DNA from: Nitrospirales bacterium
Lineage (GTDB): Bacteria; Nitrospirota; Nitrospiria; Nitrospirales; UBA8639
Assembly: GCA_963422365.1 (NCBI GenBank)
Contig: OY729426.1
Location: 928,001-992,000 of the forward strand
Length of the DNA stretch: 64,000 nucleotides
Direction of reading: 5' to 3'
Part shown: piece by piece, positions 1 to 64,000 of the stretch
Numbering within the stretch: position 1 is the first letter of the stretch
Layout of the letters: the number at the start of each line of letters is the position of its first letter
Position numbers and translations under genes: made by a program
Notes under the pieces: generated by a model
What the model was told of the DNA's origin: nothing
Seen by the model: the letters and a program-made list of their open reading frames with translations, nothing else
The model's database searches: none

Positions 1-316
1 TGCCCCAGGGGTCGCGGAAATCGCAACGGAAATGAGGCTCTAACGTCAGGCCGTATGTGTTGATGAGTTTGTCCCGCACTTCATTGAGTTGTGCTTCATC
101 CCGGACCATGATGCCGAAGTGTTTCATGCGATCGGGTTGCAGGGTTTCCACTTCAAAAATGGCCAGGAACTGATGCTCCCCGAGTTTGCACCAGGCGGCT
201 CCCTCCCCTCCCCGCAGCATTTCCAGGTTGAACACGTCTGAGTAAAACTCTACGGCTTTTTGCGCGTCGGTCACTTCGATGACGACGTGATTGCATCCAT
301 AGACTTGAACGGCCAT
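1..316 (-). CDS. VOC/glyoxalase family protein (runs off window start)
   Basis: Own translation from ATG at 316 (SD AAGGAG upstream): MAVQVYGCNHVVIEVTDAQKAVEFYSDVF...KHFGIMV...DFRDPWG, typical VOC motifs. Absent from the ORF track because it is truncated. Confidence 0.85.
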   Translation of the reverse strand, partial: MAVQVYGCNHVVIEVTDAQKAVEFYSDVFNLEMLRGGEGAAWCKLGEHQFLAIFEVETLQPDRMKHFGIMVRDEAQLNEVRDKLINTYGLTLEPHFRCDFRDPWG

Positions 317-337
317 CTCTGTATCTCCTTTTTCAGT

Positions 338-1954
338 TTACCCCATCTCCAGAAGATCATGGTCGGGGTTTCGTTCTTTGGCGAAGGTTTTGGACCAGGG
401 AGAGCGGAAGAGGACAACCGGACGGCCGAGTTGGTCTTTCACCACTAGGGCATCCGATGGTGCCCGGAAGGTGTCGAGGTCTCCGACCAGCCAGGCACTA
501 CATTCATAGGACAAGGTTTCCAGTCGAGTCTCCACACGATATTCAGTGCGCAAGCGAAACGCCAGGACATCGAACTGGAGGCGACCCACGGCGCCGACGA
601 GGAATTCCAGCTCATCGAGGCTCCAGAGAAGCTGCACCGTGCCTTCGGTGGCCATTTGCTCCATGCCTTTATCAAAGGCTTTGCGTTTCCCCACGTCGGT
701 GGGATGAATTTTAGCAAACACCTCCGGTTGAAACTGGGGAAGCGGTTGATAGTTGAAGCCGTCATTCAGTGAGATGGTATCGCCAATGGCAAACTGTCCT
801 GGGTTGATGATTCCGATGATGTCTCCCGGATACGCCAGATCCACGGTGTTGCGGCCTTTGGCGACGAGACGATGTGGCCGAGACAGGCGCACGTCATGTC
901 CAAGGCGGTGATGTCTGACTACCATGTCACGCTCGAATCTTCCGGAGCAGACCCGTAAGAAGGCTGTGCTATCGCGATGACGGGGATTCATGTTCGCCTG
1001 GATCTTAAAGATATAGGCGCTGAATGGTTGCTCCGCCGGGTCCACGACGAGTGCCGTCCCATCAGGCTGATCAGCCGTTCGTGGTATGGCAGCGGGCGCC
1101 ATCTCCACAAAGGCATCGAAGAAATTTTCGATGCCGAAGTTCGTGAGCGCAGAGGCAAAAAAAACGGGCGTCACCTCACCGCTAAGAAAAGCATCCTGCG
1201 AATAGGGGTTCCCTGCCACGTCCAACAGTTCCAAATCGTGGTTGACCTCTTGTAATAAGGGTTCCTCGATCAGAGCCTTGGCTTCAGGGCTATCCAAGGA
1301 AATTTCCCGGCGGCCGGCTTTTGCGGATCCTTGCGCCGCCATTTTTTCGAACAGCGAAACCTGTCGTGTGGCACGGTCTACGACTCCCACGAATTGTTGT
1401 CCTGAACCAACAGGCCAATTGATTGGATTGGCATGAATACGGAGGACGTCTTCCACCTCCGCCATGAGATCGAGGGGCATGCGTCCCGGCAGATCCATTT
1501 TGTTGATCAACGTCAGGACGGGGATGGTGCGCAACCGACACACCTCGAATAATTTCCGCGTTTGGGTTTCAACGCCTTTCGCCGCGTCGATGACCATCAC
1601 GGCACTATCCGCGGCGGTCAGCGTCCGATACGTGTCTTCGCAGAAATCCTGGTGGCCCGGGGTATCGAGGACGTTGATGACGGCATGTTTGTACTGGAAC
1701 TGCATGGCCGATGCGGTGATCGAGATCCCGCGCTCTTGTTCCATTTCCATCCAGTCGGACGTCGCTGTCTTGGAGCTTTTTCGGCTTCCCACCATCCCCG
1801 CTGTGCGGACCATCCCTGAATAGAGCAGCAATTTTTCCGTGACGGTGGTTTTCCCTGCGTCAGGATGACTGATAATGGCAAAGGTTCGGCGCTTGTTGGC
1901 TTGGGCCCGAACGTCGTTTCGAATTCGTGGGTCGTACGTGACCATGATAAACAT
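338..1954 (-). CDS. prfC: Peptide chain release factor 3
   Basis: RRTFAIISHPDAGKTT, SDWMEMEQERGISIT, DTPGHQDF, NKMD, VGAVGRLQFDV. Start could be 1945. Confidence 0.97.
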   Translation of the reverse strand: MFIMVTYDPRIRNDVRAQANKRRTFAIISHPDAGKTTVTEKLLLYSGMVRTAGMVGSRKSSKTATSDWMEMEQERGISITASAMQFQYKHAVINVLDTPGHQDFCEDTYRTLTAADSAVMVIDAAKGVETQTRKLFEVCRLRTIPVLTLINKMDLPGRMPLDLMAEVEDVLRIHANPINWPVGSGQQFVGVVDRATRQVSLFEKMAAQGSAKAGRREISLDSPEAKALIEEPLLQEVNHDLELLDVAGNPYSQDAFLSGEVTPVFFASALTNFGIENFFDAFVEMAPAAIPRTADQPDGTALVVDPAEQPFSAYIFKIQANMNPRHRDSTAFLRVCSGRFERDMVVRHHRLGHDVRLSRPHRLVAKGRNTVDLAYPGDIIGIINPGQFAIGDTISLNDGFNYQPLPQFQPEVFAKIHPTDVGKRKAFDKGMEQMATEGTVQLLWSLDELEFLVGAVGRLQFDVLAFRLRTEYRVETRLETLSYECSAWLVGDLDTFRAPSDALVVKDQLGRPVVLFRSPWSKTFAKERNPDHDLLEMG

Positions 1955-1960
1955 TGTGGG

Positions 1961-3340
1961 CTAGAGGTCTTGGAGTCGACCTTGGGCTCTGGCGAGATCC
2001 ACACGTGACGCATTGAAATTGAACAGTGCTTCAATCAGATTGTCCCGAGCGTGCGCCACCGACGTTTGGGCGTCCGTGACTTCGATATTGGTGGCGACGC
2101 CCACGGCGAAGCGCTGCCGGGCGAGGTTGAGTTCCCAGAATGCTAAACGAAGCCCTTCTTGGGCCACGGTGACTTGTTGGTGGGTCGATTTCAGCGTCAG
2201 CAGCGCGTCTCGAACTTCCAGCGCCACTTGATAGGCAAGGTCTCTGGTTTTGATGACCTCCTGGCGGACGACGCTTCGACGCTCGGAAATGCGCCCTTCT
2301 CGTTGTCCTCCGTCAAAAATGGGAATGGAGAACATCAGTTGCAAATTGTCAGTGGTCACCATTTCGTTGAGTCGATTTCCGATCCTTCCGATATCTCCGC
2401 TACCCGTAAGAGCCGGCACGCGTTCCATGGTCACGGAATTCAACGTGAGTTCCGCCAAGCGCTCACGCTTTTTTTGGACTTTGAGTTCCACTCGGTTTTC
2501 CTGGGCGACTTGTAAGGCGTCGCGGATGGTTTGAGGCGCAACGTTCGTCAACGTGAGTGTGTCGGTCAGAATGAGCTTCACATCGAAAGGCAGGCCGACG
2601 GCTCGACTCAAATTCAGTTGAGCCCGACGATCTTCGTTTCTTGCCACGAGCAATCGTTGTTTTTCGTTCTCAAATTGGACCTTGGCCCGAGTGACGTCCA
2701 AACGGGTGGCCATGCCGACCGACTTGCGCTCTACGGCCAAGCGCAGCAGTTGCTTGTTGAGCCTGACGTCTGCCAAGCGGGCTTTCACGGCTTTCTGCGC
2801 CCGTAACGTTTCCAAGTAGGTGAGGCCGACAATGGCCATGGCGTCCATTTTCTGGGTTTCCGAGTCGAGACTGGCCACCTCGACGTTCATTCGGGCGGTG
2901 CGCCACTTTGCAATGAGGCTGAGGCTAAAAATATTTTGTGTGAGAGACACACGGGCTTCGTAGAAATTTCGTGGGGTGGTCGCTTCTGATCTGCCACCAA
3001 ATGAACCACTAAAAAACCGTCGCCGTGCGTAGCTGGCTCTGGCCTGAATATTAGGTAGAAAAGCCCTGAATTGCGTAGAGGCTTGACTTTCGGCTTGGGT
3101 GATACGCTCTCTAAGGAGTTGCACTGTGGGATTCTCATCCACGGCGGCTTGCATGGCTTCACGCATGCTGAGCCGCAGTTCGAGCGGGGTTTCTCGGGAA
3201 ACGGCTTCATCCTGCGCCCAGGAGAGCTGAGCGGCCCCACACAACGACACGATTCCAACGAGGATCATGACGAGCACGAGGGCTCGGTGGGAAGACGCGT
3301 GACTGCTGGAATATTGGTTGTTCATAAACATCTCCATCAT
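1961..3340 (-). CDS. TolC-family outer membrane efflux protein
   Basis: Signal peptide, two OEP-like helical repeats (G.AT.LDV, SIPIFDGG, GVATNIEV); last gene of the RND operon. Confidence 0.9.
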   Translation of the reverse strand: MMEMFMNNQYSSSHASSHRALVLVMILVGIVSLCGAAQLSWAQDEAVSRETPLELRLSMREAMQAAVDENPTVQLLRERITQAESQASTQFRAFLPNIQARASYARRRFFSGSFGGRSEATTPRNFYEARVSLTQNIFSLSLIAKWRTARMNVEVASLDSETQKMDAMAIVGLTYLETLRAQKAVKARLADVRLNKQLLRLAVERKSVGMATRLDVTRAKVQFENEKQRLLVARNEDRRAQLNLSRAVGLPFDVKLILTDTLTLTNVAPQTIRDALQVAQENRVELKVQKKRERLAELTLNSVTMERVPALTGSGDIGRIGNRLNEMVTTDNLQLMFSIPIFDGGQREGRISERRSVVRQEVIKTRDLAYQVALEVRDALLTLKSTHQQVTVAQEGLRLAFWELNLARQRFAVGVATNIEVTDAQTSVAHARDNLIEALFNFNASRVDLARAQGRLQDL

Positions 3341-6300
3341 GTCTGATGCGTTTCCGGAACCAGGGCCTCTTCTGATGGCGCGGCCTCACGGTTGAGTTTC
3401 CAGTCCATCACGAGGCTGAATAGCGCCGGAACCACGAGGATCGTAAAAGCGGTTGAGAGCATAAGGCCGCCGAGTACCACGCTGCCGATGCCTCGGTACA
3501 ATTCCGATCCGGCACCCGAAGCCAGCACCAGCGGCAGGAGGGCAAAGGTTGTGGTCAGCATACTCATCATGATGGGCCTGACGCGTGATCGCACGGATTC
3601 GGCGATGGCTTGACGGGCCGACATGCCGCCCGCCGTCTCGCTTTCCCCAGATCCCCAGAGATTCCGCCGGGTTGGATCTATAAAGTTCAAGGCTTGATGC
3701 ACGACCAAAATGGCATTGTTGACCACGACACCGATTAAAATAATAAACCCCAACATGGTCAAAACATCCAAGGGTTGATAGGTGATCACGTGATTGACGA
3801 CAAACAGTCCGAGAATGCCTCCAGCCGCAGCTAACGGCACACTCAAGATAATGACAAAGGGATACAGGAAGCTTTCAAACAAGGCGGCCATGAGCAAATA
3901 GGTAATGAGCAAAGCCAAGAAAAGATTATATTTCAGGGCGTCATAGGTTTTTGAGAGATCATCCGCCGTGCCTGAGAGGCGAATATTATAGAGACGACCA
4001 AGATCTCCTGCTTCTTTGAGTGGAAGGATGATCTGCTGTTCAATCAATTCCATAGCCGTCTCCAGAGGCATTTCGGTTGGCGGAATGACTTGGATGGTAA
4101 TAGCCCGTTCCCGTTCGATATGGTTGATTTGTTCTGGGCCTGCAACGAGTTTGATGTCGGCAATATCGCCCACTGTGGCGAGACGGTCACCGCGGGTAAA
4201 GATGGGAAGGTTTGCCAGGTCTTGCGTTCGATCGGCATAGTGATCGATGCCCCGAATGGTAAGATCGATTTCGTCGCCTTCAAATTGGTAGTCACTCGCT
4301 TTCGCCCCGTCTACCAAGGCATCAACGGTAAAGCCGAGTTCTTGATTGGTCATTTGCACGTCAGCCGCCCGTTCTCGCCTCAGGCTCACTCGCACTTCAG
4401 GACTTCCCAAGTCAAGACTTGGCTTGGGGCGAACCTGTGAGCCTGGTAAGATTCCCCGAACCTGTCCGAAGATTTGTCCGCCCAGCGTGATGAGCCGATC
4501 GAGATTTGGTCCGGTAATTTCAATATCGATATTTCGCCCTTCGCCCAACCCTCGTTGAAATAAACTGCTTTGGGTCACAATTCCGATGATCCCGGGGATA
4601 TCGGCCATGGCTCTGCGAAAAACCGGGATCAAGTCACGGATTTGGGCATCGTCATTGGTGCGCGCACCCATAAACACCGAACGTCCACGCGCCACGTAGA
4701 AAAAATTGCGAATGCTGGGACCATCCAAGGCAGCTTCCTCCGGGGACCCCGGTCGGGCTTCCCAATGGGGAGTGAGAATGTGCTCAATGGATGCTCCTAA
4801 ACGAACAAACTTCTCCGTGTTGTACCCAGGCGGAGGCAGGACCATGCCGATGAGAAGATTGCGCTCCCCATTGGGCAGGTATTCGGCTTTCGGTAACAAC
4901 AGTGCGGTGATGCCAATGGCTAACGCGGTGAAGCCGAATACGATCCCCCCCCGCCAGCGGGTACTGCCGCACATCCAATAAATGAAATCTCGAATTCGGG
5001 CGGCGTTCATCCCCATCCGGTCAGTCATTCGCTTCAAGCGAGAGGAGGAGTGGCTTTGAGGTGTTTGACGGGTCCTGGTCGTCAAAATGCGTGCAGACAG
5101 GCAAGGAATAACGGTAATGGAAACCAGGAGGCTCAGCCCCACGCCGGCGCTGATGGCAATGGCAATGTCCCGAAAGAGTTGTCCGGCTTGTTCTTCAATA
5201 AACACAATGGGCACGAAGACGGCAATGGTCGTGAGGGTGCTTGCCAGGACCGCTCCCCATACTTCCGTGGTGCCGTCGTAGGCGGCTTGCCGCAGAGGTT
5301 TGCCAGACTCTCGGTGACGATAAATGTTTTCCAAGACGACAATGGAATTGTCGACTAACATGCCTGCGGCGAACGTCATCCCCGCGAGACTGATCACATT
5401 CACGTTTCGGTCCAAAAACCACAACGCAATAAAGGTTCCCATGATGCTGAGAGGAATGGCTAATCCAATCACGAGGGTCGTGCTTCCCGTGCGCAGAAAC
5501 AGAAAGAGAATCGTCACGGCGAGGATGCTGCCGATCACTAGGTTTTTTTGCACCAAGTTGATGGAGCTATAGATGTAGTCCGTTTCGTCATAGACTTGAA
5601 AAAGTTTGAAGCCTCGTCTTTCGAGGACCCCCTCGTTCAGTTCCTGAACGGCTTCTCGAAGCTTCTGCATCGTGTCCAGGATGTTGGCTCCCGTCTCGCG
5701 AATGACATTGACGGCAATGGAATTGCGCCCCATTTCCCGAACGACGTGTGCAGGCTCTTTATACGCAATGCTGACAGTCGCAATGTCCCGCACGTACACC
5801 GGCGCACCATTCCGTCTTGTAATAATGACATGCCCCACGTCTTCGGGGCTTTGGTACTCGCCGATGGTTCTGACGACATACGAACGTTTGCCTTCGTCAA
5901 AATCACCTGCACTAAAGTCGCGATTTTCCTGATCCAGCGCTTGCGCCAGATCTCGAACCGTCAGAGAACGAATGGCCAGTTTCATGGGATCCACGAGCAC
6001 GCGCAGCTCTCGCTCGCGCCCCCCATAGACATTGGACGCGGCCACACCAGGAATTCGCTCGAATCGTGCCTTGATCACGTCTTCTGCAAAATCGCGCAAG
6101 GTATCGATGACCACGGGGTTTCCTTCCAACGGTTCAAAAATAAACCACCCCATGGCGTTGCCGCGCGTATCGGCACTGCTAATCACGGGTTCATCCACTT
6201 CGTCGGGGTATTCCTTGACTTGATTTAGTCGATTGGAGACACGAAGAAGAGCCGTGTCGGTATTGGCTCCGGCAGGAAATCGAAGGATGATTTGCGCGGA

Positions 6301-6561
6301 GTTGTAGGAACTTTCGCTGAACATCTTCTCCAGCCCTTCCACGCCTTTAATCTGCTCCTCCTGTTTCTCCACGATCTCGCGTTCCACTTCTTTGGGGCTT
6401 GCCCCCTGCCATCGGGTTTGAATCGTGATCTCGGGCTTGGAGACATCGGGCGTGAGTTGGATGGGCAGTTTGGTGAGAGCCACAACTCCAAAGAGGACCA
6501 CGAGAATTACTCCCACGGCTGTGGTGACCGGGTAGCGGATGGCGAATTGAATGACGTTCAT
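3337..6561 (-). CDS. RND efflux permease (AcrB/AcrD/AcrF family)
   Basis: 1074 aa; GMLVDNSIVVLENIYR, GVVVNNAIL, RVRPIMMS motifs. Confidence 0.96.
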   Translation of the reverse strand: MNVIQFAIRYPVTTAVGVILVVLFGVVALTKLPIQLTPDVSKPEITIQTRWQGASPKEVEREIVEKQEEQIKGVEGLEKMFSESSYNSAQIILRFPAGANTDTALLRVSNRLNQVKEYPDEVDEPVISSADTRGNAMGWFIFEPLEGNPVVIDTLRDFAEDVIKARFERIPGVAASNVYGGRERELRVLVDPMKLAIRSLTVRDLAQALDQENRDFSAGDFDEGKRSYVVRTIGEYQSPEDVGHVIITRRNGAPVYVRDIATVSIAYKEPAHVVREMGRNSIAVNVIRETGANILDTMQKLREAVQELNEGVLERRGFKLFQVYDETDYIYSSINLVQKNLVIGSILAVTILFLFLRTGSTTLVIGLAIPLSIMGTFIALWFLDRNVNVISLAGMTFAAGMLVDNSIVVLENIYRHRESGKPLRQAAYDGTTEVWGAVLASTLTTIAVFVPIVFIEEQAGQLFRDIAIAISAGVGLSLLVSITVIPCLSARILTTRTRQTPQSHSSSRLKRMTDRMGMNAARIRDFIYWMCGSTRWRGGIVFGFTALAIGITALLLPKAEYLPNGERNLLIGMVLPPPGYNTEKFVRLGASIEHILTPHWEARPGSPEEAALDGPSIRNFFYVARGRSVFMGARTNDDAQIRDLIPVFRRAMADIPGIIGIVTQSSLFQRGLGEGRNIDIEITGPNLDRLITLGGQIFGQVRGILPGSQVRPKPSLDLGSPEVRVSLRRERAADVQMTNQELGFTVDALVDGAKASDYQFEGDEIDLTIRGIDHYADRTQDLANLPIFTRGDRLATVGDIADIKLVAGPEQINHIERERAITIQVIPPTEMPLETAMELIEQQIILPLKEAGDLGRLYNIRLSGTADDLSKTYDALKYNLFLALLITYLLMAALFESFLYPFVIILSVPLAAAGGILGLFVVNHVITYQPLDVLTMLGFIILIGVVVNNAILVVHQALNFIDPTRRNLWGSGESETAGGMSARQAIAESVRSRVRPIMMSMLTTTFALLPLVLASGAGSELYRGIGSVVLGGLMLSTAFTILVVPALFSLVMDWKLNREAAPSEEALVPETHQT

Positions 6562-7697
6562 CGGTTGTCGGCAGGAGCCTCTAAAATACGCACGGGTTGG
6601 CCGGGGAACAGTCGTTCGTTGCCTTCCACGACGACGGTCATTCCTTCTTGGATCTGCCCTTTGATTTCAATGAGGCCCTCTAGGTGAAGGACGGCGGTCA
6701 CCGGAATTTGGTCAACCGTTCCCTCATTCACTCGAAACACAAATTCCCGACCCCCTCGGAGGACCAAGGCGTCTTTCGGGACCACAATCCCTTGGTGGGG
6801 CCGATCGACTTGGAGCGTGATGCGGGACACCATGCCACTTTTAATAGCCAACGCCGGATTCGGAATATCCACTTTGACTGGAAAGGTTCTCGCGATTCGA
6901 TCAGCTTGGGCAATCAGCGAGAAGACTCGGCCTTGGGCCTCAAATTCCGGAAGGCCGTCGAAGGTTGCGGTGACGGGGTCGTGGATTTGAATATTGCTCA
7001 CGTAGCGTTCTGGAAGGGGGATCTCGACTTGCACATGAAAAAGGTCGACCATCTCGATAATCGCCCCACCTTCTTCCACCCACTGCCCGATCTCCGTAAA
7101 TTCTTGCGTAATCCATCCATCGAAGGGCGCGACGATGTTGGATTGGTTGAGCGAGTCTCTGACGCGTCGGATTTCGGCATCTAATTGGGACAGGCGTTCT
7201 CGAAGTGCCATTTCCTCGGCTTGGGCGTCATCAAATTCTTTTTGCGTGACGAGTTCTTTTTTAAAGAGGACTCGGATTCGGCTCAGATCTCGTTTGGCTT
7301 GTCGATGGCGGGTGCTGGCCTCTCGATGTGAGGACAAGGCTGAATCGAGTTGGATCTGCAACGTATCCGTCCGCAAGTGCGCCAACCGTTGCCCGCGTTT
7401 GACCGCCATGCCTTCTTTTGCCGGAAAGGTTTTGACCAACCCTCCCACTTCGCTGGCCACGATGCTTCGTTTCAATGGTTCAACGGTCCCAACCAATGTG
7501 ACGGTCTGCTTCACTTCTTGTCGGAGAACCGGAGCCACCCGCACCGGTGTCGGCGGAGGACCTTGGGGAGGAGGTGCGGCTTGCTGTTCGTTACATGCCG
7601 GGATCGTGATCAAGCACAGGAACAGAAAAAGGGACTGGCAGGCTTTGCAAAGACATTTCTGGAATGGGTGCATGATCGTCATGACGAGAAACACCAA
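6558..7697 (-). CDS. RND periplasmic adaptor (membrane fusion protein), probable lipoprotein
   Basis: IPAC lipobox, barrel-sandwich motifs (IVAPFDG, RTFPVKV, VVPKDAL); 4-nt overlap with the permease. Start uncertain. Confidence 0.93.
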   Translation of the reverse strand: MVFLVMTIMHPFQKCLCKACQSLFLFLCLITIPACNEQQAAPPPQGPPPTPVRVAPVLRQEVKQTVTLVGTVEPLKRSIVASEVGGLVKTFPAKEGMAVKRGQRLAHLRTDTLQIQLDSALSSHREASTRHRQAKRDLSRIRVLFKKELVTQKEFDDAQAEEMALRERLSQLDAEIRRVRDSLNQSNIVAPFDGWITQEFTEIGQWVEEGGAIIEMVDLFHVQVEIPLPERYVSNIQIHDPVTATFDGLPEFEAQGRVFSLIAQADRIARTFPVKVDIPNPALAIKSGMVSRITLQVDRPHQGIVVPKDALVLRGGREFVFRVNEGTVDQIPVTAVLHLEGLIEIKGQIQEGMTVVVEGNERLFPGQPVRILEAPADNR

Positions 7698-7741
7698 CGA
7701 ACCAAGTGAGCGTTGGATTCGAACATCTATCCTTCAAGCGT

Positions 7742-8392
7742 TTACCCGATGCGTCCGGCAACTCGCGCAACGGGTTCCTTTTCCAGACCACGCAAAAACA
7801 ATGAGCGAAGCACGCCTTGTTTTTCGACAAGGGCCCCGGTGGGTTTTTCCTGCAAAATCCATACATAGGTGGTGGCGTTCAACATGCCATGGAGTGCAAA
7901 TGCCCCGTCGGTAGGGTCTATTTTTCTGAACTCCTTGCGACGGATGCCTTGACGGATCAGGTCGGCGACCGTATCGACTTGAGCCGTGTATAACTTCCAG
8001 ACGCGTTCGCCCAGAACACTTTTGATGGTCCATTCAAACCCGCTCCATTCGGAAACGTAAATGCGAAAAAAGTCTCGATTCTGATCGGCATACTCGAGCT
8101 TCACCTGGATAAAGGCATTGATCTTGTCGCTGGAGCTTTTAGCCGGCGCGATTGCTTCCTCGATCAATCGCGCCAATTCTTCCAATTTGGCTTCCACAAG
8201 AGAAACATAAATCTCTTCCTTGCTTTTAAAGAATCGATACAGGGTGCCCATAGCAAATTGCGACGCGGCGGCAATATCGGCCATGCTGGTTTTGAAAAAG
8301 CCATTCTGGGAAAAAAGGCACTCCGCCGCCGCCAGGATTTCTTGCCGCCGGGCTTCATGTTCGCGTTGTTTTCGTTGTGTCCGCGCAGCCAT
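7742..8392 (-). CDS. TetR/AcrR family transcriptional regulator
   Basis: ILAAAECLFSQNGFFKTSMADIA...GTLYRFFKSKEEI HTH; heads the efflux operon. Confidence 0.95.
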   Translation of the reverse strand: MAARTQRKQREHEARRQEILAAAECLFSQNGFFKTSMADIAAASQFAMGTLYRFFKSKEEIYVSLVEAKLEELARLIEEAIAPAKSSSDKINAFIQVKLEYADQNRDFFRIYVSEWSGFEWTIKSVLGERVWKLYTAQVDTVADLIRQGIRRKEFRKIDPTDGAFALHGMLNATTYVWILQEKPTGALVEKQGVLRSLFLRGLEKEPVARVAGRIG

Positions 8393-8420
8393 ACACTAAT
8401 TCCATCAGCCGGTGAATATC

Positions 8421-8460
8421 TATTCTACTAGATGAAAATCCTGTTCTATAACGTAGAATA
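8421..8460. promoter_or_regulatory. Putative TetR operator(s)
   Basis: Inverted repeat TATTCTAC...GTAGAATA, including TTCTA-N5-TAGAA, 30-70 nt upstream of the tetR start. Confidence 0.5.
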
Positions 8461-8513
8461 CGCATTCAGTTTTTTGCAACTCTCCTCCCGAAAGGAATAC
8501 GCGATCACGCCAA

Positions 8514-9221
8514 TTATTGAGATGAACCAGGAGGCTTGTGCGACTCGGCCTGGGATGGTAACGCTGGAGTGTTGTCCAGAGCAGAAGGCGTTGCCGCGAT
8601 CTTCCCGTTGGCCGCTCCACCCGAGACCCCACCCGAGACGATAAAGGTCATGATGTCCGCGCTGTCGGCTTCAAGCGGGCGAATGTGACTGCGAGGAACG
8701 ACTAAAAGGTTGCCCGCAAAGTTGTAGGATTGCGGAAAGTAGACGGCCACTCGATCTTTGAGCCCTAACGAGTCCAGATTCTGGCGCGTGACAAACCCGA
8801 TTGCTTCGGCATGTCCGCCTGGGACGAGTGTGACGAGGACGGGTTGGTTAAAACGCTTTTTTTCACCCATAAACGCTTCGATGAGATCTTTGAGCGACGT
8901 ATAGACCAATTTGACAAAGGGAGTGCGGGTTAAGATTTTTTCCAGAGAGCCTAAGGCTCCACGGAAGAACACGTTCGAGGCAAGGCGGCCGACAAGAATG
9001 AGCATGCCGATGGTGAGGAGAAACCCCATCCCTGGAACAGGGATATTCAGCCAGCCGTCAATAACATTAAATACCAGAAAGACGACGTAGATCGTGACGG
9101 CCACCGGGACTACAAGAAACAGGCCTTCAAAGAAATTTCTCGCCAATTCTTGCATGTCCCAACGCTTGGGAATGACTTCATCTTTGATAGATTGAAGAAT
9201 TTCTTTCCAGTCAAAACTCAT
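8514..9221 (-). CDS. DUF502 family membrane protein
   Basis: FFEGLFLVVPVAVTIYV, PFVKLVYTSLKDL, AVYFPQSYNFAG, FIVSGG. Confidence 0.88.
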   Translation of the reverse strand: MSFDWKEILQSIKDEVIPKRWDMQELARNFFEGLFLVVPVAVTIYVVFLVFNVIDGWLNIPVPGMGFLLTIGMLILVGRLASNVFFRGALGSLEKILTRTPFVKLVYTSLKDLIEAFMGEKKRFNQPVLVTLVPGGHAEAIGFVTRQNLDSLGLKDRVAVYFPQSYNFAGNLLVVPRSHIRPLEADSADIMTFIVSGGVSGGAANGKIAATPSALDNTPALPSQAESHKPPGSSQ

Positions 9222-9433
9222 TGAGTCAGCCTCTGGATCAATACGTCAAAAGCGTGTCCCCGACCTGATTTACTTGACTCTAACCGGAGAGAAGGGTTTG
9301 AGACAAGGGTGGTTGTCGATTGGACAACACGATGCCGGTAAATTTGACACTCAACTCCCAAACCCGTCACAGTAATATTAAGGATAATTAAGGAATCCGA
9401 GCTTTATCCATACCATGCAGAAAGGTACACATT

Positions 9434-9700
9434 GTGGCAGGCGAAGTCTCACCGCGGAAACCATCTTCATCAGATAAATCGAAAGGGCCCCTTGAAACCG
9501 AAATCCTGACGGTCCACGTTGAGCGTGAAGGCCAGCAAGTCAGTGCCAAATGGGGGCTGAATCCGCGATTAAAAGAAGAATTGACTCCTGAGGAATGGAA
9601 AGAGGTGACGGACATTATGGGTAAAGTCACCGACATTGTGGGAAAACGGTTTTCGGAAATGTTAACGCAAGGGCCAACGGAAAGCGTCGGAAACGCGTAA
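9434..9700 (+). CDS. Hypothetical protein (88 aa)
   Basis: SD-like AAGGT before GTG, protein-like composition, fills the intergenic gap. Confidence 0.6.
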   Translation: MAGEVSPRKPSSSDKSKGPLETEILTVHVEREGQQVSAKWGLNPRLKEELTPEEWKEVTDIMGKVTDIVGKRFSEMLTQGPTESVGNA

Positions 9701-9705
9701 GCCCG

Positions 9706-9745
9706 TAGATTTCCCCTCAGGACAAGCGCTGCGCTCGGAATGACA
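9706..9745. repeat. REP-like element remnant
   Basis: GATTTCCCCTCAGGACAAGCGCTGCGCTCGGAATGACA resembles GATTC..CGCTGCGCTC.GAATGACA-type REP hairpins; CTCAGGACAAGC is related to the repeats at 32605-32910. Confidence 0.4.
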
Positions 9746-9856
9746 AATTGTTTATTTGCACAACCGCACCGGTCTGGTAAGGCACGATCAGATCGTGCCT
9801 TCTTCGGGGCGGCATGAGATGCCGCCGCTACAAGAAGGCGTGCAGGGGAGTCGGCC

Positions 9857-11833
9857 CTACAGATGTGGATTGACCGGAAGAGCGAGGGTAAAGTATCGGC
9901 CCTTATCCTCGACCAGGAGGCGTTTGTCCACAAGGGTAGCGATCGCAGCATCAAGGGAGGTTGCCGAGGTGAACGCCGATGGATCGTCGGTTGAAGCCCG
10001 CCGGATTTGCTTGAGCGTTTTCGGGGCCTCATTGCAAGACTCAAGGAGAAACGAAAAGGGCCAATCAAACCGTTCGCTCGTGGGGTGAGCGGTACGGCCA
10101 TCGTAGACGGTCACGTAACTCATGGCCTTCGAATAGAACAGGAACGGGCGGTCTTGAGAGAAATATCGAGCCCGCCATTCTTGCACGAGATCGAATAACT
10201 GGTCGTAGAGGGCCGGCTCCACCTTCCAATCAATCTCATATTCGAAATCATACGCGATTTTGTTCAGGTTCACGGTCTTCGCATCATACACGTATTCGTA
10301 AGCCGCTCCCGGTCCGGTAATACGCACGCCGTATTCTTCGGGACGCATGAAATACGGGCTGAATCGTTCCAGCCACAGTTTGCCGGTGCTTTCGGGTGGT
10401 TGGAGGTGAAACAGTGAGGGAATAAGTGCGATCTGGCGTTGGTAGTCCTCGTTGGTTTCTTGTGGAAAGCCCAGAAGAATATTCCAGTTGAGATCCAAAT
10501 TGTAATAGCGGCTCCATTTCAAGCACTGAATGTTTTGGAGCGGGCTGACGCCTTTCTCCATTTCCTTGAGTTGCGCGGCGCTCAGGCTTTCAATGCCGGG
10601 CTGCATGCACGTCACCCCGCCTTGGGCAAGGGTTTGAATGTGCTGCTTGGTCAAGTTGGCTTTGGTCTCCATGAACACGTCCAGGTCATAATGACCGGCG
10701 GCGAATCGACCGAACAAATTGTCGATATATGTCAAATCGATGATGTTATCGACCAGCCGAAAGCGTGTGGTGTTATAGCGACTGGAGAGGCCATCCATTT
10801 CTTTGGCCACTTGCTCGGAAGACTTGGCGCGAAACTTCATGGCCTGCGCATTTAACCCACAAAAGGTGCAATGATGTTTTTCGCCCCACCAGCACCCGCG
10901 TGATCCTTCGTAGAGCAAAATCCGATTGAGCCCGGTAGCTCCCTGCCCTTCCAGCTCTCGAACCATTTCAAAATAATCGTCGTAATCCGGTGGCCCGACT
11001 TCGGGAAAATTAGAAAAAAGTGTCGCGTTGGGTTGGAAGTGAATCTGCCTGTCTTTGCGGTAGGCCACCCCGGCCGGGAACGCGTCTTCCTGACGGCGAA
11101 GAATGTTCTTGACCAAAACGGGAAACACGTCTTCGCCCTCGCCGACCACGACGTAATCAATCCAGGGAAACGCCCGGAAATGTTCCAAGCCCATCTCCCC
11201 GTCAAAGTTGGCTCCGCCAAAGACGATGCGAACAGAGGGATACAACTCTTTAATCAATTTGGCCAGGGTCAGGCTCGCCACGTTTTGGTCAAAGGTGGAC
11301 GTCAAACCAACGACTTTGAATTGATCCCAGTCGTACGAGGTCAACAGCTCGGTGAGAAATTGTGGCGCGATGGCGTGGGCGATCTCTTCGAGATACCCCG
11401 TGGAACATCCCGCCTCCTGAGACGTGCTTTCAAACACCGGCTTGAAGACATCGGGATACTGGGCATGCTTCGGGTTGTCTCGAAAGAGAATCGACGAGAA
11501 CAACCACTCTCCGATCATGCCACGTTTTTCGCACAACACTTCGTAGAGCGGGAGACCAATGCGCTGGGCAAAAAGCAAATTAAAGTGATAACACTTGGAC
11601 CCGATGCCATGGTTCTTCAACACCCGAGACAGCGTGCCTAGCTGAATAGAGGGGAATTTGGAATACCCGAACGGCATGGTGACCAAGGCCACCTGCGGGA
11701 CGCCGTTCGGATCGACCCAGGGTTCTTCTTCGAGCGCAGGGCCGGCTTGAGAAACCGGAAAGCCTGTCCCCGACGAGTGTCCCTGACCTGATCGGGGATC
11801 GAATCGGGGAATGGTGATGAGTGGATCAGCCAT
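9857..11833 (-). CDS. B12-binding radical SAM protein of the RiPP maturation radical SAM C-methyltransferase family
   Basis: LVTMPF..PSIQLGTL, GLTSTFDQNVASL, IVFGGAN, GEGE, atypical CX7CX2C (RGCWWGEKHHCTFCGLN), QPGIESLS, WNILLGFP, LERFSPYF. Confidence 0.88.
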   Translation of the reverse strand: MADPLITIPRFDPRSGQGHSSGTGFPVSQAGPALEEEPWVDPNGVPQVALVTMPFGYSKFPSIQLGTLSRVLKNHGIGSKCYHFNLLFAQRIGLPLYEVLCEKRGMIGEWLFSSILFRDNPKHAQYPDVFKPVFESTSQEAGCSTGYLEEIAHAIAPQFLTELLTSYDWDQFKVVGLTSTFDQNVASLTLAKLIKELYPSVRIVFGGANFDGEMGLEHFRAFPWIDYVVVGEGEDVFPVLVKNILRRQEDAFPAGVAYRKDRQIHFQPNATLFSNFPEVGPPDYDDYFEMVRELEGQGATGLNRILLYEGSRGCWWGEKHHCTFCGLNAQAMKFRAKSSEQVAKEMDGLSSRYNTTRFRLVDNIIDLTYIDNLFGRFAAGHYDLDVFMETKANLTKQHIQTLAQGGVTCMQPGIESLSAAQLKEMEKGVSPLQNIQCLKWSRYYNLDLNWNILLGFPQETNEDYQRQIALIPSLFHLQPPESTGKLWLERFSPYFMRPEEYGVRITGPGAAYEYVYDAKTVNLNKIAYDFEYEIDWKVEPALYDQLFDLVQEWRARYFSQDRPFLFYSKAMSYVTVYDGRTAHPTSERFDWPFSFLLESCNEAPKTLKQIRRASTDDPSAFTSATSLDAAIATLVDKRLLVEDKGRYFTLALPVNPHL

Positions 11834-12164
11834 TGCCGTTGAAGACGCGATCGACCTTGGCCGCGAGATAAAAATCGCTTTCCGTGAGCCCGTGAATTTT
11901 ATGCGACCAGATTTCTACTTTACACCGCCCCCACGTGAGATACAGATCGGGATGATGGCCCTCCTCCTCGGCAATCGTGCCGACGGTGTTCACAAAAGCC
12001 AGGGCGGCGGCAAAGTCGGGAAATTCGTACAGGCATTCGATATGGCCGTCGGCATTCAAGCCCCAGCCTTGGTCTAATTGGCCCAACAACTCCTGCACTT
12101 TCACCGGTTCCAGCGGCGGCACCCCGCCGCGGCACGGCACGCATTGATGATCAGCTAAACTCAT
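11826..12164 (-). CDS. phhB: Pterin-4-alpha-carbinolamine dehydratase
   Basis: CVPCRGGVPPL, AEEEGHHPDL, IWSHKIHGLTESDFYLAAK; overlaps the radical SAM start by 8 nt. Confidence 0.93.
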   Translation of the reverse strand: MSLADHQCVPCRGGVPPLEPVKVQELLGQLDQGWGLNADGHIECLYEFPDFAAALAFVNTVGTIAEEEGHHPDLYLTWGRCKVEIWSHKIHGLTESDFYLAAKVDRVFNGNG

Positions 12165-12186
12165 GAACGTCCCCTCCGGTTATCTC

Positions 12187-12231
12187 ACTCATTGGTCTCC
12201 TCTCCCATCATGGGAGAGGAGACCAATGAGT
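12187..12231. repeat. 45-bp near-perfect palindrome
   Basis: ACTCATTGGTCTCCTCTCCCAT-C-ATGGGAGAGGAGACCAATGAGT: 22-bp arms with a 1-nt centre. Confidence 0.95.
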
Positions 12232-12395
12232 ATAGTCATCAGCAAAGAATTATAGACTTCCACAATGACAAGGCACAAATCTTTGCCCGATCAATAATGC
12301 AAAAAACTTCTTGGCCTTGATCTAGGAAACTATGGCATACTTGCCAAATTCACCCTGCTGTCTGATGGAATCACCTTGGGAGAAGGAGGTGTACC

Positions 12396-12491
12396 ATGGG
12401 CCAAACCAAAGCGATCGTGAAGGATGGGATCATGACTCATCAAAAAATTCAAGATACGTCAGTCACCATTCTATTGCCATCCTGGTGGTGA
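12396..12491 (+). CDS. Possible small ORF (31 aa) or 5' remnant of a disrupted gene
   Basis: Strong SD AAGGAGGT 5 nt before ATG; MGQTKAIVKDGIMTHQKIQDTSVTILLPSWW. Confidence 0.35.
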   Translation: MGQTKAIVKDGIMTHQKIQDTSVTILLPSWW

Positions 12492-12601
12492 ATAACTTCC
12501 ATTGACGTACCAAAGGGTACACCATATGTCAGGGACAATTATGCAAAGCATCGCCATCCTTGCTGAGATGGGTGAGCGGAACATACGTGAAAGAAAACGG
12601 T

Positions 12602-12630
12602 TTGCCTCATCGCGCTCTCACAAGTAAGAT
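12602..12630 (+). promoter_or_regulatory. Putative sigma70 promoter for the glycosylation island
   Basis: TTGCCT-17 nt-TAAGAT, about 50 nt upstream of ATG 12681. Confidence 0.5.
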
Positions 12631-12680
12631 ACGGCTCTATTCTACCGGCTCCATTCGATGCCACGACACGTAGAGACAGC

Positions 12681-13869
12681 ATGTTCGCTCGAATCATAAC
12701 TACCCCCCCCCCCCCCCTCAGAAAAATCGCCTGAGCTGACGATCCTGATCCTCTGCCGCGACGAGGAGAAGTCCATCGCCCGCTGCGTCGGCGAAGCCAG
12801 AGGGTTCCTGAACAGACACGCTATCGCCGGGGAGGTCCTGGTGGTGGACAACGCCAGCCGGGACCGCTCCGCGGAATTTGCGGAAGAGGCCGGCGCCCGC
12901 GTCGTTCAGGAGTCGCGGGCAGGCTACGGCAACGCGGTCAACGCCGGCATCCGAGCCGCCCGCGGCCGGCTCATCATCCTCGGCGATGGAGACGGGGAGC
13001 ACGACCTCGGCGCGCTGGCGCCGTTCTGGGAGAAGCTGCAAGGCGGCTGCGACTTCGTGTTCGGCAACCGCTTCGCCGGCGGCATCGAGGACGGCGCGAT
13101 GTCGTTCCTGCACCGACATGTGGGCAATCCGCTACTGTCGGGCCTCGGCAGGCTGTTCTTCCGCACGCCTGTGGGCGACTTCCATTGCGGCTTGCGGGGA
13201 TTCAAAGCCGCAAGCGTCCGCGCCCTCGCGCTGCAATGTCCGGGACACGAAGCGACGAGCGAGGTGGTCGTCAAGGCAGTGCGCAAGAACATGCGCATCG
13301 CCGAGGCGCCGGTCGTGCAACGCCGCGCCTTCGACCCCGACCGTTCTTCGCATTTGCGCACCTGGCGCGACGGCTGGCGCCATTTGTGCCTGCTGCTCAT
13401 GCTCTCCCCCCGCTGGTTGTTTCTCCATCCAGGCTACGCGTTGCTGGCGGCGGGCCTGGCCGCCATGGCCGCGCCGTTTCTGATTCCCGCCGGGTTCGGC
13501 GTCTACACCATGCTGTTCGGTTCGGCGTTCATCATCTGCGGCGTTCAGTTGGCGGCGTTCCACCTGTTGGCGCACATGTTCGGCGACACCATCGGCTTCA
13601 CTGACGGACGGCTATGGAACTGGGTGCGGCAACGCCGGATTCTGGAGCCCTGCCTCGCCGCAGGCTGCGCGCTGGCCCTGGTGGGCGTGGCGGGAAGCGT
13701 CTGGAGCCTGTTCGTCTGGGCGCAGACCGGCCCTGCGGAGATCGAGACGCGCCTGGCCGTCGCCATCCCCTCCGCCGCGCTGCTGGTCGTGGGCGTGCAG
13801 ACGATGTTCTTCGGCTTCCTGCTGGCGCTGCTCGCGACACAAGGGGCCGGAGCGAGAGTCGAGTCCTGA
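12681..13869 (+). CDS. GT2 polyprenyl-phosphate glycosyltransferase (DPM/GtrB-like) with C-terminal TM helices; out of frame at the poly-C tract
   Basis: Frame-1 homology starts at about 12730 (PELTILILCRDEEKSIARCV...VLVVDNASRD, GYGNAV, LGDGDGEHD, GDFHCGLRGF, SHLRTWRDGWRHL). Frame 1 has TAA at 12697; ATG 12681 joins it only if the tract is C14 or C17. Confidence 0.85.
12703..12717 (+). repeat. C15 homopolymer in the 5' end of the GT2 gene
   Basis: 15 consecutive C between ATG 12681 and the GT2 reading frame. Confidence 0.95.
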
Positions 13870-13899
13870 TATTGTCCCGGCTTGACGGAAAGTGCCTGG
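13669..13899 (+). repeat. Homology arm R1, copy 1 (GT2 3' end plus intergenic)
   Basis: Direct repeat of 15844-16074; same length (231 bp), scattered substitutions. Confidence 0.92.
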
Positions 13900-13904
13900 C
13901 TCTG

Positions 13905-15796
13905 ATGCTCCGCTCTCTCGGGGTATATACCGCAGTCCTCATTCTGGGCACGGGTTTCTTCTTCTTTCTGCACCACATCGGTAACGGGCTTCATTACGAG
14001 CAGGCGAAGCAACGGTTCTCCGACGACATCGCAGCGAATTTACCGAATACCTACGTTGGGTACGTCTCCCGTTTCAATAGTGCATTCACATACTGTCAGA
14101 TATCGCTGGCGGTGATAGAGGAGCGTGGTGGCAGGAAAAGTCCGACGGCAATCGTCCCTTGGTGGATGCCGTGCTGCCAATAACGTTCGCGAAAGAGATA
14201 GCGCCCGATTCGAACTATTGCGCCGAGGTCGAAGCTGTATCCGGTGGCGCGGTTCTCGGTACGTACCGGTTCAAGCCTCGATATTGGTGGGGTAGCAAGG
14301 CGATCTTCGCCATCGCACTGCGCTATCTGTCCATTATCGAGTTCTACCATATCATCTCGCTCATGACCTATGGAGCCTACTTTCTGCTTGCCAGTGCTCT
14401 GTTGTTGATCGGCTGGAGGACACTGCTGGTCACTGCTCCCTTGATAGTATTCGGTGCATTCTTCTCCGGCATCCGATATTTTTTAGGTGTGGAAAACGGC
14501 ATCCCGTATCTATGGGCAGTGCTGGCGGCGACTATCCTGACTCTGCTTCTGTGGCGGCACGGATCCGCGCGGGCGGCACCGCTGTTCTGCTTCACTGCGG
14601 GGATGGTGTCGTCCTATTTGTGGCTGTTCGATGGACACAACTTCCTTGCCATCGCGCTGATTGGGCTGATTGGCTGGCTCGGACACGAGCGCCTGAACAC
14701 ACGTGACCGGGTTCGACGAGTGAGTAGTTACCTTCTGCTTTACGCTGTCGGATTTATCCTTTGCTTCGCGGCGAACCAGGTAACCAAGACGGTCGTGTAT
14801 GAACAGGCAATCGTTGGCGGGAGCAATTATTTTGGCGGGGGCGTAGCAACGCATTTATTTAGTCAAGTTCTTTACCATTTGGAACGAATTTTCTCCCCTG
14901 AAGACAGGGATTTATATGGTCGGAGCATAGTCACCTTTTGGGGACTGTCACTGTCGTCAATCAGGCCGACAGTGGGCATCGCTCTGACCGGCCTTTCCGC
15001 GCTGGCGCTACTTGGAGCAGGATTCTTCGCCAGATATCAGGCGCGGCGCGGACACCCCGAGCTTGCCCGGAACATCCTGTGGATTGTCGGCATCATGCTG
15101 CTGGCCTGTGTCAATTTCTTACAACCCAATGACCTTCCTTATCGGGTCTCGCGGATCATGTTCGTGCCCCTCGCCCTTTGCTGGTCGTGCCTTATCCTGG
15201 CCGTTATGGATGCCGCGATTCCCCGATGGATTGTTCGCATTGCGGACCGACTCCCGTGGCGCAACCGACTGCTGCAAAGTGTCAACTGGCGCCATGCGAC
15301 CTGGGCCGGTCTTTTCCTGTTTGCGACGGCACTGTATTGGCACAATCCGCCGATACTGATCCTGCCAGACCGCAACACCGACGAAGGTCGGAGCCGGGAA
15401 AGGACGTTCTTGTTGGAGGCCGATGAGATTCGTTCCTCATACCAGCAATTCATGGTCGGCGAGCCGATTATACGCGCCGACTTCGATGTGTATCACAACA
15501 AGGGCAGTCTGTTGTACGTCAAAGAGAAGTGCACCGACGCTGATGCTGCCCCGCGCTTCTCCCTGCATGTCTTTCCGGTTGACCAGGATAACTTGCCTGC
15601 ATCCCGCTGGCCATATGGCTTCGACAACCTGGACTTTTTCTTCGACGAATACGGGTTTCGGCACGACGGGCGATGCGTCGTGGGGCGCAATCTCCCCGAC
15701 TATCGAATCGCCCGCATCCGCACCAGCCAATTCACCGCTGAGGGACAGCTATGGAAGGGCGAGCACCGCTTTGGCGGGAAGGATGCAACGCCATGA
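13905..15796 (+). pseudogene. Cassette gene A: polytopic membrane protein (putative GT-C-like) with C-terminal two-Cys domain; one frameshift near 14115-14160
   Basis: ATG 13905 (MLRSLGVYTAVLILGTGFFFFLHHIGN) is in frame 3 and the protein continues in frame 2 (ORF 14159-15796: RYWWGSKAIF, many TMs, GEPIIRADFDVY...IRTSQF). Could be a sequencing error. Confidence 0.7.
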
Positions 15797-15852
15797 GGCG
15801 CTTCGGGATTGACGGGTTCACCGCACTCTTGGCGGCAATCGGGGCGCTGGCC
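15707..15852 (+). repeat. Homology arm R2, copy 1 (domain 3' end plus MRRFGIDGFTALLAAIGALA start)
   Basis: Direct repeat of 17688-17833 (offset 1981). Confidence 0.92.
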
Positions 15853-16044
15853 CTGGCGGGCGCGGCGGGAGGCGTCTGGAGCCTGTTCGTCTGGGTGCAG
15901 ACCGGCCCTGCAGCCATCGAGACGCGCCTGACCGTCACCATCCCCTCCGTCGCCATGCTGGTCGTCGGCCTCCAGACGATGTTCTCCGGCTTCCTGCTGG
16001 CGCTGCTCGCGACACAAGGAGCGGGAACGAGAGGCGAGTCCTGA
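15793..16044 (+). pseudogene. Chimeric junction ORF (N-terminus of gene C fused to C-terminus of GT2)
   Basis: MRRFGIDGFTALLAAIGALA (as at 17774) joined in frame, through the shared 9-mer GCGCTGGCC, to LAGAAGGVWSLFVWVQTGPAAIETRL...ES (GT2 tail). Confidence 0.85.
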
Positions 16045-16074
16045 CGCTGCCCCGGCTTGACGGAAAGTTCCTGG
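15844..16074 (+). repeat. Homology arm R1, copy 2
   Basis: Direct repeat of 13669-13899. Confidence 0.92.
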
Positions 16075-16076
16075 AT

Positions 16077-17777
16077 TTGTGGAGTTTGACTTTAGTGCTA
16101 CCGAGTAGAACCGCTGCCGCCCCACTGCGTTTCCCGAGCATGCATGGCGTTGATTCGCCGGCCTCCGCCGTCAGACATCTCATTGTCTGCCTGCACGTAC
16201 TCTTCTTCAGCTACCTCACAATCAACCACCCGTGGCTCTACAAAGCGCTGACCATGGAGGATTACTGGGTGGAGAACACCACCGCCGGCCTGTTTCTTCT
16301 CACAGGCCTCTTGCTGTTCGCCACGGCTTGGGCGGAGAAGGGTGTTTTCCACCGCTGCCTCTATATCCTTGGCGGCTTGGTGATGGTGTTCGTCGCGGGC
16401 GAGGAGATCAGTTGGGGGCAGCGCCTGATCGGATTTGCGACTCCGGATGCCCTGATGGACATCAATGCTCAGGAAGAGTTCAATCTTCACAATATCGACA
16501 TCAATCTATTCTATCTCATACAGCTTTACGGATCGTTGGGTCTGTGCGTTGCAGCGTGCGCCGCCTATTTCGCCAGGAAGACCGCACTGTTCGGGATTCC
16601 CCTGCCGTCCATTTGGATAGCGTTGGGCTCTCTCGTGCTGTTGTCATGTACGTGGGATCCGAGAATTGGCGAGGGCGAGGCCTATCCTGTCTTCAGGGAC
16701 AGACACTTTCTGCTGCCGATCCTCTCCATCGCGCTGCTGATTATTTTCATCTGCTCCCTCTTTCGCAGACAAGGAAAGCTGGTCGTCGCCGCTGTTGTCA
16801 CCGTGGCGACCGTTCTGACCAGTTTGTATGTGAACGCCCATCAACCCATCATTCAAGAAGGAGTCAACGAAACACGGGAATATCTGCTGGGCCTTCTCTG
16901 CCTTTTCTATTCCTGGGAACTGTTTTCGGTTCAGCCGCGGTGGAGGACAGCCTTGCCGGCTGCGCTCCCCGTTCTGGCGCTTCGGGACATTCGACTCCCC
17001 ATCTGGCATGGCACGGCTTGGCTGATCGTCGGCGGCGGCATCGCATTGGCATCCTGGCAACATTTCTTGATCAAGACAGACGCTGCCTTGATCGGTGACG
17101 GACGCGAACCAATCATTCGTTCCCGATTTGATGTTTACTCGAGCGAGCGCCGCTTGATATTCGTCAAGGAAGCGTGCCGATCCGAGGATATCGGCAGGCT
17201 GATCTTCCTGCAAATGGCCGGGGCCGGGGAGCGTGGCGCCAATCTCTACTTCGCCGTCCCACGGGCCAGATTGACGGACGATGGCCGATGCATCGTTGGC
17301 CTCAACCTTCCCTACGACATCACCCGAATCAGAACCGGCTGGCACACCCCTGAAAGAGGTATATGGAAAGAGATATGGGACAAGTGGTTCTTGTTCGATG
17401 TCGCCGATCTTAGCTCATCCTATCAGCAAGCCACGGCTGGCGAACCGATCGTCAGCTCCCACTTCGACGTATACCGCCACGAAGACAGGCTGATATACCT
17501 CAAGGAACAGTGCACGGAGACAGACACCGAGCCGCCCTTCTTTTTGCACCTCATCCCGGTTGACGCGGCCGACTTTCCCGACCACCGGCGACAATACGAT
17601 TTCGACAACATGGACTTCCACTTCGGTCCCTACGGATCTGTGGACGATGGGCGCTGCGTGGCGACGCGCCGTCTTCCCAGCTACGCCATCGCCGCCATCC
17701 GCACCGGCCAATTCACCGCTGAGGGGCAGCTATGGAAGGGCGAGCACCGTTTTGGCGTGGCGGATGTAACGCCATGA
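16077..17777 (+). CDS. Cassette gene B: GEEISWGQR-motif membrane protein with two C-terminal two-Cys domains
   Basis: EDYWVEN, FVAGEEISWGQRLIGFATP...NAQEEFNLHN, multiple TMs, two domain copies. Start uncertain (16140 possible). Confidence 0.8.
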   Translation: MWSLTLVLPSRTAAAPLRFPSMHGVDSPASAVRHLIVCLHVLFFSYLTINHPWLYKALTMEDYWVENTTAGLFLLTGLLLFATAWAEKGVFHRCLYILGGLVMVFVAGEEISWGQRLIGFATPDALMDINAQEEFNLHNIDINLFYLIQLYGSLGLCVAACAAYFARKTALFGIPLPSIWIALGSLVLLSCTWDPRIGEGEAYPVFRDRHFLLPILSIALLIIFICSLFRRQGKLVVAAVVTVATVLTSLYVNAHQPIIQEGVNETREYLLGLLCLFYSWELFSVQPRWRTALPAALPVLALRDIRLPIWHGTAWLIVGGGIALASWQHFLIKTDAALIGDGREPIIRSRFDVYSSERRLIFVKEACRSEDIGRLIFLQMAGAGERGANLYFAVPRARLTDDGRCIVGLNLPYDITRIRTGWHTPERGIWKEIWDKWFLFDVADLSSSYQQATAGEPIVSSHFDVYRHEDRLIYLKEQCTETDTEPPFFLHLIPVDAADFPDHRRQYDFDNMDFHFGPYGSVDDGRCVATRRLPSYAIAAIRTGQFTAEGQLWKGEHRFGVADVTP

Positions 17778-17833
17778 GACGCTTCGGGATTGACGGGTTC
17801 ACCGCACTCTTGGCGGCAATCGGGGCGCTGGCC
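17688..17833 (+). repeat. Homology arm R2, copy 2
   Basis: Direct repeat of 15707-15852. Confidence 0.92.
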
Positions 17834-20089
17834 GGCGGGCTCGTCCTGTTGCGCACGAATAACTACGGGGCAGCGATAGCAGGAGATTCCCTTCTCTATC
17901 TCTCTGTGGCGGAAAATCTGCTGGATGGAAACAGCTTCGTCGCATGGCACACTAAGAGAATCTACCTGGATGGGGCGCCCCTGTTTCCGCTGGCGGTGGC
18001 TGGAGTCGGCCTGTTAGGCGTGGAGGTTCTCGAAGCCGCCCGGTACCTGAACGCCGCCGCCTTCGGGCTGACCGTCTTCGTGACCGCGATGTGGCTGCGC
18101 TGCCGCGTCGCACCACACTTTCTGGTCCTTTGGTCCGCCTGTGCCTGCGCTCTGTCCGTGTCTCTGTCCACCAGCGCCGCATCGGTCATGACGGAGACTC
18201 TTTTCCTCCTGTTCGCCACGCTCTCGCTGTTCAGCTTGGATCGCTTCCTGGATACGCGTCAGAAGTGGCTGCTGCTCACGGCGGGCCTTTGCGCGGGTTT
18301 GGCGTGGGCGACCCGCTACATCGGCGTCACCGTCGTGGCCAGCGCCCTGCTTCTGTTGCTGTTGCAGGGCAGGACGGCGTTCCCCACCAGGATAAGGTAC
18401 GCCGCCCTCTTCGCTATCATTGCCGGGGCGCCCGTGGGCCTGTGGATGCTGCGCAACGTTCTGCACACGGGTATGCCGTTGGGCGTTGTGTACCCGACAG
18501 GCTTCTCCCTGCTGTCCAGTCTCCATGTTGCCAGTGATGAGTTTATCGAATGGATGATTGGGGAGAACGCGTTTCGTTTTTTAGGCGCCAGGCTCGCCGA
18601 AATTGTAGCTGGCATCACCGAAGGGGGCGAGATTGTCTTCATGTCGTTGAAGGTCGGTTTCCTGCTGGCGGTGGCATCCGGTGTCATCTATGCGCTGATA
18701 CGCCTGCGTCGACGAGGTTACGCGCAAAGCTGGAGCATATGGGCCGTCCCCGTCGCCTTCGCATCCATCTATGGGGTTTTCCTTACGTTTCACCTGCCGC
18801 TTATCGATGTGAACCTCCCTCCAAGGTATCTCGCGCCGCTCTATGTGCCGTTGCTGGTGGCGGCAACATTGTTTCTGAACGAGGTCCTGCGTTGCGCCGC
18901 CCCTGCGCGTTCGTTGGCAATGCCATCCTTCCTGCGGAAATGGAGCGGCGGGGCCAAAACGATTGCAAACGGACCTGCACTCGCCCTGACGGCCTGTCTG
19001 TCGCTCTGGCTCTTCTCGCATTCGTACGCAAACTATAGTGACATACGACATTGGGTGAACAACGGTTACGGCTACGCATCCAGGCAATGGCGAGATTCCA
19101 GCACCATCCGCTATTTGGACAATTACCTGCACGATGAAGATGTCTGGAGCAACAACGCTACCTCAATTCAATTCCTGTTGGATGCGCCCGGCCGGAACAG
19201 CAACAAGCTGCCTTACGCCAGGCCGACGCCGGACAACTTGCGCCGCTGGCTGGGCATCGACGGCTGGATCCGCCAGTTCGATCCGTACATCGTCTGGTTC
19301 CATGGCGTGAACGAAGCGCGTTACGACTACGACCTTGCGGAGCTCGCTGCGCTGCCCGGCGTGCAGGTGGAGGCGGTTCTGGAAGACGGCGTCGTGTTCA
19401 AAGCCGTGGGGCCGCGCATCGGCTTCCACGTGTCCTATGACAAAAACGAGAACAAGCTGATCTATGTCAGGGAAAATTGCCGCGCGGAGGACCTCGAAGC
19501 ACCGGTCTTCCTGCGCGTCTTCCCGATGGACAAGGCCGACCTGCCCGACAGCCGCCGCCGTTACGGTTCCGACAACCTCGATTTTCATCTCGGCAGAAGA
19601 GTTTCATACTTGGACGGACGATGCGTTGCGGAGCGCGATCTCCCCGACTACGCCATCGCCCGTATGGACACCGGCCAATACACTGCCGAAGGGCGGATAT
19701 GGAGGGTATGGCTCCACCCTTCCGACGACGCCGAGCGCCGTCCGTCGTACCAGCAAATCATGGCTGACGGACCGATTATCCGCGCCGACTTCGACATGTA
19801 CCTGGACGACTACAGCCTGATTTACGTCAAGGAAGGATGCCGCGCGGAGGACCTCGACGCCCCTGTCTTTCTGCACGTCTTCCCGATGGACAAGGCCGAC
19901 CTGCCCGACAGCCGCCGCCGTGACGGTTTCGAACACCTCGATTTTCATCTCGTCAGAAGAGTTTTATACCTGGACGGAAGATGCATTGCGGTGCGTGATC
20001 TTCCCGACTATCCCATTGGCCGCATCCACACTGGCCAGTTCATACAAGGTCAAGGCAGGCTGTGGACGAGTGAATTCAGTCCCGATTGA
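17774..20089 (+). CDS. Gene C: ArnT/PMT-like (GT-C fold) glycosyltransferase with two C-terminal two-Cys domains
   Basis: ATGA overlap with gene B; GDSLLYLSVAENLLDG, APLFPL, MTETLF, ATRYIG, RYLAPLY; about 12 TMs, then an extracytoplasmic region. Confidence 0.82.
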   Translation: MRRFGIDGFTALLAAIGALAGGLVLLRTNNYGAAIAGDSLLYLSVAENLLDGNSFVAWHTKRIYLDGAPLFPLAVAGVGLLGVEVLEAARYLNAAAFGLTVFVTAMWLRCRVAPHFLVLWSACACALSVSLSTSAASVMTETLFLLFATLSLFSLDRFLDTRQKWLLLTAGLCAGLAWATRYIGVTVVASALLLLLLQGRTAFPTRIRYAALFAIIAGAPVGLWMLRNVLHTGMPLGVVYPTGFSLLSSLHVASDEFIEWMIGENAFRFLGARLAEIVAGITEGGEIVFMSLKVGFLLAVASGVIYALIRLRRRGYAQSWSIWAVPVAFASIYGVFLTFHLPLIDVNLPPRYLAPLYVPLLVAATLFLNEVLRCAAPARSLAMPSFLRKWSGGAKTIANGPALALTACLSLWLFSHSYANYSDIRHWVNNGYGYASRQWRDSSTIRYLDNYLHDEDVWSNNATSIQFLLDAPGRNSNKLPYARPTPDNLRRWLGIDGWIRQFDPYIVWFHGVNEARYDYDLAELAALPGVQVEAVLEDGVVFKAVGPRIGFHVSYDKNENKLIYVRENCRAEDLEAPVFLRVFPMDKADLPDSRRRYGSDNLDFHLGRRVSYLDGRCVAERDLPDYAIARMDTGQYTAEGRIWRVWLHPSDDAERRPSYQQIMADGPIIRADFDMYLDDYSLIYVKEGCRAEDLDAPVFLHVFPMDKADLPDSRRRDGFEHLDFHLVRRVLYLDGRCIAVRDLPDYPIGRIHTGQFIQGQGRLWTSEFSPD

Positions 20090-20494
20090 TGGACAGTCTC
20101 ATCGTGACCAAACCCCAAGCCGCAGCGTGAAATGCCATGAAGCCCGCTGATTATTTCTATCTGCTTCTGGCGCCCGTACTGCTGTCCGCCGGACAGGTCC
20201 TGTTTAAGAAAACGGCGGACGCGGCGGTCACGCATTCGCTGTCCCGATTTCTCGGCTCGCTGCTCGCCAGCCCGCACTTCTGGGCCGCCCTTTTCATTTA
20301 CGGCGCGGCGACGCTTTTGTGGGTGTTCACGCTGTCCCGCGTGCCGCTCGGCCGGGCCATGCCCTTCGTCGCCCTGACCTTCGTCATCGTGCCATTGATT
20401 GGCGCGGCGTTCTTCGGCGAGCGGCTGAACCTTCTGTACTGGCTGGGCGTCTGCGTCATCGTCATCGGCGTTTGCATGACGGTCGCGGCTCAGG
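19988..20494 (+). repeat. Homology block R3, copy 1 (domain 3' end, spacer and SMR/EamA gene)
   Basis: Direct repeat of 22967-23472. Confidence 0.92.
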
Positions 20495-20511
20495 CCGCGG
20501 CCGCAAGATAG
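20137..20511 (+). CDS. Small EamA/SMR (ArnE/F-like) transporter, putative lipid-linked sugar flippase
   Basis: 124 aa, 4 TMs; GQVLFKK, LWVFTLSRVPLGRAMPFVAL, FFGERL. Confidence 0.82.
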   Translation: MKPADYFYLLLAPVLLSAGQVLFKKTADAAVTHSLSRFLGSLLASPHFWAALFIYGAATLLWVFTLSRVPLGRAMPFVALTFVIVPLIGAAFFGERLNLLYWLGVCVIVIGVCMTVAAQAAAAR

Positions 20512-20710
20512 CGAGCTTTGCGCGCGGACGGATTCGAAATCATGCAATGGTGCGGGCTTGCTTGGTGCCTGACGCTTCTGGCGCTGGCGGTTACTTTCGG
20601 CGCGCTCTGTGCTTTCTTCCATTGGCGAACGATTTTGATGGTGACGGTGAGAAGGGATAAAGCCGTCTACGAGCTTGCAGGGCGGCGATTGGGTATAGTA
20701 TGGCTTTGAT

Positions 20711-23068
20711 ATGGTCCTGGAATCGCCCTCAATGGAAATGCGTAGGCACCGTCCCACATTGACGAAGATGGCGCACAGGGTTCTCGTTGTCTTTATCCTC
20801 TCGAAATGTGCTGCACTCGACGTAATGGCGCAGCCGGCATTCAAGCTTGAACCGATCGCCGATGGCGCGGCATTCGCGAAACGGGCCGATCTGGCCCCGG
20901 GCGACACCCTCGAACTGGCCGTCCATGCAAAGAACGCCCGCCGCCTAACCTTCCAGATAGAGCGAATCGGGCGGAAATATGAGCACCAGCCCGCGGAACA
21001 CTGTTATGACGGGATCGGCGGGGATGCCATAGCGGATTATCCGGTTCAGATAGGTTGCCCTTCCAGCCATATACGGAGAGGCTGGTTCAACTGCCGTTCA
21101 TGCAACGGCGTATGGCTTGCGTCCGTGAACAGCGACGCTGAATGCCGATGGTTCATGCTGCGGCTACCGCAGCCCGCCAAGTTACCAGCCCTACACGCCC
21201 CCCCAAGTCCCTTACCCCCACTTTCCCTAATGGCAGGCCCACAGCCCGCGCCGGTGATTCAGGAATTCCGCGGCAACCGCTATGTGTCGTTTGCCACGTG
21301 GGAATACAACGTTAAGGTGCCCATTCCGGAAGACTGGCCAAATGGCTTCTACAGATTCGTTGTGTTCTCTCCCAATGGAGCCGTGCAAGAAAGGGTACCG
21401 TTCCATGTTGAGAACCTATCCAAGCCGGCGGCGGTATGCTTCGTGTCCTCTCACCTGACTGCGGCGGCGTACAATACAGCCTTTGGAGCGAGCCTTTACA
21501 AAGGGTTCGACGGGGATGCGTACCAGTCCAAGTTGCGAGCTTCCGCCGTCACCATGCAGCGGCCGCGAAGCGCCTATTATTCCCATATCTGGCCGGCTGT
21601 GAAATTTATCGAACGTTTGGATGTACCAATCCGCTATACAACGACCCTGGCGGTTCACAAAGACCCGACCTTGCTCGATGGGTGCCGCGCTATCGTTCTA
21701 GCCTTTCATCCCGAGTACATATCGGCCCGGCTGCGTAATGCCATTGTGGAGGCCATCGAGCGGGGTGTGCATCTGTTGTCCTTCTCCGCCAATGCCTTCT
21801 ACTGGCGGGTGGAGTTGGATCAAGACGCCTACGGCCACGACATCATGATCCTTGATAGGGCTGGCGGCGATCAGTGGAGAAACCAGGGCACTTTATTCAG
21901 CGAACAAAACATCTTCGGAGCCCAGTATATAAGTGGCGCCTGGGGCGGCGAACCTATGCCCTTTGTTGTGGAACCCCGTATGGGCGCCCATGAAACGCCG
22001 GACCCGGGACTTATGTCACATTGGATATTCGAGGGCACGGGATTGCGTTTCGGAGACAGAATCGCCGACCTAATGAGCGGGGAGGTTGACTCGCTTGATC
22101 CGTCCTTCCCTGTTCCTGACGTGCAGGAGCAGATTGTGTTCCTCTCCCCTTACTACAATCATGAAGGAAAAGAGTTCATGGCGCACACGTCGTACTTCAT
22201 GCGCCCGAGCGGCCAGATGACTTTTCATTCGGCGTCGTTGCGGTTCCAGCACGCCTTGGCGTCCGCAAAGGAACCGGAAAGGAAAATCCAGCGGATGATC
22301 AAGAATATCCTGAGGAAGATGCTGCATCCGGACGACGGACTCATATCCAAAAGCAGCAGCAAGGATTCGCACACCTTCCGCTATGCCAAGTCTCATCTGC
22401 ACGACGGCCGTATCTGGAGCAATCGCAGCGATATGTCCTATTTCCCGATGTATATAAGGGAAAAGGTTTACTCACTGCCGACATCTCTACCGTATCCGGA
22501 CGACGTGTGTCGCTGGGTCGGCTGTGGCGCCACAGGATCTAATGTCTATCTCGTCTGGTTCTACGAGGCAGAAACGTCACGTTACGAATACGGACCCAAG
22601 GAGCTTGCCGCATCGTTGCCCGGCATGCAGGTCGAGGCGACTCTGGAGGATGGAATCATATTCAAGATCAGCAAGGATTCATGCAACAATACGGAACATC
22701 TGGATAAAAAGACAATTCTGGAGACTATCGGCGAGGACGCCCGACTGCTTACCCGCTCTGACTTTGATGTGTATCAGGACAAGAACGAAAACAGGCTGAT
22801 TTACGTCCGGGAGGAATGTGGCGGCGAAGATAGTCGCCCTGAATTTTTTCTGCACATCTTCCCCGTGAACAGAGCAGACCTCCCTGCAGAGCGCCGCCGC
22901 TTTACTTATGACAATTTGGATTTTTGCTTCGATTATCACGGGTTTCATGACGGTGCGCGTTGCGTGGCGGTGCGTGATCTTCCCGACTATCCCATTGCCC
23001 GCATCCGAACCGGCCAGTTCATACAGGGTCAAGGCAGACTGTGGACGAGTGAATTCAATCCCGATTGA
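20711..23068 (+). CDS. Gene D: secreted N,N-dimethylformamidase-beta-like domain fused to the gene-C-type extracytoplasmic tail and a two-Cys domain
   Basis: AYNTAFGASLY...TMQRP, HPEYIS, LSFSANAFYWRV, HWIFEGTGL..GD...GEVD. The C-terminus (IWSN...VWFY...RYEY...LPGMQVEATLEDGIIFK) parallels gene C. Start possibly 20768. Confidence 0.72.
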   Translation: MVLESPSMEMRRHRPTLTKMAHRVLVVFILSKCAALDVMAQPAFKLEPIADGAAFAKRADLAPGDTLELAVHAKNARRLTFQIERIGRKYEHQPAEHCYDGIGGDAIADYPVQIGCPSSHIRRGWFNCRSCNGVWLASVNSDAECRWFMLRLPQPAKLPALHAPPSPLPPLSLMAGPQPAPVIQEFRGNRYVSFATWEYNVKVPIPEDWPNGFYRFVVFSPNGAVQERVPFHVENLSKPAAVCFVSSHLTAAAYNTAFGASLYKGFDGDAYQSKLRASAVTMQRPRSAYYSHIWPAVKFIERLDVPIRYTTTLAVHKDPTLLDGCRAIVLAFHPEYISARLRNAIVEAIERGVHLLSFSANAFYWRVELDQDAYGHDIMILDRAGGDQWRNQGTLFSEQNIFGAQYISGAWGGEPMPFVVEPRMGAHETPDPGLMSHWIFEGTGLRFGDRIADLMSGEVDSLDPSFPVPDVQEQIVFLSPYYNHEGKEFMAHTSYFMRPSGQMTFHSASLRFQHALASAKEPERKIQRMIKNILRKMLHPDDGLISKSSSKDSHTFRYAKSHLHDGRIWSNRSDMSYFPMYIREKVYSLPTSLPYPDDVCRWVGCGATGSNVYLVWFYEAETSRYEYGPKELAASLPGMQVEATLEDGIIFKISKDSCNNTEHLDKKTILETIGEDARLLTRSDFDVYQDKNENRLIYVREECGGEDSRPEFFLHIFPVNRADLPAERRRFTYDNLDFCFDYHGFHDGARCVAVRDLPDYPIARIRTGQFIQGQGRLWTSEFNPD

Positions 23069-23472
23069 TGGACAGTCTCATCGTGACCAAACCACAAACC
23101 GCAGCGTGAAATGCCATGAAGCCCGCCGATTACTTTTATCTGCTTCTGGTGCCTGTGCTGTTGTCCGCCAGACAGGTATTGTTCAAGAAAACAGCGGACG
23201 CGGCGGTCACGCATTCGCTGTCCCGGTTTCTCGGTTCGCTGCTCGCTAGTCCGCACTTCCGGGTCGCCCGTGCGTGTACGGCGCGGCGACATTGCTGTGG
23301 GTGTTCATGTTGTCCCGGGCGCCGCTCAGCCGGGCGATGCCCTTCATCGCCCTGACCTTCGTTATCGTTCCGGCGGTCGGCGTGGCGTTCTTCGGCGAAC
23401 GGCTGAATTTCATGTACTGGCTCGGTGTCTGCGTCATCGTCATCGGCGTTTGCATGACGGTCGCGGCTCAGG
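22967..23472 (+). repeat. Homology block R3, copy 2
   Basis: Direct repeat of 19988-20494; the offset changes from 2979 to 2978 (net 1-nt deletion). Confidence 0.92.
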
Positions 23473-23483
23473 GTTCGCGGTGA
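23116..23483 (+). pseudogene. Second EamA/SMR flippase copy, frameshifted near 23260-23280
   Basis: MKPADYFYLLL...SPHF, then continues in another frame as YGAATLLWVFMLSRAPL...TVAAQ. Confidence 0.85.
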
Positions 23484-23546
23484 GGGCATGAGGATGACAG
23501 GATCTGCATCGGGCAACCTGGCGCTCGGCGTTCTGGGCGAGGCGCT

Positions 23547-24888
23547 TGTCCTGTTGCGGGAAGTCAACTGCGGCGCCGAGGGCGACTACCGCTGCGTGTA
23601 CGCAAATGTCGAAGCCGGGCAGACAGGTCGTGAGGATGCGGGCGATTCTCAGCGAACTGGCGTTGCAGGCCTGGGTGGGGCTTCGGGATGAATTCCTGGA
23701 CCTGGTCTGGTTCGACATATTGGAACAGTCGGGACCCGATGGCGCACTGAGGGAAATCCTGAGCCGCTGCTCTCAGGCTGACCCGCGCTCCCTGGTGCTG
23801 CTCATCGACGAGATTGATGCTTTGATTGGCGACACCCTGCTGTCCGTGCTGCGCCAACTGCGGCTGCGTCCGGCGAGTTTTCCGTAAAGTATCATCTTGT
23901 GCGGGGTGCGCGACTACCGCATCCATTCCAGCGCCGAACAGGCCATCATCGACGGTGGCAGCGCCTTCAACATCAAAGCCGCGTCCTTACGCCTTGGCGA
24001 TTTCTCAGAGAGGGAAGTGCGTGCGCTGCTTGTCCAACATACCGAGGAAACAGGCCAGGCGTTTACCGAGGAGGCCTTGAAGGATGAACAGCCATGGCTG
24101 GTCAACGCACTCGGCTCTCAGACCTGTTTTGAGAGCAACGCCGGTCACGGTCGAGGCCGTCACCAAAGCGCGGGAAGAACTCATCCTGCGCCGCGAGACG
24201 CATCTGGACCAGCTCACGGACAAGCTGCAAGAAGACAGGGTACGGCGGGTGGTTGAACCCTTGTTGAGCGGAGGCGACGAGCGCGACTTCTTTGCCCACG
24301 ACCTGGAGTAGGTTCGCGACCTGGGCCTTATCGCGATAGACTCACCGCTGCGCATTGCCAATCTCATCTATGCGGAAGTCGTGCCATGGGATCTCGCCTA
24401 TGCTGCTCAGGAAGGATTTGTGGAGGACACCGCTTGGTATGTGAACACCGATGGCGGTCTGAACGTCGAAAAGCTGTTGGCCGCCTTCCGGACATTCTTC
24501 CGCGAACACTCGGAGCACTAGGTAGCCCGCTTCGACTACCAGGAGGCCGGGCCACAATTATTGTTGCAGGCGTTCCTGCAACGGATTGTGAACGGCGGCG
24601 GGCGTATAGAGCGGCAATATGGTCTGGGTCGAAAACGCACTGATCTGTTAATCATCTGGCCACAAGGTGAACGCACGCGCAAGTTCGTGGTCGAGTGCAA
24701 GGTTTTGCATAAGAGCCTGGAGCACATTATTCGCGCCGGGCTTGAGCAGACCGCCGACTACATGGATCTCTGTGCAGAGGCTGGGCACCTGATTATCTTC
24801 GATCTTGGCGAGGGCCGCTGGGAAGACAAGATATTCCTCCGCCACGAGTCAACCGGCACTGTTGAAATCGAGGTGTGGGGGGATGTAA
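23547..24888 (+). pseudogene. Degraded AAA ATPase with C-terminal PD-(D/E)XK-like domain
   Basis: Pieces in several frames with stops: LVLLIDEIDALIGDTLLSVLRQLR, SAFNIKAASLRLGDF, RRETHLDQL, EAGPQLLLQAFLQRIVNGGGRIERQYGLGRKRTDL..VVECK. The 5' end with Walker A is missing. Confidence 0.85.
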
Positions 24889-24948
24889 CGTCCGTTACGG
24901 CACTAGGACGGATTGAGGAGCTTCCCGTAATTATGGGAATATGGTGGC

Positions 24949-25215
24949 ATGAAGACGACTATTGAACTCCATGACGCCACGTTTCGTCAGGCCAAGGCTC
25001 TTGCCGCTGACCGCGGTGTCATCTTGAAGCGGCTCTTCACCGAAGCACTTGACAACCAGTTCCACCGATGCGCGAACGAAACCCGTGCCGGCGAAACTGG
25101 GGTTACCTGGATGGCAGGGTTCTGAGCGCTATCGGGCCTCTCCGACGAGAACGGTCGTGTTCTCGATGCGATCGAGGAAGAGTTCGAGAGGCTCGACCAC
25201 GAAGACATTGCATGA
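24949..25215 (+). pseudogene. RHH-type antitoxin remnant (internal TGA at 25123); no toxin follows
   Basis: MKTTIELHDATFRQAKALAADRGVILKRLFTEAL...; near-palindrome TTCCCGTAATTATGGGAA (24922-24939) just upstream. Confidence 0.6.
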
Positions 25216-25796
25216 TCGGGGGTTTCTTCATAGGTTTGCTTGGACTGCCGTCCGGCAGTCCAAGCAAACCTATGTCGTCGCGGCGGCGGTGCTGTTCACC
25301 TAGGGCTTGCCCATGCTGCGCGTGGCGCTGCTGGCGGCGGTCATCCTCGTCTTCTTCAGTGGCATGGATCTGCTGAAAATCTTCATCTACGAAGGATAGC
25401 CGGACGTGATTCCATTCCTATGGGAACAATGCGGTGCAAGGGGGTTTTATTCATTGGAACCGCTCCTGGGGAGTTCATCTGAATGTCCAAGGGGTGCTGC
25501 CGACCTCCATGTGGAGCCCACAACATCGCATTCCATCCGTGCTCGCGCCGTTGCTGATGATGTAGCGTCGCCGCCACCCCCGCTTTCTGGCCGACCCCGG
25601 CCTGTTCCGGCGACGCTGCTGTCCTTCTCCTCGGTCTACGGCCTTTACGACAAGACAGGGTCTCTACCGAGGTGACCTGTCTTTCCGGGATCATGCTGAC
25701 CTTTGACAGCATAGTGGTCTTCGTGCAGGAAGGCCGCTTCCGACAGTTGCGTGTCAAGTCAGGCATGGCGCTTGCTGCCCTTTATCATCCACAGGG

Positions 25797-26405
25797 CTAG
25801 GGCATGACGTCGAGTTCAGCTAAGACTTCCTCCAAGTGACCGTTCACTTTGACCTTCTGAAAGATATCATCGATTTTCCCTTGCTCATCGATAATGAACG
25901 TCGTGCGCTCGATTCCCATAAATTTCCGGCCGTACAGCGATTTTTCTTTCCACACGCCATAGGCCTGCAACATGGTCTTCTTTTCATCACTGAGCAAGGG
26001 GAAATTAAGATTGAACTTTTTCGTAAACTTTTTGTGAGATTCCACGGAATCTCCACTGACCCCCAACACCACGGCACCGCTGGTATGAATTTCATCCAAG
26101 CCATCACGAAAGGCGCAGGATTCTTTGGTGCAACCCGGAGTATCATCTTTAGGATAAAAATACAGCACGACCTTCTTCCCCTTGAAATCAGAGAGACGCA
26201 TGATTTTCCCCTCTTGATTCGGCAAGGAAAAGGCCGGTGCCTTTTGTCCTATTTTGACCTGCACCGTTGAACGTCCGGGGACGGACTTCACGGCTTTCGT
26301 CTTTTTCGCTTGACGGCTGGTGGGCGTGGTTGATTGTTCTGTTATAGGTTTTTTCGTTCCTTCGGATGCCGTTGGTTTGTTTGTTGCTTTGGTTTTGTGG
26401 GCCAC
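25797..26405 (-). CDS. bcp: Thioredoxin-dependent peroxiredoxin Bcp with Lys/Thr-rich N-terminal extension
   Basis: VVLYFYPKDDTPGCTKESCAFRD, GVWKEKSLYGRKFMGIERTTF. Confidence 0.95.
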   Translation of the reverse strand: MAHKTKATNKPTASEGTKKPITEQSTTPTSRQAKKTKAVKSVPGRSTVQVKIGQKAPAFSLPNQEGKIMRLSDFKGKKVVLYFYPKDDTPGCTKESCAFRDGLDEIHTSGAVVLGVSGDSVESHKKFTKKFNLNFPLLSDEKKTMLQAYGVWKEKSLYGRKFMGIERTTFIIDEQGKIDDIFQKVKVNGHLEEVLAELDVMP

Positions 26406-26561
26406 GACTGCCCCCCTTCCTTGGTCACTTCATTTTTCGTAACAAGCATTCAGGCACTCAGTTTGTTTCACAAGCGGACCTTCTTCCCCGACCAAACGAT
26501 GAAAGTTTATGATATACCAAGGCTAAAAGAAAAGGCACAATCCCATCACGGTGAGGTCCAC

Positions 26562-27740
26562 GTGCAACTCGTGGTCGATGAAGAGATTCCGTTTGCTCGG
26601 GAAGCGTTTTCACATCTTGGCTCTGTGACCTTGCTTCCGGGACGAGCCATGACCCATGAGACGCTTCAGGAAGCCCACGTACTGATTGTCCGATCCGTCA
26701 CCAAGGTCAATGCCACGCTGTTAGCCGATACCAACGTGCAATTTGTGGGAACAGCGACCACGGGCGTTGAGCACGTTGACCAAACGTATTTAGCCGCTCG
26801 GAACATCGGGTTTGCTGCGGCCCTCGGTTGTAATGCGAATGCTGTCGCAGAATACGTGCTGACGGCCTTGCTTATGACGGCCCACCCCAATGGCCTCGTC
26901 CTCAGCGGAAAAACGATAGGGATCATTGGTGTCGGCCGAATCGGCAGCCTTGTGGCGGCTAAGGCGCATGCATTGGGCATGCAGACTCTTCTTCATGATC
27001 CGCCATCGGCGCGAGAAACCGGTAATCGACAATATCGGCCACTCGCTGAGGTCATACAAGCCGACTTCCTGACCCTTCACGTCCCCTTGATGCTCGATGG
27101 GCCTGACGCGACGTTTCATTTGATCGGAGAAGATGAACTTTCTCACATGTCTCCATTTTCCATGCTGATCAATACTGCACGAGGAGAAGTTGTGGACAAT
27201 GATGCCCTGCTTGAGACCTTGACCAGGCGTACCGTAGTGGGAGCGATCATGGATGTCTGGGAAAGGGAACCTTCTCTCAACTGGGATCTTCTGAACCACG
27301 TCACTCTTGGCACACCACACATTGCCGGCTACTCCTCTGACGGAAAAATCAAGGGAACGGTGATGCTGTACCACGCCTGCTGCCGTTTTTGGGGGATTGA
27401 GCCGACCTGGACGCCTCCCCCGGATCTTATAGATCCGGTACCGTCAACAACTCTCGCATCCGGGAACTCGCCCGAGATTGAATTTGATGCGACCGGCAAG
27501 GATTTCCAAACTCTCGCCCATGACATTACCGCGACGCTTTATGACCTCCAGGGAGACCATGCGCGGATGAGGGAAGTGCTCGCTCTTCCCAAGCCACTGC
27601 GGCCACAGGCATTCGACCGGCTCCGAAGGGACTATTCGCATCGAAGGGAATTCGCCTCCTCACCAATCGCCATCAAGGGTGGAGATCGAAACCTGTTTGC
27701 CCGATTACACGCCTTGGGAATCAACGCGAGACAACCCTGA
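26562..27740 (+). CDS. pdxB: 4-phosphoerythronate dehydrogenase
   Basis: GTG start after GAGGT; LIVRSVTKVN, GCNANAVAEY, GIIGVGRIG, DVWEREP, TPHIAGYS, FDRLRRDY..RREF. Confidence 0.93.
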   Translation: MQLVVDEEIPFAREAFSHLGSVTLLPGRAMTHETLQEAHVLIVRSVTKVNATLLADTNVQFVGTATTGVEHVDQTYLAARNIGFAAALGCNANAVAEYVLTALLMTAHPNGLVLSGKTIGIIGVGRIGSLVAAKAHALGMQTLLHDPPSARETGNRQYRPLAEVIQADFLTLHVPLMLDGPDATFHLIGEDELSHMSPFSMLINTARGEVVDNDALLETLTRRTVVGAIMDVWEREPSLNWDLLNHVTLGTPHIAGYSSDGKIKGTVMLYHACCRFWGIEPTWTPPPDLIDPVPSTTLASGNSPEIEFDATGKDFQTLAHDITATLYDLQGDHARMREVLALPKPLRPQAFDRLRRDYSHRREFASSPIAIKGGDRNLFARLHALGINARQP

Positions 27741-27760
27741 GCCATGTATCGAAAATGGTA

Positions 27761-27812
27761 TTGACACAGGATTGTTGAACTCCTATAATTACATATTTCC
27801 TATCGGAAATAT
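27761..27812 (+). promoter_or_regulatory. Consensus sigma70 promoter with downstream operator palindrome (probable Rrf2 autoregulation)
   Basis: TTGACA(27761)-17-TATAAT(27784); ATATTTCC-TATC-GGAAATAT at 27793-27812 overlaps the expected +1. Confidence 0.8.
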
Positions 27813-27822
27813 ATGAATTGGC

Positions 27823-28278
27823 ATGCTCAAGGTTCCACTTAAAGTGACGTATGCGATCTTTGCGACCCTGGATCTCGCCTTGCGATACGGGGAGGGACCG
27901 ATTCAAGCCAAGATGATTGCCAGAAGGCAAACCATCCCTCCACGCTTTATTGAGCAAGTACTTCATGCCTTAAAGCAAGGTGGCATAGTTGACAGCCTCA
28001 GGGGCCCCCAAGGAGGATACGTGCTGCGGCAACCGCCATCTGAGGTTTCCTTAGCCGCCGTTGTTGAAACGATGAACGGCCAAGCTGAACCGGAAACACA
28101 AGCGGGAAGCACGAACGGCCATTCCTTGCGGCCTCTCCATCAAGAGGCCTTATTATCGACACTCTGGGATCGCGTGTACCAAGCCGAACGAGAGGTGTTG
28201 AGTTCGGTCACGCTTCAATCTTTGATCGAACAATATATGCAGCTCGAACAAACGCGCGCGCCGATGTATCACATTTAA
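27823..28278 (+). CDS. Rrf2 family regulator (CymR-like, no Fe-S cysteines)
   Basis: YAIFATLDLA, IPPRFIEQVLHALKQGGIVDSLRGPQGGYVL, C-terminal MYHI. Confidence 0.92.
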   Translation: MLKVPLKVTYAIFATLDLALRYGEGPIQAKMIARRQTIPPRFIEQVLHALKQGGIVDSLRGPQGGYVLRQPPSEVSLAAVVETMNGQAEPETQAGSTNGHSLRPLHQEALLSTLWDRVYQAEREVLSSVTLQSLIEQYMQLEQTRAPMYHI

Positions 28279-28364
28279 CGTTGCGGACGTTGAGGGAACA
28301 CTCCCCATTGACAATAAGCCAACCACCATGACGTATGACGAGCAGCTCATTCTGGAGGCACATC

Positions 28365-30824
28365 ATGAACACGGGCCGTCTCACCACGCTCCCTGAAATT
28401 GACACCATTCCTATTCCTCAAGAGATTCAAGAGGAAATTGAAACGTTTGAAGACGAGGTCAAACGGTTGCAGGCCGGCGACATCCCCGGAGACCTGTTCA
28501 AACCGTTCCGGTTGCAATACGGCATCTATGGACAACGGCAGCCGGACGTGCAAATGGTGCGCATCAAAATTCCCTTTGGCGGGATGACATCCAACCAGTT
28601 GCGCCGGATCGCCGAACTGGCCGAGACCTATGCCACCGGGGTCGGCCACGTCACCACCCGGCAAGACATTCAATTACACTTTGTGCCGTTGCCGCAAATC
28701 AGCACGGTCATGCGAAAACTCGAAGAAGTGGGGCTCACCACTCGTGAAGCCTGTGCCAACACGGTCCGCAACGTCACGGCCTGCCATCTGGCCGGTGTTT
28801 GCCAAGGTGAAGTCTTTGACGTGACCCCGTACGCGAACACCGTGGCGCGACATTTGCTGCGAAATCCGCTCAACCAGAGCCTGCCACGAAAATTTAAAAT
28901 TGCGTTTTCCGGCTGCAATCACGATTGTGCCATGACGCCCATCCATGACGTCGGCTTATTAGCGAAGAAGACTGAGGACGGCACGATTGGATTTCGCATG
29001 GTGGTCGGAGGCGGGCTCGGGGCAGCCCCGCGCATCGCGCATCTGCTCCGGGAATTTGTGCCCATGGATGAACTGATTCCATCCATCGAAGCCGTCATTA
29101 AAGTCTTTGATAATCTCGGTAATCGGAAGAATCGCAGCAAAGCCCGCATGAAGTTCGTGATTGAAAAATTGGGGTTTGAAGAATTTCGACGCCGATGGGA
29201 AGCGGCCTATGAAGACATGTTCAGTGCCAAGCCTTCGCATCCACCGTTGAAACTCCTCCCGCATGCCGATCCTGCTCCCCTGATTGTGCCGGCGAAGCAC
29301 GGGGCCAACGGCAACGGCGGCCACCCGGATAGTGCGACAGCCCCTTCGTTCGCGACGTGGCGACGAATGAACGTGGTGAAACAACGGCAGGAGGGATTTT
29401 CCGCCGCCGTTCTGAGACTGCCGACGGGCGACATTACCACTGAGCAAATGCTGCTGGTGGCTGATCTGGCCGCACATTATTCCAATGGCAACATTCGCAC
29501 CACGATCGGTCAGAATTTGATTATTCGTTGGGTGTCCGATGGACACATGGAAGCCCTCTATCAGGAATTAGAAGCCCACGGGTTGGGACAACCCGGGGCG
29601 AATAAAACCGAAGACATTGTGGCCTGCCCTGGGACCGATACCTGCGGGCTCGGGATCACCTCATCGAAGGGCGTCGCCCGTGCCTTAGCCGAAGTCTTTC
29701 CGCCGGGACAGGTTCCCGACGATTTGAAAGGGACCACGATCCATATCAGTGGCTGTCATAATTCGTGTGCCCAACATCATATCTCGACCATTGGTCTGCA
29801 CGGAGTGGGCAAACGCATGGGAGACCATATTGCCCCGGTGTATGAGCTTCATCTTGGAGGGCGAATCAACGGGACCGCGGAAGTCGGACAAATGACGATC
29901 AAACTCCCGGCCAAGAACATCCCTTCCGCCATCTCGCACTTGCTTGACGTGTATCGACGAGACCGCCAAGAAGGAGACAGCCTGCATACCTTTATTAAAC
30001 GAACGGGCAAGGCCGCGCTTAAAGAAGAACTGCTCGGGCATTCCATTCTACCCGCATATGCCGAGGATCCCTCGTACTACTTTGATTGGGAAGCGGAAGA
30101 GGAATTTACGCTTGAAGATCTGGGACCCGGTGAATGTGCCGGCGGCGCCATAGAAATGATCGACAATCGGATTTTGGAAGCCGAGCAGGAACTCTACCAA
30201 GCCCGTATTCTGGCCGAGAAACATCAATGTGCCATGGCCATTAACAAGGCCTATCGAGCCGTGGTGGCCGGAGCCAAAGCCCTGCTCGTAACCGAGGGCA
30301 TCGATCCCAACACCGATGCCGACACGTTGGCGGAATTTGATCAGTTTGCCGCTCGGCAAAATGGGCTTATTCCTCAAACGTATCGAGGGATGGCACGGAC
30401 AATCAGTGATCTGGGTACCAAGGAAAATTCCGCTGAATTCACCAACAAGAAAATGGCCTTTGCCAAAGGGTTCGTGGAGTTTTGCCGAAAACTGACCGAA
30501 GAAATCGGCCAAGACCTCAAGCTCGGACTCTCCGAAGAGACCCCCGCCGTGACGGAACCAGCCCCGGCTCAACGCGAATCCGTTCAAGACGCGACTGTTC
30601 TTGATCTTCGAGGGGTCATGTGCCCGCTGAATTACGTCAAAACCAAATTGAAACTCGAAACCATGGATGAGGGTGAACAATTGGAAGTATGGCTGGATGC
30701 CGGAGATCCCATTAAAAACGTGCCCATGAGTCTTCGCAACGATGGGCACAAGGTGCTCGCCGAAGATCCGTTAGAAGCCGATGCGCAGCACTTTAAGGTG
30801 TTGGTAGAAAAAGTCGAGGTCTAG
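28365..30824 (+). CDS. Siroheme sulfite/nitrite reductase fused to HEPN-like and TusA domains
   Basis: RLQYGIYGQRQ, HVTTRQDIQLH, LPRKFKIAFSGC, ACPGTDTCGLG, ISGCHNSCAQHH; C-terminal LDLRGVMCPLNYVKTKL (TusA). Start 28335 or 28365. Confidence 0.92.
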   Translation: MNTGRLTTLPEIDTIPIPQEIQEEIETFEDEVKRLQAGDIPGDLFKPFRLQYGIYGQRQPDVQMVRIKIPFGGMTSNQLRRIAELAETYATGVGHVTTRQDIQLHFVPLPQISTVMRKLEEVGLTTREACANTVRNVTACHLAGVCQGEVFDVTPYANTVARHLLRNPLNQSLPRKFKIAFSGCNHDCAMTPIHDVGLLAKKTEDGTIGFRMVVGGGLGAAPRIAHLLREFVPMDELIPSIEAVIKVFDNLGNRKNRSKARMKFVIEKLGFEEFRRRWEAAYEDMFSAKPSHPPLKLLPHADPAPLIVPAKHGANGNGGHPDSATAPSFATWRRMNVVKQRQEGFSAAVLRLPTGDITTEQMLLVADLAAHYSNGNIRTTIGQNLIIRWVSDGHMEALYQELEAHGLGQPGANKTEDIVACPGTDTCGLGITSSKGVARALAEVFPPGQVPDDLKGTTIHISGCHNSCAQHHISTIGLHGVGKRMGDHIAPVYELHLGGRINGTAEVGQMTIKLPAKNIPSAISHLLDVYRRDRQEGDSLHTFIKRTGKAALKEELLGHSILPAYAEDPSYYFDWEAEEEFTLEDLGPGECAGGAIEMIDNRILEAEQELYQARILAEKHQCAMAINKAYRAVVAGAKALLVTEGIDPNTDADTLAEFDQFAARQNGLIPQTYRGMARTISDLGTKENSAEFTNKKMAFAKGFVEFCRKLTEEIGQDLKLGLSEETPAVTEPAPAQRESVQDATVLDLRGVMCPLNYVKTKLKLETMDEGEQLEVWLDAGDPIKNVPMSLRNDGHKVLAEDPLEADAQHFKVLVEKVEV

Positions 30825-30952
30825 CAGGATGCTGAACAAGTCCGCCAGTTTTGTCTCGCGACGCTCGGAGGCTCAACGTACCCAAAAGTTGCGGCCCCCT
30901 CTGCCGCCTTGATTGCTGCGGCCGTGCAGGATGGCCTTTTTGACCATCCTGC
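30824..30952. repeat. Palindromic MITE/REP-like intergenic element
   Basis: Imperfect terminal inverted repeats GCAGGATGCTGAACAAG...CTTTTTGACCATCCTGC; resembles a repeat I recall from Nitrospira genomes (not verified). Confidence 0.65.
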
Positions 30953-30997
30953 GGACTGTTCTGATAGCGCCCCGGACCATCTAGTCAGGAGTCACTC

Positions 30998-31708
30998 GTG
31001 AGTATGCGAGCGAATTTTTCAACAGAGGCACTTCACGAACTGAACCAACGCTTTGCGGCCCACTCGCCGCAAGCGGTCTTGACCTATGCGTTCGAACAGT
31101 TTTCCCCTCGGATGGTGCTGGCGTGTAGTTTCGGTGCCGAGGATGTGGTGCTCTGGGACATGATGCACCGCATCAATCCTCAAGCCTCGTTTTTTTATCT
31201 GGACACGGATTTTCTCTTTCCGGAAACCTACGCCGTGCGTGATCGCCTGATCGACCGGTACAAGGTCTCGGCCGAGCAGGTGATTCGGGTCGTGTCGGCT
31301 CTGACGCCCGCAGAGCAAGCGAGTCAATTCGGAGACCTGTTGTGGGTCCGGCAACCGGATCAGTGCTGCCGGATTCGAAAAGTCGATCCGTTGACCAAGA
31401 TGTTGAAGAACTACGCCGCATGGGTGACCGGCATTCGTCGCGACCAGTCGCCGACGCGCGTAACCGCGGAGCTGGTTGAATGGGACGCCACGTTCGGTCT
31501 TGTCAAGTTCAATCCCCTTGCGGCCTGGACCAACGATGAGGTCTGGACCTACATCAAAGCACATGACGTGCCCTACAACGTTCTCCATGACCAATACTAC
31601 CCCAGCATCGGATGCACACACTGCACCTCGCCCGTTCAGCCGGGCGACGATCCACGGTCCGGGCGATGGCAGCGTCTTGAGAAAACCGAATGTGGGCTTC
31701 ATCAGTAA
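30998..31708 (+). CDS. cysH: APS/PAPS reductase (Fe-S, APS-reductase type)
   Basis: SFGAED, LDTDFLFPET, QCCRIRKVDPL, YPSIGCTHCT, RSGRW...KTECGLH. Confidence 0.95.
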   Translation: MSMRANFSTEALHELNQRFAAHSPQAVLTYAFEQFSPRMVLACSFGAEDVVLWDMMHRINPQASFFYLDTDFLFPETYAVRDRLIDRYKVSAEQVIRVVSALTPAEQASQFGDLLWVRQPDQCCRIRKVDPLTKMLKNYAAWVTGIRRDQSPTRVTAELVEWDATFGLVKFNPLAAWTNDEVWTYIKAHDVPYNVLHDQYYPSIGCTHCTSPVQPGDDPRSGRWQRLEKTECGLHQ

Positions 31709-31789
31709 CCATCCTTCCGAAAAAACACCTTTTGGCAAGCGACACCATTGGAATCCAACCGTGAGTTTTATCGACCGTAGACACTGCTG

Positions 31790-32947
31790 ATGCACCAACT
31801 CATCACCAAAATCGGAAAAGGACAACGGGGGGCCAAAGACCTCTCGTGGGGAGAAGCCAAACAGGCCGCCCAGGATCTGATAGAAGGCAACGCGACGCCC
31901 TATCAGGCCGGGGCCTTTTTGATGGCCATGCGGATCAAATTGGAAGCCGTGACGGAATTAGCCTCGTTCACCGCCGCCACGCGCAGCTACGTTCCCCCCA
32001 TCAGCGTTCCGGCCGGCATCAACGTGGTCGACGTTCCGGTGTATGCCGAAAAGCACAATACGCAGCATGTGTGCCTTCCCGCAGCCATCGTCGCTGCCTC
32101 CGCCGGGGCCACCATCCTGTTTCACGGCATGGACAACCCCACGGTGTCCTCCGACCTTCCCCGGATATTAGAGCAACTGGGCATCCCCGCCACGTTGCAA
32201 GGGCACGACCTGCTTGCAAGCCTGCAACGGAACGGATTCGCGTACCTGGACATCGCGTTGTATCACCCCCCCCTGGCAAAGTTACTGGCGTTGCGCGAAC
32301 AACTAGGCGCCCAAAACCTGTTCCATCAAGTTGCCCGGCTGCTCAACCCCACGCGAGCGCACTCGCAAGTAGTGGGCGTGGCCCATCCGCCGTATCTCGA
32401 AAAGATGCCGGAAGCGGTGACCATGCTCGGCGGACACCGGCTCCTGGTCTTTCAGGGGATGGAAGGATTTCCCGAACTGTCGATGGCGATCCCGACGGTT
32501 ATGCGGGAACTGCGTAACAACCGTGTGACCCCCTTTACCCTCAAACCTCAGGACGTCCAGCTTCCCCTTGGCTCCTTCCAACACATGGCCATTCCCTCCC
32601 AGTTCCTTCGACAGGGCTCAGGGCAGGCCCTTCCAGGCTCAGGGCAAGCTTCTCCAAAAGAGGTTCTGGCCCAAGAGGCGGCCCTGATTCGGCAGGTCTT
32701 GAAGACCCAAACCCTTCGAGGCTCAGGGCAAGCACGATTCCGTGATTGGATTCTCTACAACGCCTCCATGTTGCTCTATGCCGCGGGGCAGGCCCACTCC
32801 ATCGCCGAAGGCGTGCCCTTGGCACAAAAAGCACTGGAATCCGGGGCGGCTGCGAAAAAGTTGGCAGTCCTCGCCTCCCCCCCGGCGAGCCCTCAAGGCT
32901 CAGGGCAAGCCTCAACGACACCGGAACAAAAGGTCGTTCACGTATGA
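31790..32947 (+). CDS. Anthranilate phosphoribosyltransferase-like (TrpD2/YbiB) protein
   Basis: [53 protein letters not shown]; carries four GSGQA inserts. Confidence 0.82.
32605..32910 (+). repeat. Four intragenic REP-like units (core GGCTCAGGGCARGC, read as GSGQA)
   Basis: Units at 32605-32628 (24 nt), 32629-32649, 32713-32733 and 32890-32910 (21 nt each). Confidence 0.9.
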
Positions 32948-33741
32948 GACATCTTCGACAACTGGAGGATCAAAGCGTCTATATTTTTCGTGAGGCCTAT
33001 AAACACTTCGAGCACCTGGCCATGCTCTGGTCCATGGGGAAAGACTCCACGGTACTCTTATGGTTGGCCAGGAAAGCCTTCTTGGGACACGTCCCGTTTC
33101 CGCTCTTGCACGTCGATACCAGTTACAAAATTCCCGCCATGATCGAATATCGGGATCGACTGGCACGTGAATGGCGCCTCAACCTGGTGGTCGGGCAGAA
33201 CAAGAAAGCCCTGGCCGAAGGGATGAATCATGAACGAGGCCGGATCGAATGCTGCACCGCCCTCAAAACCAACGGGCTTAAACTCCTGCTCGAAGAAAAA
33301 GGGTACACGGGCATCATCCTGGGCGTCCGCGCGGATGAAGAAAGTACGCGCGCCAAAGAACGGTATTTCTCCCCGCGAGACACAAACAACGATTGGGATT
33401 TTCGAGACCAGCCGCCGGAACTGTGGGATCAATTTAAAACCTCATTCCCGCCGGGCACTCACATCCGGATTCACCCCCTGCTGGACTGGACGGAAATCAA
33501 TATTTGGGAATATATCAAGCTCGAAAACATTCCCTTTATCGATTTGTACCTCGACAGGGGCGACGGCACACGGTATCGGAGCCTGGGGTGTGCCCCCTGT
33601 ACCTTTCCCATCAAATCCACCGCCTCCACGGTCGATGAAATCATTACAGAACTACGCGCCACGAACGTGGCCGAACGCGCCGGTCGCGCTCAAGACGAAG
33701 GCCGAGGCATGGAGGTCCTCCGAAAAGATGGCTACATGTAA
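32944..33741 (+). CDS. cysD: Sulfate adenylyltransferase subunit 2
   Basis: [61 protein letters not shown]. Confidence 0.96.
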
Positions 33742-35587
33742 GACCGAAACCTCGGCGACCGTCGATATCCGTGACCGCATGAACATCGTCATCGTCGGCA
33801 GCGTGGATCACGGCAAGTCGACGTTGTTGGGGCGCTTGTATGCGGACACGGGCACCTTGCCGGAAGGCAAGATCGAAAAAATCCAGGCCATCTGCAAACA
33901 ACAGGGCAAAGAGTTTGAATACGCTTTTTTGTTCGATGCCTTCCTGGAAGAGCAGCAGCAGGGCGTGACGATCGATACCGCCCGCACCTTTTTCCAATGG
34001 GCCGGACGTCAATACATCATCATCGACGCGCCAGGGCATAAAGAATTCCTGAAAAACATGGTATCCGGTGCGGCGCGTGCCGAAGCCGCCTTACTGCTGA
34101 TCGATGCATTGGAAGGGGTCAGGGATCAATCCAAACGGCACGGCCTGTTGCTCTCGATGTTGGGCGTGAAACAAGTCACCGTGGTCGTGAACAAAATGGA
34201 CCTCGTGGACTACCGGCAGGACACGTTTGCGCTCATTGAAAAAGAGTATCGCGCGTTCCTGTCTCAACTCGACGTCACTCCCCAATTCGTGATACCCGCC
34301 AGCGCTAAACGCGGTGACAACATCGCGACGCCCAGTCCTCACATGGCATGGCACACCGGCCCCACGGTTCTGGAATCGCTGGTGCAATTTTCATCGGAAT
34401 CCGAAACGACCGAACAACCCCTGCGGTTTCCCCTTCAAGACGTCTACAAATTCGATGCACGCCGCATTCTGGCGGGACGCCTCACGTCCGGACGCCTCAA
34501 AGTAGGTGACCAGTTAATTTTTTCGCCGTCGAATAAAAGCGCGGTCGTGCAAACCATCGAAGCGTTTAACGTGGAGGCACCACCAACACAAGCCCAGGCC
34601 GGACAAGCCGTGGGGATTACCCTGGACGAACAAATTTTTGTCGAGCGCGGGGAGATCCTCAGTCACGAGTCTTCCCTGCCTCTCGTCTCCACGACCTTTC
34701 GCGCCAATCTTTTTTGGCTCGGACGTCGCCCCCTGGAAATAGGGAAACCCTATCTGGTTCGGTTAGCCACGCATGAAGTCGAATGCCGCGTGGCGGCGAT
34801 TCATCGCATCGTGGATGCCAATAACCTCTCGTTGGAACAGCAAGCAACCAACACGGTCGTGAAGCGAAACGAGGTGGTGGACATCACGATACAAGCCAAA
34901 GCCCCTCTCGTCTTTGATCTGTACACCGATTTTGAGACCACGGGGCGCTTTGTCCTGGTCGATGGCTACGACGTGTCCGGGGGCGGCATCATCACCGAGA
35001 TGGTTCCGGATCGTGAAGAGACCCTTCGGGTCGAGGCGCGACAACGGGACTTTGCATGGGTCAAGGGGGACGTCACCTTGGCGGATCGCGCCACGCACTA
35101 TGGCCACCGTGCGGCGTTAGTCCTCCTCATCGGCCCTGATACCACGGGGAAAACCTTCCTGGCCAAACAAGTGGAATCCACGCTCGTGGCTGAAGGCCGG
35201 CACGTCTATATGTTGGATCCGGAAAACCTTCGCCATGGGCTCGATGCGGATTTGCAAGAAGGGGACGCCCGAGAAACGATTCGCCGCTACGGCGAAGTGG
35301 CCCGGCTGTTAATCGACACGGGCGTACTGTTGATTTCAACCACGAACTCGTTCAACCTGCCGGCTGAGCAAGTCGTCGAAGCGATCCGCACGTTGGTTCA
35401 TCCCACCCCGGTGCTCACCGTCTCTATGAGTCAAGAGACGGGACCCTCCCCCATTGAGGCAGATCTCTCCTTTACCGGTCCTGAAGACTTTACGAGCACG
35501 ACCCATGACGTTCTTGAAGCGCTGAAACAAAAAGGCATCCTGGCGGAGACGATCGGAAACCAACCCGTTTTTCAATTCTCGATTTAA
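33728..35587 (+). CDS. cysN: Sulfate adenylyltransferase subunit 1 with degenerate APS-kinase domain (CysN/C)
   Basis: [45 protein letters not shown]-terminal GPDTTGKT...[12 protein letters not shown]. Confidence 0.93.
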
Positions 35588-35621
35588 CGCTGCTGAACTA
35601 AAAACAGGTCAAGGACTCCAC

Positions 35622-37131
35622 TCACTTCGAACTGGCGAGAGACTCACCAAAGCGTACAAACTCTTCATTATCCTTAAAGTGTTCTGTCAGTTTCCTGCTC
35701 TCGCCGTCGCACGCGAGAGAGGCAGCAAGCATCCGACTCGGCGTCAAGTATCTTTGCCGTTCGAGCCAATTCTTCGACCACGGACATACATTGGGGGCGT
35801 TCAACAGCGCCAGCGCAACGCCATGTTGGTCCAGTACAATGAATCGCCTGTCTTTTTTTTCAGTCCGGCTCAAGAATGGACCATGATCACCAGCGATGAT
35901 AAAAATGGAATCCGGAAACCGCTGTCTCAGTCGGTTTATGTCTTCCATCAGTTTTTTGGCGCGTCGCGTCTGGTCAATGAAGTATCTTCTATATTGTGCA
36001 AACATTTTTGCATCACCAGTTCGATGGTTGTTGAAAGTATGGCCGACGGGGCGATAGATGTAAAAGGCCGAAAACACAGGACCTTGTGTCTTCTGTTCTG
36101 CCTGGTCAATCAGATCAATGACTGTTTCGGGCCATGCTTGGTTTTCGGATTGTTTGAACGATCTTCTGAACCAATTCTTGAATGTCGTGGATGAGAGTTT
36201 GGAGCAGAATCCGAGAAGCGGCTCTCCACTCTGGCAGATCAGCGTATATTCCAACTTTATGCCCTCATAAATGATATAGTCATCAACGTATTCTCCTTTG
36301 TTGGAGCCAAAGTAATTCGAGGAGAATCCGCTCTGAATGTAATAGCCGTTTTTTCGCAATAGAGCGGTCAGAAGACTCGTTGTGCGGCCAGAAAAAGCAC
36401 CATTATTTTTGCCCCCCCCCAATTCAAACAGCGTCGCCCAAGCTGGCTTGGTAAGAACATGTTCAGCAAACCCCATATGATCCGCATAAATCGTGTCATC
36501 CAGCGTCGCCAGATAATCCGCAGCAGGGTTTCTGACGCCGATAAAGGTTTCCGAAAAAGCTGAATGCGTCAGAGAATCAAACATGATAACGTGTACGTTG
36601 TTTTTCCTGTTCAGAGAAATCCTGTCGGTTTCGTGGTAATTCCTCCATTTGGAATGTTCGAAGTCAGCTAAAAATTCCGAATGCCCCATAAATGATACAC
36701 TGCAAAGACCAATCATGAGAACCGTCATCCGTCCGATATACAACGGACCGAAACGATAATAAATGAACATGGCAGAAATGAGCAGGGGGGGCGATCCACC
36801 AAAGCTTGCCTATGTGGACTTCAAGGGTTGGCAGCCAGAGCCCAACCCCGAATGGCAAACTGAGGGTGACAAAGACAACAGAATCAAATCGTGTCAGACC
36901 GAATCGGGTGCTTATTCTCAAAAACAAGAAGAGCAACAGGGTCAATCCGACAAGCCAGAACCCGTAAAACACCGTCAAATATCCAAAAACGACACTATCG
37001 GATTTCCAGAACCCGAATGAGAGGATATTGCTGGCAAAATAGATCTGTAAGAGAAGAAAAGCTCCTAGCGCTTTCCGACCGTTCACGGGCACTTGTGGCA
37101 ATCGTAGCGTCCTGATAGAGGTTTTTAGCAT
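35622..37131 (-). pseudogene. Membrane-anchored alkaline-phosphatase-superfamily (LtaS/EptA/sulfatase-like) enzyme, frameshifted at a C7 run (36785-36791)
   Basis: The TM N-terminal ORF and catalytic ORF (HVIMFDSL, VLTKPAW, PVGHT, IIAGDHG) join in frame if C7 becomes C6 (WIAPLLISAMFIYY). Confidence 0.78.
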
Positions 37132-37138
37132 TGCGGCT

Positions 37139-38533
37139 TTATCTTGCATATTCATACATTGTTCTGTTCGTCGCTTGGATCTCGTGCGACGTGACGCGTG
37201 TGCATAATCCATTCAAAATCTGCTCGAAACGTTCTCGGTTGTAATCGTGAAAAATATCTTCCCGATGACGCAGCAGACCTTGCGCCATGGGGTCCGTTTG
37301 GGGAATGAACTCGACCAGACCCTTTGGCGCAAGGTCGCACACCCAGCCCATGAATTCCTCTAGGGGAATGTTTCTGCCTATTACGAGGTGATGAATAAGC
37401 GCAAAGCAGAAGATGCCATCCAGAGGTCCAAGCCGTTCTTCCAGCGTCATCCTTTCTTCATGCCGCCAGCCCAGATTCGGCGATGGATTGGCAATATCGT
37501 AATATAAGAATTGAACCGGCCAAGCATGCCCCTGTATGTCTCTGGTGGCAAGGTCGATGGCGCCACCGTCACAATCGGTACCGATTATCTGCTCGGCGCC
37601 GGCACAAATCGCGGCCTTGGAATACTCTCCCGTGTTGCAACCCAGATCCAACAACCTTCGCAGGTTATTGTTTCTCACGAATTCCTGGGTGATGTGCATC
37701 TTATCCGTTCGGGAGGCATCGCCGTAGGTATTATGCGTTGCATATTTCTGCCAATAGGATGTCCGCCTGCGCTTTAGTTTTGTGATAAATTGTCTCAAGC
37801 CGTCGGCGAGTGCTATCAGATTCTTCCGTGGGATATTCCTCGATTTTTTTCGACTCGTTCCATCAGATACGGATTCCAACCTTCGCATCGCCCACGCGTG
37901 CAGATGCATATGCAGCAAGACTTGCGGCCGGCAATAGCTGGTCAAAGGAAGCGCTGCGGACACCTCCATTAAATCGAGACCTTCTAGGCGTCCCCTGAAC
38001 CATTGGTTGAAATCGATACGGGAAAACGCCGTGAGACATAATGGAGCCAGAAAATGTTCGCAAAATTGCTTGTAGCCGAGAAAAGGGTCTCCTTCCCGGT
38101 ATTCACTGAAAGAGAGGACATCCATGAATATTGGTTTGGAATGAATGAATTGCACGTTGAACGCTGACGCATCTTTCAACGTGTAGCCATTTTCCAGACT
38201 GCCGATCAGCAGCGTCAACGTCAGACATGCTGCGTCCTTCAACGATTCGAAAGACCACTCGTAAGGGTAGGAAATAAAGGGAAGCGGCTCATGTTCAACC
38301 CACATTCGGTAGGCTGCGACATCGTCCGTGGGAATCCCCGCAATGATCGCCTCTTCGGGGGAAACTTCTTTTGTATTCACGATCAGCGTTCCAGCGTGTT
38401 CCTTGAAGAAAGCCGAGTGAATAAAATGGCGAAACCAGTCAGTCGTGTCGCTCGAAATACCTCGGAAGATCCGTTCCGAAGCGATAAAAACATGTCCGGC
38501 AGAGTCCCTGAAGGATCCGGGCGCTCTACTCAC
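37139..38533 (-). CDS. NoeA-like protein: N-terminal kinase-like domain plus class I SAM methyltransferase
   Basis: GSFRDSAG, PFISYPYEWSF, LKDASAFNVQF, IFMDVLSF; LLDLGCNTGEYS, NPSPNLGW..ER, ALIHHLVI. Confidence 0.85.
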   Translation of the reverse strand: MSRAPGSFRDSAGHVFIASERIFRGISSDTTDWFRHFIHSAFFKEHAGTLIVNTKEVSPEEAIIAGIPTDDVAAYRMWVEHEPLPFISYPYEWSFESLKDAACLTLTLLIGSLENGYTLKDASAFNVQFIHSKPIFMDVLSFSEYREGDPFLGYKQFCEHFLAPLCLTAFSRIDFNQWFRGRLEGLDLMEVSAALPLTSYCRPQVLLHMHLHAWAMRRLESVSDGTSRKKSRNIPRKNLIALADGLRQFITKLKRRRTSYWQKYATHNTYGDASRTDKMHITQEFVRNNNLRRLLDLGCNTGEYSKAAICAGAEQIIGTDCDGGAIDLATRDIQGHAWPVQFLYYDIANPSPNLGWRHEERMTLEERLGPLDGIFCFALIHHLVIGRNIPLEEFMGWVCDLAPKGLVEFIPQTDPMAQGLLRHREDIFHDYNRERFEQILNGLCTRVTSHEIQATNRTMYEYAR

Positions 38534-38768
38534 CGCCTAGGCTCTCAGGGTTACGGTTTTCAGACTTCCCGTTTTGCTTTTTTATGCCGAAAAAGTTCAA
38601 TAACCGCCAATACCAGTGTTTCCACGTCAGAGCGGCGCCGGCAATAGTAGCAATAATCGCTTGAATCACCAAACTCACGGAGCCTGGATCGAGATAGGCA
38701 TGGGCAGGGTCGCTTTTGAAAAACAAAAGCAGGGTTAAGAAGAAAACAAACAGAGATGATTGAATCAT
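38526..38768 (-). CDS. Small YLDPG-motif membrane peptide
   Basis: Signal peptide ending AHA, then YLDPGSVS, one TM helix and a basic tail; 8-nt overlap with the NoeA-like gene. Confidence 0.8.
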   Translation of the reverse strand: MIQSSLFVFFLTLLLFFKSDPAHAYLDPGSVSLVIQAIIATIAGAALTWKHWYWRLLNFFGIKKQNGKSENRNPESLGGE

Positions 38769-38937
38769 GTCGTACCCATAAGTAAAAAGGATTGAGAACT
38801 GTTATTTCCGACGAGCGTATTATTCCTGACTGTCCACGCCAAGATGTTGACTTGGCGTTTTCTGAGCCATTGCTTCCTCTCGTTCATATCAGTCCCCGAA
38901 CCATTCGCTCGGATCGTTCCAGAATGAATCCAGAATA

Positions 38938-39261
38938 CTACTCGCATGGCGTAGCCAGTTTTAAACCCACAATTCCCGCAATAATCAAAAAGATAAAAAA
39001 TAAACGGGCAACGTCGCGCGGCTCATTAAACAGAATCATGCCCATGATGGCCGTCCCTACGGCGCCAATACCGGTCCAGATGGCATAAGCAGTTCCAATC
39101 GGGATGGCTCGCGCGGCGAACGCCAGACACACCATACTCACGCTCATCGCCGCCACCGTCACCACACTTGGCCCCAGCCGCGTAAACCCATCCGTATATT
39201 TGAGCCAGGTTGCCCAGACAATCTCAAACCCACCGGCGACAAACAAAGCTATCCACGCCAT
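38938..39261 (-). CDS. sugE: SMR family guanidinium/quaternary ammonium exporter
   Basis: SD AGGAGG; MAWIALFVAGGFEIVWA..LKYTDGFTRL, IPIGTAYAIWTGIGAVG, GIVGLKL. Confidence 0.93.
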   Translation of the reverse strand: MAWIALFVAGGFEIVWATWLKYTDGFTRLGPSVVTVAAMSVSMVCLAFAARAIPIGTAYAIWTGIGAVGTAIMGMILFNEPRDVARLFFIFLIIAGIVGLKLATPCE

Positions 39262-39456
39262 AGACTCCTCCTTTTCGTGCAAGGAACTTCTGAAGTCCTC
39301 TCTTGTCGCACGACCCGGCTTAAGAAATACCCGTAAATATACGTCACGGTCATCCTGGTCTCTTGAATAGGACAAACTGAAAGCTTGTCATTTGTCTGTT
39401 GCTCCCGCCTTTTCCCCTGTGTCATTGGCAGGAAAATAGTCAACGATACCCGAATC

Positions 39457-39487
39457 CGTCATTCCGGGCTTGACCCGGCATCCAGTA
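39457..39487. repeat. REP-like palindrome
   Basis: CGTCATTCCGGGCTTGACCCGGCATCCAG with a CCGGG-CTTGA-CCCGG hairpin. Confidence 0.55.
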
Positions 39488-39739
39488 TTATTTTGTGCGC
39501 CGTCCTCACCATCATCCAACACGCGATTGGTCAGAATACTTTCGTAGACCGAGGCGTCGGTGGAGGCAACTATGGCTTAATAAAAGCCATTTTTCAAGAA
39601 AAGCTTGGCGCTGGTTTATGAATTTGGCAGTATTAGGAGATTTCTCATGCTTCTTCTGCCCTGTTTCTTCACTTGGCAATCGAACCTAGTGTGGGCTATA
39701 GTAGAAAAGATAGATAGGAAATGTGCCAACTGAAAACAA

Positions 39740-40091
39740 GGGGGTGACTGGCTTCGACGGGGATCAAGAGGTCAACGGTGCGTGTCGAGCTCTCGGAGTC
39801 TCGTTAAACCTTCGGGAAACCTATAATTGCCAACGAACCATTGGCTCTCGCAGCTTAATTGACTGCGACGTCTCCCCATTCTCTGTCTGCGGGCATGGAT
39901 GAGGCGCTACTTCAGCAGGCTGGTCCAATGTTGGTGCTCAGCAACGACGGATGAGACTTTTCTGGGCTAGCAAACGCTCTAAGCCGGTCAGTGGGCGTGG
40001 GCGGGTGCGAATCCTCAAACATTGACTACGCACGTAGGACCGTTGTGCTGAATGTCTTCGGACGCGGGTTCAAATCCCGCCACCTCCACCA
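39740..40091 (+). ncRNA. ssrA: tmRNA
   Basis: 5' GGGGGTGACTGGCTTCGAC, tag ORF ANEPLALAA* (39829-39858), T-arm GCGGGTTCAAATCCCGC, acceptor stem with G-U pair and 3' CACCTCCACCA. Confidence 0.97.
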
Positions 40092-40096
40092 ACGTG

Positions 40097-40131
40097 AAAA
40101 GTCCCTGGGATGAATGCCCCAGGGACTTTTT
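40097..40131 (+). terminator. Intrinsic (bidirectional) terminator after ssrA
   Basis: AAAAGTCCCTGGG-loop-CCCAGGGACTTTTT. Confidence 0.88.
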
Positions 40132-40399
40132 GGTATATCATTGGCAGCAACAACTTTAGCCGTCAATTAAAACGGCTATGCCCCGTACGATCGGGGTGGA
40201 ACAGACAAAGAGCCCGCCGGCTGGAATACCGATTGCAGCTTCCGCGAATCAGCAGAGGTGCACCAACTGATCGTCTTCGGTGTAACCGGACCAGTCATGA
40301 GGATCCATTCTTCGCACAAACCTAGCGAGGATGGAACTGCATTCAATCTTGACCACAGACGCTATCTGCCAAATACGAAGATAGGCCGACTATAACGGT

Positions 40400-40990
40400 C
40401 CGATGGTATTTCGGCGAACCCGCCTTTATGGTAGGCAAGCTGCTCCGCACCGACCTTACCGCGACTGCCGCCGCGCAGCTTGAGCTTGTTCCAGAACCAC
40501 ACCGCCGCGATTTCTTCAGCCAAATAGCCGAATATGCCCTGCAGCATCTGCTCCCATACGACTCGATGGACGCGCTCGCCGCCCATTTCCCGCAGCCAAT
40601 CCGCGCCCGTCCGGTCCTCAAGCGTGAGCCCGTCCTTGACTCGGCGCGTCAGCAGCGCCAGCAGTCTGATCTGGATGCAGTCAGGGAACGGCAGGGTCGA
40701 AAAACGCAACAGATCGACAGACGACGATAGCCTGAAGACGTCGTTGCGTAGGACATGCCGGTGCGCGTGGGCCGCAACAGCACCTAATCCGAATTGCCCA
40801 ACTCCTTGATGAGTTGCCTCACATGGACATCGTTCGTGAACCAGTGGTGGTAGAACTTCTCGGTCCGGACGCCATTGCCGCAAAGCTGCTGGTAGCCCGC
40901 CGAACTCAGGGTCCTGCTCCGGAACGGTGACGCGGATGCCGTGCCGGACGAGTTCAAAGGTTACGGCGAAACTGCATGCGACGCAAGCCG
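40400..40990 (-). pseudogene. Fragmentary FAD-dependent (protoporphyrinogen/amine oxidase-like) oxidoreductase
   Basis: FELVRHGIRVTVPEQDPEFGGL and RLSSSVDLLRF...AEEIAAVWFWNKLKLRGGSR..EQLAYHKGGFA; no intact GxGxxG, truncated. Confidence 0.6.
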
Positions 40991-41279
40991 CGTTGGATGA
41001 ACGCTCTCGGGCATCAGGGCCGGCATACAGGGTGCCCTCCCAAAGGCGGTGGTTCTCCCGACGTGTCATGGACCCAGGCGATCCAATCATGACAAAATTT
41101 ACCCTCGCCTATGGGGAGGTCCATCGTCAGCGTATCCCGATGCGATTACGTCAGAAGCCTCTCAACCGAAACTCCGGTAAGAAACGCCAACCCCGCTGTG
41201 TGGTTGGTGTGGTAAATCCTGCCGGGATTTCGATTTCGGTGTGTCTTGATAGACTGCACGAAGCTTGCTCTCCCCCCGC

Positions 41280-41846
41280 TTAATGCAGCCAAATGTTTTT
41301 GGCTTGTTGGTGCGGAGGATTCTGCATGCGATCCAGATCTTGGCGTACGAGTCCGAGACCGGTCACGCACAGTTCAAAGTTCGAAGAGAGTTTTTGAAAC
41401 AGCACCGGTGGTTCTTGCCGTTCACCGTGTTGGAAGGCGGCGACAATTCGGTACGAACGTTTCCCTGCCTTCATGTAATTCACGAAATGATCGTTGTGGT
41501 AAATCATCCCTTCAGCTTTGAGATAGCGCAGATATTCTGGAAACAGCCCTGCAATAAACAACGTCAAATCGCCAATGTGCCGATGAATTTCCCGTTCTCG
41601 ACCAAGCTCGGGGGAGTCCGTCGCGAGTTCGGATTCGTATAAGAGTTCGGCCACCGTTTCGACGGGTTGTCCGTGCTGATTTTTAATGTGATGGAGATGG
41701 TCGACATGGGAGAATTCGACGAGAAGATTGGAGAGATAGGCGGTGACGTTGAAATCAGGCCACCCCAGTGACTCGGTAAAGCTGCGTTCCGTCAGCGTAC
41801 CAAATAATTGTCTGAGTGGATGATGTTGAGGAACAGCGGCCGACAT
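41280..41846 (-). CDS. Conserved hypothetical protein
   Basis: 188 aa, SD GAGGGGG; YLSNLLVEF, EIHRHIGDLTLFIAGLFPE, GKRSY; follows dtd. Confidence 0.8.
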   Translation of the reverse strand: MSAAVPQHHPLRQLFGTLTERSFTESLGWPDFNVTAYLSNLLVEFSHVDHLHHIKNQHGQPVETVAELLYESELATDSPELGREREIHRHIGDLTLFIAGLFPEYLRYLKAEGMIYHNDHFVNYMKAGKRSYRIVAAFQHGERQEPPVLFQKLSSNFELCVTGLGLVRQDLDRMQNPPHQQAKNIWLH

Positions 41847-41866
41847 CGTCTCCCCCTCTTGACCCG

Positions 41867-42355
41867 TTATTGCAGAGGTCCTTTTGACAACTCGCCTATT
41901 CTCTCCGATTCCCTCCGGTGGCTGTCAAGAACGAGTGTCACCGGGCCGTCATTTTCCAGGGTCACCACCATGTTGGCGCCGAACTTGCCTGTTTGAACGT
42001 GAATTCCCCGCTCTCGAATGGAGTGAGCCACGGATTCATAGAATCGACGCGCTGTGTCAGGGGGAGCGGCTGCATCAAATCCAGGGCGTCGCCCATGATG
42101 GGTCTCTCCTAATAACGTAAATTGCGAGACAATGAGAAGTTCTCCGTTCATATCCACGATCGACCGATTCATCTTGCCCGCCTCGTCGGGAAAAATGCGG
42201 AGTTGCGGTATCTTGTCAGTCATATAGGAGACATCTGCCTCGGAATCGTCTTTCGCCACACCTAGGAGGACCACAAGCCCTTGGGCAATTGAGGCGATTG
42301 CCTGGCCATCGACTTCGACGGAGGCTGAGCGGACACGTTGGAGCACCGCTCTCAT
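41867..42355 (-). CDS. dtd: D-aminoacyl-tRNA deacylase
   Basis: MRAVLQRV, GKMNRS, VSQFTL, GRRPGF, LENDGPVT. Confidence 0.97.
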   Translation of the reverse strand: MRAVLQRVRSASVEVDGQAIASIAQGLVVLLGVAKDDSEADVSYMTDKIPQLRIFPDEAGKMNRSIVDMNGELLIVSQFTLLGETHHGRRPGFDAAAPPDTARRFYESVAHSIRERGIHVQTGKFGANMVVTLENDGPVTLVLDSHRRESERIGELSKGPLQ

Positions 42356-42383
42356 GCTTGCATGTCCCTATTCAATCCGGACG

Positions 42384-43988
42384 TTACGCCCGAGGGCGTA
42401 AGAACGGAATTTTCTGTTGACCCAGCTTCCACAGGACTTCCAGTTCTTGGGATTGAAACAAGGCCTGCGTGCCAAGGTATCCGGTCATGCTCAATCCGAT
42501 TCCTACCGTGAGCATGATGCCCTTGGCAATCCATTCGTCCGCGCGCTGCCAGACGGCCAAATCCGCAATCCACAGACAGATGAGAATAACGGGGATGGTC
42601 GCGAGTCCGGCCTGGCCGAGTGAGCGACACACCCCTTGCCAATCAATGCCGCCCAGTCGATGCGTGAGAATTCCGATTAACATACTGATATTCACCATGG
42701 CCGAGAGCGCCGTTGCCAAGGCCAAACCTGCATGCTCTAACGGCTTCATGAGGAGCAACGCCAACACAATATTGGTCATCATGGCGGCCACTGCCGCGAA
42801 AGCCGGGGTCTTGGTATCTTGGAGGGAATAAAAGGCCGACACCATGATGCGAATGCCTGCGAAGGCCCACAGCCCAACGGCATAGGCCAGCAGGGCGGCG
42901 GCGGTGGCTTGTGTGTCGGCGGCGGAAAAGGCGCCATGTTCAAACAACAGATGCACAATGGGGTGTCGAAGAAAGATGATCCCGATCATGGCGGGCAGAA
43001 TAATAAATCCGATCATGCGAAGGCCGAATCCTAACGTGTCTCGCAGTTCATCCATGGCCCTGCGAGACGCCTGGTCTGACAGAGTGGGAAGAATCGCCGT
43101 GGCCAGGGCCACGCCGAAAATTCCCAATGGAAATTGGATTAATCGCATGCCATAAAACAGGTACGTGGGGCCACCGGGGAAATACGAGGCCAGGATCGTG
43201 CTGACCGTCATATTCATTTGCGTCACGGACAGCCCCAGTAACGACGGCACGATCAAGAGCCCAATCTTACGCACGCCGGGATGCCCGGGGTTGAACCGCC
43301 ATTGAAAGAGCAGCCCGCGTTTTTGAATGCCGGGCAGTTGAATGACAAATTGCGTCAGCCCGCCGATCACGACCCCGAGGGCGATACCAAGGACCGGCTC
43401 CTCTAAGAACGGGGCCAGCAACAATGCTGAGACAATAATGCAGACGTTAAAAAATACCGGGCCCAGGGCTGGTGCGGCAAAGGCCCGTAGGGAATTGAGA
43501 ATTCCCATGGTTAAGGCCGCCAGACTCATGAAGATCAGATAAGGGAACATCATCTGAGTCAGGGTCGTTGTGAGGCGTAACCGTTCGGCGTCATCGTGAA
43601 ATCCCGGGGCCAACACCCACACAATGGTCGGGGCGACGATCAGACCGATCAGCGTGATCAACGTCACGATTGACAGAAGGGTGGTAAACACGGCGCTGGC
43701 CAGTTCCCAGGTTTCCTTTTTGCTGCGAAGGGTGTGGTATTCAGTGAAGACAGGGATAAAGGCGGAGGACATGGAGCCTTCGGCCAGGAGTTCGCGCAAC
43801 AAATTTGGGATACGATAGGCGACAAAAAACGCATCGGCGGCAAGAGTCGCCCCTAACAGTCGTGCGAGAAGAATATCGCGCCCCAACCCTAGGATTCGGC
43901 TGGAAAAGGTGGCTGCGCCAATGAGTCCTGCTGCTCCGGCGATGGCGCGGTGCTTGTCGGTGTTCGGCGATGGGAGGTCCGGAGACAT
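42384..43988 (-). CDS. murJ: Lipid II flippase MurJ
   Basis: SRILGLGRD, ADAFFVAYRIPNLLRELLAEG, RLIQFPLGIFGVA, FYSLQDTKTP. Confidence 0.97.
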   Translation of the reverse strand: MSPDLPSPNTDKHRAIAGAAGLIGAATFSSRILGLGRDILLARLLGATLAADAFFVAYRIPNLLRELLAEGSMSSAFIPVFTEYHTLRSKKETWELASAVFTTLLSIVTLITLIGLIVAPTIVWVLAPGFHDDAERLRLTTTLTQMMFPYLIFMSLAALTMGILNSLRAFAAPALGPVFFNVCIIVSALLLAPFLEEPVLGIALGVVIGGLTQFVIQLPGIQKRGLLFQWRFNPGHPGVRKIGLLIVPSLLGLSVTQMNMTVSTILASYFPGGPTYLFYGMRLIQFPLGIFGVALATAILPTLSDQASRRAMDELRDTLGFGLRMIGFIILPAMIGIIFLRHPIVHLLFEHGAFSAADTQATAAALLAYAVGLWAFAGIRIMVSAFYSLQDTKTPAFAAVAAMMTNIVLALLLMKPLEHAGLALATALSAMVNISMLIGILTHRLGGIDWQGVCRSLGQAGLATIPVILICLWIADLAVWQRADEWIAKGIMLTVGIGLSMTGYLGTQALFQSQELEVLWKLGQQKIPFLRPRA

Positions 43989-44114
43989 GAAGGAATTCTA
44001 GACGAACGACATCAGGGAATCCAGGAAACGAAAATGACGAGCTTAGAATCAACGCCTGGCACGACGTCGTATTTGGGAGACGGAGGATGTTCCGAGCCAA
44101 ACCGGAGAAATGTC

Positions 44115-45041
44115 CTATAACCCGCCTCGATCTTGGCGCGGGATGGTTAATTTCGCCTTGATGAATTCCTGATGAGGCAGTTCGAACGATTTGGCGATAT
44201 GGCGAATCGTTTCGATCTCGGCATGAGAGGTGTCTGCTGCGGCGTTGGCAATTGCGAACAGACACCGGAGAAATGCTTTTCGCTCCTCGATGGTGGTGGA
44301 GTGGCAGAACCCCCTGGTGAGCCGAACGAGATCCAAGCCGTGCATGATTCGAAAGTGACTCATGTCGGTAATCAGTTGAGCTTCATCTTTGGGCACGTTC
44401 CAGAGTTGCTGGAGTCCCAGACTCATGGCTTCACGTTCGCGATGACACACCTCATTGTCTGCCCATGCCACATGGGCCATCAGACCCGCCGCCAAACAGA
44501 TTTTTCTGGCCTCTGTCTCCGGGATCGAAAAGGTTCGTCCTTGATGCTGTAACTCCGAAGTCACCTGGAAGTAAATCGTGTTCTTAATAAAATCCTCGAT
44601 GCGATCTTCGCGAGGGAAGGTCCCTTGATAATGACGGGACTTGCGTTTCAGGGCATGTCGAATGGGGGCACTGAGGTGGACTAGCAGACCGGTACGACGT
44701 CCTTCGATATCGTGACGAATTTGCTCGAGAAATGCTGATTCACTTGCGCCGTCAGGCCCATCGCTTGCGTCCAGTTTTTCCAAGGTCTGAAGCACGAGAT
44801 GTTTATCCTGAGATGATCGAATGCCGGAGAGGACACGATCGAGCAAGTCTTGGCGTTCGGCGTCGGTCACCGCATGGGTCATGTAGAGTTCGAGTTGCAT
44901 CCAATCTTCCCCGGAAATATCAGGGAGCAAAAACAGGAGTTCCTTCAAAGCATTGACTTCTTCCGGCTGGAGTTGGCCATCGATCCAAGCGATGCCGATC
45001 ATCAATTTCCCGAGATCTAAAATAAAATCCTTGGTGGCCAT
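44115..45041 (-). CDS. TerB-family (tandem TerB-like) protein
   Basis: ATG 45041 with SD GGAGG; IAWIDGQLQPEE, VAWADNEVCHRE, LFAIANA...EIETIRHIA. Confidence 0.8.
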   Translation of the reverse strand: MATKDFILDLGKLMIGIAWIDGQLQPEEVNALKELLFLLPDISGEDWMQLELYMTHAVTDAERQDLLDRVLSGIRSSQDKHLVLQTLEKLDASDGPDGASESAFLEQIRHDIEGRRTGLLVHLSAPIRHALKRKSRHYQGTFPREDRIEDFIKNTIYFQVTSELQHQGRTFSIPETEARKICLAAGLMAHVAWADNEVCHREREAMSLGLQQLWNVPKDEAQLITDMSHFRIMHGLDLVRLTRGFCHSTTIEERKAFLRCLFAIANAAADTSHAEIETIRHIAKSFELPHQEFIKAKLTIPRQDRGGL

Positions 45042-45219
45042 TCTTCCTCCATTCACCCTGTGCCGTTTTGTTTCATTGACACTAAAACGGACCTTTCTAT
45101 AGCATCTTTCGACGTCTTTGTCTTTGGAAAAGACCGCATGAGATGAGGATAGGTCAATGAGATGAGGATGAGTCAATGAGTCTACAGCACAGAAAGGGTA
45201 ACGTTTTCAAGAATCGATC

Positions 45220-46767
45220 ATGGACACGCACGTAACTCCTGCATCGCCTTCCCCGTGGGGTCGGCTGTGGTTTTTTGGAACGGCCTTTACCACGGGTGCC
45301 GTGGTCATGGCCTTGGAAATTCTGGGAAGTCGTCTTCTTGCCCCGGTGTTCGGAACCTCCTTGTTTGTCTGGGGTGCGCTGATTGGGGTCGTCCTTGCAG
45401 CCATGAGCAGCGGCTATTCCACTGGTGGCTGGCTGGCCGATCGGCGCGCTCCTGGTATGGTGTTGCCCTGGTTACTGCTGGGCTCAGGCGCCTGGACCCT
45501 CCTGTTGGCGGGGGTGGGGCAACCCATCCTGTTTACGGTCTCGCAATGGACCTCGGATCCGCGATGGGGGCCTTGTCTGGCGGCCAGTGTGTTGTTGGCG
45601 GTTCCGGCCTTTGGGTTAAGTGGAGTGCTCCCCGTGCTCTTGCGATTGGCGATTGCCGATATGGGACATCTTGGTCGACACACGGGGGCGATGATTGCCA
45701 TATCTACTATTGGAAGCTTGGTTGGGACCTGGGGAACGTCTTTTTTCTTATTAACGTGGCTGGGGAGCTTAACCCTTGTCGCGGTCTTGGGAGTTGTGTT
45801 GGTGGTCTTGGGATCTAGCTGGTTGTGGTGGAGCAGGCGAAGCAATGCGTTGATGCTGGTTCCTCTTGTCGGGGTTCTCAGCGGGCTGATCTGGTTGGGG
45901 GTTCACCCGGTTTTAGTTCTACCTCCGGCGATTTATCAGGAAGATAGTCCGTATCAGCAAGTGCAGGTACGCGATGAGAAAGGACTACGGTTTTTGGTGC
46001 TCGACAATACCTTCCATGCGATTATGTGGCAATCCGATCCGGTAAGATTGACGCTTCCGTATAGTCAAATGATGATGGCCGCCCTGGCTCTTCATCCTGA
46101 GCCTCAACGGGGGCTGATCTTGGGACAGGGAGGAGGGTCTCTTACAAAATGGCTGGAGCGGCATTGGCCGCAATTAGAACTGGACGTGGTTGAGATGGAC
46201 CCTTCAGTCGTCAAGGCTGCCGAGGAATTTTTTGAATATCAGGCTCCCCCGAACCACCACGTGTATGTCCAGGATGCGCGCGTCTTTTTGGCAAAGAATG
46301 CAGTGCACTATGACATCATTTGGGTGGATGTCTTTGCCCGCCACCAAATTCCGTTTCATTTGGTCACCACGGAATTTTTTGCTGAATTGCGGCGGCACCT
46401 GAGCGCAGAGGGGGTGGTTGCGGTAAATCTTGCTTCCTCGGATTCGGAGTTGGATCGGATCAGAGCCGAGGCCGTGGTGTCCACGATGAAGACCTCGTTC
46501 CCTCAGGTGGAGGCGTACAGTATTCCTGCCCCATCCTGGCTCCGAACCAGACCCGGGTCGGCGAATATTATATTCTTTGCCGGTCCCGGTCCGTTCAACA
46601 TGGACTCCGAGACGTTTTCCTTGGCGACGATTACGTTGCTGAATCAAGGCAAAATGCCGCCGGAGGTTTTCCCCTTTTTCAATTCCGCCAAATCGCCGGA
46701 ATGGAATCCAGGCCTCATCCTGACCGATGAATTTTCCCCATTCGATATTCTTCAAGGGAGTGGCTGA
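45220..46767 (+). CDS. Fused membrane domain/spermidine synthase-like methyltransferase
   Basis: MALEILGSRLLAPVFGTS..VW, STIGSLVGT, DSPYQQV, LILGQGGGS, VEMDPSV, QDAR, ILTDEFSP. Confidence 0.9.
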   Translation: MDTHVTPASPSPWGRLWFFGTAFTTGAVVMALEILGSRLLAPVFGTSLFVWGALIGVVLAAMSSGYSTGGWLADRRAPGMVLPWLLLGSGAWTLLLAGVGQPILFTVSQWTSDPRWGPCLAASVLLAVPAFGLSGVLPVLLRLAIADMGHLGRHTGAMIAISTIGSLVGTWGTSFFLLTWLGSLTLVAVLGVVLVVLGSSWLWWSRRSNALMLVPLVGVLSGLIWLGVHPVLVLPPAIYQEDSPYQQVQVRDEKGLRFLVLDNTFHAIMWQSDPVRLTLPYSQMMMAALALHPEPQRGLILGQGGGSLTKWLERHWPQLELDVVEMDPSVVKAAEEFFEYQAPPNHHVYVQDARVFLAKNAVHYDIIWVDVFARHQIPFHLVTTEFFAELRRHLSAEGVVAVNLASSDSELDRIRAEAVVSTMKTSFPQVEAYSIPAPSWLRTRPGSANIIFFAGPGPFNMDSETFSLATITLLNQGKMPPEVFPFFNSAKSPEWNPGLILTDEFSPFDILQGSG

Positions 46768-46884
46768 CACCACGCAACCTTAGCGCAGGAAGACGCTCCT
46801 TTCAGTCGGGTGGCTGATCCCATAAGGTTGACGAGTACAAAGTGATTGCGCCGTTTTGCTCTCCGTCATGCCGCGACCCCGTTT

Positions 46885-47379
46885 TCATCGTATGGCGACC
46901 TTTAGTATTTGATTTACATCATCCACGACATAAGCAGAGTCTTGGTCTGAGTTGCAGGATAGGGCGGGAAAGACAAACAGGTCACTCAATCGAATATCTT
47001 GTTTCTGTTGAGAGATGAAATCTATCTTTGTTATTTCGTCTACAAATTCCTGTTTCACGCCGAAGCATTTTCTAAGACTTGCAATTACATTTTTTATGCC
47101 CTTATAAACCTGTTGCCAAGCCTCGTCTCTACTATCAAACTTTGTTACAGGCTTTCCATCTTGTGTCAAAGCCATCAATGACTTCATATCATCAAAGTCT
47201 TGCCATGCACATTCTTTGAGAATTATGGGAATTCTTGGTTGGTTTCCATTTTTAGCTAATTGCTTTGCATAGTTCCATTCTTCTTTACATTTGTCTGAAG
47301 CAAGAAAGTCGCTGCTAATTAAGAATGCCAAGATGTCGGACTTTTCCTCACTTTGCTTCTCCGTTATCTCATTGGCCAT
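46885..47379 (-). pseudogene. TIR-domain protein fragment (AT-rich)
   Basis: DILAFLISSDFLASDKCKEEW...IPIILKECAW...DGKPV; lacks the TIR N-terminus and stops shortly after LSDLFVFP. Confidence 0.7.
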
Positions 47380-47424
47380 TCAAGAGAATGAAGGTTTCGC
47401 GAATACATTATTTCAGCCTTCGGA

Positions 47425-48071
47425 TTACACCGCCAACTCCCCGGACATCAAGCGCGGCAAGAGCAGGTCTCGGTCTTTGGGCACCTGATTTTTCGGATTG
47501 ATCTGAATCACCTCGGGAACAGTCTTCCTCTCCCACCCCTCGGGCACGCTGTCTTTGATTGTGACGTGTTCGTGGCCGGGTAAGCGGAAATGGATGAACG
47601 ATTCCTTATAGAGCAGTCGCGCCGATTGTTCCAGCAACTGAATCCGTCGCCGATTTTTCTCGATCAGGTCGTCGTAGGCGGAGAGTATGGAGCGATTGAC
47701 TGTTGCCGTAGCAAATCGAAATCAGGTATTTCGCCACGGAGAACGGTATCTGTATCTACGGCTGGGTAAGATGTCTCCTTTGTGTTGTTCGTCAGATATC
47801 CTGTGAATCGTCTGTCTGTAATTGCGTAATAGACAAAGCGGGGGTCTGCATTATCTTTAGCTCGAAGAACGGCGAATCCTGTGGATGTGATGGTGTTCTT
47901 CTCAGGCTTCCAGATGAACAGAAACGAACGCAAGTTGGGCCGAACTATTGCCAGAATTGTGTCGCCATCCCTTATAATCCTCTTTGCTCGGGACGAAGGG
48001 TGAAAGGTGAAGTTTGAATAGATCACCACCCTATCTATCGCACGATTCAAGCTTCTCACTTCAAATTTCAT
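47425..48071 (-). pseudogene. hsdS: Type I R-M specificity subunit remnant
   Basis: [72 protein letters not shown]; frameshifts and an internal deletion. Confidence 0.82.
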
Positions 48072-48079
48072 CTGTCACT

Positions 48080-48215
48080 CCCTCGCGTCAGTTCGACCTC
48101 GATTGCCTCGATGGTCGGCTGGTCGTCGGGATGACGCATCCGGTCGTCCACGGCGGAGAGGTACAGGGTTCATCTGTTCGACAAAGGCGGGATCCGGCTC
48201 AATCATGACGACCTT
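48080..48215 (-). pseudogene. YhcG/DUF1016 PD-(D/E)XK C-terminal fragment
   Basis: Own translation: LYLSAVDDRMRHPDDQPTI. Confidence 0.55.
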
Positions 48216-48269
48216 ACGGCGATACCGGTCAATCACTGCCACCCTTCACGATGTATCGCGTGTTGGGCG

Positions 48270-48680
48270 GCTCTATCGCAACCCCTCGAAGCGTGAAATC
48301 CCGATCGAGAGTAATCCATTCACAGCTGAACTCGATGGCCAAAGCAGCAAAATACGCGTCCGGTATCAGGTTGCCCCAGATTTCGGCGTCCAGATACAGT
48401 CATGTCAATATCTCCTAATGCTTGGGCCCCGGGCTGACTGGAATACACTGGGGCTGGATTCTGAACATGTTTGCGAACTTCAGTGCCTCGTCCGGCGGAC
48501 TCGGGCGGATGAAAACGCGAGGATGGGTGACGATGCGGAGGAATCCACTCAATACCAGATCAGAGACAGCGAAGGCCTCGTCCCCGCCAAGCACGGCCTC
48601 AAGCCACGGCCGGCAGAAGCGTGTTCCGAAGCGTCGTCACGATACGCCGCAACGAGGACGTTGACGTCAGGCAGGATCAT
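48270..48680 (-). pseudogene. vapC: VapC PIN-domain toxin, inactivated
   Basis: MILPDVNVLVAAYRDD..., LSGFLRIVTHPRVF, GNLIPDAYFAALAIEFSCEWITLDRDF; frameshift plus in-frame stops. Confidence 0.85.
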
Positions 48681-48915
48681 GAGCCTTTTCAATGAGATCA
48701 AGCAGAGAGGCCGAATCGATCAGATCCACACCGGGCATAACTCTGTTCCAGGAACCGAGGCAGGTCAACGGCAGGTCGCTCCGTTGCGCGACATCGGGAC
48801 AGAGACTCGCGGAGAGCGTCCTGAATGACGGCAGTCAGCGTCTTTCCTGTGTCCGCAGCACCCCCCCCTGTAGCTCGGCGAACAGATGGTCATCAATATG
48901 AATTATTGTGCGCAT
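48677..48915 (-). pseudogene. VapB-type antitoxin, frameshifted
   Basis: MRTIIHIDDHLFAEL...GKTLTAVIQDALRESL, then PGVDLIDSASLLDLIE in another frame; overlaps the vapC start. Confidence 0.75.
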
Positions 48916-48951
48916 GCATAAAAATATGCATACCATACATCTTTATGTCAA
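48914..48951 (-). promoter_or_regulatory. vapBC promoter with operator palindrome
   Basis: TTGACA-17-CATATT on the minus strand; ATGCATA-AAAA-TATGCAT inverted repeat at 48914-48931. Confidence 0.6.
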
Positions 48952-49097
48952 CGGTGAATCATTCGCCATGATGCCGACCTGATTGATCGACTCGTGTCTT
49001 CTTCGCCGTCGCCATCGCAACCAGTGCCGTTGGGTCCAGCGATGATAGTGATTTTTCGGTCGGCGTTCATCGTTCGGTGCTGAAGCAGGCGTTGCCT

Positions 49098-49300
49098 TTA
49101 TCGAGAGTGCGGGGTGCAGTAGCCGGATACCAGACCGAGATAGCGCCCGGTCTCGCCCCGGTAGAGCCAGACGATGGCCAGCTGGTTTTGCTCCTGCTCG
49201 GGGCTGAAGTCGTCGATCTTGCGCGTGACTTTGCGATAGACGTTGCGCACGTCGATCATCAGCACCGTGCCGCGGTCAGGATCGAGCGGAAGGTTGAGCC
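49098..49300 (-). pseudogene. hsdM: Type I R-M methyltransferase internal fragment
   Basis: GTVLMIDVRNVYRKVTRKIDDFSPEQ..N.LAIVWLYRGETGRYLGLV. A short IIAGPNG (zeta-toxin-like) fragment follows at about 49020-49070. Confidence 0.7.
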
Positions 49301-49403
49301 GTGCGCCTCGTGACGTTTTTTGCATCAGGGAAACAACGAGACGTTTCTTATTCCCATCAACCACAAGTATCAGCCAAGCGAAACGTCACAACGAGCGCAT
49401 TGC

Positions 49404-50360
49404 TTAGGGCGTATCGGACGGTCCTAGAAATCGCTCGCCATCGAAGTGGATCAAGTGCGATGGGGCTTCGGCCACCCACACCTCGGTTTCCCATGCAATC
49501 TCGCCAAGGTATCGGGCCATCACGGCACGATTCGGGAAAGCAGTTACGTAGACCCGTCCAGCCTTTGCCCCTACAAACAATTGAGCCAACTCAGTGTGTC
49601 GCTTGCCGTCAACAGGTCCGTGACTGGTAACCGCCTCTACCAGCAAAAGCCAGTTGCGAGCAGCATAGTAGAGAACAACGTCTGGCATCTTGCCATGTGA
49701 AGAGACATTGATGCCGAGATTAGCAAGCAGCGACACGTCAAAGTAACCCCATTTGTCGCCGGTGTCTCCGGCATAGATCAGCACGCTACCTGGCGCAAAG
49801 CGCGGTCCAAAGTCCTCAATAATTAACCGGATCAGTTTACTGTGTTCACCGGGACTGAGGGTTATCTTCTTGCTCTCTGCAATCTGCACGGGAATTCGGT
49901 TTTGTTTGCGCTCCTTGGCATACTTGGCGGCCAGTGTCTCATGATGCGAGAGATAATCCATCAACTCGTCGTGCCATGCTTTGGTGCCGAAGCTGCAAAG
50001 CAACGCGAGTGTTGCGGGTTCGATCTGATAGACCGCTTTTGGGCTATTGACTGGTCTGTCAGGCATGTCCGGGTTGTAAAGAGCGATTCCGGCATCCACG
50101 AACTGATGCATCGTCTGCCGACGAAACGTTTCTCGTGTGTTCGGCGCATACTCTTTCCGGTAATGCACCCTTGCCCAATCCATGATCGGGGTCATGCCCA
50201 TAAGGGGATTTTCCGCGCGTGCCCATTTCTTGCGAGGTGTCAAATTCAGCAACGCAAGCAGACAGAGGGCGGAACGTTCATTCTGTTGCGCATGAGGCAA
50301 ACCAAGTGAGACAAGAATGTGATGGGCTTCGGCGATGCGTTTATTGGGGACATTCGTCAT
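49404..50360 (-). CDS. BsuBI/PstI family type II restriction endonuclease
   Basis: QQNERSALCLLAL, YAPNTRETFRRQTMHQF, LSPGEHS, HGKMPDVV...EAVTSHGPVDGKR, IAWETEVW. Confidence 0.95.
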   Translation of the reverse strand: MTNVPNKRIAEAHHILVSLGLPHAQQNERSALCLLALLNLTPRKKWARAENPLMGMTPIMDWARVHYRKEYAPNTRETFRRQTMHQFVDAGIALYNPDMPDRPVNSPKAVYQIEPATLALLCSFGTKAWHDELMDYLSHHETLAAKYAKERKQNRIPVQIAESKKITLSPGEHSKLIRLIIEDFGPRFAPGSVLIYAGDTGDKWGYFDVSLLANLGINVSSHGKMPDVVLYYAARNWLLLVEAVTSHGPVDGKRHTELAQLFVGAKAGRVYVTAFPNRAVMARYLGEIAWETEVWVAEAPSHLIHFDGERFLGPSDTP

Positions 50361-51841
50361 GCGTCTAAACGCTCCAGTCGCTCGTCAATCAGGACTTGAG
50401 TCAGGTCATGGCGCAGAGCCCACTCGCCTAAGGTAATCAGGCTTTCCCTGTTCGGGTACTTTATGAGCCTGAGGTCGGTCGCATTCACCTGAGTATGACC
50501 GTTGAAACGCCGAAAATTTTTATCAATTGCAGGGGCGTTGAGGAATGCGGCTAACCCATATGCCAGCGCTTCCGTCAATCCATGCTTTTCTTCATGAAAC
50601 ACGTTCAGGTGGTTTTCAAAACCCAGCGCTTCGGCATTGGGAAAACTGTCCGGCTTGACGACACTCGCTACGATACGGCGTTGTTCCTCCTTGGAAGAAA
50701 AGCGGCGCACGACGCAATAAAACCCGTTCGGGTACAGCCACTTTTCCGTTTCGGCATTGCGGCAGATCGCATTGGGTTTGTTCAAGTTCCGATTTGGCCA
50801 ATCTGTAGTCTGACCTTTACAGTGGCAGGGATAAAGCAAGGGAACTGTGTCCGCACCCGGCACGTCACGCAGGTGCTCCTTCAACCGAAAATCAACCACG
50901 GGACCGGTCGAGACCTTGATGCCTATATCTTCCAAAGTGCAGCAGATCACTGTTGATCGTTCGATGGTGCTAAATTCCGGTGAGGTTGGCACGTGTATGA
51001 ATCGCTCGGGGTCTCCGGGAAACACGATGCGATCGAAAGAGTACCGGTTCGTCTCCATATCGGCGAAGCCGGCATCGGTCGAGGTCGTCACCGTCACGTT
51101 GCCTTGGCGGGTCCCACGCTCCAACGTGATGATGACGTTCTCCTGCAACACTTCATCGTCCTTAAAGGCCTTGTTTCTGGATGCGAACAGGTGCATTTGT
51201 CGGATCGCCGCACGTTTCAGAACATAGTCACGGAAGGGACGGTAATACGGGCCATTACAGAAACTCCGCGGTACGATTGCGACAAGTTGACCGTGATCCT
51301 CCAGCAAGGATAAAGATAAGGCCACAAACGCTGAATACAGATTGACGGTTTCAATGCCGACTCGCCGCAATGCCGAACGGTATGGAGAGTTGCTCCGTAT
51401 CTTTTTGTACGGCGGGTTCAGGATGGCGTGCGTGTATCGTGGAAGAGTCTTGGCAAAGAGATTCCCAGAGAGCGAATCTACGGAAGCATGTACAAAGTCG
51501 TCACCCCGAATGGTAGGGACAACATTTTGATGCCGACTGTATTCACCTAGCGACTCTACTAAATAGGGATGTAGGCATTCGTCGATCTCGAACGCATCGA
51601 CTTCGACACGCCGGAAATCGAAGCCACCAGAAGCCCACCTTTCCAAAAAGGCGACAGCAAGAGAACCGATGCCGGCCCCAGCATCGAGCAGACGGCAGGT
51701 GTCCAGCGGTCTTTGAAGAAACAATCCCGCCATAAATCGAGCAATTTCCGCTGGTGTGAAAAACTGCCCATACTGTGCCTTCCTCGTTGGATCGATGGTT
51801 TTGGCCACCGTCAGCCTTAATCGTTCAACTTCTGGAAGCAA
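50357..51841 (-). CDS. N6-adenine DNA methyltransferase of BsuBI/PstI type (gamma class)
   Basis: TTG start with SD AGGAGG; GQFFTP, LLDAGAGIG, ILNPPY, PRSFCNGPYY, STGPVVDFR, FENHLN, FNGHTQVNATDL. Confidence 0.95.
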   Translation of the reverse strand: MLPEVERLRLTVAKTIDPTRKAQYGQFFTPAEIARFMAGLFLQRPLDTCRLLDAGAGIGSLAVAFLERWASGGFDFRRVEVDAFEIDECLHPYLVESLGEYSRHQNVVPTIRGDDFVHASVDSLSGNLFAKTLPRYTHAILNPPYKKIRSNSPYRSALRRVGIETVNLYSAFVALSLSLLEDHGQLVAIVPRSFCNGPYYRPFRDYVLKRAAIRQMHLFASRNKAFKDDEVLQENVIITLERGTRQGNVTVTTSTDAGFADMETNRYSFDRIVFPGDPERFIHVPTSPEFSTIERSTVICCTLEDIGIKVSTGPVVDFRLKEHLRDVPGADTVPLLYPCHCKGQTTDWPNRNLNKPNAICRNAETEKWLYPNGFYCVVRRFSSKEEQRRIVASVVKPDSFPNAEALGFENHLNVFHEEKHGLTEALAYGLAAFLNAPAIDKNFRRFNGHTQVNATDLRLIKYPNRESLITLGEWALRHDLTQVLIDERLERLDA

Positions 51842-51908
51842 AGGTCTGCCTCCTGTTTCGTGCCCGAACGTTACCGATGACGAAGTTACTCTAGATCGAC
51901 TTGTTGCC

Positions 51909-52823
51909 CTATTCGTCGGAAAAATAATCGGAATCGATTCTTTTCAATTCATACGTGGTCTTGATCGTCACTCCGACTCCATAGTCGATCATGAGTTCGG
52001 CGAGCCGAGTTCCCTCAATCAGTATGATCTTCGTCTCGATGTTGTCTGCGTATTCCATCGCTTCATGAGAGAACGTGGACGTTGTCATGAAGACTCCTTT
52101 TCGCGCTCGTTGCCCCTGTAAGGCGCCCGCAAACTTCTGAACCTCGGGTCTTCCGACGACGCCTTCCCAGCGTTTGGCCTGAACATAGATGATATCCAGT
52201 CCCAGACGATCTTCCTTGATGATCCCGTCGATGCCCTCATCTCCAGAACGACCAATGGACTGTCCGGCTTCTTGTCGCGAGCCCCCGTATCCCATACGGA
52301 CGAGCAGGTCCACGACAAGACGCTCAAAGAACTCTGGAGGAGATTTCTTGACTGTCCCCAGAATGTCAGCGGCAAGGTTCTCTCGAAGTGTCTGGTAGGC
52401 TGACTCCAGGTTTTCCTCCGGAGTGTCTTCAGAAATCCCGTCGCCGGATCCCCTGGCACCACCTTCGGTGGTCTTCTTGCGGCGCTGCTGGAAAACTCTG
52501 AACTCCTCGAACTGCTTGAGGAATTCTCTGTTGAGCGTATGGGGCTTCTGAGCGAGGACCTGTCGTCCACGTTCGGTGATGCGAAAGGATCCTCTCTCCG
52601 GGGATTCCAGGAGACAGGCCTTTATCATATAGGCTCGCGCCCAACTGACCCGATTGACAAATGTCGATTGTCTGCCACTCGGCAAGAGTTCCTGTTTCTC
52701 ATCGTCCGTCAGCTCGAAACGTAGCGCAAGCCGATCAACCGCTTCGCGGGCTTGGTGCATTTCGCCGTCGTCGGTGAACTCCAGCAGAGGCAACATGATG
52801 GATTGGTAGTCAGGAATGGCTAT
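51909..52823 (-). CDS. mrr: Mrr type IV restriction endonuclease (expected start codon reads ATA)
   Basis: (ATA)AIPDYQSIMLPLL, LPSGRQ..FVNRVSWAR, FFERLVVDLL..MGYG, GDEGIDG..EDRLGLD.IYVQAKRW. Confidence 0.92.
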   Translation of the reverse strand: MAIPDYQSIMLPLLEFTDDGEMHQAREAVDRLALRFELTDDEKQELLPSGRQSTFVNRVSWARAYMIKACLLESPERGSFRITERGRQVLAQKPHTLNREFLKQFEEFRVFQQRRKKTTEGGARGSGDGISEDTPEENLESAYQTLRENLAADILGTVKKSPPEFFERLVVDLLVRMGYGGSRQEAGQSIGRSGDEGIDGIIKEDRLGLDIIYVQAKRWEGVVGRPEVQKFAGALQGQRARKGVFMTTSTFSHEAMEYADNIETKIILIEGTRLAELMIDYGVGVTIKTTYELKRIDSDYFSDE

Positions 52824-52940
52824 GTGTTCCCTCGCGAAGTCTCAGGATGTACAAGTCGACTGGCGGGTATCCGTAGCAGACCGAGTGCAGGTACGATGTC
52901 GTTGCCTGATCTCGGGAGTAAAATGAAAGTCCGATGGTGC

Positions 52941-53267
52941 TCAGTCGGCTTGGGTGGGCCAAAATTTATAGCGGATTTGAGGTAACTGTTTGCCCTCGAA
53001 GTTTGGAATGTCGTACAGGCACCGATCGATGGTGGCGACCTCTTTCTTCGTAAATTCAAACACTTTCGATATTTTCCAGAATTTATCAAAAGTAAAATAA
53101 TCCCCTTTTTCCGGCTTTTCAGCCAGAGCGGCCTGCATGTGTTGAAAGCCGTCGGTATCCACGTCCGGAATCCGGCCGTTATTTTTGTATACACACCATT
53201 TCAGGATCTCGGCGACTCCATACATGGTGAGCTCAATTTTGATTTTCTCCGACTGTGTTTCTGCCAT
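52941..53267 (-). CDS. Conserved hypothetical protein
   Basis: SD GGAGGAGG; 108-aa ORF. Confidence 0.75.
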   Translation of the reverse strand: MAETQSEKIKIELTMYGVAEILKWCVYKNNGRIPDVDTDGFQHMQAALAEKPEKGDYFTFDKFWKISKVFEFTKKEVATIDRCLYDIPNFEGKQLPQIRYKFWPTQAD

Positions 53268-53537
53268 TGTTAGCCTCCTCCTTCCAAAGAAGAAATCTAT
53301 AGCACATTTTCCTGAAACTCTTCCAGTCGTTTAATCAGGAAATGACAAGAATTTACTGAAATATCGTGTGTAGCGAGCAGAAATTTGTTCAAAATGTCTG
53401 AAGGAATACCGGTGATCCTTGAATAACCTGTTGTGTCGCTTAGCCAACACCTCGTATACTATTTCATTTTTTGAGTATCTGATAACGACCTCAGGGCCAT
53501 GAGCCTTGGATTTTGGCTTTGCAAGAGGGGTTCCGAA

Positions 53538-54722
53538 GTGTCCTTTCCCATCCTTGTGGCAGGCAACAAGCTCCGTTCCCTCACGCTTTGCGGGTTACTG
53601 CTTCTGCCTGGGTGCTCTCCCCAAGATCCCTATGTTCCCCCTGATCTGCTCTATCTCTTTGCCAGTTATGAAGTGGGGAAGAATCCAACCGCCATTCAAT
53701 CTGGGGACTTTAATCAGGATGGATTTTCGGACTTGGTGACCAGCAATATTTCGGCGAATACGCTGTCCCTCTTATTCGGGAATGGTGATGGGAGCTTTCA
53801 AGCCCAAGTGTCCATTCGAGTGTGTAAGGAACCCCGGAATTTGGCCGTCCAAGATTTCAACGGCGATAGGCATCAGGACTTGGCTATCGCGTGTTCCGGG
53901 AGTAATCAAGTCGCCATTTTTAAGGGGCAGGGTTCTGGGATCTTTGAGAAAGACGCGCTGTATCCCGTCAACCGAACTCCAGTGTCCATTGCCAGTGGGG
54001 ATTTCAATAGTGACCAACACGGAGATTTGGTGGTGGCCCTGCGAAATGATAAGCTGCAACTGTTGTTCGGAAATGGAAAAGGGAAATTTCGTATTGGGCC
54101 ATTATATGAATATGGTGATACACCCACCGCAGTGGCCACCGCTGATTTCAACCAGGACGGGCACTTGGATTTGGCAGTCACGAATGGCGGGCCGATGAGC
54201 AACGCCGTCTCGATTTGGTTGGGAGAGGGAGACGGTACCTTTCTCCTTCCTACCGATTATCGAACGGGCAAGCGGCCCTTATCCGTTTCCTGTGCCGACT
54301 TTAACAATGACGGTGCTTGGGATCTCCTAGTGGTGAACGGTCAAATGAACACCGTCACCGTCTTTTTAGGAAATGGAGACGGGACCTTTCAAGAAGGGAT
54401 TGATTCAGGCGGCGACGCCGGTCCCATGCATGGATTGGCCCAAGATTTTGACGGGGATGATATTCCGGATGCGGCTATTGTGAATATTCAATCAGGCAGC
54501 ATCTCGGTCTTGTTTGGGAAAGGAGATGGCTCATTTCATTATCCTCCGCGTCATTATCGTACTCCCCGTGGGCCCTTTGCCTTAACAACGCTGACTATCG
54601 CCCAGGGCCGAGACGAAGAACCCGGCTTAGCGGTCGTCAATAATTCGGAAAATAGTGTGTCGATTTTTCTGCATCATGGGTTGAAATTCCGGGAACAGAT
54701 CAAGGAGTTGACCTCCACCTGA
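53538..54722 (+). CDS. FG-GAP/VCBS-repeat beta-propeller lipoprotein
   Basis: LPGC lipobox; six repeats of (G/A/Q)DF(N/D)xDxxxD...GxGxG.F. GTG start after GAGGGG (ORF track start 53499). Confidence 0.88.
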   Translation: MSFPILVAGNKLRSLTLCGLLLLPGCSPQDPYVPPDLLYLFASYEVGKNPTAIQSGDFNQDGFSDLVTSNISANTLSLLFGNGDGSFQAQVSIRVCKEPRNLAVQDFNGDRHQDLAIACSGSNQVAIFKGQGSGIFEKDALYPVNRTPVSIASGDFNSDQHGDLVVALRNDKLQLLFGNGKGKFRIGPLYEYGDTPTAVATADFNQDGHLDLAVTNGGPMSNAVSIWLGEGDGTFLLPTDYRTGKRPLSVSCADFNNDGAWDLLVVNGQMNTVTVFLGNGDGTFQEGIDSGGDAGPMHGLAQDFDGDDIPDAAIVNIQSGSISVLFGKGDGSFHYPPRHYRTPRGPFALTTLTIAQGRDEEPGLAVVNNSENSVSIFLHHGLKFREQIKELTST

Positions 54723-54778
54723 CCGAGCGGTGTGGATGATTGGAGAAAGACGGCGGAAACACCCGGCGGGAAGTGATC

Positions 54779-54961
54779 ATGGAATGTCTCAAGTGTCAGG
54801 GGCTGATGCTGGTGGAACAACACTACACCACCGTGAACAGACGCCTCTACGCCAGATGCCTGAATTGCGGGTTTTGGTTTGATTTGGTGGACGTGCTCAG
54901 ATTTTTTTATCGAGTCGTTCGAAATGGCTATCGCGGAGCAAAAATCCGAGAAACGCTGTAA
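54779..54961 (+). CDS. Small zinc-ribbon protein
   Basis: MECLKCQGLM...RCLNCG. Confidence 0.6.
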   Translation: MECLKCQGLMLVEQHYTTVNRRLYARCLNCGFWFDLVDVLRFFYRVVRNGYRGAKIRETL

Positions 54962-55056
54962 GTGTTCAGATGGTCACCCTCCTTCATCCGTGGAGTCCAT
55001 CCTTTTCGTAGTCTTGCCGAGCGGACCGCCTCTCCTCTTCAAGCATCGTAAGCGTG

Positions 55057-55662
55057 CTACGGCTTTGAGAGAATTTTCAACCCTTCCCGAATCAATGCAT
55101 CGAGTGAGGTCGGGGGAGGACTCGTTCGGCTCACTTGGTCGATGGCATTTTTGACATCGCGATGCCGGTACCCCAGGTTGACCAGCGCTGAAAGCGCATC
55201 GTTTTGAGGGGCTTGAAACGATGCCGGCGTATCGCTCGCATCCCGTGCTCCATCCTCAAGGTCGGCGAGTTTATCTTTGAGTTCCAGGACAATGCGGCCT
55301 GCGGATTTTTTTCCGATTCCCGGAACCGACGCGAGTTTCTCTATGTCATCTGCGAGAATGGCCCCACGCAGGTCGGCAATTTTTAAGGCAGACAAGACAC
55401 TTAAGGCCAATTTCCCGCCCACGCCGGAAATTTTGGTCAGCAAGGTAAAGGCCGTTTTTTCAGCGGGTGTCAGGAACCCGAATAATTGGATAGAATCTTC
55501 TCGCAGATGGGTGAAGATATGAAGCGTCAGGGGTGCGTGAAGATCGGGTAGGGCGAAATAGGTGCTGAGTGGGATGAGCACCTCATAGCCCACTCCGTTG
55601 ACGTCGATAATGAGCCGTGAAGGGTCTTTGGCCGCTAATATCCCCGTCAAGTTGGCAATCAT
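55057..55662 (-). CDS. ruvA: Holliday junction branch migration protein RuvA
   Basis: DVNGVGYEV, HLREDSIQLFGF, ISGVGGKLAL, VPGIGKKSAGRIVLELKDK, ALVNLGY. Confidence 0.97.
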   Translation of the reverse strand: MIANLTGILAAKDPSRLIIDVNGVGYEVLIPLSTYFALPDLHAPLTLHIFTHLREDSIQLFGFLTPAEKTAFTLLTKISGVGGKLALSVLSALKIADLRGAILADDIEKLASVPGIGKKSAGRIVLELKDKLADLEDGARDASDTPASFQAPQNDALSALVNLGYRHRDVKNAIDQVSRTSPPPTSLDALIREGLKILSKP

Positions 55663-55691
55663 GAAACGGTATCACGTGAGAGGTACAATGG

Positions 55692-56447
55692 TTAACCGGA
55701 TGCCGCGACTTTTTCCATCATGTCATCCGGAATGTTAAAGTTGGCATGAACTTTTTGCACATCATCTTGGTCGTCCAGGATTTCCATCAATTTTAACATT
55801 TGCTCGGCCGCTTTTTCTTCGAGACGGATTTGATTCTGAGAGAGATAGGTGATTTCAGCCACAGATGTTTGAATGTTGGCCTGTTGCAGGGCAGCCTTTA
55901 CCGTTTCAAAGTCTGATAGTTCCGTGGTAATTTCAAAGCTGCTGCCGGATTTTTTGACATCCTCCGCTCCAGCCTCCAGGACGATCCCCAGTAGCTGGTC
56001 TTCATCGGTCGATGGCCCTTCCGTGACCAAGAGACCTTTCTGGTGAAACTGCCATGCAACCGAACCCGCTTCGGCCATGGTCCCATGATTTTTCCCCAGC
56101 ATGTTTCGAATTTCCGAAACCGTGCGGTTACGATTGTCCGTCATGATCTCGATGAGGATTCCGGTTCCGCCGGGTCCGTAGCCTTCAAGGGTGAATTCCT
56201 CATAATTGATGCCAGGCAGTTCCCCTGTGCCTCGCTGCATGGCGCGTTTAATGGTATCGGCCGGCATGTTGGCCTCTTTGGCTTTGGCAATACAGGTACG
56301 AAGGGTCGGGTTCGCATCGGAATCTCCACCGCCCACGCGGGCTGCCACGGTGATTTCGCGGATCAGCTTGGTGAAAATTTTTCCGCGTTTGGCATCGACC
56401 CCGGCTTTATGACGTTTGATTGTCGACCAATGACTATGACCGCCCAT
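55692..56447 (-). CDS. yebC: YebC/PmpR family protein
   Basis: MGGHSHWSTIKRHK, EGYGPGG, TDNRNRT, DDVQKVHAN. Confidence 0.96.
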   Translation of the reverse strand: MGGHSHWSTIKRHKAGVDAKRGKIFTKLIREITVAARVGGGDSDANPTLRTCIAKAKEANMPADTIKRAMQRGTGELPGINYEEFTLEGYGPGGTGILIEIMTDNRNRTVSEIRNMLGKNHGTMAEAGSVAWQFHQKGLLVTEGPSTDEDQLLGIVLEAGAEDVKKSGSSFEITTELSDFETVKAALQQANIQTSVAEITYLSQNQIRLEEKAAEQMLKLMEILDDQDDVQKVHANFNIPDDMMEKVAASG

Positions 56448-56689
56448 GCTATCGTTTCCTCATATCATGTGGACAAAACAGGCGATTTCTCCTGATTTTT
56501 CAAGGAAAAATTCGACTGGCTTTTATCATAGGGTATCCAGTCGTGTCAATGAGGTTATACGTAATAAATAATAGGTAATAATACTCTTTATTTTGTTGCT
56601 CACGCGAGAACGGCAATGAGTGCCACTTCATTCGGCACGAGGCACAAGGGGAAGTTGCGTGAAGGCAGAGAGGATGGTAAGGAAACGCT

Positions 56690-57664
56690 ATGAGAGTTGT
56701 CTTTATGGGAACTCCTGCTTTTGCCGTACCGTCCCTAGAAGCCCTGGACAAGTCGGACTATGAGGTGGTAGGCGTGGTCACGCAGCCTGATCGCCCCAAG
56801 GGAAGAGGACAGACGGTCGTGCCTTCCCCTGTGAAAGAACTGGCGTTGGCAAAAGGGTTCCCTGTGAGTCAACCGACGAAAATGAAAAGTCCGGATTTTT
56901 TGCAGCAACTCTCCGATTGGAGGCCGGATGTCATTGCCGTGACGGCGTTTGGCCGGATCCTTCCCAAGGCGATTTTGGATCTCCCTCCCCTAGGCTGCGT
57001 CAATGTCCATGGTTCCTTGTTACCCGCATATCGGGGAGCCGCCCCGGTTCAGTGGGCGCTCATTCATGGGGATTCGGAAACAGGGATTACCACGATGTTC
57101 ATGGATGAAGGGATGGATACGGGTGCCGTGCTGCTTCAACAAACGGTCTCGATTAAACCTGAAGAGACCGCCTTGGAGTTAGGCGCCCGATTGGCGAAGG
57201 TCGGCGGCGCGCTCTTAGTGGAAACGCTTGAACGGTTGGCGGAGCATTCGGTCATTCCTCACGCGCAAGATCAGACTCAAGCGACGTTAGCCCCATTGTT
57301 GAAAAAAGAGGATGGACTGATCAATTGGGCTCAATCAGCCGCAGAGATTGCCTATAGGATTCGTGGCCTTTCCCCTTGGCCAGGATCCTACACCTTTCAT
57401 CATGAGCATCGCCTGATCATTTGGAAAGGTCGTGTCGATGCACAAGGGGGACAGGGAAGGAGCGATGGACAACAGCCGGGGACCATCCTGGCCGTGGGAT
57501 CCCAATCCTTTTGGGTCGAGACGGGTGCAGGCAGGCTAGAAGTACTGGAAGTCCAACCTGCGAATAAACAACGCATGTTCGTGGAACAGTTTCTTCAAGG
57601 GCATTCGCTCCACGTGCATGAGAGGCTCGGCCCCAGGCCGGAGGGTCGTGAGGCCCATCCTTAA
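56690..57664 (+). CDS. fmt: Methionyl-tRNA formyltransferase
   Basis: FMGTPAFA, VVTQPDRPKGRG, NVHGSLLPAYRGAAP, MDEGMDTG. Confidence 0.97.
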   Translation: MRVVFMGTPAFAVPSLEALDKSDYEVVGVVTQPDRPKGRGQTVVPSPVKELALAKGFPVSQPTKMKSPDFLQQLSDWRPDVIAVTAFGRILPKAILDLPPLGCVNVHGSLLPAYRGAAPVQWALIHGDSETGITTMFMDEGMDTGAVLLQQTVSIKPEETALELGARLAKVGGALLVETLERLAEHSVIPHAQDQTQATLAPLLKKEDGLINWAQSAAEIAYRIRGLSPWPGSYTFHHEHRLIIWKGRVDAQGGQGRSDGQQPGTILAVGSQSFWVETGAGRLEVLEVQPANKQRMFVEQFLQGHSLHVHERLGPRPEGREAHP

Positions 57665-57732
57665 CAGCGCATGGAGCTTGTGGTATCTTGTGAGAACGTG
57701 ACACCGATGTCGAGGCCGAAATCGAGGCTAGT

Positions 57733-58077
57733 ATGAATGACCAAACCAGGCAAGCAGTAGAATTGATTGCGAAGCAAATACAGGAACTCAAAATCATTCA
57801 ACCGCATTTGGTGCAAGCCGTAAACGCGGTGTTGGCAAAAGAACAATTTTACAAATGGAAAAAACAAGTGGTGACGCTGGTGGGAGAAAGAATCGGAGCC
57901 GGCTACCAAAAACGATTGTCCAAAGATTGGTTGGAAACGGCTTTTGCCGGGGCCGATATGTATGATGAATTGAGTGATGATGTCGAAATGTGTCTTCGCC
58001 ATCTGTACAAACTCTCCCAGGAAATTGAAACCCAGGGCCTTCAAGGCCCCGATTCAGTCAAGACCCCCTCAACCTGA
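57733..58077 (+). CDS. Hypothetical protein
   Basis: SD GAGG; 114-aa ORF between fmt and rsmA. Confidence 0.7.
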   Translation: MNDQTRQAVELIAKQIQELKIIQPHLVQAVNAVLAKEQFYKWKKQVVTLVGERIGAGYQKRLSKDWLETAFAGADMYDELSDDVEMCLRHLYKLSQEIETQGLQGPDSVKTPST

Positions 58078-58091
58078 TTCGACGTGGGACA

Positions 58092-58913
58092 ATGTCCAGT
58101 CCTCCCCCTCCTCGTCCGCAAAAACGCCTTGGTCAACATTTTCTCATTGATCCCAATATGGCCCGAAAGATTCTGAAGGTCGCGGCATTGCGTCCACAAG
58201 ATGTCGTCTTTGAAATCGGACCTGGACGGGGTGCCCTCACGCAGTTGCTGTGCGAACGGGTCTCCAAAGTCATTGCCGTAGAACTCGATCGGCAACTGTT
58301 CCACGCTCTTGCTCAAATCTGGGCACAAGACAACACCTTGGAATTGCATCACGGGGATGCGTTGGAGTTTTCCTATGACACCCTGCCTAGGGGAACGGTT
58401 GTCATTGCAAATTTACCGTACTATGTTTCGACCCCTTTGGTCTTTCGGTTGTTGCCGGAACATGATCGGATCGACCGGATGGTGTTGATGCTGCAACGTG
58501 AAGTGGCCGAGCGAATCATCGCCAAACCGGGCTCACGGGACTATGGCATCTTGTCCATCATCAGCCAATATTATACAAAGCCCCACAAGGCGTTTGTCGT
58601 GCCGGCGAGTTGTTTTCGCCCGGTCCCGCAAGTGGACTCGGCGGTGCTGTGTCTTGCAAGGCGGTCCGGGCAACAACCCACTGATGCACGCTTCGATCAG
58701 GTGTTCCTGAAGGTCGTCCGAGGTGCGTTTGCACATCGACGCAAGACCTTGCTCAACTCCTATCGGGAGGAAGGATGGGAAGAAGCCTTGATTCAACAGG
58801 CCTTGGAACAGACCCATCTCGACCCACGGCGTCGGGCCGAAACAGTGACGGTCCAAGAGTTTATGGCCTTGGCGCATTCTGTGCTGACCTGCCATCCTTA
58901 TTCTGAAAATTAG
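58092..58913 (+). CDS. rsmA: 16S rRNA dimethyltransferase RsmA/KsgA
   Basis: KRLGQHFL, EIGPGRG, ANLPYYVST, MLQREVAER, PQVDSAV, FAHRRKTL. Confidence 0.97.
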   Translation: MSSPPPPRPQKRLGQHFLIDPNMARKILKVAALRPQDVVFEIGPGRGALTQLLCERVSKVIAVELDRQLFHALAQIWAQDNTLELHHGDALEFSYDTLPRGTVVIANLPYYVSTPLVFRLLPEHDRIDRMVLMLQREVAERIIAKPGSRDYGILSIISQYYTKPHKAFVVPASCFRPVPQVDSAVLCLARRSGQQPTDARFDQVFLKVVRGAFAHRRKTLLNSYREEGWEEALIQQALEQTHLDPRRRAETVTVQEFMALAHSVLTCHPYSEN

Positions 58914-58982
58914 TCTGAAAAGCTGTGACTCGATCTCGTCTCTACGAAAGGGTACTCAGATATTTTTAACTAGGTATTTCGA

Positions 58983-59011
58983 TTGATAAACAGGCCTCTC
59001 TATGTTAGAGT
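58983..59011 (+). promoter_or_regulatory. Putative ftsK promoter (leaderless geometry)
   Basis: TTGATA-17-(TG)TAGAGT; ATG begins 7 nt after the -10 element. Confidence 0.55.
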
Positions 59012-59017
59012 AACCCC

Positions 59018-61402
59018 ATGCGTCTCTTCCCTAGGCCAGCCAGGAAATCCGCTAAGTGGGAAGTGCCACTCCCCACCTTTCAACTGGGTCGCGAAATTCT
59101 CGGAATTTTTCTCATCACCCTGGCCGTGTTGGTGTTTTTGAGTCTGTGGTCATTTTCACTCCAAGACGTCGGATGGTTTGCGCTCCAAGATCGCGACACG
59201 GTAGGGGAACAGGGCAGCCTCCACAATTTGGTTGGGCTGGTGGGAGCCTCTATTGCCGCAAGCTTGATTTGGGTCGTGGGGTCCGCATCGTTAGCAATCC
59301 CGTTTTTAATCTTTTTGCACGGGATTCGAGTCTTTCAAGAAGAGCAGAAAACCGCTAGAAGTATCCTGGGCTCCGTGCTGTTTCTCCTGTGTATGAGCAC
59401 GCTCATTCGGTTACATCATCCCTTCTCTGTTCAGGCGTTACAGGACGGGATCACAGTGGGATTATATGCCGGGAAGGGGGGAGTCTGGATGGCCGGCGGG
59501 TTGGAGCCCTTGTTTGGCCAATGGGGCAGCACGATCTTACTGGGATCCCTTCTGCTCATCTCCCTCTTGTTCATCATGCCTTTTTCCGTTTCGGCAGGGG
59601 TTGGACGTATTCCGAAGGGCGTGGGGAAGATGGGAAAATTGGTACGGCTTCCCGTCTTGCCTTGGCCTTCTTGGTTGAAAGCAAGCTGGAGATCTCGAGC
59701 CAACAAACAGGTCAAGATCAACCGAAGTTTAGGTGGGCGAAGAGGAGCCTTTTCGTTCATGACAAAGGAGGTCCCTTTGCAGGATCCACCTGCCCGTGAA
59801 AGAGATTCCGCTCCGGCTGACATAGACTTTCCTGAAGAGTCACCGAGGTCTCGGCCCGACGTGGTTCGGAAGGTGGCGAAGGGCTATCATTTGCCTGATC
59901 CCTTGGACCTGCTTGAGCCACCCTCTGTTTCGAATGGGCAACAGGCCGATCAAATTTTAGAGTCGCAATCCCAAATCCTCACAAGTACGTTGCAGAACTT
60001 CGGTATTGCCGGACACGTGACGGAAGTGCACCCGGGTCCGGTCATCACCATGTATGAATTCGTCCCTGGGCCCGGCATCAAAGTCGCTCGAATCGTGACG
60101 CTCGCGCATGATTTAGCCATGGCGCTGAAAGCCACCAGCGTGCGAATCGTGGTCCCGCTTCCAGGGAAATCCACGGTCGGGATTGAAGTCCCCAACCCGG
60201 TGCGAGAAACCGTGGCATTACAGGAAATTTTGACCAGTGAGGTCTATGCCCGGTCACGATCGACATTAACGCTGGCCTTGGGAAAGGATATTTTTGGGCG
60301 GCCTTATGTCACGGATCTTGGAACAACGCCTCACCTGTTGGTGGCCGGGGCAACCGGTTCTGGAAAAAGCGTGGGGTTGAATAGTATGTTGTTAAGCCTC
60401 CTCTTTTCTGCCCACCCTGACGAGGTTAAGCTGTTGCTTATTGATCCCAAGGTCTTGGAACTTCAGGTCTATGACGGCATCCCGCATCTGTTGCATCCGG
60501 TGTTGACTGCTCCCAAAGCTGCGGCTCGTGGGTTAACCTGGGTGCTTCAGGAAATGGAGCGCCGCTATCGCCTCCTGGCGGAATACGGGGTTCGTAATCT
60601 TCAGGCCTATAATCTGAAAGTGGGTCATCAGAAGGCCCAAGTTGAAGAAAAGACGGGTTTGTCTCGGCCCCGATTCGACTCGGCGACCGAGCCATCGGCT
60701 GAGGAGGCCGTCAACCTTGGTGGTCAGCCACCGGTGGCCCATGAACCTCTCCCGTATATTGTGGTGGTGGTCGATGAATTTGCCGATCTCATGATGACGG
60801 CGCCCAAAGATGTGGAAGAAAAAATTGCCCGACTGGCACAAATGGCCCGAGCTTCAGGTATCCATCTTATTCTGGCCACCCAACGCCCCTCGGTGGACGT
60901 GGTGACCGGACTCATCAAAGCAAATTTTCCAGCCCGAATCGCCTATCAAGTCTCTTCCAAAACGGACTCCAGGACCATCCTTGATGCGAATGGGGCCGAA
61001 TCGCTTCTCGGATTGGGAGACATGCTGTATTTGCCCCCCGGGACCGGACGCCTTGCGCGGCTTCACGGGTCCTATGTCTCCGATGATGAGGTCCGCCGGG
61101 TGGTTGAGTACGTAAAGGCACAGGCCGGCCCTGATTTTTGCGGCGAAACGGCTTTCCAGGCTCCTGTCAACGTCGAAGAGGATCAAGAACGTGATGAAGT
61201 GTATGAGCAAGCCAGGGAAGTGGTGTTGACATCCGGACAGGCCTCTGCTTCCCTTATTCAACGTCGATTGCGGGTGGGCTATCCCCGAGCGGCTCGAATG
61301 ATTGAACAGATGGAAGAAGAAGGCATGGTGAGTGCACCGGGACGCGATGGCCGTCGTGAAGTGTTGGGACCTCGAATGGCGCTCGAAGAGGAAGTGAGAT
61401 GA
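59018..61402 (+). CDS. ftsK: DNA translocase FtsK
   Basis: N-terminal TMs; PHLLVAGATGSGKSV, DEFADLMM, LATQRPSVDV, gamma domain SLIQRRLRVGYPRAAR. Confidence 0.97.
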   Translation: MRLFPRPARKSAKWEVPLPTFQLGREILGIFLITLAVLVFLSLWSFSLQDVGWFALQDRDTVGEQGSLHNLVGLVGASIAASLIWVVGSASLAIPFLIFLHGIRVFQEEQKTARSILGSVLFLLCMSTLIRLHHPFSVQALQDGITVGLYAGKGGVWMAGGLEPLFGQWGSTILLGSLLLISLLFIMPFSVSAGVGRIPKGVGKMGKLVRLPVLPWPSWLKASWRSRANKQVKINRSLGGRRGAFSFMTKEVPLQDPPARERDSAPADIDFPEESPRSRPDVVRKVAKGYHLPDPLDLLEPPSVSNGQQADQILESQSQILTSTLQNFGIAGHVTEVHPGPVITMYEFVPGPGIKVARIVTLAHDLAMALKATSVRIVVPLPGKSTVGIEVPNPVRETVALQEILTSEVYARSRSTLTLALGKDIFGRPYVTDLGTTPHLLVAGATGSGKSVGLNSMLLSLLFSAHPDEVKLLLIDPKVLELQVYDGIPHLLHPVLTAPKAAARGLTWVLQEMERRYRLLAEYGVRNLQAYNLKVGHQKAQVEEKTGLSRPRFDSATEPSAEEAVNLGGQPPVAHEPLPYIVVVVDEFADLMMTAPKDVEEKIARLAQMARASGIHLILATQRPSVDVVTGLIKANFPARIAYQVSSKTDSRTILDANGAESLLGLGDMLYLPPGTGRLARLHGSYVSDDEVRRVVEYVKAQAGPDFCGETAFQAPVNVEEDQERDEVYEQAREVVLTSGQASASLIQRRLRVGYPRAARMIEQMEEEGMVSAPGRDGRREVLGPRMALEEEVR

Positions 61403-62091
61403 AACCCCTTCGATGGATCGTTCTTGGATGTGTCTGTGTTTTGTCTTTGCCGATGGTCACGCCGGGCAAGGGCAGTGACAGCATCGAGGCGTTGGTCCAA
61501 CGCGTTGATGCGCAGTATGCGCATCTCAAAGACTTCCAGGCCGACTTTGTTCAGGAAACGCGCATTCAAGGATTTGACACACCTCTTCGATCCTCTGGGC
61601 GGGTCTATCTTAAAAAACCTGGACGGCTCCGCTGGGATTATATGGAACCCTCGGTCGAGCACATGTATGTGGATCGAGATCGGTTGGCGCTGTATGTGCC
61701 CGCACATAATCAAGTGTTAAAGGGCAGTCTCACAATGATGGTTGCGACAAAGGCTCCTCTTCAGTTGTTGCAGGGTATTGGAAAATTGGCTGAACATTTT
61801 TTCGTGCATCCGACGGGGAATGGAGCGGTGGGGGAAGGTGGGTTGCCGTTGTTGACGCTGATCCCCAAGCCTTTTCCTGATTCGGTGCCGTCGTCGATTG
61901 TCAAGATCGTGTCGGAAATCCAACCCGACACGTATTTCATTCGCTCCCTCTCCTTGCATGAGGGCAATGGAAACGTCTCCACGTTTCGGTTCTCCAATTT
62001 CAAGGCTAATAGAGGATTGGATGAAACGGTGTTTATCTTGAATCTGCCTGAAGGAGTGGTGATCGTGGAAGATGTTCTTCCGAAGAGTTGA
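61399..62091 (+). CDS. lolA: Outer membrane lipoprotein carrier LolA
   Basis: DFQADFVQ, SGRVYLKKPGRLRWDY; directly follows ftsK. Confidence 0.9.
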   Translation: MKPLRWIVLGCVCVLSLPMVTPGKGSDSIEALVQRVDAQYAHLKDFQADFVQETRIQGFDTPLRSSGRVYLKKPGRLRWDYMEPSVEHMYVDRDRLALYVPAHNQVLKGSLTMMVATKAPLQLLQGIGKLAEHFFVHPTGNGAVGEGGLPLLTLIPKPFPDSVPSSIVKIVSEIQPDTYFIRSLSLHEGNGNVSTFRFSNFKANRGLDETVFILNLPEGVVIVEDVLPKS

Positions 62092-62211
62092 CCAAAGCCG
62101 TCCTCATGAATAGCGAAACAGTTTCTATGGCCTTCTGCCCCCTGATTCGCCTAACCGAACGAGACGTGTCTTGAGAACCAACTGGCCCGTAAGTCAGGGA
62201 TAGCGTGCGAG

Positions 62212-62787
62212 ATGAAAACGATGGGCGGCCGCATGAGAGTTCTGCCGTGCCTGGTTATCTTGGCTGTGGGAACGTGGCTGTTTCCCTTGCCCGTCTTGAG
62301 TCTGACGGGCGATCTGACCAACGATCCTGCCAAGGTCATCAAAAAATACCTGTCGTTGGATAAACGAGGGGTACGGTTAACCGCGCTGTCCTATGAAGCG
62401 GTCAAGCCGTATGTCGCTTGGGACAAAGAAGAGCCGATTTGGGAACAGTTCGTGGTGATTCTCGACTATTCGGTTATCGACGACGTCACGCAATGGAAAA
62501 TCGTGAGCAGCACGGAAGCCCTCATTCCCGTCACCTTTCAGGTCCTTGGAGTCGTCCACGTGGAAACCGCGACGTTTTTGCCTGAGCCGAAGGAGGAAGT
62601 GTTTTTCATTCGCATTCGAGCCGTTGACAATCACTGGAAAATGGTGTCGCCGACGTTTCCTCCACATGTCGGCCGAAAACGCTTAGCGGATTTCGTGAAA
62701 GCAACCATTCTTCATGAAGGCAATGAAGATCGGGTCGAGACGTTGCGCAGACTCAGAGCAGATCTCGTCAAAGCCGGCCGATCATGA
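62212..62787 (+). CDS. Exported hypothetical protein
   Basis: Signal peptide; 4-nt overlap with the HAD gene. Start uncertain. Confidence 0.7.
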   Translation: MKTMGGRMRVLPCLVILAVGTWLFPLPVLSLTGDLTNDPAKVIKKYLSLDKRGVRLTALSYEAVKPYVAWDKEEPIWEQFVVILDYSVIDDVTQWKIVSSTEALIPVTFQVLGVVHVETATFLPEPKEEVFFIRIRAVDNHWKMVSPTFPPHVGRKRLADFVKATILHEGNEDRVETLRRLRADLVKAGRS

Positions 62788-63449
62788 ACCGCGGCCCGCT
62801 AGCGGACTCCGTTCGGTTAGTCATTTTTGATTTCGACGGGACCCTCATCGATTCAAAGTATGATATTGCCACTTCGCTGAATCGCACACTCGGAGATTTG
62901 GATTTGCCGACGCGGCCTCCCAAAGAAATTTTTACCTTTGTCGGCGATGGAATCAAACGATTGTTGCGCGTATCCGTAGGGGAAGAAAATGAGGCATGCT
63001 ATGAAGAATCACTCCACCTCTTCCGCCGTTATTATCTCGCGCATTGTTTGGATACCACGCAATTGTACCCCGGCCTGGACCAGTTGTTTGACGGGCGGGG
63101 TACGCGCATGAAAGCCCTGGCCACGAATAAATCGTTGGAATATACCTTGCGCATCACCGAAGGATTGAAGGTCAAAGAACAGTTTGCCGCGATCGAAGGT
63201 CCTCTCGACCAGTCTGATTTGAAACCTGATCCTGGCATGTTGTGGCGGATCCTGGAGCGTCTCGCGGTTCCACCGGAAGGAGCCGTACTCGTGGGAGATA
63301 GCACGAATGACGTGCGAGCCGCCCAAGCTGCAGGGGTCTATTCCTGCGCGGTAGGCTATGGGTATGGCAATCGAGACAAGGTGTTGGCCCTCAACCCTGA
63401 TTACTATTGTGAAAAGCCGAGCGATCTTCTTGCGCTCTTGTTCGGATAG
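62784..63449 (+). CDS. HAD hydrolase, phosphoglycolate phosphatase-like
   Basis: FDFDGTLIDS, ATNK, KPDP, VGDSTND, GYGYG. Confidence 0.9.
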   Translation: MNRGPLADSVRLVIFDFDGTLIDSKYDIATSLNRTLGDLDLPTRPPKEIFTFVGDGIKRLLRVSVGEENEACYEESLHLFRRYYLAHCLDTTQLYPGLDQLFDGRGTRMKALATNKSLEYTLRITEGLKVKEQFAAIEGPLDQSDLKPDPGMLWRILERLAVPPEGAVLVGDSTNDVRAAQAAGVYSCAVGYGYGNRDKVLALNPDYYCEKPSDLLALLFG

Positions 63450-63672
63450 GTTCGTTCTCTCTCCGGCCCTTCCCTTTCCGATGCCATCCCGAATCATCTC
63501 CTGTTTTGTGTGACTACCACTGAGTTCTTCAACACACTGCGAAGTCTTAGGGCCTTTCCATCCTCTGGTTAACGGCTCGTCAAGATAGTGGACTAAATTA
63601 GTAAGAGAGTCTTGGCGACGAACATCTGGTCAGGATAGTCGACTGCCGCTCGTAACAGGAAGGAAGGGGCCT

Positions 63673-64000
63673 ATGGAGAAGATCGGAAGACGAACCGTCT
63701 TGAAGTTGAGTGTCTTGGAGGGTTTAGGCCTGATGGCAAAACCTCGGGGATTCCTGCCTGTTTTGGCTATGGAGGGGTCGGAAACGTTTGAAGTCGTCAA
63801 AACGGAAGAGGAGTGGAAAGCCCTATTGAGTCCGGCACAGTATCATCTGCTTCGCCAAGAAGGGACGGAGTCGCTGTTTGCCAATACCTATCATCAAAGC
63901 AAGGCAACAGGCACGTACCATTGGCTGTGAACTGGCGTTGTTTTCCTCGGAATCCAAGTATGACAGCAAAACCGGCTGGCCAAGTTTTTGGGAGCCTCTT
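63673..64000 (+). pseudogene. msrB: Exported MsrB (Tat-like signal), frameshifted near 63920; runs off the window
   Basis: RRTVLK signal, EEWKALLSPAQYHLLRQEGTE, GTYH, then GCELALFSSESKYDSKTGWPSFWEP in a different frame. Confidence 0.85.

What the first reader, a model, noticed from the sequence alone, without database searches (positions are those of the whole stretch)
13669..17833. Tandem alternative-cargo cassettes between duplicated homology arms
Seen: the layout is R1-geneA-R2/R1-geneB-R2. R1 (231 bp) is the GT2 3' end; R2 (146 bp) is the shared domain's 3' end plus the start of gene C. R2 and R1 are fused at the 9-bp microhomology GCGCTGGCC, present natively in both GT2 (13669) and gene C (17825), and the fusion creates an in-frame chimeric ORF (15793-16044). 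Genes A and B look unrelated apart from the C-terminal domain, so this is not a simple duplication: two different occupants of the same slot are stacked. Inference: an integrase-free cassette system in which recombination at R1 or R2 excises, adds or swaps surface-modifying genes while keeping translational coupling. I know of no description of this locus type.
Basis: partly seen in the sequence, partly recalled or inferred. Interest (0 to 1): 0.82.

Follow-up and report, generated by a model that had tools for sequence, protein, structure and literature searches.

The report
Stacked surface-sugar genes from two alleles
A bacterium carries two different membrane-protein genes stacked behind two diverged copies of the same gene tail, likely the scar of ordinary recombination between versions of a surface-sugar gene island shared across bacterial phyla rather than a dedicated cassette machine, though the same layout recurs behind an unrelated gene in a relative.

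Summary
The layout R1-A-R2/R1-B-R2 is real, joined at a 9-bp microhomology (chance about 8e-5). The arms are not matched: R1 copies are 89% identical, and R2 is the last ~146 nt of an Ig-like domain shared by the whole family. The second R1 resembles the GT2 tail of a GT2-B-C locus in an alphaproteobacterium (12 of 17 sites), so the stack likely joins two alleles of a horizontally shared glycosylation island (GT2, ArnE-like flippase, GT-C proteins A and C; B unknown). The slot after GT2 holds A, B, C or the flippase in different genomes, and A has a B-type tail grafted on, so homologous swapping is supported. A dedicated system is not: none of 4 other loci with a close GT2 carries a stub, excision was not seen, and A is frameshifted. 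One relative shows the same geometry behind lgt (1 of 34 genomes). The GT2 start has a poly-C run, out of frame here (C15) and in frame (C8) in another sample. The scan noted the poly-C switches and the shared domain in this same genome before; it found no look-alike on other DNA.

The parts
12681..13869 (+). GT2 glycosyltransferase with membrane tail (polyprenol-phosphate sugar synthase type); out of frame at its start in this assembly
   Evidence: PF00535 E 4.6e-20; best NCBIfam AglJ/DPM-synthase models, all below cut-off; 91% to L020, 72% to L021
12703..12717 (+). C15 run 22 nt after the ATG; C8 would be in frame; likely a phase-variable switch
   Evidence: frames; X2 contig has C15, X4 contig on the same unique flank lacks 7 C (tables 4 and 8); L020 has about C33 in frame, L021 C8
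13669..13899 (+). R1a: native GT2 3' end plus about 30 nt that encode the first residues (LxRLDGK) of the next gene
   Evidence: same start peptide in P0122 and similar in P0001
13872..15796 (+). Gene A, predicted GT-C fold membrane glycosyltransferase with one C-terminal Ig-like domain; frameshifted near 14115-14160
   Evidence: 5' part 62% to P0122 N-terminus; model pLDDT 85; 9 of the top 10 VIA rows are GT-C enzymes, best Pmt4 Z 10.4, rmsd 5.6, 335 aligned
15446..15775 (+). Shared ~110-aa two-cysteine beta-sandwich (Ig/FN3-like) domain of A; its last ~90 nt are B-type
15707..15852 (+). R2a: B-type domain end plus the first 60 nt of gene C
   Evidence: 136/146 to R2b, 132/146 to L020
15844..15852 (+). 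9-bp microhomology join between the gene C start and the GT2 tail
   Evidence: chance of 9 or more about 8e-5 at local base composition
15793..16044 (+). 83-aa chimeric ORF (C start + GT2 tail), overlaps A's stop (ATGA)
   Evidence: only 1 other hit among 219 candidates, a 56-aa GT2 tail without the C start
15844..16074 (+). R1b: second GT2 tail, from the B-linked allele
   Evidence: agrees with L020 at 12 of 17 sites where R1a and R1b differ
16077..17777 (+). Gene B, multi-pass membrane protein of unknown function with two Ig-like domains (one decayed)
   Evidence: no Pfam hit; no GT-C match in Foldseek or VIA; 85-93% homologs in several genomes
17688..17833 (+). R2b: domain end of B plus the native start of gene C
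17774..20089 (+). Gene C, GT-C type (PMT_2) membrane glycosyltransferase with two Ig-like domains
   Evidence: PF13231 E 1.8e-5, just under cut-off; 87-90% to L020
20137..20511 (+). EamA/ArnE-like small flippase
   Evidence: PF00892 E 1.8e-7; ArnE/ArnF models below cut-off
20711..23068 (+). Gene D (DMFA2_C domain + C-like middle + Ig-like domain), second stacked cargo
   Evidence: PF20254 E 4.7e-52; absent from L020
22959..23473 (+). Second copy of domain end + EamA (frameshifted) closing the downstream stack; pairs with 19980-20495

Best explanation
The region is a horizontally shared gene island, predicted to decorate the cell surface with sugars, in which two versions of the same locus (GT2-A-C and GT2-B-C) were likely joined once by ordinary recombination: a homologous crossover on one side and a 9-bp microhomology join on the other. 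Shown: the island is missing from close kin and about 90% identical to a locus in another phylum; the post-GT2 slot varies; R1b is of the B-linked allele; A has a grafted B-type tail; the genome encodes RecA and ComEC. Inferred: the join arose by homology-facilitated illegitimate recombination of taken-up DNA, or by single-crossover entry of a circle closed at the same 9-mer (same product). R1 and R2 are by-products. RecA could still delete A (R1 x R1, 2175 nt) or B (R2 x R2, 1981 nt) and restore a one-cargo operon, but slowly at 89-93% identity. The in-frame chimera would hand translation on to B as GT2 does, which may be why this join survived (one in three joins is in frame by chance). Inferred function: GT2 loads a sugar on a lipid carrier, the EamA protein flips it, GT-C proteins A and C transfer it outside; the poly-C run likely switches GT2 on and off.
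For: Arms diverged, 89% and 93%. R1b sides with L020 at 12 of 17 sites. GT2-B-C-EamA as a single-cargo locus at 90% nt in a Thalassobaculaceae chromosome; GT2-C with an empty slot in a Bryobacterales chromosome. No long match above 78% to the island in 37 same-genus genomes, while both flanks are in 37 of 37; GC about 60% vs 53%. Identity step at ~15700; the EHRFG tail occurs only in the 6 closest B homologs of 239 proteins, and in A. Other irregular joins in the family: GT2 middle fused out of frame to C middle in G055, C-like start fused to B body (P0008; loose end at 16143), domain end joined to the B start (loose end at 16080). Same geometry behind lgt in G023. RecA and an 868-codon ComEC frame. 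HFIR with 3-10 bp joins is described (PMC6382021, passages).
Against: No single-cargo GT2-A-C locus was fetched; it rests on P0122's start peptide and one X1 contig linking R1a to A at 93%. The two gene C starts are identical over 54 nt while L020 differs there, which fits duplication followed by replacement at least as well. The junction is not bridged by any listed short-read contig. Natural competence is inferred from one gene. GT-C Z scores (up to 10.4) are modest for helical proteins, and B has no assigned fold.
Confidence: 0.55

Rival explanations
1. Duplication first, swap second: a microhomology-bounded tandem duplication of GT2 tail-B-C start arose in one allele, then the first copy was replaced by A through homologous crossovers in GT2 and in the domain end.
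For: 54-nt perfect identity of the two C starts; A ends in a B-type tail; tandem repeats of 80-98% over Ig-domain genes in 13 of 24 other loci examined, by my reading; spontaneous duplications at short microhomologies are described in Salmonella (PMC3411829, passages).
Against: Needs two events and an unstable intermediate; the right crossover must fall in under 150 nt of homology; no B-B tandem with this junction was found.
Confidence: 0.28
2. A dedicated integrase-free cassette system: the arms are kept by selection so that cells add, excise or swap surface genes at a useful rate.
For: Variable slot; kept translational coupling; the same geometry with a duplicated lgt tail, ribosome site, start codon and poly-C leader before each of two unrelated cargoes in G023; a second stack in this island.
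Against: Arms diverged; 0 of 4 other close-GT2 loci have a stub; the lgt stack is in 1 of 34 genomes with an lgt-tail match; anchors and junctions differ each time; A is frameshifted; depth shows no clear loss of A or B; no excision joint among the 15 of 56 joints listed.
Confidence: 0.12
3. Assembly artefact: two co-existing strain alleles placed in tandem.
For: The samples hold many alleles of the island (depth well above the flanks); no listed contig bridges the junction.
Against: One-contig genome; a 9-bp overlap is far too short for an assembler join (own knowledge); zero-difference contigs on A's end and on R1b-B have about the depth of the unique flanks in X2 (135 and 134-168 vs 125-139), X4 (294-375 and 332-402 vs 269-282) and equal depth in X5 (89 vs 90) (contig depth is a rough measure, the three runs are one study and one may be the source).
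Confidence: 0.05

Closest known systems
Homology-facilitated illegitimate recombination (HFIR) in Acinetobacter baylyi, Streptococcus pneumoniae, Pseudomonas stutzeri (via PMC6382021, passages)
   Same: A homologous anchor on one side, a short (3-10 bp) join on the other, RecA dependent, no integrase
   Different: Shown in the laboratory with transformation; here inferred from a natural scar that leaves both alleles stacked with duplicated ends
Three-component periplasmic glycosylation systems, GtrA/GtrB/Gtr* of Shigella and Salmonella; ArnC/ArnEF/ArnT (PMC11127046, passages)
   Same: Lipid-phosphate sugar synthase (GT2), small flippase, GT-C transferase in one cluster; variable GT-C genes
   Different: Several unrelated GT-C and non-GT-C membrane genes sharing an Ig-like tail; no prophage integrase; poly-C switch in GT2; substrate unknown
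Replacement and additive flexible genomic islands of Alteromonas (PMC4898812, passages)
   Same: Surface-glycan genes swapped by homologous recombination; added cassettes leave a repeat of the target gene's end behind them
   Different: Single-gene scale; targets are tails of protein genes (GT2, lgt, domain+EamA), 230-500 nt and diverged, not tRNA att sites; exchange spans phyla
Polymorphic toxin cassette arrays, Rhs/CDI type (PMC3482391, passages)
   Same: Alternative modules stacked behind a fragment of the upstream gene, able to replace the front module by recombination
   Different: Whole downstream genes vary, not a toxin tip with immunity gene; arrangement is sporadic, not a family hallmark
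Integron cassette arrays (recalled)
   Same: Tandem unrelated cargo genes in one direction
   Different: No IntI, no attC; repeats are coding fragments

Membership tests
Integron / site-specific cassette array | Tyrosine or serine recombinase with the array | tested here: not met
   PF00589: 4 genes, none within 300 kb; PF00239: none found in a 98.6% complete genome
Integron / site-specific cassette array | attC-type inverted-repeat sites between cassettes | tested here: inconclusive
   Repeats between cargoes are direct coding fragments; no short-spaced inverted pair among the 25 of 26 listed between 12.7 and 23.5 kb; no attC model was run
HFIR product | Short microhomology at the illegitimate join | tested here: met
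   9 bp, GC-rich, chance about 8e-5
HFIR product | Homologous anchor shared by donor and recipient | tested here: met
   GT2 and C are 85-100% identical between alleles in 100-nt blocks
HFIR product | Formed by RecA during natural transformation | not testable with these tools
   recA and comEC present; the event cannot be observed
Three-component glycosylation system | Polyprenol-phosphate sugar synthase (GT2) | tested here: inconclusive
   PF00535 met; AglJ, DPM-type and ArnC models hit below cut-off
Three-component glycosylation system | Small flippase | tested here: inconclusive
   EamA over cut-off; ArnE/ArnF below cut-off; not GtrA
Three-component glycosylation system | GT-C fold transferase | tested here: met
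   A: 9 of top 10 VIA rows are GT-C; C: PMT_2 E 1.8e-5. B: inconclusive
Three-component glycosylation system | Transfer of a lipid-linked sugar to a surface acceptor | not testable with these tools
   needs biochemistry
Additive flexible genomic island at tRNA/tmRNA | tRNA or tmRNA target | tested here: not met
   Only RNA gene in the window is tmRNA at 39740, 14 kb beyond the island
Rhs/CDI-type cassette array | Toxin tip plus immunity gene after a core fragment | tested here: not met
   Cargoes are membrane proteins of GT-C or unknown type
Simple-sequence contingency locus | Long run in the 5' coding region that varies in length and shifts the frame | tested here: met
   C15 out of frame here and in X2, C8 in frame in X4; the X4 contig also has 5 other differences, so strain difference rather than switching is possible

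The most novel reading that the evidence does not exclude
Host-associated marine bacteria of several phyla share a pool of surface-modifying membrane genes that spread without integrases as 'tail-tagged' cassettes: each carries the 3' end of the gene it last sat behind, with ribosome site, start and sometimes a poly-C switch, so it enters the same slot in any genome that has the anchor and stacks in front of the older cargo, leaving a reversible array. The GT2 stack here, the EamA stack beside it and the lgt stack in G023 would be three snapshots of one general route.
Probability: 0.25. Interest if true: 0.75.

Novelty: new variant of a known kind. Interest (0 to 1): 0.45.

Why it matters
It is a clean natural record of how surface-glycosylation genes move between phyla and pile up without mobile-element enzymes, and it gives exact junctions to test with long reads or PCR. 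If tail-tagged stacking proves general, it would explain the long mixed arrays of these uncharacterised membrane genes and tie gene exchange to phase variation in a non-pathogen. As it stands the mechanism class is known and the arrangement is sporadic.

Tried and rejected
Two scans of the JGI metagenome contigs (junction pattern, GT2-tail pattern) found 0 matches: no test of recurrence. The genome scan with GT2 covered 16 of 64 parts and gave only 3 loci above 50% among 80. Family searches around G054 (63 genomes) and G055 (77) and a 301-genome draw around G056 gave no further close GT2 locus (the 4 one-mismatch hits were not examined). One search used an off-frame query and is disregarded; one search repeats it (strong match in 1 of 114 other family genomes, weak 24-35% matches in 14). 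Raw Hi-C reads of X7 laid 0 reads: no test. Cluster membership of the chimera and its neighbours could not be looked up, so its spread stays open. No solved-structure sequence match for A or B, no Foldseek hit at E<=0.001, no atlas hit for B; absence of a GT-C match for B is inconclusive. Promoter and terminator counts equal chance (2 vs 1.9; 6 vs 5.3), so no internal promoter in R1 is claimed. P0242, a 56-aa stand-alone GT2 tail on a contig of the same length as B homolog P0002, may be a frameshift product and is not counted as a second stack. P0008 shows another 5' join of B but not a two-cargo stack. Literature: no paper describing this locus type came up (listings only); the library lacks most subscription journals, and no supplements were read.
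Full report
1. Observation. R1a (13669-13899) and R1b (15844-16074) align at 89.2% over 231 nt; R2a (15707-15852) and R2b (17688-17833) share 136 of 146 nt. The 9-mer lies at 13669, 15844 and 17825 and is the overlap of the join; a random join would give 9 or more matching bases with chance about 8e-5. The 83-aa chimera is in frame and overlaps A's stop as gene C overlaps B's. A and B are homologous only in the C-terminal domain.

2. Setting. The genome is one 2.50-Mb contig. Earlier notes of this scan call it a Nitrospirales bacterium, probably a sponge symbiont; I did not test taxonomy or habitat. The stretch from about 12.6 to 25.7 kb is GC-rich (about 60% vs 53%). Its flanks occur in 37 of 37 same-genus genomes, while only 5 of 37 have any match to the island, none above 78% over a long piece. 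A Thalassobaculaceae chromosome (L020) holds GT2-B-C-EamA at about 90% nt between IS-type genes; a Bryobacterales chromosome (L021) holds GT2 directly followed by a C-like gene; G015 holds GT2-EamA twice; an Acidimicrobiales genome has the GT2 alone. In four read sets the island is far deeper than its flanks, so many organisms carry alleles. Gene transfer between sponge symbionts is documented (PMC8163846, passages).

3. Proteins. GT2 is of the lipid-phosphate sugar synthase type and the small gene resembles ArnE/F flippases, both below model cut-offs. C hits PMT_2 just under cut-off. The A model (pLDDT 85) has GT-C enzymes in 9 of its top 10 structural matches, best Z 10.4, modest for a helical protein but consistent. 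B (pLDDT 80) has no clear fold match. The shared domain is an Ig/FN3-like sandwich. This is the make-up of a three-component glycosylation system (PMC11127046, passages); activity is inferred.

4. Do A and B co-occur? Zero-difference contigs on A's end and on R1b-B have about the depth of the unique flanks in X2 and X4 and equal depth in X5. These runs are one study, one may be the source, and contig depth is rough; in X4 the front of A is twice the flank depth, so other carriers exist. None of the 24 listed of 170 pieces bridges the junction, and the raw-read run laid nothing. Mis-assembly is unlikely but not formally excluded.

5. How it arose. R1b agrees with the B-linked GT2 tail of L020 at 12 of 17 discriminating sites, R1a at 5: the two arms come from different alleles. 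A's domain is 57-73% like B's up to 15699 and 77-100% after it, and ends in a tail found only in the 6 closest B homologs among 239 proteins: A was grafted onto a B-type end by a crossover inside the domain. A-like P0122 and B-like P0001 both begin with the peptide encoded just after the GT2 stop. So the slot is swapped by homology, and one microhomology join stacked two alleles. Anchor plus 3-10 bp join is HFIR (PMC6382021, passages; the original paper was not held); recA and comEC are present, no recombinase is near. Duplication followed by replacement gives the same product and is favoured by the 54-nt identity of the two C starts; I cannot separate the orders.

6. Is it a system? Against: diverged arms; no GT2 stub at the 4 other close-GT2 loci; one other hit for the chimera among 219 candidates, lacking the C start; other joins in the family are all different; tandem repeats over these genes are common anyway (13 of 24 loci picked for having hits, my reading); no excision joint among the 15 of 56 listed. 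For: G023 has intact lgt, a poly-C-led B-like gene, a domain scrap, then a 93% copy of the lgt tail with ribosome site, start and poly-C run, then an unrelated gene, but that is 1 of 34 genomes with an lgt-tail match. In G005 a B-like gene occurs 4 times, in the 3 copies examined beside a decayed response-regulator stub. The geometry recurs, each time with another anchor: a general by-product, possibly favoured by selection.

7. Switch. C15 breaks the GT2 frame; X2 has C15, X4 has C8, in frame, with 5 other differences in 751 nt. The genome has 10 C/G runs of 15 or more against 0.009 expected, 9 followed by an open frame of about 300 codons or more.

8. Known and new. Closest: HFIR, three-component glycosylation, replacement and additive islands (PMC4898812, passages), toxin cassette arrays (PMC3482391, passages). 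Searches listed no paper on this locus type; other searches were seen as listings, with passages read for the six papers cited; no supplements were read. Integron features are recalled. Verdict: observation confirmed, interpretation partly supported, new variant of a known kind, interest 0.45.

Noticed in passing
window 12703-12717; G000 genome-wide: C15 run in the GT2 start, C8 in run X4; 10 runs of 15 or more C/G in the genome vs 0.009 expected, 9 of them in front of long open frames, several of surface-protein look.
   Followed up: partly
L160:6109-9405 (G023): Intact lgt, poly-C-led B-like gene, then a 93% copy of the lgt tail with start and poly-C run before an unrelated gene: same stack geometry, other anchor; 1 of 34 genomes.
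   Followed up: yes
L161:4163-7655 and 15262-17667; L162:8398-10768 (G005): A 2.4-kb unit of decayed sigma54 response-regulator 5' stub plus B-like gene at 3 examined sites (91-92% alike), a 4th B copy elsewhere; one sits before an intact regulator; no transposase seen in the unit.
   Followed up: partly
window 19980-23473: Second stack: domain end + EamA, gene D (DMFA2_C + C-like middle + Ig domain), domain end + frameshifted EamA; contigs of X2 and X4 carry a 1-base insertion at 23269.
   Followed up: partly
window 23489-24965: A C-like leader stub (23520-23558) runs into a broken AAA-type gene in pieces at the island's right side.
   Followed up: no
L156:8442-9938 (G055): GT2 middle fused out of frame to the middle of a C-like gene, a deletion join.
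   Followed up: partly
L018 (G000:C1:1396855-1413600); L155, L157, L158, L163, L166, L168, L170: Long arrays of genes ending in the same Ig-like domain, with tandem repeats of 80-98%; the G000 array is headed by a C22 run and lies beside mrp/lgt.
   Followed up: partly
L016/L017 (G015:C1:2377000-2399000): GT2-EamA-cargo duplicated at 94-95% next to gyrA-like gene, followed by six tandem ~1.95-kb membrane-protein paralogs.
   Followed up: no
window 25608-25778: A ~170-nt stretch about 70% like sequences inside or beside Ig-domain gene arrays of G023, G048, G052 and elsewhere in G005; role unknown.
   Followed up: no
window 12187-12231 and 25229-25274: Perfect or near-perfect hairpins at both edges of the island, probably terminators.
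   Followed up: no
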